A stretch of 32,000 bases of DNA. Source: Crocosphaera subtropica ATCC 51142. Its GTDB lineage: Bacteria > Cyanobacteriota > Cyanobacteriia > Cyanobacteriales > Microcystaceae. The notes below the pieces were generated by a model, which saw only the letters and a program-made list of their open reading frames with translations, did no database searches and was not told where the DNA came from. Each line of letters begins with the position of its first letter. Within the stretch, counting starts at the first letter, position 1. A program made the translations under genes and the position numbers. Shown here one piece after another: positions 1 through 32,000 of this stretch. Where the stretch lies: NCBI RefSeq assembly GCF_000017845.1, contig NC_010546.1, forward strand, positions 1,560,001-1,592,000, written 5' to 3'.

Positions 1-29
1 GAGTAATCTTCTTTCTCCCTCTGCCTTCT
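1..29. repeat. CT-rich 29-nt motif (GAGTAATCTTCTTTCTCCCTCTGCCTTCT), second copy at 13570-13598
   Basis: Direct alignment by eye gives 26 of 29 identical positions with 13570-13598. A GA-rich tract at 99-131 is a loose inverted partner. Confidence 0.4.
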
Positions 30-197
30 CAAGATGATTGTCTACTATCTAAAGCGGATCTAGTATAAGTACCTGGACAAACAAAACGTTACTGGTTGAG
101 TGAGGGAGCGGAGGGGTGGGGAGAAGAGTTCCGGCTTAGTTACATTTCTTAAGATAGTTAATTTTATTTATGTCCGACCACTTAGGAGCGATCCAAA

Positions 198-1514
198 ATG
201 AAACGATCATCGGTGGCAATTAGACAAAAGCTTTTAATTCTCGTTAGTTTAGTGCTTCTAGTCGGACTGTTTTTAGTTTCATCCCTTGGAGCGATGAAAA
301 ATCGAAGAGGAGAACAGATCACCATCGCTCAAAATGAAATTATTGACGACGATCTATATGTGTTTGGTGCGATGGTAACAATCGACGGTACGGTAAGAGG
401 GGATGTTATTGGAGCGGGTCGGCAAATTACCGTTAATGGCACGGTTGAAGGGGATCTCGTTGCTGCAGGTCAGGCCATAGTGATCAACGGCACCGTCAAT
501 GACGACGCACGAATTGCGGGTCAGGTTTTGCAGATAGGCACTAATGCTCGCATTGCTGATGATCTCGTGGCAGCTGGTGGCAGTTTCGAGAGCAAAACCG
601 GTAGCACGATCGCCGGAGATTTGTCATTTGCAGCGGCGCAAGCACGGTTAATGGGAACGGTACAGCAGCAGGTGAAAGGGACAATGGCTGCTCTGGAACT
701 AGGGGGTACGGTCGGTCAAAATATGAATGTTACTATAGGTAGCGATCGCCCTTTAGTCGATCCTCCCTTCACTCCACCCTCTCCTGTTGCCATTCCAGTC
801 GTCGCAACCGGGTTAACTATTACTGACTTCGCTCAAATTGGAGGCGAGTTAAACTACCGCTCTGGCAGTGAAGCAACCATCAGTTCGGCTGCCCAAATTG
901 CAGGAGGAGTTAATCGAGAGGGGATCAAACCTGCAACCGCTAGACATACAGTTGAACCTGCTTTAGTGGTATGGGGAAACGTGCAACGTTGGATTACATT
1001 GTTCTTGGTTGGCGTATTGGGATTGTGGCTGGTTCCAGGTTGGATTCAACAGCTAGGCACCACGGTTCAGGCTAAACCCTTACCTAGCCTCGGTTGGGGA
1101 ATAGTGACGGGTTTGATTGTTGGGACTTTGGCGATCGCCGTTCCCGTGATAACCATTATCCTGACAGCTATTTTAGGCTCCTTCCTCTGGAATCTAGTGC
1201 CGTTAATTATGGGTGTTGGACTGTTAACCAATTCAATCTTGGTGATTGGTTTCTTGTTATTTATCAGTTATGTGCCTCCTATTGTTGTTAGTTTTCTGGG
1301 GGGACAATGGTTATTGCACTCCGTTAAGGGCAATGGGTTCTCGAAGCGGATTGTTAAACTTGCTGTTGGCCTACTAATATTCGTATTCCTAAGTGCCATT
1401 CCTCTGTTGGGGGGATTAATTTATCTGATTGTCATCCTGCTTGGTTTAGGCTCACTCTGGATTTTGCTGCAAAACCGTTCCCCATCCAGTCTCAATTATA
1501 GAGAAAATTATTGA
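198..1514 (+). CDS. Membrane-anchored polymer-forming (bactofilin/CcmA-like repeat) protein
   Basis: 438-aa ORF with ATG at 198 and TAGGAG about 8 nt upstream. It has an N-terminal TM helix followed by repeated G.V.GD(V/L).(A)AG..I.(V/I)NGTV units typical of bactofilin-type beta-helix proteins. The C-terminal ~170 aa contain several hydrophobic helices. Confidence 0.8.
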   Translation: MKRSSVAIRQKLLILVSLVLLVGLFLVSSLGAMKNRRGEQITIAQNEIIDDDLYVFGAMVTIDGTVRGDVIGAGRQITVNGTVEGDLVAAGQAIVINGTVNDDARIAGQVLQIGTNARIADDLVAAGGSFESKTGSTIAGDLSFAAAQARLMGTVQQQVKGTMAALELGGTVGQNMNVTIGSDRPLVDPPFTPPSPVAIPVVATGLTITDFAQIGGELNYRSGSEATISSAAQIAGGVNREGIKPATARHTVEPALVVWGNVQRWITLFLVGVLGLWLVPGWIQQLGTTVQAKPLPSLGWGIVTGLIVGTLAIAVPVITIILTAILGSFLWNLVPLIMGVGLLTNSILVIGFLLFISYVPPIVVSFLGGQWLLHSVKGNGFSKRIVKLAVGLLIFVFLSAIPLLGGLIYLIVILLGLGSLWILLQNRSPSSLNYRENY

Positions 1515-1531
1515 AATCAAGGAGACTAACT

Positions 1532-1891
1532 ATGATTGAATACCGAAACAATCCTGACAACAACATTGTGGAAATTAGCGTCGCAGGAAAAATTACCGAA
1601 CAAGACCTTGATCAGATTGTCTCTCGCTTAAAAACTGATATTGAGAAACATGACAAACTGAGAATTCTTGAAGAAATTCGCAGCTTTGATGGCATTGATC
1701 CCATCGCCCTTTGGAAAGATGTGCGATTTGGGTTTGGCTACATCAATAATTTTACCCATGCGGCTGTTGTCGCTGATGCCAAGTGGATGCGAACCTTTGC
1801 CGAAGCAGTGGGCAGCATTTTGTCTGCGGAGGTGAAAGCCTTTGAAACTTCAGAAATAGAAACTGCCAGAATGTGGCTTTCTAAATCATAA
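1532..1891 (+). CDS. STAS/SpoIIAA-like (SEC14-type) domain protein
   Basis: The ORF track starts at TTG 1511. I prefer ATG 1532, which has GGAG 7 nt upstream. The ~119-aa product resembles the small STAS-fold family (IVEISVAGKITEQDLDQIV ... HAAVVADAKWMR). Confidence 0.7.
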   Translation: MIEYRNNPDNNIVEISVAGKITEQDLDQIVSRLKTDIEKHDKLRILEEIRSFDGIDPIALWKDVRFGFGYINNFTHAAVVADAKWMRTFAEAVGSILSAEVKAFETSEIETARMWLSKS

Positions 1892-1922
1892 ACGGTTGAT
1901 TATTCACAAGAAGGTAATAAAG

Positions 1923-2117
1923 ATGACGAATCTACAAGTAAAAAAAGTAATAGGAAAGAAATTTACTTTAAATGAGAAGGTTATTAAGACATTTCAAGAA
2001 GAATTACGGGGTGAACTTGTTCAACCTAATGATACAGATGCAGCCTATGAAGAGTTGCGTAAAGTCTATAATGCCATGATTGATCGGCATCCTGGTTTAA
2101 TTGTTCGTTATTGTTAA
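1923..2117 (+). pseudogene. N-terminal relic of an FAD-linked (BBE/GlcD-type) oxidoreductase gene
   Basis: The 64-aa reading frame LRGELVQPNDTDAAYEELRKVYNAMIDRHPGLIVRYC matches the conserved N-terminal leader of ~450-aa FAD-binding oxidases (xGxLxxPxDxxYxxARxVWNxxIDRRPxxIxRC). It stops just before the FAD-binding domain would begin, and no continuation is seen downstream. Confidence 0.4.
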
Positions 2118-2254
2118 CAATTTGATTTGATAGCTAAGTATTAATTTTCCTAGCTTTGAGCTTTTCAACTCCTGCCTCTAACGCAACTAGGATTGAGTTG
2201 GTAAAAAGTGAGCATGAATATTATCGTAGTTCCAAGAATTTTATCTAGATTATT

Positions 2255-2995
2255 TTAATTATCAACAACAAAATTCCTTTTATTATCATCATTTTCCTCT
2301 AATAAAACTTTAGCAACATCAGGAAAATGAACCTTCATACATTCGTTACAAATACCATGAGTAAACTCGACATCTGAATGTTGCTCAATAAACTTTTCAA
2401 CCGTTGACCAATAACCCTGATCGTTACGAATACCCTTACAATAAGAACAAATGGGAATTAAACCCTCCATTATCTTAATTTTATCTAAGGCGGTGGCTAA
2501 CTGAGAAGATACCCGTCTTAACTCTAACTGTATCATAACTTGACGTGCGAGAGCCTCTAAAGCATTTTTTTGCGACTCCGATAAATCTCTAGGTTTACGA
2601 TCAATAACACAAAGGGTTCCCAGGGGTTGCTTGTTGGGAGTCAATAAAGGAATCCCTGCATAAAAACGAATATAAGGATCAACTTTAACTAATGGATTAT
2701 CCTTAAAACGTTCATCTAAAAAAGTGTCCTTGACAAGCATCATTTCTTGACTCAAAATACACTGGGAACAGAATGAAATATCACGAGGCGTTTGAGCCAC
2801 ATTTAAACCCACTTTGGACTTAAACCATTGACGTTCTGCATCAACAAAAGTAATTAAAGCAATGGGAACATCGCAGATAAATGTTGCTAAACGGGTAATA
2901 TCATCGTAAGCTTGCTCAGAAGGTGTATCTAAAATATTATATTGTTTGAGAGCTTCTAATCGCTCTGTTTCTTGAGTAGGGGTTTTGATTTTCAT
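2255..2995 (-). CDS. GAF-domain sensor protein with C-terminal CxxC-x29-CxxC module
   Basis: 246-aa ORF. The N-terminal part (ERLEALKQYNILDTP...DAERQWFKSKVGL...FYAGIPL) is typical of GAF domains. The C-terminal ICSYCKGIRNDQGYW...HGICNEC is a four-Cys motif. Confidence 0.85.
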   Translation of the reverse strand: MKIKTPTQETERLEALKQYNILDTPSEQAYDDITRLATFICDVPIALITFVDAERQWFKSKVGLNVAQTPRDISFCSQCILSQEMMLVKDTFLDERFKDNPLVKVDPYIRFYAGIPLLTPNKQPLGTLCVIDRKPRDLSESQKNALEALARQVMIQLELRRVSSQLATALDKIKIMEGLIPICSYCKGIRNDQGYWSTVEKFIEQHSDVEFTHGICNECMKVHFPDVAKVLLEENDDNKRNFVVDN

Positions 2996-3205
2996 GGCCT
3001 TAAAAGAGGACTTATTCCCTATGCTGTTTATAAATATTGTAAGAACATCTCATTGAGAAAATCTGTTACAGTCAGTAGTGCTTAACAATAATTAAGAGGA
3101 TAACTCGCCCTAGAAGAGAGGTCATCGATTGATGAATCCAATAAGCTATAGTTATCCGTAGTTTAAAATAAACTAATCATAAAGTCCCAATTTTAGCAGT
3201 TCTGA

Positions 3206-4591
3206 ATGTTACCTGAGTCAACCCTAAACCAACTGAAAAGCGCACTTCCAGACGGTCAATTGCCCCCTAGTTACGGGGTTTACTTCAAAAATACCCTGGT
3301 TGCCCTTTGTCACGCCTTAGAAGACCATATTCTTAAAAGTACCCCCGATGATGATCCCCAACAACATCCCCTAGTCTTAGTGACGTTTCAACAAGGAAAA
3401 TGGTACTTACAAGAAGCTGATCGCTATTATGATATTGCCCAATGTTCTCGTCACATTGCGATCGCAGCCGTAGCCGAAAGTGGGTTTGACAGCCATAAAA
3501 CAGGAAAATTAGACAATGTTTCCTTAGTCCATCTTAATCAAGATGATCCCCTCATTGAAGAGTGGAATTTAATCATTTTAGCCCCAGGCTACGCAGCTAT
3601 GGTACTCTGTCGGGAACTGTCCCCCGAAGACTACCGCGCCGATACCCAACCCCAAACAGACACTGAACGAAAATTTTATGGACTTTGGACTTTTGATCGT
3701 CTTCCCGTTGAAGAGTCGGCTAAAATTTTAATCGAGGGAATGCGGTCTTATAACCCAGAATTAGCTGATCAATTAAGCAAAATGCAACAAGCGATCGCAG
3801 AAACTCCCCAAGATGTCACTATCGATCTTACCGGAGTCGTTTCTCGTATCGTCACTTACTTACAAACCTCTCAGCAACAGTTAGTGACCATTAACCGTCA
3901 AACTAGAGAACTGGTAGACTTAGAAGGGCAGGCCCGAAAATTAAACCGAAACTTGGCCGCTAGTAAGTTACAAGCCTTTCTCCGCATGGCCCAACGGGTG
4001 GATGAAAAAGACAAAGATAACCCCCTCGCTTCCTTGCAAGTATCAGCCCTCGCAGAAACCATCGGACAGTTGTTGGACTTACCCACACTGCAACTAAGAC
4101 GGTTACGCTTAGCCGGGTTATTGTATCGCATTGGCCTCGCAGAAGCCCCCAAAGAAGTGTTTACCCATACCCCCGATCAACTAAATGATTCGAGTTACGC
4201 TTTTTGGAGAGATAGGGCAATGTTAGGATCTCAGTTATTAGCCACTATGCCGGAATTAAAAGCTATTAAAGACATCGTAAGACACCAGTTGGAACATTGG
4301 GACGGAAGCGGTAAACCCAATGGCTTAAAAGGGGAAGAAAACAGCATCGAAGCAAGGATATTAGGCTTAGTTGCCTACTTCCAAGAATTAACCCAACCTA
4401 GAGGCGATCGCCCTGCTCTAAGTTTAGGGGAAGCCTTAGAAAAATGTCAATCTTATCAAGGAAGTTGGTTCGATCCCACCTTGGTTGATACCCTAGCCAA
4501 TATTATTAGATTAGTGGAAATGGGTTTAATGGCATTACCTGATCGTCCCAGTCAACTGCCGGCTATTTGGTTAGAAGAAGCAACAAAATGA
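3206..4591 (+). CDS. DICT-like sensory domain fused to a degenerate HD-GYP domain
   Basis: 461-aa ORF. The N-terminal half resembles the DICT domain. The C-terminal half aligns to the HD-GYP signature (HWDGSGKPNGLKG..I..EARI), but the HD dyad position reads YR (LLYRIGL) and GYP reads GKP. Confidence 0.75.
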   Translation: MLPESTLNQLKSALPDGQLPPSYGVYFKNTLVALCHALEDHILKSTPDDDPQQHPLVLVTFQQGKWYLQEADRYYDIAQCSRHIAIAAVAESGFDSHKTGKLDNVSLVHLNQDDPLIEEWNLIILAPGYAAMVLCRELSPEDYRADTQPQTDTERKFYGLWTFDRLPVEESAKILIEGMRSYNPELADQLSKMQQAIAETPQDVTIDLTGVVSRIVTYLQTSQQQLVTINRQTRELVDLEGQARKLNRNLAASKLQAFLRMAQRVDEKDKDNPLASLQVSALAETIGQLLDLPTLQLRRLRLAGLLYRIGLAEAPKEVFTHTPDQLNDSSYAFWRDRAMLGSQLLATMPELKAIKDIVRHQLEHWDGSGKPNGLKGEENSIEARILGLVAYFQELTQPRGDRPALSLGEALEKCQSYQGSWFDPTLVDTLANIIRLVEMGLMALPDRPSQLPAIWLEEATK

Positions 4592-4600
4592 AGTCATTTA

Positions 4601-4632
4601 GAGTTCGGAGTTCAGGGTTCGGAGTTCGGAGT
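4601..4632. repeat. Tandem heptamer repeat, GAGTTCG family (4.5 units)
   Basis: The units GAGTTCG GAGTTCA GGGTTCG GAGTTCG GAGT lie directly after the stop of the DICT/HD-GYP gene. The same family occurs inverted at 18163-18190. Confidence 0.85.
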
Positions 4633-4729
4633 AAATACACCCTTAACAGGTAGGACGTGAAACCTTGGATTTCTTACTCACAATTCTATCTTTTTTTAGT
4701 TAAAGAACATTAATTTACAATAAATTCTC

Positions 4730-5281
4730 ATGGGTCAAACTATCAATTTAGCGGATATTCGTAACGGAAAAATTAAAGATTTAGCAGGACTAGATTTTTC
4801 GAGAATGGACTTATCCGGGGCAGATTTAACCGGGGCAAATTTATCAGGGGCAACCCTACGAACGAACCTACGAGGGGCAGATTTAACCGGAGCAAATTTA
4901 TCCGATGCAGACTGTCGCAATGCTGATTTAAGAGGGGCTATCTTAGCAGATATTCAAGGCAAAAATGTGAGTTTAGCCGGAGCATTTTTAGCCGGTTCTG
5001 TGTTAAGTCATTTAGATTTAACGGGGGTGGATCTTCGTGGTTGTGATCTGCGAGGGGCAACCTTAACAGGGACGATTTTACAACAAGCAGATTTAAGTAA
5101 TACCAACCTATCGGGGGCTGATTTATCTCAAGCTGATCTCGAAGAAGCTATTCTTAATGGTGCCATTTTAAGAGGGACTAATTTAACCTCTGCTAACCTA
5201 TTATGCGCTCAAATCGAACAAGCTATCATAGAAGGTACATTATTAACTAATACTTGTGTGGAAGGGACTTCTTTAGATTAA
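4730..5281 (+). CDS. Pentapeptide repeat protein
   Basis: 183-aa ORF composed almost entirely of A(D/N)LxG-type pentapeptides (GADLTGANLSGATL...). Confidence 0.9.
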   Translation: MGQTINLADIRNGKIKDLAGLDFSRMDLSGADLTGANLSGATLRTNLRGADLTGANLSDADCRNADLRGAILADIQGKNVSLAGAFLAGSVLSHLDLTGVDLRGCDLRGATLTGTILQQADLSNTNLSGADLSQADLEEAILNGAILRGTNLTSANLLCAQIEQAIIEGTLLTNTCVEGTSLD

Positions 5282-6189
5282 GAAATGTGCATGGTTCCTT
5301 GCGTTACTAAAACAGAAGCTCCACCAACACAAATCTTATTGATTTTCTCCTCTATTTTTTCGATTGTTACCTCTAGAAAACTGGGTCTTCTCATCTCAAA
5401 ACCTTGTTCAATTCGCCAGTTAAATTGTCCATTTTTTTCGGTTTCACGGATGCCTAAATATCCCCCAAAGGCAGTGGCAGCAGAACCTGTGGCCGGATCT
5501 TCTGTCACTCCTAGCCCTGGGGCGAACATTCTTGCCCTAATATTTGATCCTTCATTTTCTGGATCGAAACAGAAAACATACAATGAAGAAGCCCAAGCAT
5601 TTCCTAATAATTGTTGCCAGCGATCGCTATTTAATTTTATTCGTTTTAATGCGTCTCTACTATGCAGAGGAACAAACAAAAAAGGCAACCCACAAGAAAC
5701 GGCTTGAGGAATATAATTATCGTTTCTAAAGTCTTCTGGTTTTAAGCTTAAAATTGATCCTAATTCTTCTATTGATGGGGTTTCATCTGAAAATTCTGGT
5801 AATTGAGGGGAGGTTAATTCTGTATAAATAGGTTGTTGATTTTTGAATTTAATTGTAATGAGAACTAAGCCCACTCCTTCCTCAAAAATAATCTTATAAT
5901 CATCATTTTTATCGATGGAGTCATCAGTCAGTCCTAAAATATAAGCTGCCCCTAATGTGGGATGTCCAGCGAAAGGTAATTCTTGAGAGGGGGTAAAAAT
6001 ACGCAACTTTTTAGTAGCATTTTGAACAGTAGAATGGAAGATAAAAACTGTTTCTGAAAAGTTAAATTCTGCTGCTATTTTTTGCATGATTTCAGTCGAT
6101 AATCCTTCTGCATTAGGAAAGACTGCGAGTTGATTACCGCCGAACATCGTATTAGTAAAAACATCAACCGTATAGAATGAATAAGCCAT
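5278..6189 (-). CDS. PhzF-family epimerase/isomerase-like protein
   Basis: 303-aa ORF. The N-terminus FYTVDVFTNTMFGGNQLAVF and the ...NFSETVF, HPTLG and DPATGSA motifs are characteristic of the PhzF/YddE family. Confidence 0.85.
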   Translation of the reverse strand: MAYSFYTVDVFTNTMFGGNQLAVFPNAEGLSTEIMQKIAAEFNFSETVFIFHSTVQNATKKLRIFTPSQELPFAGHPTLGAAYILGLTDDSIDKNDDYKIIFEEGVGLVLITIKFKNQQPIYTELTSPQLPEFSDETPSIEELGSILSLKPEDFRNDNYIPQAVSCGLPFLFVPLHSRDALKRIKLNSDRWQQLLGNAWASSLYVFCFDPENEGSNIRARMFAPGLGVTEDPATGSAATAFGGYLGIRETEKNGQFNWRIEQGFEMRRPSFLEVTIEKIEEKINKICVGGASVLVTQGTMHIS

Positions 6190-6208
6190 AATAATTAAAT
6201 TCTGTAGG

Positions 6209-6269
6209 GTGGGTTAGACGGCTATAATCTAGGTTATCACAAGAATATTATAATACGTCGTAACCCACC
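6209..6269. repeat. Inverted repeat with GGTGGGTTA core (possible trm1 terminator or small palindromic element)
   Basis: GGTGGGTTAGACG (6209-6220) pairs with CGTCGTAACCCACC (6256-6269) with one bulge and a ~35-nt spacer. It lies between the trm1 stop and the phzF-like start. Confidence 0.4.
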
Positions 6270-6315
6270 ATTTTAGTATATAGCTTGGGGAAAGTTTGAA
6301 CAGAATACTTTAAAA

Positions 6316-7470
6316 CTAATCATTAATTTTGCCTACCTTACTATTATTGATTAATTTTTCCGAAATTTCAATACACTGTTTCAAACTAGCGTTGGTTTTA
6401 ATTGCTTGGGAATTAATATGAGTATTAGTCGCTTGAAAACCATCGTTTTCTAATGCTTCGATAAGTTGCGATCTCTTGGGAATATCTAATTTTCCACGTC
6501 TTCCAATTTCTCCTAAGGTATAAAAATAAGGAGGAAAGTTTGACTCATGGATCATAATTGATAATAAATCACTTACAGTTGACCATTTTAAACTGATTGC
6601 TAAGTTTTTCATGGTTTTTAAATACTCTTTATTATGTAGATTACCTAACCACATTGCTCCTGAAATGGTATAATTATAATATTTATTTTCTTGTTGATGA
6701 TAACAGTTTACTTTGCCTAACTGTTTATAAGAAATAGTTGTATATTCTCCGCAATGATGACAATAACCCAAAAAACCATAGTTATCTAAACTTAGATTAA
6801 TTTTAGGTAATAAACGTAACATAACTCGATAAGTTGACCCACTAAAATAAGCAAAAATTGGCTCAATTCCTAACCCCATCGTTGCTGCTTCTTGTAAACT
6901 ACTACCTATAATTAATCGTAATACTTGTTCTTGGGCTGCAGGATGAGATCGACCATAAGATCCATAATTTTGTAAGCAGTTTTCGGGTAAATGTCCGGTT
7001 CCTGTCCGTCCATCGGTACAAGTTACATAGATTAAACCGTTTATTTTTGTCGCCCATAATACGGTACTTAAATAAGGATTAGGAGAACCGAAAGCATCCA
7101 CATCTACGAAATCATAGTAATCTTTATTATTAAAACATTCAAAAAAGATATTATTGGCATTTTTATAGGTTATTTTACCTTTATTTTTTTGTAAAATAAA
7201 ACCTAAATTGTATTCAATCACGGCTTTATTTTCAGGGTTACTATCATTAGACCAAATAAAGTCCGCATCGCTTTCTAAATAATAACGAATAGAACGAACA
7301 CCACACCCTGTCATTGCATCTAAAACCCGTAACCTTCCTTGTTCACTTTTATAAATTTTTGCTGCTAATACCCCTAAATCTCTGGTTATTTTACTTTGGG
7401 AACGATAGAAAGTATTTCCTAGTGTAAAATTGGCTGTTTCTTCACAGATTAAAGATTCATCATTCATCAA
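6316..7470 (-). CDS. trm1: tRNA (guanine-N2,N2)-dimethyltransferase, Trm1 family
   Basis: 384-aa ORF with Trm1 hallmarks: FYRSQSKITRDLGV, VLDAMTGCGVRSIRYYLE, NDSNPE, VDVDAFGSPNPYL, and a C-terminal Cys/His cluster (CHHCGE...C.H). Confidence 0.8.
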   Translation of the reverse strand: MMNDESLICEETANFTLGNTFYRSQSKITRDLGVLAAKIYKSEQGRLRVLDAMTGCGVRSIRYYLESDADFIWSNDSNPENKAVIEYNLGFILQKNKGKITYKNANNIFFECFNNKDYYDFVDVDAFGSPNPYLSTVLWATKINGLIYVTCTDGRTGTGHLPENCLQNYGSYGRSHPAAQEQVLRLIIGSSLQEAATMGLGIEPIFAYFSGSTYRVMLRLLPKINLSLDNYGFLGYCHHCGEYTTISYKQLGKVNCYHQQENKYYNYTISGAMWLGNLHNKEYLKTMKNLAISLKWSTVSDLLSIMIHESNFPPYFYTLGEIGRRGKLDIPKRSQLIEALENDGFQATNTHINSQAIKTNASLKQCIEISEKLINNSKVGKIND

Positions 7471-7750
7471 ACAATCTCATTAATTAATACTTAAACATGA
7501 TTATTTTAGACTAGAACTTAAAGCCTTCTCTAAATAAGTGTTAAAATCTAATTTATTGATAATGTTCAATTCATCCAGAATACGAGTATTACAACTAAGT
7601 GAGTTTTGCTAACTAACTGATTGTCTAAATAATGACGTAAAATAATTAAAGCACCATTAGGATGTTCAAATACTTTTTGATTACCTTCTGTAGACAGAAG
7701 AGATGGCATTGGTTCATTAAACCATAATTCTACTTATTATACTATATTGT

Positions 7751-9136
7751 TCATTGTTTGCTAATCGGTAACTTTAGCCAATTGCTTAAATTATAAGCCA
7801 ACCAATCTAATTCTGGATCACTAAGATTATCGCCTAAAGAAAATTTCTTTGTCCCTGCCCAAATGTTTATTTTAGATGGAATTTGGACTTGATCTCCGTC
7901 AGAATCTTTTTTATAGGATAAAGCAGTTTGCTCTAGTTTGATAATATCTTGTCGAGAAGCTTTAAGCCAGGGTGAACACACTAACCCTAAGATTTTATAA
8001 ACAAGAATAATCTCTGAAGAGGTAATTCTTAATCGTATCGTTCCAAATAAAGCAAATAAAATTGCCCAAATTAAGCCAATACCAACCCCTAAATGACAAA
8101 TAGCAAATAAAGCAGCGAACCATCCTCCAGAACTCCAAGTTGCCAAGGCACCAGCGTACCATACAAGGAGGAAAGAATTCCAAGCTACCGCAAAACCAAT
8201 AAGCGGAATTAAGGCTAGATGAAACCCATGAGGAGGAATAAGTATATCGAACATTTCTAAGGTCTGTCTCAGTCTTATTTTGCTGCCTGTGGGTTGAACC
8301 AGTTTGGTGGAGTGACTTTTTTGGAGACGGTCTTCTTGTAACGCTTCTAAAGCTTCTTCAGCAGAGTTCAACCGTAAATCAAGACTCGGTTCGGTGAGCC
8401 ATTGCAACCAATTAACCATATTAACCGATAAATTGACCTTATCGGCAAACAATAGTCGCATTTCTTTTTGAGGTAACTCATTAGGAGGATATCCTGTGGC
8501 CAAATAAATCAAAGTTGCACCTACAGCATAGAGATCAGATGCAGGAAGACAGCGATCGCCAAATTGTTCGGGCGGCATATATCCGTAGGTTCCGACGATG
8601 GTTTTAGTCCCACCATGCAGTACAGTTTGAACCGATCCAAAATCTACTAAATACACCTGTCCTACATTATGACCACTGCGATCGCCTAATAAAATATTAC
8701 TGGGTTTAATATCTCGATGGATCACAGAAGGTTGACGTTGATGCAAATAATTTAAAATATTTAATAGTTGGATTGCAATGTTTTTTATTTCCTCTTCACT
8801 AAAGCTTCTTCCAGACTCAATCCAATTTTGTAATGATTTTGCTTCAATATAATTTTGTACTAATGCGAAGCCTTTTCCGAGTTCCGTTTCTAGTTCAAAA
8901 TAGTCAATATATTGAGGAATCGAAGTATGATTTAGAGATTTTAGGGTTGCTGCTTCCCGTTCAAATAGTTTCAAATCATCCCATGTGAATTCAGGAGATA
9001 ATAATAATATTTTGACAACAACTGTTGATCCTGTTGGTAAATCATCGGCTAAAAATGTTCTGCGACCTTTTTGACGACCCAATAAAGATTTAATACAGTA
9101 TTGATGATTTAAAACTTGTCCAATTAATTGCTCCAT
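7751..9136 (-). CDS. Ser/Thr protein kinase with C-terminal membrane domain
   Basis: 461-aa ORF with Hanks kinase motifs (VVVKIL, HRDIKPSNILL, DFGS, GTYGYMPPEQ). These are followed by about three TM helices and a ~90-aa tail. Confidence 0.9.
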   Translation of the reverse strand: MEQLIGQVLNHQYCIKSLLGRQKGRRTFLADDLPTGSTVVVKILLLSPEFTWDDLKLFEREAATLKSLNHTSIPQYIDYFELETELGKGFALVQNYIEAKSLQNWIESGRSFSEEEIKNIAIQLLNILNYLHQRQPSVIHRDIKPSNILLGDRSGHNVGQVYLVDFGSVQTVLHGGTKTIVGTYGYMPPEQFGDRCLPASDLYAVGATLIYLATGYPPNELPQKEMRLLFADKVNLSVNMVNWLQWLTEPSLDLRLNSAEEALEALQEDRLQKSHSTKLVQPTGSKIRLRQTLEMFDILIPPHGFHLALIPLIGFAVAWNSFLLVWYAGALATWSSGGWFAALFAICHLGVGIGLIWAILFALFGTIRLRITSSEIILVYKILGLVCSPWLKASRQDIIKLEQTALSYKKDSDGDQVQIPSKINIWAGTKKFSLGDNLSDPELDWLAYNLSNWLKLPISKQ

Positions 9137-9305
9137 AATTTTAAAAAAGTTTTAGTAATAACTTAAGTTTCAATTATATTATTCCCATTATTTTAATTTT
9201 TCTAACTTATAAGGTATTAATTTCTTTTTAATCTTTTAAGTTAAAATAACGATAGTACATTTTCCTAGATTTAGACAGTTTTTGGAACTGTCGCCGACGT
9301 TGATT

Positions 9306-11240
9306 ATGAACTTTCCCCGTTTGCATCCTGACACCCTAGAAGAAGTTAAAGAAAAAATTGACATTTATGAAGTTGTTTCTGATTACGTTGTCCTTAAAAA
9401 AAGAGGTCAAAACTATGTCGGTCTATGTCCTTTTCACCAAGAGAAAACCCCTAGTTTCACCGTTAATCAGACCAAGCAACTTTATTACTGCTTTGGTTGT
9501 GGAGAAGGGGGAAATGGTATTAAATTTTTAATGGAGATTGGACAACAATCTTTTACTCAAGTTGTTTTAGAACTGGCAAAGCGTTATCAAGTTCCCATCA
9601 AAACATTAGAACCAGAAAAACGCCAAGAAATACAAAAAGAACTGTCTTTACGAGATCAATTATATGAAATTGTTGCTTTAACTAGCAATTTTTATGAACA
9701 CGCATTACAAGAACCATTAGGAGAAAATGCCCTTAATTATTTAACCCAAAAAAGACTATTAAAATTCCAAACTATACAACAATTTAACTTAGGTTATGCA
9801 CCGAGTGGATGGGAAACTTTATATCGTTATTTAGTAGAACAAAAACGTTATCCTATTGCATTAGTCGAACAAGCAGGACTCATTAAACCCAGAAAAAAAG
9901 GCAATGGTTATTATGATACATTCCGTGATCGCTTAATGATTCCGATTAAAGATATTCAAGGCCGTATTATTGCTTTTGGAGGGAGAAGTTTGACCGATGA
10001 AGAACCAAAATATCTGAATTCTCCCGACACACCCTTATTTAATAAAGGTAAGATTTTGTTTGCATTAGATCAAGCTAAAAATAGTATTCGTTCTTTAGAT
10101 AAAGTCATTGTTGTAGAGGGTTATTTTGATGCGATCGCCCTCCATGAAGCAGGAATTACTAACACTGTTGCTTCCCTAGGAACAGCTTTCAGTGAAAGTC
10201 AACTGAAACAGTTATTAAGATACACTGATTCAAAACAAGTTATCTTCAATTTTGATGCCGATAATGCAGGAATTAAAGCCACCCAGAGAGCCATTACTGA
10301 AATAGAATCCCTCATTTATTCTGGACAAGTTAACCTCAAAATTCTGAATATTCCTGATGGAAAAGATGCTGATGAGTTTATCAAGTCTCATAGTGATGGA
10401 GTTGAAAAATATCAAGAATTAATCGAAAAAGCACCTCTATGGCTAAACTGGGAAATTCAACAATTATTAATTGATAAAAACTTAAAACAAGCAGATCACT
10501 TTGAACAAGTTGCCCAAGGAATGGTTAAATTATTAAATAAACTATCAGATAATAATCAACGAAGTTATTATATTAGCTATTGTGCAGAACTGCTGGCTCA
10601 AGGTGACGCTAGAATTTTACCCCTTTATATAAAAAATCTACAAACTCAGTTAAATAAACCTTTGACAAAAGCTGCTCAGAAAAAAACAGATAAAACCTTT
10701 ATAAAACCTGAAGTCAGCACAGAAAATAATTTGTTGAAAGAAGCAGAAACAATTTTATTAAAAATTTATATTCATTATCCCGAATGTCGCCAAGAAATAT
10801 TCAATAAACTAGAAGATAATAATCTTTGTTTTAGCTTATCAGACCATCGAATCATTTGGCATAACTTACTAGAAATAGAAGAAGACACGTTAAATACAAC
10901 TAATGATAATAATGAGCAATTTATCTCTAAATTAGAAATAAAAATGGTAGAATTATCCCAAATAGTTAATAAAATATACGATCTTTTAAATTTTCGAGAA
11001 ATTGAACAATATGAAGATAGTAATAGACTCAATTTAATTATTGATGCTGCTTTAATTTCATTGAAAAAAGTGAACTTAGAAAAATATTGTCTTTATTGTG
11101 AACAAAAATATAAAAAGATTAATCCTCAAGAAGATCCCGTGAATTATCAATACTATTTAAACGAATATATTTCCAGTCGCCAAAAAATATTACAACTGCA
11201 ACCATTAAGAAGTTTCTCTCAATTAGATATTTATGGTTAA
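9306..11240 (+). CDS. dnaG: DNA primase DnaG
   Basis: Zinc-ribbon CPFHQEKTPSFTVNQTKQLYYCFGCGEGGN, then a TOPRIM region (VIVVEGYFDAIAL, NFDADNAG). ATG 9306 (MNFPRLHPDT) is preferred over the TTG 9282 used in the ORF track. Confidence 0.95.
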   Translation: MNFPRLHPDTLEEVKEKIDIYEVVSDYVVLKKRGQNYVGLCPFHQEKTPSFTVNQTKQLYYCFGCGEGGNGIKFLMEIGQQSFTQVVLELAKRYQVPIKTLEPEKRQEIQKELSLRDQLYEIVALTSNFYEHALQEPLGENALNYLTQKRLLKFQTIQQFNLGYAPSGWETLYRYLVEQKRYPIALVEQAGLIKPRKKGNGYYDTFRDRLMIPIKDIQGRIIAFGGRSLTDEEPKYLNSPDTPLFNKGKILFALDQAKNSIRSLDKVIVVEGYFDAIALHEAGITNTVASLGTAFSESQLKQLLRYTDSKQVIFNFDADNAGIKATQRAITEIESLIYSGQVNLKILNIPDGKDADEFIKSHSDGVEKYQELIEKAPLWLNWEIQQLLIDKNLKQADHFEQVAQGMVKLLNKLSDNNQRSYYISYCAELLAQGDARILPLYIKNLQTQLNKPLTKAAQKKTDKTFIKPEVSTENNLLKEAETILLKIYIHYPECRQEIFNKLEDNNLCFSLSDHRIIWHNLLEIEEDTLNTTNDNNEQFISKLEIKMVELSQIVNKIYDLLNFREIEQYEDSNRLNLIIDAALISLKKVNLEKYCLYCEQKYKKINPQEDPVNYQYYLNEYISSRQKILQLQPLRSFSQLDIYG

Positions 11241-11335
11241 TAATAAAAATCATCCCAAAGGATGATACTATAGAGGGAAGTTTGAGTATGAAATTCTGTT
11301 TTATCGTCAGAATAGTATAGATAATTGATACAGAT

Positions 11336-11497
11336 ATGAAAGTAACCATACCAAGCTCCTTAACAATTATCAAACAATGGTTTCATAATCATCTTGTTCA
11401 AGAAATTCCTAGTCATTTATCAATTTGTGAATTTGATTGTAAAGAGACTTATTGCGATTATCATATTTGGCAGAATTGTGAAAAAAAACAAAAATAA
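11336..11497 (+). CDS. Possible 53-aa Cys-rich small protein (below the ORF-track cutoff)
   Basis: ATG 11336 to TAA 11495-11497. The product is MKVTIPSSLTIIKQWFHNHLVQEIPSHLSICEFDCKETYCDYHIWQNCEKKQK, with a C-x3-C-x4-C-x7-C pattern. There is no clear SD, and the 3' end overlaps the U-tract of the opposite-strand terminator. Confidence 0.25.
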   Translation: MKVTIPSSLTIIKQWFHNHLVQEIPSHLSICEFDCKETYCDYHIWQNCEKKQK

Positions 11498-11525
11498 ACC
11501 CCAAGTATCTTGATCATACCTGGGG
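11481..11525 (-). terminator. Rho-independent terminator of the 11568-12005 gene
   Basis: On the minus strand, CCCCAGGTAT-gatcaag-ATACTTGGGG forms a 10-bp stem with one mismatch. It is followed by TTTATTTTTGTTTTTTTT. Confidence 0.65.
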
Positions 11526-11567
11526 ATTTCCGTTAAATTTATAGATAAGATTACAAGAAAACTCTAA

Positions 11568-12005
11568 TTAATCAAGATATCCCATCAATAAAGCGGGATC
11601 ATCGATGTCATTGGGTGCAACAGGACGATTTCCCATGACGGTATAAGTTTCACTCACATGTAAGTGACTTACCATAATGGGCCGTTGTCCTGATATGGTT
11701 AAAGTGCTTGAGATTTCCATACCACTAGCAACTACAGGACGAGAACCCCCCACTGATTTATATGTACTAACTACTTTAAGGTGACTTGCTTCTACAGGAC
11801 GGTTTCCAGGAAGCAAACCAGGTTCAGTAATTAACTGAATACCTTGAGTGCTTGTACTGGCCTTATCTTTAACAGATAAGGCACTGCTTTGCTTTTCTTC
11901 AGTGGCAGTAGAACGACTACTGCGAGTGGTTGTTTTGTTAGCGGTTGTGGTTTTTTGAGTTTCTGCGGTTTGAGTGCCGTTAGCGTCAGTTTTTTGGACA
12001 GTCAT
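11568..12005 (-). CDS. Hypothetical protein with four GxRP(V/I) repeats
   Basis: 145-aa ORF. The N-terminal ~60 aa are T/Q/K/S-rich and low in complexity. Then GNRPV, GSRPV, GQRPI and GNRPV recur every 19-20 aa, each followed by a beta-strand-like segment (SHLKVVSTY, SGMEISSTL, SHLHVSETY). A strong terminator lies downstream. Confidence 0.75.
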   Translation of the reverse strand: MTVQKTDANGTQTAETQKTTTANKTTTRSSRSTATEEKQSSALSVKDKASTSTQGIQLITEPGLLPGNRPVEASHLKVVSTYKSVGGSRPVVASGMEISSTLTISGQRPIMVSHLHVSETYTVMGNRPVAPNDIDDPALLMGYLD

Positions 12006-12417
12006 AATTATTTATCTCCTGAATATTATTATTCTAAGCTTAGGGGATCAAGCATACCGAAGACAATTCAAGGGTAAAATTGAGAACAGGTTATAAACTT
12101 GTCTCAAAACAGTAATCTTCAATATATACCATGAATAGGCAAAAACCTATTCAATCTTAGTTCATAATAAACCTCTATTCCCTTTTAGCCTAGTGATTTA
12201 GAAAAAACTTGACAATATAAGCTGATGATAATTATTTTGTTAGTTAAAGATAGCTTTCATCTATATAATCAATAAATGATTCTAATTAGTGAGAATTAGT
12301 AACGTTCATTACTTTTTAAACTAGGGTTAACCGTAAATAATTAATAATAAACCCTAAAATTAAACTAATAACTGATAATTGGTTGCTGCTAACCATTTTA
12401 ATAATACCCACCCACTT

Positions 12418-13485
12418 ATGGCCGTTTATTCATTTGAAGAAAAATATCGACGCTTAAGACAAGAATTACTCGGTGGGGCGATCGCTTTAGGGGGGGTTTT
12501 TTGCCTAGGAACCCTCTGGTATTATGTCATCGAAAAATGGTCATTCACTGAAGCTGCCTACATGACCATGATCACCTTATCCACCGTAGGGTTTTCTGAA
12601 GTCCGTCCCCTCGATGACAACTCCCGACTCTTTACCATTTTTTTAATTTTGATGGGAGTGATTACCATCGGTTATATTGTAAATCGTTTAACCGAAGCCT
12701 TAATTCAAGGTTATTTTCAAGAAGGAATTCGACAACGACAGGAGAAACGCTTGATAGATACCCTAGAACATCATTGTATTGTTTGCGGTTATGGTCGTAC
12801 GGCCCGACAAGTTGCCCTAGAATTTCAGGCCGAAGATGTCCCCTTCGTCATCATTGACTCTCGCCCCGAACAAGTTGAAGAAGCCAAACAATTAGGCTAC
12901 ATTGTCATTCAAGGAGACGCAACCCTAGATGAATGTTTGATCAACGCTAAAATCGATAAAGCCGTCTGTTTAGTATCTGCTTTAACCTCCGATGCGGAAA
13001 ACCTCTACACGGTTCTTTCTGCCAAAACCCTCAACCCCAAAATTCGGGCGATCGCCCGTGCCAGTACCGAAGAAGCGGTATTAAAACTCCAACGGGCCGG
13101 GGCTGATGCGGTGGTTTCTCCCTACATTACAGGGGGTAAACGACTGGCTGCGGCTGCTTTAAGACCCCAAGTGATGGACTTTGTGGATGGGATCTTAACC
13201 GGAAGCGATCGCACTTTTTACATGGAAGAATTTTTGCTCGATCCCAAGTTTTGTCCTTGCGTGGGTCAAACCCTTAGCGAAGCGAGACTGAGATTACAGT
13301 CCGGGGCCTTGGTGTTGGCCATTCGTCGCTCCGATGGTACTTTATTGGGGGGTCCAACGGGAGAAACCCAATTAATGGCCGGGGACTTATTAATTTGTAT
13401 GGGAACCCCCGAACAACTGCGACAACTCAACCAAATTTTAGGGCCCATTACCCCGTCTCCTGCCTTGAGGCCACCAAGACATTAA
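12418..13485 (+). CDS. Two-TM pore-loop cation channel with RCK (TrkA-N/TrkA-C) gating domains
   Basis: Pore loop MITLSTVGFSEV flanked by two TM helices, a Rossmann-type HHCIVCGYGRTARQVA, and a C-terminal TrkA-C-like segment. The start is ambiguous: ATG 12418 or TTG 12379. Confidence 0.85.
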   Translation: MAVYSFEEKYRRLRQELLGGAIALGGVFCLGTLWYYVIEKWSFTEAAYMTMITLSTVGFSEVRPLDDNSRLFTIFLILMGVITIGYIVNRLTEALIQGYFQEGIRQRQEKRLIDTLEHHCIVCGYGRTARQVALEFQAEDVPFVIIDSRPEQVEEAKQLGYIVIQGDATLDECLINAKIDKAVCLVSALTSDAENLYTVLSAKTLNPKIRAIARASTEEAVLKLQRAGADAVVSPYITGGKRLAAAALRPQVMDFVDGILTGSDRTFYMEEFLLDPKFCPCVGQTLSEARLRLQSGALVLAIRRSDGTLLGGPTGETQLMAGDLLICMGTPEQLRQLNQILGPITPSPALRPPRH

Positions 13486-13521
13486 CTCTCTCAAAAGGTT
13501 TAGCTCATATCTTACACCTTC

Positions 13522-13543
13522 GATTAAATTAGCTAGTTTAATC
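13522..13543. terminator. AT-rich palindrome between convergent genes (weak bidirectional terminator candidate)
   Basis: GATTAAA-ttagctag-TTTAATC. The stem is only 7 bp and AT-rich, and no clear U-tract follows. Confidence 0.25.
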
Positions 13544-13569
13544 TGATACCAAATCCGCTTATCATCGTA

Positions 13570-13598
13570 GAGTAATCTTCTGTCTCCCCCTGCCTCCT
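13570..13598. repeat. Second copy of the CT-rich 29-nt motif seen at 1-29
   Basis: GAGTAATCTTCTGTCTCCCCCTGCCTCCT matches positions 1-29 at 26 of 29 positions. It lies about 10 nt beyond the stop of the FGE gene. Confidence 0.4.
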
Positions 13599-13607
13599 GC
13601 CTTGAAT

Positions 13608-14594
13608 TTAAAGATTTTTCACCAAACGAAACCCGATATGAGTGGTTCCTGTATCCGGTGACTGGGACTCTCTAGCAGCCGGACGATAACGACTACAATA
13701 ATTCTTCGCACAAAGATGAGAACCGCCTTTTATAACATGAACTAACTGATCTTGTGGCTTTTTCGGGTCATATCCCCTCTCAGGACCTTTAGGGTTTGTT
13801 TTATGAGCCATATTGTCCCGTTCTACTTGATACCAGTCTTGAGTCCATTCCCACACATTCCCTGACATATCATAGAGTCCATAACCATTCGGAGGAAAGG
13901 AGCCAACTGGGGCTGCACCTACATAACCATCTGCTTTGGTATTAAAGAAAGGGAAAATACCTTGCCAAGTATTAGCGTTTTTTGCAGAATATTGATCCCC
14001 CCAAGTGTATTCTTTTTCTTGGAGTCCTCCCCGTGCTGCATATTCCCATTGCGCTTCGGTCGGGAGTTGTTTTCCGTCCCATTGTGCATAGGCTAAAGCA
14101 TCTTCGTAGGAAATATGAATGACAGGATAGTTATCTTTGCCGATAATATCACTCTCCTCCCCAAAAGGATGTTTCCAGTTAGCCCCTGTTACCCAATGCC
14201 ACCAACTGAGATAAGCAACCCGTTGGATACCTTCTTCTGGGGGTTGAAAGACCAAAGAGCCGGGTTTTCTCTGTTCGTCGGGTAGGTTGGGAAACTGTTC
14301 TTTAGAAAGAGGGCGTTCCGCAACAGTTTTGTAACCTGTTTCTTTGACAAATTGGGCAAACTGTCCATTGGTAATTTCATAGGTATCGATACAGAAACTA
14401 TCAACCGTTACATCATCAACAGGTTTTTCTTCAACAAAGTCTGAATGCTCCGACCCCATGCGAAAGGTTCCTCCAGGAATATAAGTCATTCCTTGGGGAC
14501 AAGAAAAAGACATTTGAGCAACTACCTTTGAGGGATTTAATAGTAAGAAAAAGGATAAAAATAGGATGAAGATAAGAGATTTCATTATTTTCAA
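13608..14594 (-). CDS. Secreted formylglycine-generating enzyme (SUMF1/FGE) family protein
   Basis: 328-aa ORF with an N-terminal signal peptide (LIFILFLSFFLLLNPSKVVA). FGE motifs are present: YEITNGQF, WEYAARGG, GNVWEWT, and the active-site pair GGSHLCAKNYCSRYR. Confidence 0.9.
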   Translation of the reverse strand: MKIMKSLIFILFLSFFLLLNPSKVVAQMSFSCPQGMTYIPGGTFRMGSEHSDFVEEKPVDDVTVDSFCIDTYEITNGQFAQFVKETGYKTVAERPLSKEQFPNLPDEQRKPGSLVFQPPEEGIQRVAYLSWWHWVTGANWKHPFGEESDIIGKDNYPVIHISYEDALAYAQWDGKQLPTEAQWEYAARGGLQEKEYTWGDQYSAKNANTWQGIFPFFNTKADGYVGAAPVGSFPPNGYGLYDMSGNVWEWTQDWYQVERDNMAHKTNPKGPERGYDPKKPQDQLVHVIKGGSHLCAKNYCSRYRPAARESQSPDTGTTHIGFRLVKNL

Positions 14595-14603
14595 TAGTCA
14601 GAA

Positions 14604-15467
14604 TTAACTCGGAGAATTTGATGCCAATTTAGCTAGTTGACGTTTACTCCAAAAAGAGTAAGGAAAAGCAGCGATCGCTCCTAAAATAGCATAGGCAACC
14701 AAAGCAGGAATAAAGGGCTTAGCCACCCCATTAATGAGCAAAATAAATAGCACTAAACCAATATTTCTGGCTACACTGGCAATGGCTAAACCGGATCTTT
14801 CTTCGACTTCTGTTCCTCCTAAAAAATGTCCGATGCTTAAGGCTACGATCGCTGTGATTGAAATAGCAATAATTGATAAAATATCTAATTTTAAAATTAA
14901 AGAAATAGCAATAGGTAATATAATTAAAACCATAAGGATAAATAATATATTAGCTAAAAGACTAAGGGGTTTGCCAATTGTTTCAGCCCATTGAGGTTTG
15001 ATTTTTTTGAGGAAAACACCGAGGCCAATGGGTAAAAATTGTACTTGAATGACTTGTTTGGCTACTTCTATCGCCTTGACTTTAATCGGTAAATCAAAAA
15101 TAGTATCAAACAGACTCAACGTTAAAGGTGTAATAATAACAGCAAGTATGGCTAAGGTTAATTGAAGACTGGTTGAATAAGGCGTGCTAACACCGGCCAT
15201 TTCAGAGCGTTTTGTAGTTAAAGGTGCGCCTGGAGATGCTGCTAAAAGAGCTAACACTGTAGCTGATTCTGGTGGTAATTTTAACACCCATAATAACAAG
15301 ATGACAATTAGGGGAACTAAGACAATAACTGCTAAAAGAGAGCGTAGTAATTTATTCGGATCACGCCACAAGAAAATTAATTTTTCTTTGGAAAAGTTAA
15401 CACCAATCGCTAACATTAACGTAAACAAAGTGACTTTAACAAAAATCGCAAAAAAAGGACTATTCAT
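14604..15467 (-). CDS. Polytopic membrane transporter, bile acid:Na+ symporter (BASS/SBF)-like
   Basis: 287-aa ORF that is hydrophobic throughout (about 8-9 helices). Size and pattern fit the SBF-like family. The family call comes from overall resemblance only. Confidence 0.6.
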   Translation of the reverse strand: MNSPFFAIFVKVTLFTLMLAIGVNFSKEKLIFLWRDPNKLLRSLLAVIVLVPLIVILLLWVLKLPPESATVLALLAASPGAPLTTKRSEMAGVSTPYSTSLQLTLAILAVIITPLTLSLFDTIFDLPIKVKAIEVAKQVIQVQFLPIGLGVFLKKIKPQWAETIGKPLSLLANILFILMVLIILPIAISLILKLDILSIIAISITAIVALSIGHFLGGTEVEERSGLAIASVARNIGLVLFILLINGVAKPFIPALVAYAILGAIAAFPYSFWSKRQLAKLASNSPS

Positions 15468-15477
15468 GGTGTTTATA

Positions 15478-16482
15478 TTATTCAGAAGTAAAAGAAAAAA
15501 CTTGTTTAAAATCTTGTTTCATACTGATCACTTTCCAATTATATTCTTTAGCTAACTCTAAAGCTTTTTCTGTTCCCTTAGTATAACGATATTCTCTAAT
15601 TTCATCGTCATGATGTAATAATAATGCTAAAGAAGGTTGATGCTCAATTACAGTATATTGCATCATTTCAATATCACCATCAGAATTTCCTACAGCAAGC
15701 ATCGGTTTTTTGCCAATAAAACGCTCAATATTAACGGGTTTACCCGCTTTATCATTAATGGGTTCTATTAGTTGCGGTTGACGAATAAATTGAGAATGAT
15801 TAGAAACAATTTCGTATGTTTTAAAAATATTGGAACCGATAACGTTTTCGGGAGCAATGTCATAAGCTTCTTCAGAGAAAAGACGAATAAAATCGAGTCC
15901 TCCCCCTGAACAAATATAGGTTTTAAACTGCTTATTTTGTAAATAAGTCAGTAATTCAAGCATAGGTTGATAAATAACTTGTTTATACAATTGATTAAAA
16001 CGGGGATGTTTTGCCGTATCTAGAAATTCTTTTGCTTCCTGTTCAAATTCTTTTTGACTCATTCCTGCATGAGTTACCATTGCTATTTCTAATAATTCAT
16101 TAACTGTTATGTTTGCTAAGTAGTCTTGATCATTTTCTAGTACAGCCTTAAAGGGTTGTTTGTCTTTCCATTCAGGAAATTTAGGGGCTAATTCACGAAT
16201 ACGAGAAAGGCTAAAAGCAGCTTGAAAATACATCGGTTTTTCTGCCCATAATGTCCCATCATTATCAAAGGTAGCAATTCTTAATTCTGGAGCAACGTAA
16301 TTAGGATTTTCAGGATCAGTAACATTTTCAACAAAATTAATAATGGTTTGTTTGTTTGTTCCTTCATTCCAGGAAGGTAAAGGATCACCCGTAATAGTTT
16401 GCGCCATAGCAACGTTTGAAAAAGTGAAAATGAATAGTATGACGATGATTATTATTTGTGTTAGTTTTAAATCAATTTTCAT
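15478..16482 (-). CDS. Secreted HAD-superfamily hydrolase (phosphatase-like)
   Basis: 334-aa ORF with signal peptide IIIIVILFIFTFSNVAMA. It has HAD motif I FDNDGTLW and a late GNSDGD motif. Confidence 0.8.
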   Translation of the reverse strand: MKIDLKLTQIIIIVILFIFTFSNVAMAQTITGDPLPSWNEGTNKQTIINFVENVTDPENPNYVAPELRIATFDNDGTLWAEKPMYFQAAFSLSRIRELAPKFPEWKDKQPFKAVLENDQDYLANITVNELLEIAMVTHAGMSQKEFEQEAKEFLDTAKHPRFNQLYKQVIYQPMLELLTYLQNKQFKTYICSGGGLDFIRLFSEEAYDIAPENVIGSNIFKTYEIVSNHSQFIRQPQLIEPINDKAGKPVNIERFIGKKPMLAVGNSDGDIEMMQYTVIEHQPSLALLLHHDDEIREYRYTKGTEKALELAKEYNWKVISMKQDFKQVFSFTSE

Positions 16483-16594
16483 AATAAATAATACAATTCA
16501 CAGTCTAATTCTTAGTAGATATTTTACAGATTATTCTTGTATCCTACACCGATATAAATAAATTTAATAATAACAACAAAATTACAAAGCCTTG

Positions 16595-16617
16595 TAAGGT
16601 GGGCAATGCCCACCTTA
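16595..16617 (-). terminator. Palindromic hairpin downstream of the sqdX-like gene
   Basis: TAAGGTGGGCA-a-TGCCCACCTTA is a near-perfect 23-nt palindrome 41 nt beyond the stop at 16658. The U-tract on the minus strand is weak (CTTTGT). Confidence 0.5.
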
Positions 16618-16657
16618 TTACTATTAAGAAATAACCATTCACTGTTAAGTTCATTAC

Positions 16658-17791
16658 TTAAGCTGCTAATGGTAAAGTGTTATCTGCTAGAACAGTCTCA
16701 TAATACCGTTTTAATTGATGAGTGGCTGCGGCCCATCCCCATTTTTCTGCTTCTAGTCGGGCGTTGCTGCGTAACTGTTCTCGTTCCTCTGTGGCAGCAA
16801 GTAGACGTTTTGTGGCTAAAATTGCCCCATCTGGGTCTGTTGGTTCAAATAAGTAGCCATTAACTCCATCGGTAACAATATCAGGAATTCCCCCGGAATT
16901 GGCTGCTACCACAGGACAACCAGCGGCCATTGCCTCTAATAATACTAACCCTAACGTCTCGGTGGTGGAAGGGAAAACGAAAGCATCCGCCGAAGCAAAA
17001 GCAGAAGCCAATTCCAAGCCCTGTAGGTAGCCGATAAAATGGGTTTGAGTCCCTGCAAAATGAGCCTCTAACGCTTCTCGATGGGGTCCATCGCCAACAA
17101 TAGCCAAATGAGCCTCTGGGATGGCTTCTAAGATAGGTTTAATCTGATCGATTTGTTTCTCGGCCGAAACTCTGCCAACGTAGAGGAGTAAAGGCTTGTC
17201 TGGGTTTCCTCCTGATAAACGCAATCGCATTGGTTTTGAAGCTAAATGGGGTTGAAACATCTCCGTATCTACCCCTCTCTGCCAGAGATCCACCCGTTCA
17301 ATATCGTGACTTTCTAATGCTTCTACCATCGCCGTTGAGGTACAGAGGTTTAAACGAGCTTGATTATGACCTAATTTTAACAATTCCCAGAGTACCCCTT
17401 CTAAAGAACCTAAACCATAATGTTGTAAATATTGGGGTAAGTGGGTGTGATAAGAAGCCACTAAAGGAATATTCATGGTTTTAGCATAATAAATTCCTCC
17501 GACTCCCAAAACCGCAGGATTAACCACATGGATTAAATCGGGTTTAAATTTTTCTAATGCTTTACCCACTTTAGGGGTAGGAATGGCTAATTTTAACTCA
17601 GGATATAACGGGAGAGGGATGCCTTTAATGCCATGAATTTTTGCTCCTTTATGTTCTCTTAAGCCACCATCAGGGGAAAAAACTAAAACCTGATCCCCGT
17701 TACGTTGTAAATGATCAACCGTATGGCGTAAACGGGTAACAATACCATCAATTTTAGGTAAAAAAGTTTCTGTGAATAAGGCAATTCGCAT
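16658..17791 (-). CDS. sqdX: GT4 glycosyltransferase, SqdX-like (sulfoquinovosyl diacylglycerol synthase candidate)
   Basis: The N-terminus MRIALFTETFLPKIDGIVTRL and the C-terminal E..G..LLEAMAAGCPVV motif are typical of cyanobacterial SqdX/GT4 enzymes. Start ATG 17791 is preferred over 17821. Confidence 0.7.
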   Translation of the reverse strand: MRIALFTETFLPKIDGIVTRLRHTVDHLQRNGDQVLVFSPDGGLREHKGAKIHGIKGIPLPLYPELKLAIPTPKVGKALEKFKPDLIHVVNPAVLGVGGIYYAKTMNIPLVASYHTHLPQYLQHYGLGSLEGVLWELLKLGHNQARLNLCTSTAMVEALESHDIERVDLWQRGVDTEMFQPHLASKPMRLRLSGGNPDKPLLLYVGRVSAEKQIDQIKPILEAIPEAHLAIVGDGPHREALEAHFAGTQTHFIGYLQGLELASAFASADAFVFPSTTETLGLVLLEAMAAGCPVVAANSGGIPDIVTDGVNGYLFEPTDPDGAILATKRLLAATEEREQLRSNARLEAEKWGWAAATHQLKRYYETVLADNTLPLAA

Positions 17792-18162
17792 AGGATTTTC
17801 AAATTCGAGGATAACCATCAATATAGTAGGCGATCGTGGGTCATTTGAGTCAAAAAGTAACTAAGAAAGGATCTAAAATTCCCGCACCAAAAAACAATCC
17901 CTTACCAATTAAGATAAAGAAATGTAAAACCAATGCCCCGATAAATTTTGACCTCTACCGATAGGAAACCAGCAAGGGGATCGTCTTCAAACCAGCCTGA
18001 TCGTAATCCGTCATCAGGGCTTTAAAATTACCCCATTCCGACTCTGTTCCGATTCTGATTCGATGCCGATACAGTTGGCAGATAACTTGTCAAAATAAGA
18101 AGTCTCAAACCCTGATTCCCTCGTTAAAACAATCCTAACTCCGTTGCGTAGCACGACGTAGT

Positions 18163-18190
18163 CGCACTCCGAACCCCTAACACCGAACTC
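18163..18190. repeat. Tandem heptamer repeat, GAGTTCG family in inverted orientation (4 units)
   Basis: The plus strand reads CGCACTC CGAACCC CTAACAC CGAACTC. Its reverse complement is GAGTTCG GTGTTAG GGGTTCG GAGTGCG. Confidence 0.75.
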
Positions 18191-18255
18191 AGGTACTGAT
18201 GATGTCGATGAGAATACAGAAGAACACTCAGCCCTCAGCAGTGACCAATAAATTA

Positions 18256-18290
18256 AACTGATAACTGGTAACTGATAACTGATCACTGAC
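18256..18290. repeat. Tandem heptamer repeat AACTGAT (5 units) abutting the surE start codon
   Basis: AACTGAT AACTGGT AACTGAT AACTGAT CACTGAC is followed immediately by ATG 18291. Confidence 0.85.
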
Positions 18291-19121
18291 ATGACCAATC
18301 CTTCTACCATCAACATTTTAATTAGTAACGATGATGGCATATTTGCCTTGGGTGTTCGTACCCTAGCTAATACCTTAGCCCAAGCTGGTTATCAGGTCAC
18401 CGTCGTCTGTCCCGATCGCGAACGTTCAGCCACTGGCCACGGATTAACCCTGCACCGTCCGATCCGTGCTGATATTGTAGAAGACTTTTTTGATCCCAAG
18501 ATTACCGCTTGGTCTTGTTCCGGAACCCCATCAGACTGTGTTAAATTAGCCTTGAGTAGCCTCATAGAAAACCGACCTGATTTTATCGTTTCAGGGATTA
18601 ATCATGGTTCAAACTTAGGCACAGATGTATTATATTCAGGCACTGTTTCAGCAGCAATGGAAGGGATTATTGAGGGTATTCCCAGTATTGCTATGAGCTT
18701 AGCTAGTTTTTCTTCTCGTCAATTCCAACCCGGTGCTGACTTTGCTTGTGGTTTGATTCAACAATTATATGATCATCCTCTACCAGACAGTACCCTCCTC
18801 AATGTGAATATTCCTCCTGTAACAGCCGATGCGATCGCAGGAGTGATGTTAACCCGTCAAGGGTTACGTCGATATATCGAAAATTTTGAAAAACGCTTTG
18901 ATCCTAGGGGAAAAAGTTACTACTGGTTAGCAGGAGAATTAGTGACAGAAATTGAACAGCCGGATCATATCCATCTCCCTTCCCATATTCCTACGGATGT
19001 TCAAGCCATTCAGCACAATTATATAACCCTGACTCCCTTACAGTATAATCTCACGGATGTGGCTAGTTTTGAGTATTTACAAACAAATCAATGGTTAGAG
19101 AGGTCACGGGACATTAAATGA
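18291..19121 (+). CDS. surE: 5'/3'-nucleotidase SurE
   Basis: [38 protein letters not shown] motifs; 276 aa. Confidence 0.95.
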
Positions 19122-19179
19122 CTCAATCTCTGAGGACAATTTGTGATATTCTAATGCAATCGCAGTCTTATTTAAAACC

Positions 19180-19773
19180 ATGTCCTCTTTTGAATATAAT
19201 CAAGAAAGCGATTCCGAAGATATTGATCGTGTGACCCTAACAGATGAGATGGGCCGTACCCTCGATTGTTATGTAGAAAATGCCATGGAAGGTAATGACG
19301 GCACTTATTTATTATTAATGCCTGTTGATATTCCTGTGGTCATTTTATCCTGGGATAGTGAGGAGGAAGACAGTGAGGATAATGAGGAAATTAGTAATGC
19401 TGTCTTATTAGAAGATCAAGAAGAAATTGAAGAAGTTTTTCCCGATGCTAAAGCGGTTTTAGCTGAATTAGATTTAACCCTAAAATTAACTGCTTTTACT
19501 CTAACGGTGACAGGGGAATTACCCCCCATAGAAGATGATGGTATTCTCACTTTAGAATTAGAAAACGATGGACCTTCTCTAGATTCAGAAGAATTACAAT
19601 TTTTAAAAGATTTTTATCATCACGAGCAAAAATACTCTATTTATACCCCCTTATCTCCTTTACTATTTTTAGCTAAATACAATTTACTCGGTAAAGTCGA
19701 GTTAGTTTCCCCTGAAGATGAGGAAATGCAAGTTATCTTAGAAGAATTATTATTTGATGATATAGATGAGTAA
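19180..19773 (+). CDS. Highly acidic conserved hypothetical protein (DUF1292/DUF3727-like)
   Basis: 197-aa ORF rich in D/E. The VTLTDEMGRTLDCYVE...YLLLMPVD segment resembles DUF1292-type proteins of cyanobacteria. The family call is tentative. Confidence 0.75.
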   Translation: MSSFEYNQESDSEDIDRVTLTDEMGRTLDCYVENAMEGNDGTYLLLMPVDIPVVILSWDSEEEDSEDNEEISNAVLLEDQEEIEEVFPDAKAVLAELDLTLKLTAFTLTVTGELPPIEDDGILTLELENDGPSLDSEELQFLKDFYHHEQKYSIYTPLSPLLFLAKYNLLGKVELVSPEDEEMQVILEELLFDDIDE

Positions 19774-20113
19774 TTAAGCGGATTTCATATGACAATTAAA
19801 GATACAAATAATGTCCTAACTAAATTTTTGTCCTCCTATAGTTATTGGATCTTAAATTAATTTATTTTTAATTTTTTTAGGTTATGTTGTTCCATTTTAA
19901 ACCGTTTGGAACTATATTTCTATGTTTTTCTATGTTTTAACACTTTTTTCTACTTATTAAAGCTAAATTTCCCCCTAAGTCCCTAAAATTAATTCAAAAA
20001 TTCCACTTTTTTTAGGACTGACATCTACAAAAAAATCCAGTAACTTAAAAACAGTCAGCCACGAGGCAGGCAAAACGTTAACAAAACAAACATTGTCTTG
20101 GAGTATTAAGAGC

Positions 20114-20446
20114 ATGAAAAACGTACTTATTGGTTTATTAAGCTTAACCGCTTTAGGTGTCTTAACCAGTCCTGCTGTTGCTAATGAAACAGAAGTATCA
20201 GGAGATAAAGTCATCATCCAAAATTCCTATCAAGGTAGTTTCCAAGATGGGAATGGGAACCAAAGCGTTCAAGAAAGTACCCAAGTCCATCGTGAGTTTA
20301 ATGGCAGAAAACCCCGACAAACTGGTAGTTATGGTTCTGTTCAAACCATTGATCAATACCAAGAGCAAATGGGAGAAATGAATAGCTCTCGACAAACCAC
20401 CATCCAACGCACTGAAATGAGAAACCGTAAAGGATCTCGTCGCTAA
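20114..20446 (+). CDS. Small secreted Q/N-rich protein 1 (cassette member, curlin-like motif)
   Basis: ATG 20114 with GGAG 12 nt upstream. The signal peptide is MKNVLIGLLSLTALGVLTSPAVA. The 87-aa mature part has 13 Gln, no hydrophobic core and a basic tail RNRKGSRR. Confidence 0.7.
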   Translation: MKNVLIGLLSLTALGVLTSPAVANETEVSGDKVIIQNSYQGSFQDGNGNQSVQESTQVHREFNGRKPRQTGSYGSVQTIDQYQEQMGEMNSSRQTTIQRTEMRNRKGSRR

Positions 20447-20632
20447 ACTAACTCTCTTGTCTTAAACTGTGCTTAACACTAAAAAGACAGGGTGAACGAT
20501 GAGTTTGCCAATTTCTATCACAATCATCTTCTCCTGTCTCTTCTTAATTTTCTTATTTGTTTCTAGTGTAGCATAGTCCACTTCTCAACTTATTGGTTGT
20601 GTTGTATTTTTTTACCATTAGGAGGGCAAACC

Positions 20633-20965
20633 ATGCACGGGAAAGCCTTCATGCTTTTACTAGCAATTGTCATGAATTTCTCTGTTTCTGCGAGGACTCA
20701 TGCAGGGGAAGTACAAGTTCAAACGGGTAGAATGAATATCGAGCATCGTCGCAATGGTGATACCTCGATCGATACAGAAAATATGCAACTTTCTGTTCCC
20801 AATAACCGTTCCCGCTTTCAACATTATTTCCCTTACAATTCCTCAAATCAATCCACCTTGAAAGGGTGTCGTAATGGTCAGATAGTCCATCAATCTAATC
20901 AACAAATTAATTATTCTAATGGGACGAGCAGCCATCGTTCTGTATCCCATCATCAATGTCGCTAA
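20633..20965 (+). CDS. Small secreted Q/N/S-rich protein 2 (cassette member, 2 Cys)
   Basis: ATG 20633 with AGGAGG 7 nt upstream. The signal peptide is MHGKAFMLLLAIVMNFSVSARTHA. The mature part contains EVQVQTGRMNIEH..., two Cys and a His-rich tail. Confidence 0.7.
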   Translation: MHGKAFMLLLAIVMNFSVSARTHAGEVQVQTGRMNIEHRRNGDTSIDTENMQLSVPNNRSRFQHYFPYNSSNQSTLKGCRNGQIVHQSNQQINYSNGTSSHRSVSHHQCR

Positions 20966-21059
20966 ATTCGTTTTTGGTGACTAATACTTTGAATCAAATG
21001 CTTAATTAACAGCATTTGATTCATCCTAAATTTACTTAAATTGAGAGGAGTTTGATTGT

Positions 21060-21446
21060 ATGAAAGTTATCATATCTATTAGCAATTTTTTATTATTCTT
21101 TTTGATACTAGAGTCTTATTGGATAACCTCAGTAAAAGCTCAATGTGTCCAGGGAGATGTGTCGGTTCAATACAGCATTAGTGGCTCTCAAAAACCCAGT
21201 CAAAGAACCAATGATGTCACCATGAATAGTGACCCGAAATGTCGAGGAAATGCTAGTGTTAGCACAGGGGTACAAGGACATATTGGTCCGAATACGGCTG
21301 AACAAAATCGTCGTGTTGATCAGGTGCAACAAGGTAGTAATAAATATCCCCAAGTCCCCAATGGCACTACGGTACAAATTCGCTCTAATGTTCAAGTGGA
21401 TGTGGATAATCCTGCGGATCGATTTCCCCATCATCCCAAAAAGTAA
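21060..21446 (+). CDS. Small secreted Q/N/S-rich protein 3 (cassette member, 2 Cys)
   Basis: ATG 21060 with GAGGAG upstream. The signal peptide ends SVKA. The mature part contains QCVQGDVSVQYSISGSQ ... TTVQIRSNVQVDVDN. Confidence 0.7.
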   Translation: MKVIISISNFLLFFLILESYWITSVKAQCVQGDVSVQYSISGSQKPSQRTNDVTMNSDPKCRGNASVSTGVQGHIGPNTAEQNRRVDQVQQGSNKYPQVPNGTTVQIRSNVQVDVDNPADRFPHHPKK

Positions 21447-21468
21447 AGGTGTTTTATGAGGTAAAGCC

Positions 21469-21897
21469 ATGTCTTTAAAACCTTTGGCATTAGCTATTTT
21501 ATTTACCGTGATTTTATCGGGTATGGTAACAGGATTATCCGAAGAGTATGGTGCGATCGCTCAAAATTCGATCTCACGACAAAGCAGTTCTATTAACTTG
21601 AATGGGAGTGAATTGAATCAACCCCTTTGGTTACAGATTCAAGGTGTCAATGGAACTAATATTCAAGGACAAATTACAGTGAATGGACAGGTCATCAAAA
21701 CCTTACAAGGAAATAATGAGCAAGTTGATTTATCTAACTATTTAAGTCGAGGAAATTACGAAATTACAGTTCAGGGTAATTATTATCCTTCTCAGGGTTC
21801 GGTTGTCGTTGAGTTGAAAGGAAATCAAACCCAAGTCACTCAACAAACCAGTGGCAATGGATTACTCAATCAACAATTAAATATGGAGGTTAGATAA
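21469..21897 (+). CDS. Small secreted protein 4 (cassette member, more ordered beta-rich appearance)
   Basis: ATG 21469 with GAGG 7 nt upstream. The N-terminal hydrophobic leader is LALAILFTVILSGMVTGL..GAIA. The mature part contains LWLQIQGVNGTNIQGQITVNGQVIKTLQGNNEQ...YEITVQGNYYPSQGSVVVELKG. It also contains a HIP1 site (21553-21560). Confidence 0.75.
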   Translation: MSLKPLALAILFTVILSGMVTGLSEEYGAIAQNSISRQSSSINLNGSELNQPLWLQIQGVNGTNIQGQITVNGQVIKTLQGNNEQVDLSNYLSRGNYEITVQGNYYPSQGSVVVELKGNQTQVTQQTSGNGLLNQQLNMEVR

Positions 21898-21902
21898 GTT
21901 TT

Positions 21903-22190
21903 ATGGGACGAAAAATAAGTCAAATTGGATGGATTAGTATTAGTCTATTAACCTTGCTCCCCATTCCTACTGTTGCTCAAACTACCACCAGTCAAACCGG
22001 TAGTTTAGAGGCTAATATTGAAGGAGATAATAATCAAGTCTACCAAACTATTAATCAAACGATTATTAACCATCCTGGGAAGGGTTCGGTTCAACGAAAT
22101 CAAGGTAATCATCAGAAAAATCCCCAAAAAAGTTCTCGTTCTGCCTCCCATCGACATTCTCAGGATAGAGAACATCCTCGTCATCAATGA
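21903..22190 (+). CDS. Small secreted Q/N-rich protein 5 (cassette member)
   Basis: ATG 21903 lies 5 nt after the preceding stop, with GGAGG upstream. The signal peptide is WISISLLTLLPIPTVA. The mature part contains ANIEGDNNQVYQTINQTIIN followed by a basic, His-rich tail. Confidence 0.7.
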   Translation: MGRKISQIGWISISLLTLLPIPTVAQTTTSQTGSLEANIEGDNNQVYQTINQTIINHPGKGSVQRNQGNHQKNPQKSSRSASHRHSQDREHPRHQ

Positions 22191-22213
22191 TGATTAACTT
22201 AACAATTAAGGAC

Positions 22214-22241
22214 TAGGGTGAATGACTCTCACCCTATTTTT
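22214..22241 (+). terminator. Rho-independent terminator closing the five-gene cassette
   Basis: TAGGGTGA-atgactc-TCACCCTA forms an 8-bp stem, followed by TTTTTAT. It lies 24 nt after the stop at 22190. Confidence 0.8.
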
Positions 22242-22333
22242 ATGATTCAATATTACTTGCAACTATGATATAATCTTAGACAGGTAAAAAAATAAAGATT
22301 AATATATTTAATTGTGTCATTTATTGTAAACAC

Positions 22334-22361
22334 TCAGCCATCAGCTTTCAGCGTTCAGCCA
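22334..22361. repeat. Tandem heptamer repeat TCAGCNN (4 units)
   Basis: TCAGCCA TCAGCTT TCAGCGT TCAGCCA. Confidence 0.8.
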
Positions 22362-22666
22362 AGAGATACAGGCGATAAGTATTCGTTTAATTCTAAACAA
22401 GTCTCTTAATATCATCAGTTTTATAGTGGAAGATATAACCCAATCGTACTTTACTATTGCTATTCGTAAAAATCATAGTTTTGGATGTCCTGCAGATCCT
22501 GATACAGTTTCAGTGATTGACCGTTATCGCATTTACCCTGTAACACAACAAATTCTTGGGTGAAATTTTGTAAGTAATCAATATGAGTCTTATAGTCCCG
22601 AAAAAATACGTCGATGAATAATTATGTTTGACCCTAAGGAAAAACTGAGCTATTATAATTTCCGTT

Positions 22667-22960
22667 ATGAGAGTTTATTTAAAAGATGATATTTTATATA
22701 TTAATCAAGAAGATTTACCTACTTATAAAAAAGGGGGATCAATTGTCAGAAATAGTTATTTTTGGGCATTAAAATCTATTAGTTGTTATTCTAGAAAAGG
22801 AAGAGATTGGGAATTTGATGCAGTCGTTTGGATTGCATTGTGTCGTATGTTATTATCCTTTGCTCAGTCAGGATACCTAGGGGACTCAGAAACTTTGCTA
22901 GAGTTTGACACAGATACCCCCATTCCCAGGACGTTACGGTCAGTTTCTACTTGGTTATAG
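22667..22960 (+). CDS. Orphan hypothetical ORF (97 aa), doubtful
   Basis: This is the only ORF over 60 aa in the 0.9-kb spacer. It has no SD, no recognisable motif and is very AT-rich. Confidence 0.25.
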   Translation: MRVYLKDDILYINQEDLPTYKKGGSIVRNSYFWALKSISCYSRKGRDWEFDAVVWIALCRMLLSFAQSGYLGDSETLLEFDTDTPIPRTLRSVSTWL

Positions 22961-23176
22961 ACCTGAGTATCCTGACTCAATCGGAAGATTTATACAACTA
23001 ATTTAAAATTACTATCAGAGTTTTCCTCGATTTCATACAACAAAACGTTAAGTCTCTGGGATGTCAGGAAAATTTAAGTTACATTAGAACGGGAACCGAA
23101 TGAATGTGATCTCGATCAACCTTGGTTTCCAACATTGTCCATTAGAAAATAGGTCAAGTCCCATTTAATTAAAGAT

Positions 23177-24292
23177 ATGTTAAGCCGTATCCAAGAGACC
23201 ATTGGGGGTTTATTTGGGGGAAAGTCTGATGGGGTAGGTTTAGAAATTACCCCTGAGAGATTGAACTTAGCTAAACTGACTAAACATGGTCAAGGCTATA
23301 AAATAGCCAAATTTTGTACCGCAGAAGTACCTGAAGGTATTTTTGAAGAAGGAAAAATTGTTGATTCTCCAGGGTTAGCTGAACTAATTCAGGAGTTCTT
23401 AACTGAAAACAAAATCAAGACCAAACGCATTGCCACAGCGGTTCCTATGCGAGAAGCCATTATTCGTATTATACCGGTTCCGGCTGAACTAGATGAAGCG
23501 GAATTGCGAGATATGGTTTTAAACCATGAGGCTGCCTTGTACTTACCCTATCCTAGAGAAGAAGTGGATCTAGACTATCAAAAACTAGGTTTCTTTGAAG
23601 ACGAAGATGGTATTGAAAAAGTGCAAGTCTTACTGGTAGCAACCCGACGGGAAGTCACAGACTCCTATATGGATACCTTTGGTCAAGCAGGATTACAAAT
23701 CGATGTCCTAGAAATCAATAGTTTTTCTGTAATTCGTACGATTCGCGAACAACTACGGCAATTTGGGTCTAGAGAAGCAGCTGTGTTAGTGGATGTGGAG
23801 TTTGATAGTACCGAAATTGCCATTGTCGTCGATGGGGTTCCCCAATTTTCTCGAACCGTTCCCATTGGAACCTTTCAGATGCAAAATGCCCTGTCACGGG
23901 CGATGAATTTACCCCCTTCTCGCAACCCGGAAATTCTGCAAGGAATGACCATTCCTGTTACCCAGTTCGATAGCTTAACCACCCAAGGAACAGCCGTTAA
24001 TCCAGGAATGACCGCCTTGATGCGGGTATTAGGAGAATTAACCGACGAGTTACGTCGTTCCATTAACTTCTACTTAAACCAAAGTGAAGAATTGGAGGTA
24101 GTTCAACTCCTATTAGCTGGACCCGGAGGGGGTTTAGTGCAACTGGATGAATATTTTACCCATCGTCTCAGTTTGCCCACCATGCAAATCGATCCCATTG
24201 CTGCTTTATCCTTAGAAATAGATAAGGAAATCCCTGCTGTCCAACGGCCAGCTTTAGGTACAGTCTTAGGTTTAGGATTACGGGAGGTGTAG
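23177..24292 (+). CDS. pilM: Type IV pilus assembly protein PilM
   Basis: 371-aa actin-like ATPase fold protein (GLEITPERLNLAKL..., VLVDVEFDSTEIAIV) at the head of a pilMNOQ-ordered cluster. Confidence 0.9.
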   Translation: MLSRIQETIGGLFGGKSDGVGLEITPERLNLAKLTKHGQGYKIAKFCTAEVPEGIFEEGKIVDSPGLAELIQEFLTENKIKTKRIATAVPMREAIIRIIPVPAELDEAELRDMVLNHEAALYLPYPREEVDLDYQKLGFFEDEDGIEKVQVLLVATRREVTDSYMDTFGQAGLQIDVLEINSFSVIRTIREQLRQFGSREAAVLVDVEFDSTEIAIVVDGVPQFSRTVPIGTFQMQNALSRAMNLPPSRNPEILQGMTIPVTQFDSLTTQGTAVNPGMTALMRVLGELTDELRRSINFYLNQSEELEVVQLLLAGPGGGLVQLDEYFTHRLSLPTMQIDPIAALSLEIDKEIPAVQRPALGTVLGLGLREV

Positions 24293-24295
24293 TCC

Positions 24296-25024
24296 ATGTA
24301 TAGTTTAGATATTAATTTTCTTAAAGATCGTCACCTTGACACCACGACAAAAACCACCTTGATCACCCAGGCTCGTGGACCATCGTTAAAAGAGCAATTG
24401 CCTTTGATTATCGGTGGAGCAGTGATGGTAGTCTTACCTGCGATCACCGCAAGTTCTCTATTGGTGTTGAATCAGTTATCTTCCTCAACCGAACAAAGAA
24501 TCCAACAATTAGACAATCAACTAGGACAATTAAGCTCACAGAATCAAAGCATTGAAGAAATTAACGCTAAAATAGAGCAGAATGATCAAGAGATTCAATC
24601 CTTAGTCACTGTGTTTAATCAAATTCGTCCTTGGTCAGCCATTTTAAACGAACTTGAGTCCAAAATTCCTGCCAATGTTCAGGTGGGTTCCATTGCTCAG
24701 AGTGACACGGAAGTGACCCTTGGGGGTTATGCCATGAGTTACGATGATCTCAACGACTTTGTTTTAACTTTACAAAGTTCTCCCTTATTAAACGCAGAAC
24801 AAACTGTGATTACCACAGCGAGTTTAGAAGACTTTCCCATAGAAACTAACAACGCCCCTGAGAATGTGGAAGTAGAATTTCCGCAAGGGGTTAAATATAC
24901 CATTACCACCGCCATTAGCGATCGCCCCTCATCGGAGTTACTACAAGAATTTGCTCGAAGTGGTGCCATTGGTCTTGTCAACCGCATTAGAACCCTTGAA
25001 AATAAAGGAGTGCTTAAACCATGA
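24296..25024 (+). CDS. pilN: Type IV pilus assembly protein PilN
   Basis: 242 aa with the N-terminal INFLKDR motif, a single TM helix and a coiled-coil. It starts 3 nt after the pilM stop. Confidence 0.85.
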   Translation: MYSLDINFLKDRHLDTTTKTTLITQARGPSLKEQLPLIIGGAVMVVLPAITASSLLVLNQLSSSTEQRIQQLDNQLGQLSSQNQSIEEINAKIEQNDQEIQSLVTVFNQIRPWSAILNELESKIPANVQVGSIAQSDTEVTLGGYAMSYDDLNDFVLTLQSSPLLNAEQTVITTASLEDFPIETNNAPENVEVEFPQGVKYTITTAISDRPSSELLQEFARSGAIGLVNRIRTLENKGVLKP

Positions 25025-25824
25025 CCTTCTCAGAAGAATTTACTAGCACACAAACCGAGGTTGATTTTGACGATCTCGGTAGTAGTTATCCAACGGCTTT
25101 TGGTATTACCTTTACCCCGCAAGTTACTGGCATTTGTTTAGGAGTATTAGGGTTAGTGGGTTCAATCTACGTCGCATTGACTTTTGTGAAGCCAGCCTAT
25201 GACAATTACACTCAACTCAAAGCTACCGAAACGGAAAAATTAGGTCAAGTCCAGCAGCAAGAATCGGGGGAACTGAGCCGAAAAATGTTGGATGCTGAGC
25301 AAAAATTAAGAGAGTCAGAAACCCTAAGAAACCAAGTTTTATCTTTGTTTTCTAGTCAAGAAAGTCTCAAAACCCTTCTATTCGATATTAATCAATTGGT
25401 GCAAAAACACCAAGCAGAATTAGTCAGTTTTAAACCCAATGGAACCATCACAGTCGTCAATGACGGCTCCCTCGGAGAAGGGGTGAATGGTCGCTTGAAA
25501 CGGCAACAATTTGATTTGACCATTAGAGGGGATTTTAGCTCGACTCAAAGTCTTCTCAGAGATTTAGAACGGCTACAACCCTTATTAGTGATCCGAGGAC
25601 TCCAATCTAATTTAGTTGAAGAACAATTTGTCATTGACATTGTTAACGTCAAGCAACAAGGAGGACAAACCGTTGCCACAGGACAAGCAAAAGCCAAAGG
25701 GCAAGATTCTCTAGAAACCAGTTTTACCTTAGATGCTATCTTACCCTTAAGTCCAGAAGAAGTGGCAGAATTAACCCCAGAAGGAGAAACCTCCGAAGAA
25801 GGGGAACAACCAGAAGGACAATAA
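25021..25824 (+). CDS. pilO: Type IV pilus assembly protein PilO
   Basis: 267 aa with a single TM (GICLGVLGLVGSIYVALTFV) and a coiled-coil. An ATGA start/stop overlap with pilN indicates translational coupling. Confidence 0.8.
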   Translation: MTFSEEFTSTQTEVDFDDLGSSYPTAFGITFTPQVTGICLGVLGLVGSIYVALTFVKPAYDNYTQLKATETEKLGQVQQQESGELSRKMLDAEQKLRESETLRNQVLSLFSSQESLKTLLFDINQLVQKHQAELVSFKPNGTITVVNDGSLGEGVNGRLKRQQFDLTIRGDFSSTQSLLRDLERLQPLLVIRGLQSNLVEEQFVIDIVNVKQQGGQTVATGQAKAKGQDSLETSFTLDAILPLSPEEVAELTPEGETSEEGEQPEGQ

Positions 25825-25874
25825 TCTTCCTCTGAGATGATTAAAATAGTTTCTAATCCCTTTATTGGGCATTA

Positions 25875-25894
25875 TGTGTGTGTGTTGTGTGTGT
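25875..25894. repeat. (TG)n dinucleotide tract upstream of the pilQ SD
   Basis: TGTGTGTGTGTTGTGTGTGT, that is (TG)5 T (TG)4 T. It ends 5 nt before AAGGAG, and the GTG start is at 25911. Confidence 0.9.
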
Positions 25895-25910
25895 AAACAA
25901 GGAGTGAACC

Positions 25911-28247
25911 GTGAAACAGTATCATTATCCGCTTATGACGGGTGGAGTATTTTTAATGCTCCTATGCCATCAACCCTTAATGGCACTAGAAGACTCTAAA
26001 TCTCCCCTAGAAAAAATAGATTATCGAAAAATCGGCACTGGAGAATCAAAGGAAACAAAGACGACGTTTCCTCCAAGCCAGTCTCTGTTTGAACAACTCA
26101 GTGCTAAACTACCAGAGGTAAACACCAAAAGCGATACCAATAAAGTCTCGGTTATGCCGTCAGACTTGTCTGAGGAAGAATCAAGCACTCCCTTTATCGC
26201 TCAAATTCCTAACTATTCCCCTGCTCCTCCTAGTTATTCCCCACCACCGGGTCAAACCTTTCAAGCTCCCGGTTCTAACCCCCCTGCGGGTCCCATGAGC
26301 GAGTCAGAAGTCCTAGTTCCCAATCCTGAAGTCATTATCAAGTCTAATGGGAGTTCCATTCCTGATAGCTTACAACCCACGATGCCCGTAGCCCCTACAT
26401 TACCACGGGCGATCGCTCCACCGGTGGGAGACATGGCTATCTCGAATATTAATGCCGGAGCGACGGAAATCGATTTAGGGAGTAGTGCGATTGTGCCACG
26501 GTTGGTTCTTAGAGAAGCCCCGGCCAGAGAAGTATTAGCGGTACTCGCCCGTTTTGCCGGGGTCAACTTGGTGTTTACCGATACTCCTGGGGGTAACCAA
26601 GGTCAGGGACAAGCAGCAACGGAACCGACGGTATCCTTGGATCTAGAAAATGAACCTGTCGAAGATGTTTTTAACTCAGTCTTGATGATTTCAGGACTAC
26701 AAGCCAACCGCAGAGGCCGCACCGTATTTGTGGGGTCTCAGCTACCCCAGGCAGCCCGAACCTTAGTCAGTCGTACCCTTCGCCTCAACCAAGTTAAATC
26801 CGCTAACGCAGGGGTGTTTTTGGCTTCCCAGGGAGCAGAGTTCCAACGGTTAGTTACGCAAACAGAAGATATTATCGACCCTTTAACCCAACGGGTGGTA
26901 GGACGGAGAGAACTCCCCAGTACCCTAGAATCTTTAACCTCTGAAGCCGGTGAGGGGGCCGCAGGTCCAATGTTACTCAAGGGGTTAACGGTGTCCTCTG
27001 ATGATCGTCTCAACACTGTGACCTTAGTGGGAGAACCCCGTGATGTTCAAGTGGCTACCTCCCTCTTGACGCAAATGGATGCCCGTCGTCGTCAAGTTGC
27101 GGTTAACGTCAAGGTGGTTGATGTCACTCTTACTAATGATCAATCCTTTAGCAGTAACTTCTCCTTTGGTTCTGACGATGCCTTTATTGTTCAAGACGAT
27201 GGGGCGGCCATACTACGGTTTGGAGGGTTTAGCCCTGTTAGTGGTAATGATATTAACAATGCGCCGAGTCGGGTGATTAATCCTCCGGTTATTGATAACC
27301 CCTTACTCGACGGTAATACTTTTATCGATTTTAATCGTTCTATTATTGCCCCAGGACAAGGGGGCGGAACTCTGCTGCTCGATGACGCAGGAAACTTAAT
27401 TCGTGTCCCTAGCGATGCACAATTTTTTGGACGGGTTGCTGGTGTCTCTATGGACCCTACCCTGGCAGGGATTACTGATATTACCCCCGGAGAACCGGAT
27501 ACGTTTGAACGGACGTTTGATCCTGAAACGGGAATTGTGACCACCACCGTCACCCCTGGAAGCATCGCCACGGCTACGGGGGCCCTTCCTAGTTTCTTCC
27601 AATTCCCCAGACGCTTCCTAGCTCAAATTGAAACCAATATCCAAAGCGGTAACGCTAAGATTTTGACTGATCCGACGCTTGTGGTTCAAGAAGGACAAGA
27701 AGCGACGGTAAAATTAACCCAGAAGGTGATTGAAAACATTACGACTCAGGTTGATCCCCTCAGTGGTGTACGAACCACAACCCCCGTCTTACAAGATGCA
27801 GGGTTAACCTTGGCCATTAACGTCGATAAAATTGATGATAATGGTTACATTAATCTTACCGTTAGTCCCACCATTGCTGCGGTTGGAGATGTACAACAGT
27901 TCGATAGTGGGTCTGATGGGGGTACGAATAATCTCTTTCTCTTAAACCGTCGAGAATTGAGTTCTGGTTTAATTCGTCTGAGAGATGGCCAGACTTTAAT
28001 CCTATCAGGGATTATTAGTGAATCGGATCAGTCTACCACCAGTAAGGTTCCTTTATTGGGAGATATTCCTTTGCTTGGGGCTTTATTTAGAAGTCAAACG
28101 GATACGTCCCAACGCACTGAGGTAATTGTCTTATTAACCCCTCAAATTCTCCACGATAACGGTCAATGGGGTTACAATTATCAACCCGGACGAGGAACGG
28201 CTGGTGTTCTACGGGATCAAGGTTTCCCTGTTCAGTTAATCCCTTAA
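25911..28247 (+). CDS. pilQ: Type IV pilus secretin PilQ
   Basis: 778 aa with a GTG start and AAGGAG 8 nt upstream. It has a signal peptide, a Pro-rich linker, and a C-terminal secretin domain (GQTLILSGII...KVPLLGDIPLLGALFRS). Confidence 0.95.
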   Translation: MKQYHYPLMTGGVFLMLLCHQPLMALEDSKSPLEKIDYRKIGTGESKETKTTFPPSQSLFEQLSAKLPEVNTKSDTNKVSVMPSDLSEEESSTPFIAQIPNYSPAPPSYSPPPGQTFQAPGSNPPAGPMSESEVLVPNPEVIIKSNGSSIPDSLQPTMPVAPTLPRAIAPPVGDMAISNINAGATEIDLGSSAIVPRLVLREAPAREVLAVLARFAGVNLVFTDTPGGNQGQGQAATEPTVSLDLENEPVEDVFNSVLMISGLQANRRGRTVFVGSQLPQAARTLVSRTLRLNQVKSANAGVFLASQGAEFQRLVTQTEDIIDPLTQRVVGRRELPSTLESLTSEAGEGAAGPMLLKGLTVSSDDRLNTVTLVGEPRDVQVATSLLTQMDARRRQVAVNVKVVDVTLTNDQSFSSNFSFGSDDAFIVQDDGAAILRFGGFSPVSGNDINNAPSRVINPPVIDNPLLDGNTFIDFNRSIIAPGQGGGTLLLDDAGNLIRVPSDAQFFGRVAGVSMDPTLAGITDITPGEPDTFERTFDPETGIVTTTVTPGSIATATGALPSFFQFPRRFLAQIETNIQSGNAKILTDPTLVVQEGQEATVKLTQKVIENITTQVDPLSGVRTTTPVLQDAGLTLAINVDKIDDNGYINLTVSPTIAAVGDVQQFDSGSDGGTNNLFLLNRRELSSGLIRLRDGQTLILSGIISESDQSTTSKVPLLGDIPLLGALFRSQTDTSQRTEVIVLLTPQILHDNGQWGYNYQPGRGTAGVLRDQGFPVQLIP

Positions 28248-28285
28248 TTCAATCGTGAACAGTAACCATAAAATTTGATATCTTA

Positions 28286-28318
28286 TAGGGGTCAACGCTG
28301 GTTGATCCCTATTTTTTT
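28286..28318 (+). terminator. Rho-independent terminator of pilMNOQ
   Basis: TAGGGGTCAAC-gctg-GTTGATCCCTA forms a stem of about 11 bp with one G-U pair. It is followed by TTTTTTT. Confidence 0.85.
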
Positions 28319-28321
28319 CTT

Positions 28322-29134
28322 ATGAATAATATTGATGGTTCTCATAATCAATCGTTAATTCGTCTCTCTCAAGCCCAATTAAATCTTTTAGAACTGTGTC
28401 CCCCTCAATTTCAACGAGTTTATTTAGAACAGTTAGGTTCACCTATGAGTCCAGAAAGACAAGAGCATTTACTCTGGGGAAATCAATTTCATCAATTAAT
28501 GCAGCAACATTTTTTAGGGTTATCTATCGATTCAATTTTAGATATCGATCAAGAGTTAAAAAAGATAGTTCAGGCTTTATTAAAGGTTGTGAAGGAACAA
28601 CATAATCTTAATTCAGATCCTTGGACAGAGGCAGAACATTATCTAGCTTTAGAAAAAGACAATTATTTATTGACGGCTATTTATGATTTGTTGATTATTA
28701 ATGAAAATAAAGCGCAGATTTTAGACTGGAAAACTTATTTAAAACCTCAAAATAAGCAAAAATTAGAAAAGAACTGGCAAACTAAATTGTATTTATATTT
28801 GTTAGCAGAAACCTCTGATTATTTACCTGAACAAATTTCTATGACGTATTGGTTTGTTAAAATTCCTCATCACCCTCAATATCTAAGATTTGAATATAAC
28901 CAGGAGTTACATGATAGAAATACGGTGGAATTAGAATCTTTATTAACCAATCTGGATAAATATTTATTAAATTATAGTCAGAATAATGTTGATTTTCCTC
29001 ATCGAAGGAATTGTGAAAGTAATTGTCCCTATTATCAATTATTTTTTCCAGAAAAAGCTACATTCAATCATAGAGAAAATGAAAAGAGCAATTTATTATC
29101 AATAATAGACGATATTGAAGAAGTTAGTATTTAA
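28322..29134 (+). CDS. PD-(D/E)XK (RecB/Cas4-like) nuclease family protein
   Basis: 270 aa. Motifs: IYDLL ... ILDWKT (D...D/E-x-K) followed by QTKLYLYLL (QxxxY), one N-terminal Cys (LELCPP) and a C-terminal C-x3-C (CESNCPYY). Confidence 0.75.
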   Translation: MNNIDGSHNQSLIRLSQAQLNLLELCPPQFQRVYLEQLGSPMSPERQEHLLWGNQFHQLMQQHFLGLSIDSILDIDQELKKIVQALLKVVKEQHNLNSDPWTEAEHYLALEKDNYLLTAIYDLLIINENKAQILDWKTYLKPQNKQKLEKNWQTKLYLYLLAETSDYLPEQISMTYWFVKIPHHPQYLRFEYNQELHDRNTVELESLLTNLDKYLLNYSQNNVDFPHRRNCESNCPYYQLFFPEKATFNHRENEKSNLLSIIDDIEEVSI

Positions 29135-29153
29135 AAAATATTCGATCCCAAAA

Positions 29154-29258
29154 TAGCGACACTTAATGTGTGAACAGTCTAAAATATATGTAGCGACGCT
29201 AAAGTGTTAAACAACGACAATAATGTGTGAACAACGACGTTTAATTTGTGAATGTACA
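29154..29258. repeat. Four degenerate direct repeats, core CGAC-N2-3-TAATGTGTGAACA
   Basis: The units are 29154-29176, 29191-29213, 29214-29233 and 29234-29258, and the last three are head-to-tail. They lie immediately 3' of tRNA-Pro. Confidence 0.75.
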
Positions 29259-29268
29259 AATGTAAAAA

Positions 29269-29342
29269 TCGGGATGACTGGATTCGAACCAGCGGCCCCT
29301 TCGTCCCGAACGAAGTGCGCTACCAAGCTGCGCTACATCCCG
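29269..29342 (-). tRNA. tRNA-Pro (anticodon CGG)
   Basis: The manual cloverleaf is 74 nt with no encoded CCA.
- Acceptor stem: CGGGATG/CATCCCG, plus discriminator A
- D arm: GCGC-AGCTTGGTA-GCGC
- Anticodon arm: CTTCG-TTCGGGA-CGAAG, with U33 and G37
- Variable loop: 5 nt
- T arm: GCTGG-TTCGAAT-CCAGT
A TTTTT run lies downstream. Confidence 0.95.
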
Positions 29343-29378
29343 TTAAGAATAGCATCTTAATTGTACCAAAATTGACGG

Positions 29379-30251
29379 CTAAAAATCATTAAGACTTCCG
29401 ACATTGCTAACTTCTACATTAGGACAAGCACGCTTAATCAAGCCAGCTAACACTTTACCCGGTCCCACTTCTAACACTTGAGTAATCTCCTGTTGAGGCA
29501 AGGCTAACATAATTTCACGCCAACGCACCGATCCCGTCATTTGTTGGGTTAAACGGTCTTTTAGGACGGTTGCTGAGGTACTGGGAGTAGGATCAACATT
29601 AGATAGTACAGGTACTTTTGCCTCAGAAAAATCCGCCTCTTCTAATAATTCTTTAAATTTTACGGCTGCTTGGGCCATCATCGGAGAATGAAACGCCCCG
29701 GATACTTTTAACTCAATGGCCCGTTTTGTCTTCACTTGAGAACACAGTTGATCAACGGCTTCAGGGCTTCCAGAAATAACCACTTGTTGATCACTATTGT
29801 CATTGGCCAAAACCACATCAGGAATAGCTGCGATCGCCTCTTCTAATTGACATCGATCAAACTTCATCAAGGCTACCATCTTACCTCCGGCAGACTCGCT
29901 CATCAACTCAGACCGACGTTTGACCAACCTTAAACCTGTGGCAAAATCAAACACTTCTGCTGCATATAAAGCAGAATATTCTCCTAAACTATGGCCTGCC
30001 ACTAAATCCACCTTTTGGCCTTTATCTTTTAATAAGTCGATTAAAATACTTTCTACCACATACAAACAAGGTTGAGTGTATAAAGTCTTGGCTAACTCGG
30101 TTTCATCCCCTTGACATCTATCTAATACTGACCAGCCTAATATATCTTTTGCTTCCTCAAAGCGATCTTTGCCAATGGGGGTTGTTGCTAAATCGACTCC
30201 CATCCCCACTGCTTGTGATCCTTGTCCTGGAAATACCCACGCTGTTTTCAT
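29379..30251 (-). CDS. fabD: Malonyl CoA-ACP transacylase FabD
   Basis: Motifs VFPGQGSQ, GHSLGEYSALYAA, and GAFHSP; 290 aa. Confidence 0.95.
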   Translation of the reverse strand: MKTAWVFPGQGSQAVGMGVDLATTPIGKDRFEEAKDILGWSVLDRCQGDETELAKTLYTQPCLYVVESILIDLLKDKGQKVDLVAGHSLGEYSALYAAEVFDFATGLRLVKRRSELMSESAGGKMVALMKFDRCQLEEAIAAIPDVVLANDNSDQQVVISGSPEAVDQLCSQVKTKRAIELKVSGAFHSPMMAQAAVKFKELLEEADFSEAKVPVLSNVDPTPSTSATVLKDRLTQQMTGSVRWREIMLALPQQEITQVLEVGPGKVLAGLIKRACPNVEVSNVGSLNDF

Positions 30252-30294
30252 AATTAATAACCTATTGATTAATGATTTAATGATTTTTTCTTGT

Positions 30295-31290
30295 TTAAAT
30301 ACCCCAACGGAAAATGGCTGCGCCCCAAGTTAAACCTGCACCAAACCCTGACGTTGCAACAATATCCCCTGATTTTATTTTTCCTTGTCCCACTGCTTCA
30401 TCTAAAGCCAAAGGAATCGACGCAGCCGATGTATTACCATACTCATCTAAATTAGCAATCACTTTTTGCGAGGGAATTTTTAAACGCTTGGCCACTGCAT
30501 CGATAATTCTTTGATTGGCTTGATGTAGAATTAACCAGTCAATGTCATCGGTGGTTAAGTGAGCGTTAAACAGTGCTTTTTCTATCACTTCTGGCACTTT
30601 TTCTACGGCAAAACGATAAACATCTCGTCCTTTCATAGTAATGGGCTGATAAGTGCCTTGATTGATGGCTATGCCCTCTTTTAACTCTTTGTCGTTGCCA
30701 TGATAGCCAAGATTTAAGGCATCGTGTTGTTTGCCGTCACTGTACATGGCAAAACCTAACAAATTATCATGATCTGTGATTCCTTGACAGACCACTGCTC
30801 CGGCACCATCTCCAAACAAAACACAGGTGGTCCGATCTGACCAGTCAACCCAACGGGAAAGAATATCAGCGCCGATGACTAAGACATTTTGGTAGACTCC
30901 CGTACGAATATACTGGGCTGCGGTGATTAATCCAAAGACAAAACCTGAACAAGCGGCCGTTAAATCAAAGGCTACTGCATTATTGGCTTCTAAAATATGT
31001 TGTATCTTGGCGGCACTACCAAACAGATCATCAGCGGTAGATGTGGCTAAAATAATCAAATCTATATCTCCAGGGACCAGTCCTGCCATGGCGATCGCTT
31101 CGGTTGCTGCTTGAGCAGAGAGATCACTCAAGGATGAGTTGGTTGTAGCTAAATGTCGCTTACGGATTCCTGTTCTGGTGCGAATCCATTCATCGGATGT
31201 TTCGACCAAACGACTTAAATCATCATTGGTCATCACCTGTTTTGGTGCGGCCGAACCACAACCTATTATGCTTACCCCGATTGCTTTCAA
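30295..31290 (-). CDS. fabH: 3-oxoacyl-ACP synthase III FabH
   Basis: Motifs AACSGF, HQANQRI, and GNTSAASIP; 331 aa. Confidence 0.95.
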   Translation of the reverse strand: MKAIGVSIIGCGSAAPKQVMTNDDLSRLVETSDEWIRTRTGIRKRHLATTNSSLSDLSAQAATEAIAMAGLVPGDIDLIILATSTADDLFGSAAKIQHILEANNAVAFDLTAACSGFVFGLITAAQYIRTGVYQNVLVIGADILSRWVDWSDRTTCVLFGDGAGAVVCQGITDHDNLLGFAMYSDGKQHDALNLGYHGNDKELKEGIAINQGTYQPITMKGRDVYRFAVEKVPEVIEKALFNAHLTTDDIDWLILHQANQRIIDAVAKRLKIPSQKVIANLDEYGNTSAASIPLALDEAVGQGKIKSGDIVATSGFGAGLTWGAAIFRWGI

Positions 31291-31358
31291 TAACCTTTCC
31301 CCCTAATGGTTCGTAACTAATCAATGAATGATCAAGTTCTCATCTCTTTATTATCCCA

Positions 31359-32000
31359 TTATTTTTCCACCGAAGCTTGAACACTATCGGGAGTAGGATT
31401 TTCTTGAGAAGCTTTTATCCGATCTAAGACTTGATGATCGATCGCTTCTTTGGCTAAACGAATGGCATTAAAAATCGATGGACCATAAGAGCTACCATGA
31501 CTAATAATGCAAACACCAGCGACCCCTAATAATAAGGCCCCTCCGTGTTCGGCGTGATCGATCCGTTGTTTAAGTTTTTTCAGGTTGGGTTTGAGGATAG
31601 CTGTTCCTAAAATTCCACGCCACCCTTGGGGTAATTCTTCTCGCATAATTTGTAAGACAATTTCTCCTACTGCTTCAGCAAATTTTAAGAGAACATTACC
31701 GACAAAACCGTCACAAACGATCACATCAAAGCGACCCGAAAGCACGTCTCTGCCTTCAGCATTACCGATAAAAGGAATGGTTTTGTTATTTTCTAATAAT
31801 TGATAGGTAGCTAAGGCTAAATCATTGCCTTTGCTCGATTCTTCCCCTATATTCAGCAGGCCAACTTTTGGTTGCTCTACTCCCATCACATATTGACTGT
31901 AAATGGTTCCCATCAGGGCAAATTGTTCTAGATATTTGGGGCGACAATCCACATTCGCTCCCACGTCTAAAATAATCACGGATTTTCCTGCTAATAGGGT
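31359..32000 (-). CDS. plsX: Phosphate acyltransferase PlsX (5' end lies beyond the window)
   Basis: The frame is open to the window edge. Motifs include DVGANVDC, GNAEGRD, CDGFVGNVLLK, and SHGSS. The gene order is the classic plsX-fabH-fabD arrangement. Confidence 0.9.
   Translation of the reverse strand, partial: TLLAGKSVIILDVGANVDCRPKYLEQFALMGTIYSQYVMGVEQPKVGLLNIGEESSKGNDLALATYQLLENNKTIPFIGNAEGRDVLSGRFDVIVCDGFVGNVLLKFAEAVGEIVLQIMREELPQGWRGILGTAILKPNLKKLKQRIDHAEHGGALLLGVAGVCIISHGSSYGPSIFNAIRLAKEAIDHQVLDRIKASQENPTPDSVQASVEK

Follow-up and report, generated by a model that had tools for sequence, protein, structure and literature searches.

A strongly transcribed cassette of five small exported Q/N-rich proteins in Crocosphaera subtropica ATCC 51142, a candidate extracytoplasmic fibre or matrix system

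In this study, we explored a cassette of five genes (cce_1572 to cce_1576, in the following g1 to g5) in Crocosphaera subtropica ATCC 51142, located in a 32,000-nucleotide stretch of genomic DNA (the window) and each annotated as hypothetical. The data support a single, strongly transcribed operon, native to cyanobacteria and undescribed, which encodes five predicted Sec-exported proteins. We tentatively propose that these proteins constitute an undescribed extracytoplasmic fibre or matrix system that follows a curli-like logic without a dedicated channel, an interpretation that we consider well conceivable and somewhat short of probable. To our knowledge, the protein part of the cyanobacterial matrix is poorly known, and no fibre system has been defined beyond type IV pili, S-layers and the EbfG proteins of one Synechococcus strain. 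With its high transcription, its response to CO2 and darkness, its conservation from Crocosphaera to Oscillatoriales and its wholly unannotated state, the cassette is a good candidate for such a system. If fibres or a matrix are formed, this would explain part of the aggregation, adhesion and mat formation of coastal nitrogen-fixing cyanobacteria, extend the functional amyloids by a family unrelated to them in sequence and provide a compact module of five genes for use in engineered living materials. If no fibre is formed, four new protein families (g1/g5, g2, g3 and g4) and two conserved RNA elements would still deserve names.

Gene arrangement, transcription and RNA elements

All five ORFs are encoded on the forward strand of the window, with g1 at 20114-20446 (110 aa), g2 at 20633-20965 (110 aa), g3 at 21060-21446 (128 aa), g4 at 21469-21897 (142 aa) and g5 at 21903-22190 (95 aa), separated in this order by gaps of 186, 94, 22 and 5 nt. 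GGAG-type ribosome-binding sites are located 6-15 nt 5' of each of the five ATGs, a terminator-like hairpin of 8 pairs followed by the T-run TTTTTATGAT is found 3' of g5 (22214..22246, + strand), and a single HIP1 site lies at 21553 inside g4. The five ORFs with their lengths and spacing, a Shine-Dalgarno sequence for each gene, a terminator after the last gene and one HIP1 site within gene 4 had all been described in the first-pass annotation and were found again here. The pilMNOQ secretin operon, stated there to follow 0.9 kb downstream, lies at a distance of about 1 kb, but a sixth, unrelated gene (cce_1577, 22667-22960) intervenes between the cassette and pilM. Other reading frames of the region also hold overlapping ORFs.

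From published microarray data, near-identical profiles are apparent for g1-g5, unlike that of cce_1577, and in published RNA-seq data all five genes peak at one shared time point. Transcript levels are highest for g1 (RPKM 1,674-4,932) and second-highest for g2 (1,068-3,301), with g3-g5 at about 190-480, placing the cassette among the most highly transcribed loci of ATCC 51142. Its response to CO2 supply and the dark phase reaches up to about 7-fold. Expression of cce_1577 is lower in RPKM and differs in pattern from the cassette, the pil gene cce_1579 shows little change in the microarray data, and pilM is regulated differently from the cassette. Co-regulation of g1-g5, the shared RNA-seq peak and a gene order kept elsewhere thus support the single operon that had been suggested from gene spacing. 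No product of g1-g5 is found in three whole-cell proteomes, although their mRNA levels are top-tier and their sequences yield usable tryptic peptides, which is negative evidence only; the same proteomes detect cce_1571, cce_1577 and cce_1578. The absence fits export or insolubility.

The upstream region at 19912..20113 (+ strand), presumably comprising promoter and 5' UTR, includes three direct repeats of the TTTTTCTA type and is 71-81% identical over five genomes, two of which have unrelated upstream genes, with only 38-49% identity in the sequence 5' of position 19912. Judging from this conservation, the region probably acts as the cassette's own promoter. Two further elements are located between the genes. 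The g1-g2 spacer (20460..20582, + strand) is predicted to form an imperfect 16-bp hairpin with a U-rich tract on its 3' side, nested within an outer 14-bp helix (MFE -30.4 kcal/mol, z = -4.9), and its identity of 86-92% exceeds the 58-77% of the genes' third codon positions. Its covariance model found matches in Crocosphaera cassettes only, and the search against Rfam gave no match for the spacer, the sole output being a sub-threshold engA on the terminator. In the g2-g3 spacer (MFE -21.2 kcal/mol, z = -3.2), a hairpin with a 13-bp stem is predicted at 20990..21023 (+ strand), the stem of which is invariant in Crocosphaera around a variable loop and shows one compensatory change, U-A to A-U, in Rippkaea. 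This hairpin coincides with the 5- to 10-fold RPKM drop from g2 to g3 and may represent a partial terminator or an mRNA-stabilising stem.

Export signals, protein families and predicted folds

Each product is hydrophobic over a single stretch at its N-terminus (Kyte-Doolittle maximum over 15 residues 1.9-2.7, within residues 3-25), and a second hydrophobic segment is absent from all five, with a maximum of 0.37 or less in the mature parts. The AxA-type cleavage sites AVA, THA, VKA, AIA and TVA are conserved across orthologues while the h-regions vary, and the AF2 model of g3 places a helix at residues 2-20. Rule-based inspection found the features of a Sec (type I signal peptidase) substrate in every product, i.e. 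a basic n-region, a hydrophobic h-region of 10-15 residues and small residues at -3 and -1, supporting their assignment as predicted Sec-exported proteins. The class III leader (G/FTLxE) is absent from all five, in which polar sequence follows the AxA-type sites, and no product matches a pilin Pfam family; nor do the leaders resemble the double-glycine type, as they carry hydrophobic h-regions typical of Sec, and neither a C39 peptidase nor an ABC transporter is conserved near the cassette in the flanks of related loci. The products are strongly hydrophilic and carry tails that are basic or rich in His, and Q and N contribute 18-24% and Q, N, S, T and G together 41-51% of residues. The first-pass annotation had characterised the products by Sec-type signal peptides with AxA-like sites, by mature parts dominated by Q, N, S, T and G without a further hydrophobic segment, and by the lack of both the pilin prepeptidase motif and a double-glycine leader, and this description holds throughout.

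It had further seen no recognisable domain, in agreement with searches of Pfam, NCBIfam, PHROGs and PADLOC, which returned nothing above threshold for the five proteins, and of PDB sequences, which gave no family. Weak matches to Glyco_hydro_2_N (from g4), DpdI, Cas1b and ATP synthase b were far under the cut-offs and were dismissed. A Pfam scan of all 45 members of the g3 family yielded scattered single matches only, while the PDB sequence search gave no match with E up to 10 for a three-repeat protein and the g3 profile, and no significant one for g3. In the literature searched, the locus tags cce_1572-cce_1576 occur in no main text, and work on cyanobacterial functional amyloids and exoproteomes contained nothing relevant to the five genes. 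With all homologues annotated as 'hypothetical', the earlier view of the cassette as undescribed and native is supported. Profile comparison identifies g1 and g5 as paralogous (hhalign probability 95%, E 1.7e-8), the sole detectable pair among the five. Paralogy of g2 with g3 or g4 was rejected at probabilities of 40% and 24%, and by the same comparison g2, g3 and g4 are separate families. The products had been called paralog-like, which is thus accurate for g1 and g5 and not for the remaining three.

Common to g1 and g5 is a Q/N repeat of 28-32 residues, present in two copies in g1 (residues 34-65 and 75-106), which has a basic tail, and in one copy (GDNNQVYQTINQTIIN) in g5, which has a His/Arg-rich tail. 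Alignment of 24 units gave the consensus Q...Q.A.AVG..N.V.Q...Q, in which conservation follows a period of 2 on either side of the G..N turn, similar to curlin repeats; in 10,000 shuffles, the observed value was reached 24 times for one side and 495 times for the other. This periodicity of conservation is the basis on which a beta-solenoid fold may be proposed for g1 and g5. Copy number varies from 1 to 3 across lineages, a behaviour known from structural repeat proteins, and the repeats in ATCC 51142 are few (1-2 per protein) with linkers between them.

In the second product, g2, the motif AGE(V/I)x(V/I)QTG is found in the N-terminal part and a Cys pair in the C-terminal part. Within the cassette, conservation is widest for g3, with a family of 63 representative clusters, all 120-160 aa, and the pattern 'AQCV..DV.VQ...C.GN...VDVYNPA'. 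Its AF2 model (mean pLDDT 89.5) contains five strands of 10-12 residues, so that g3 is confidently predicted to be all-beta with a conserved Cys29-Cys61 pair. Foldseek found nothing significant for g3 in the PDB (E 0.7 or higher, TM 0.24 or lower); the top fold neighbours, none of them significant, are all beta-solenoids, i.e. FapC, bactofilin and HET-s. An internal repeat within g3 (rung 1 vs rung 2, hhalign probability 25%, E 7.5e-4) is suggestive only and is left out of the argument. For g4, with 36 homologue clusters, prediction from database homologues gave a domain of nine strands at residues 38-142 (pLDDT 93-98), modelled as an Ig-like beta-sandwich, a fold known from pilin and adhesin domains. 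Foldseek ranked the basal pilin domain of EbpB and the FN3-like modules of CbhA highest for g4 (E about 0.02, TM 0.43-0.45), with no match below 1e-3. Among the g4 homologues, C. watsonii contributes no named protein.

Conservation and genomic surroundings

The five genes are under purifying selection (dN/dS 0.10-0.40; 0.15-0.24 for g1 within Crocosphaera), and the cassette is syntenic in at least six other genomes, the five-gene set and its order being kept in CCY0110, BG0011, two Crocosphaera MAGs, Rippkaea PCC 8801 and a Microcystaceae MAG. Acaryochloris, Oscillatoriales and Pleurocapsa-type contigs carry shorter versions of it. A metagenome scan was performed with a three-sequence g3 alignment as query, and in distant cyanobacteria HMMs of g1, g2, g4 and g5 match neighbours of g3 homologues, that of g2 recognising the ORF directly 5' of g3 homologues in 7 distant loci (E 2e-5 to 8e-9). 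Purifying selection, synteny and transcripts together establish that the genes are real. We therefore regard as negligible the explanation that the ORFs are spurious or the region non-coding, for which low-complexity composition, family searches without matches, overlapping ORFs in other frames and undetected peptides might be cited, and which is already refuted by the comparative data, namely the dN/dS range and the conservation of lengths and order between genera; the confident g3 and g4 models and the high transcript levels likewise oppose it.

Conservation of the cassette does not extend to its flanks, which vary from genome to genome. In C. chwakensis (CCY0110), whose PilM is 99% identical, the cassette is located elsewhere and cce_1577-pilM stands alone; in Cyanothece BG0011 it is inverted and 8 kb from pilM, and in four other genomes its flanks are unrelated. 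Adjacency to pilMNOQ is specific to ATCC 51142, and the neighbouring pilMNOQ genes are outside the system. The cooperation with pilMNOQ that had been envisaged on the grounds of this adjacency is consequently not upheld, also in view of the different regulation of cce_1577 and the small changes of cce_1579. We additionally considered whether the cassette supplies the type IV pilus or PilQ secretin machinery with substrates or accessory components. Cyanobacterial PilQ is implicated in protein secretion, pilMNOQ lies nearby in ATCC 51142, and in the metagenomic locus L086 a repeat protein and a g4-like gene come after a prepilin-peptidase-like gene. With the adjacency not conserved in other genomes, a terminator and the unrelated cce_1577 between cassette and pilM, differing expression patterns and no class III leader, such a role appears highly improbable.

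A role in an exosortase or PEP-CTERM-type system, which would sort the products to the outer surface along with exopolysaccharide, was weighed in the same manner. PEP-CTERM proteins are small secreted low-complexity proteins of EPS-producing bacteria, in this respect similar to the cassette products, and one distant g5-like homologue (locus L077, 5402-5935) displays two repeats and a C-terminus consisting of VPEP, a hydrophobic stretch and KKRRK, which resembles a PEP-CTERM tail at 13 bits against the TIGR02595 cut-off of 16. In another locus (L091), an Exosortase_EpsH gene lies 6.5 kb from the cassette. However, the tail match is sub-threshold and confined to one lineage, exosortases were not seen beside other cassettes, and the five window proteins end in basic or His-rich sequence instead of a sorting domain, with neither a PEP motif nor a C-terminal or other mature hydrophobic segment and with no match to TIGR02595 or PF07589. 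Such sorting is thus very doubtful for the cassette.

Some cassette copies reside on plasmid-like or transposon-rich contigs, and the cassette behaves like an accessory gene set. Its carriers are mostly coastal, mat or stromatolite cyanobacteria, and glycosyltransferase or EPS-type genes are found near the cassette in several loci. Neither an outer-membrane channel nor an usher or sortase-like enzyme recurs in the flanks of related loci, so that the gene neighbourhood does not account for export past the periplasm, or even for delivery to the thylakoid lumen.

A possible extracytoplasmic assembly and known systems

We propose a model in which the five exported proteins would jointly assemble into a protein polymer or matrix beyond the cytoplasmic membrane, either within the envelope or at the cell surface; polymerisation, location and the individual roles are inferred. 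In this model g1 would be the major subunit, each of its Q/N repeats folding as strand, G..N turn and strand with one conserved face, so that g1 copies could stack as a beta-solenoid-like fibre in the manner of curlin repeats. The equally abundant g2 would be a co-subunit or partner, and the roughly tenfold scarcer g5, a single-repeat g1 paralogue, might serve as nucleator or anchor by means of its basic/His tail, in place of which another lineage would have a PEP-CTERM-like tail. The compact, disulfide-containing all-beta g3 and the Ig-like sandwich g4 could be low-copy accessory, capping or adaptor proteins, and the conserved RNA hairpins might set the stoichiometry within the transcript. 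In its most specific form, the model describes a previously unrecognised, cyanobacteria-specific, functional-amyloid-like (beta-solenoid) fibre made of a new repeat family with its own nucleator or anchor, cap and Ig-like accessory protein, which would need no outer-membrane channel of its own and which unicellular diazotrophs would switch on in darkness and at high CO2; in this form we regard it as possible and rather unlikely.

Alternatively, the products could be soluble, non-polymeric envelope proteins of the periplasm, thylakoid lumen or medium, serving as hydrophilic protectants or as binders of exopolysaccharide, metal or cell wall, with Q/N repeats as binding modules and g3 and g4 as small folded binding domains. 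The high hydrophilicity and the basic or His-rich tails agree with this, as do the weak likeness of g4 to sugar-binding and FN3-like sandwiches, the lack of an export channel in the cassette, the habitats of its carriers and the strong CO2 and dark-phase response, as for carbon-overflow and EPS-related genes. The glycosyltransferase and EPS-type genes close by also fit, but such neighbours are common in cyanobacteria and not constant here. Moreover, the fixed five-gene set, the 10:1 expression ratio and the variable-copy repeat are more typical of a multi-subunit assembly, and abundant periplasmic or lumenal proteins would be expected in at least one whole-cell proteome. We consider soluble proteins a minority possibility and continue to favour, tentatively, the fibre or matrix.

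A resemblance to curli and Fap amyloid operons had been noted in the first-pass annotation, and receives indirect support from the period-2 repeat round the G..N turn, from the all-beta g3 and, for functional amyloids in general, from the absence of the products in whole-cell proteomes, while actual membership in either system fails on every point that could be tested. As in curli, one locus encodes several small Sec-exported proteins of 95-150 aa, a major subunit would be paired with a minor paralogue in the manner of CsgA and CsgB, the imperfect Q/N/G-rich repeats show a G-x-(G/x)-N turn with every second residue conserved in the flanking strands, and a small Ig-like protein (g4) could parallel CsgC. 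In contrast, curli subunits contain five tandem repeats of 19-23 residues, compared to 1-3 non-tandem, linker-separated copies of 28-32 residues here, which have the consensus Q...Q.A.AVG..N.V.Q...Q in place of the curlin pattern S-x5-Q-x-G-x-G-N-x-A-x3-Q. Curlin_rpt (PF07012) matched neither g1-g5 (E up to 1) nor eight distant repeat proteins (E up to 10), and the PDB sequence search returned no CsgA or CsgB chain. Pfam families of the CsgG channel, CsgE and CsgF are missing from the window and from the flanks of eleven related loci, the cassette contains no CsgD, and g1 and g2, which are equally abundant, are members of unrelated families. In common with Fap, secreted repeat proteins, among them a presumed major and a presumed minor subunit, are encoded in one operon, and FapC tops the structural neighbours of g3 (Foldseek E 0.7, TM 0.24), which is non-significant and not a match. 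No Pfam match or sequence similarity to Fap was found, and the FapF-type barrel and FapD protease are absent. As to donor-strand fibres of the chaperone-usher or TasA type, g4 is modelled as Ig-like, but a PapD-like chaperone, an usher and a TasA/camelysin (Peptidase_M73) domain gave no Pfam match.

Among cyanobacteria, EbfG1-4 of Synechococcus elongatus PCC 7942 are encoded in an operon of small secreted proteins tied to matrix or biofilm, one member of which has been reported to form amyloid. The EbfG leaders are of the double-glycine type and the transporter is a C39-peptidase one (PteB), in contrast to the classical Sec leaders with AxA sites found here without a transporter encoded nearby. 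What the cassette shares with EbfG is its organisation as a cyanobacterial operon of several small secreted proteins.

Coding status and spread of the cassette

In C. subtropica ATCC 51142, formerly Cyanothece sp., the genes cce_1572 to cce_1576 (g1 to g5, in order) are each deposited as 'hypothetical protein'. The first-pass annotation had described five ORFs of 110, 110, 128, 142 and 95 aa with spacers of 186, 94, 22 and 5 nt, ribosome-binding sites and a closing hairpin at 22214–22236, all of which we recovered. Each product carries a single hydrophobic stretch, at its N-terminus, and no second one, with Q and N together accounting for 18–24% of residues. The start codons of g1 and g2 differ by record, GenBank giving 117 and 122 aa (TTG at 20093 and 20597) and RefSeq 110 and 104 aa; the putative starts ATG 20114 and ATG 20633, giving 110 aa each, are favoured by how the orthologues align and by an AGGAGGG lying 6 nt upstream.

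The five ORFs are genuine genes. The concern that they might be spurious is removed by published transcripts, by dN/dS values of 0.10–0.40 for every gene in pairwise comparison with the window (0.58 in one saturated comparison) and by orthologues of all five in conserved order in C. chwakensis CCY0110, two Crocosphaera MAGs, Rippkaea orientalis PCC 8801 and a Microcystaceae MAG. The order of g1–g4 is also kept in Cyanothece sp. BG0011, where the examined stretch ends ahead of g5. In 18 of 19 homologue clusters g4 is 142 aa long, the exception being a 94-aa sequence on an 836-bp contig. Long ORFs in other frames lie over g1 and g3 (21129–21470 and 20198–20407 on the minus strand, 21229–21459 on the plus strand), one of them also present in BG0011; such ORFs most likely arise as a side effect of a coding frame that is rich in Q/N and poor in stops.

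Searched exhaustively, g3 returned 63 representative clusters at E below 1e-3. Leaving aside a few outliers, which are either short fragments or long multi-stretch proteins, members of the family are 120–160 aa long, carry a signal peptide and share two conserved cysteines as well as the pattern AQCV..DV.VQ...C.GN...VDVYNPA. The family's named sources are cyanobacteria only (Rippkaea, Acaryochloris, Laspinema, Phormidium, Argonema and unclassified MAGs), and nearly all recovered contigs show strong enrichment of the HIP1 octamer. The g4 family extends to a Pleurocapsa MAG and includes no named C. watsonii protein, although the database has proteins of this species; C. watsonii also appears to be without the g3 family. 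Genes beside g3 homologues again encode small proteins with signal peptides in several MAGs and 13 metagenomic contigs, and HMMs from the Crocosphaera and Rippkaea orthologues recognise them: a g2-like gene immediately upstream in seven loci (E 2e-5 to 8e-9), g4-like genes downstream (E 1.7e-30 and 8e-20) and, upstream, repeat proteins of g1/g5 type (E 1e-5 to 1e-7). Some cassette copies sit on DNA that is plasmid-like or rich in transposons. Rippkaea plasmid pP880101 carries a second g3-family gene (locus L089, 521–892), with a caspase-domain protein three genes further, and the g3 homologue of another locus (L079, 4880–5149) likewise precedes a caspase-like ORF start.

Repeat proteins and the other cassette products

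The products of g1 and g5 are paralogous (hhalign probability 95%) and share a unit of 28–32 residues with repeat proteins of distant loci, which is present once in g5, twice in g1 and three times in, for example, proteins of loci L086 (6388–6867, minus strand) and L078. Over 24 aligned units the consensus reads Q...Q.A.AVG..N.V.Q...Q, and information content follows a period of 2 on either side of the G..N turn, the observed value being reached by 24 of 10,000 shuffles on one side and 495 of 10,000 on the other. Such a signature is expected where a tight turn connects two beta-strands showing one conserved face, and curlin repeats follow the same strand-turn-strand logic. A g5-like protein at L077 (5402–5935) carries a PEP-CTERM-like tail (13 bits, cut-off 16) in place of the basic tail, and this swap hints that the g5 C-terminus may be an anchoring device. 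An Exosortase_EpsH gene (L091, 1–469) lies 6.5 kb from one cassette.

The g3 model, built from 45 sequences, reached a mean pLDDT of 89.5 and predicts five strands of 10–12 residues each. It has no significant structural neighbour in the PDB; its top, non-significant matches are the beta-solenoids FapC, bactofilin, HET-s and antifreeze proteins. For g4 (27 sequences) a nine-strand Ig-like sandwich is predicted with pLDDT 93–98 across residues 38–142, the closest folds (E about 0.02) being those of FN3-like modules and of one domain of EbpB, a basal pilin from Enterococcus. The g2 protein forms a separate family with an N-terminal AGE(V/I)x(V/I)QTG motif and a C-terminal Cys pair. Pleurocapsa-type and stromatolite proteins join a g2-like N-terminal motif (AQISVETDSGKIEINNGEIKIDGRD) through a Ser-rich or poly-Ser linker to the g4 beta-sandwich (rows P0170–P0183 of protein alignment A5; L086, 5663–6223, minus strand; L090, 7001–7558). 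Because of this fusion, Rosetta-stone reasoning hints that g2 and g4 might interact; profile comparison gives no support for the likeness of the fused motif to g2 (hhalign probability 24%).

Expression, RNA elements and a possible matrix

Expression figures were taken from the supplementary data of published studies (PMC3574086, PMC4630603). In a CO2-shift microarray the five genes, classed as dark-peaking, show near-identical profiles, with log2 ratios in 8% CO2 versus ambient of about -0.2, -1.45, -1.2, +2.8, +2.0, +1.5 and +2.8 and an amplitude that declines from g1 to g5 at later time points (PMC3574086). RNA-seq over eight conditions gave 1,674–4,932 RPKM for cce_1572, 1,068–3,301 for cce_1573, 190–479 for cce_1574, 195–416 for cce_1575 and 234–432 for cce_1576, with one common peak sample for all five and 6–248 RPKM for the flanking genes (PMC4630603).

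About 200 nt upstream of g1 are 71–81% identical in five genomes, two of them with unrelated upstream genes, while identity drops to 38–49% beyond; the cassette therefore appears to carry its own control region. Three direct repeats in this region (19912–19960; TTTTTCTA-like, tttctatgtttttctatgttttaacacttttttctac) may be where a regulator of the response to darkness and CO2 binds. Within the g1–g2 spacer, a 120-nt element (20460–20582), seen in Crocosphaera cassettes only, is 86–92% identical and thus better conserved than third codon positions of the cassette genes (58–77%). In its predicted fold (-30.4 kcal/mol, z = -4.9) an outer helix encloses a long hairpin and U-tract; the element matched no Rfam family. 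The g2–g3 spacer contains a hairpin (20990–21023) whose 13-bp stem is invariant and whose loop varies, with a single compensatory change found in Rippkaea. Transcript abundance falls 5- to 10-fold exactly at this hairpin, which could act by partial termination or 3'-end stabilisation and would set a ratio of roughly 10:1 between major (g1, g2) and minor (g3–g5) products.

Three whole-cell proteomes report no peptide for any of the five proteins, although two to six tryptic peptides of 7–35 residues are expected per mature protein; cce_1571, cce_1577 and PilM were detected there. We tentatively propose, with somewhat less than even confidence, that the cassette encodes an extracytoplasmic polymer or matrix of curli-like logic, for which we infer polymerisation, individual roles and final location. 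This reading fits best because export signals accompany a fixed set of several genes expressed at a major-to-minor ratio, because the most abundant product by transcript is a strand-turn-strand repeat protein of variable copy number, because a paralogue of low abundance whose tail differs and two small all-beta accessory proteins go with it, and because the genes behave as an accessory set whose products are absent from cell proteomes. Its main weakness is that no outer-membrane channel was found to recur by the cassettes, and the main rival, in which the products would be soluble, hydrophilic proteins that serve in the envelope or bind EPS, is rather unlikely but deserves serious weight beside the polymer or matrix.

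Membership in the curli, Fap, pilin, EbfG, PEP-CTERM and chaperone-usher systems was rejected, every testable defining feature having failed. Database entries for the genes date from 2008, and we found no family model, name or paper treating them; as far as these tools show, no description exists yet of the conserved cassette, of the repeat family, of the folds of g3 and g4 or of either RNA element.

Changing flanks and the pilus operon

The first-pass annotation had placed the cassette beside pilMNOQ and suggested that the two might cooperate. In the window pilM (23177–24292) does lie downstream, followed by pilN, pilO and the secretin gene pilQ, but an intervening gene had been overlooked, cce_1577 (22667–22960), whose 97-aa product is unrelated to the cassette. 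A PilM 99% identical to that of the window is encoded in CCY0110, where a cce_1577 homologue precedes it and the cassette does not, lying instead on a different contig between DUF3727 and a DegT aminotransferase. In BG0011 a surE-DUF3727-cassette block is inverted and sits 8 kb from pilM, with dnaK and grpE intervening, and elsewhere the cassette neighbours an M48 peptidase, a K+ channel and a lipase, thioredoxin and pyrF, or a methyltransferase. In the CO2-shift series cce_1577 is light-peaking, in the opposite direction to the cassette, and cce_1579, the pil gene quoted, changes little (PMC3574086). Since the flanks differ in other genomes and the expression data agree, we regard the adjacency as an accident of rearrangement in this strain; the proposed functional link falls away with it, and a pilus-linked role is very improbable.

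The small, conserved and cytoplasmic-looking cce_1577 protein, found in the proteome, has no Pfam match. Its homologue adjoins pilM in CCY0110 and SU3, but in a Crocosphaera MAG (L069, 8985–9278) it borders the cassette and not pilM; as its partner varies between genomes, the gene appears to mark a recurrent rearrangement breakpoint. Ahead of the cassette lies cce_1571 (19180–19773), encoding a very acidic DUF1292/DUF3727 protein; a gene of this type and surE precede the cassette in three genomes and are absent there in others. On one metagenomic contig a prepilin-peptidase-like gene (L086, 7074–7907, minus strand) stands directly upstream of repeat-protein and g4-like genes; this only other pilus-related neighbour seen is probably there by chance.
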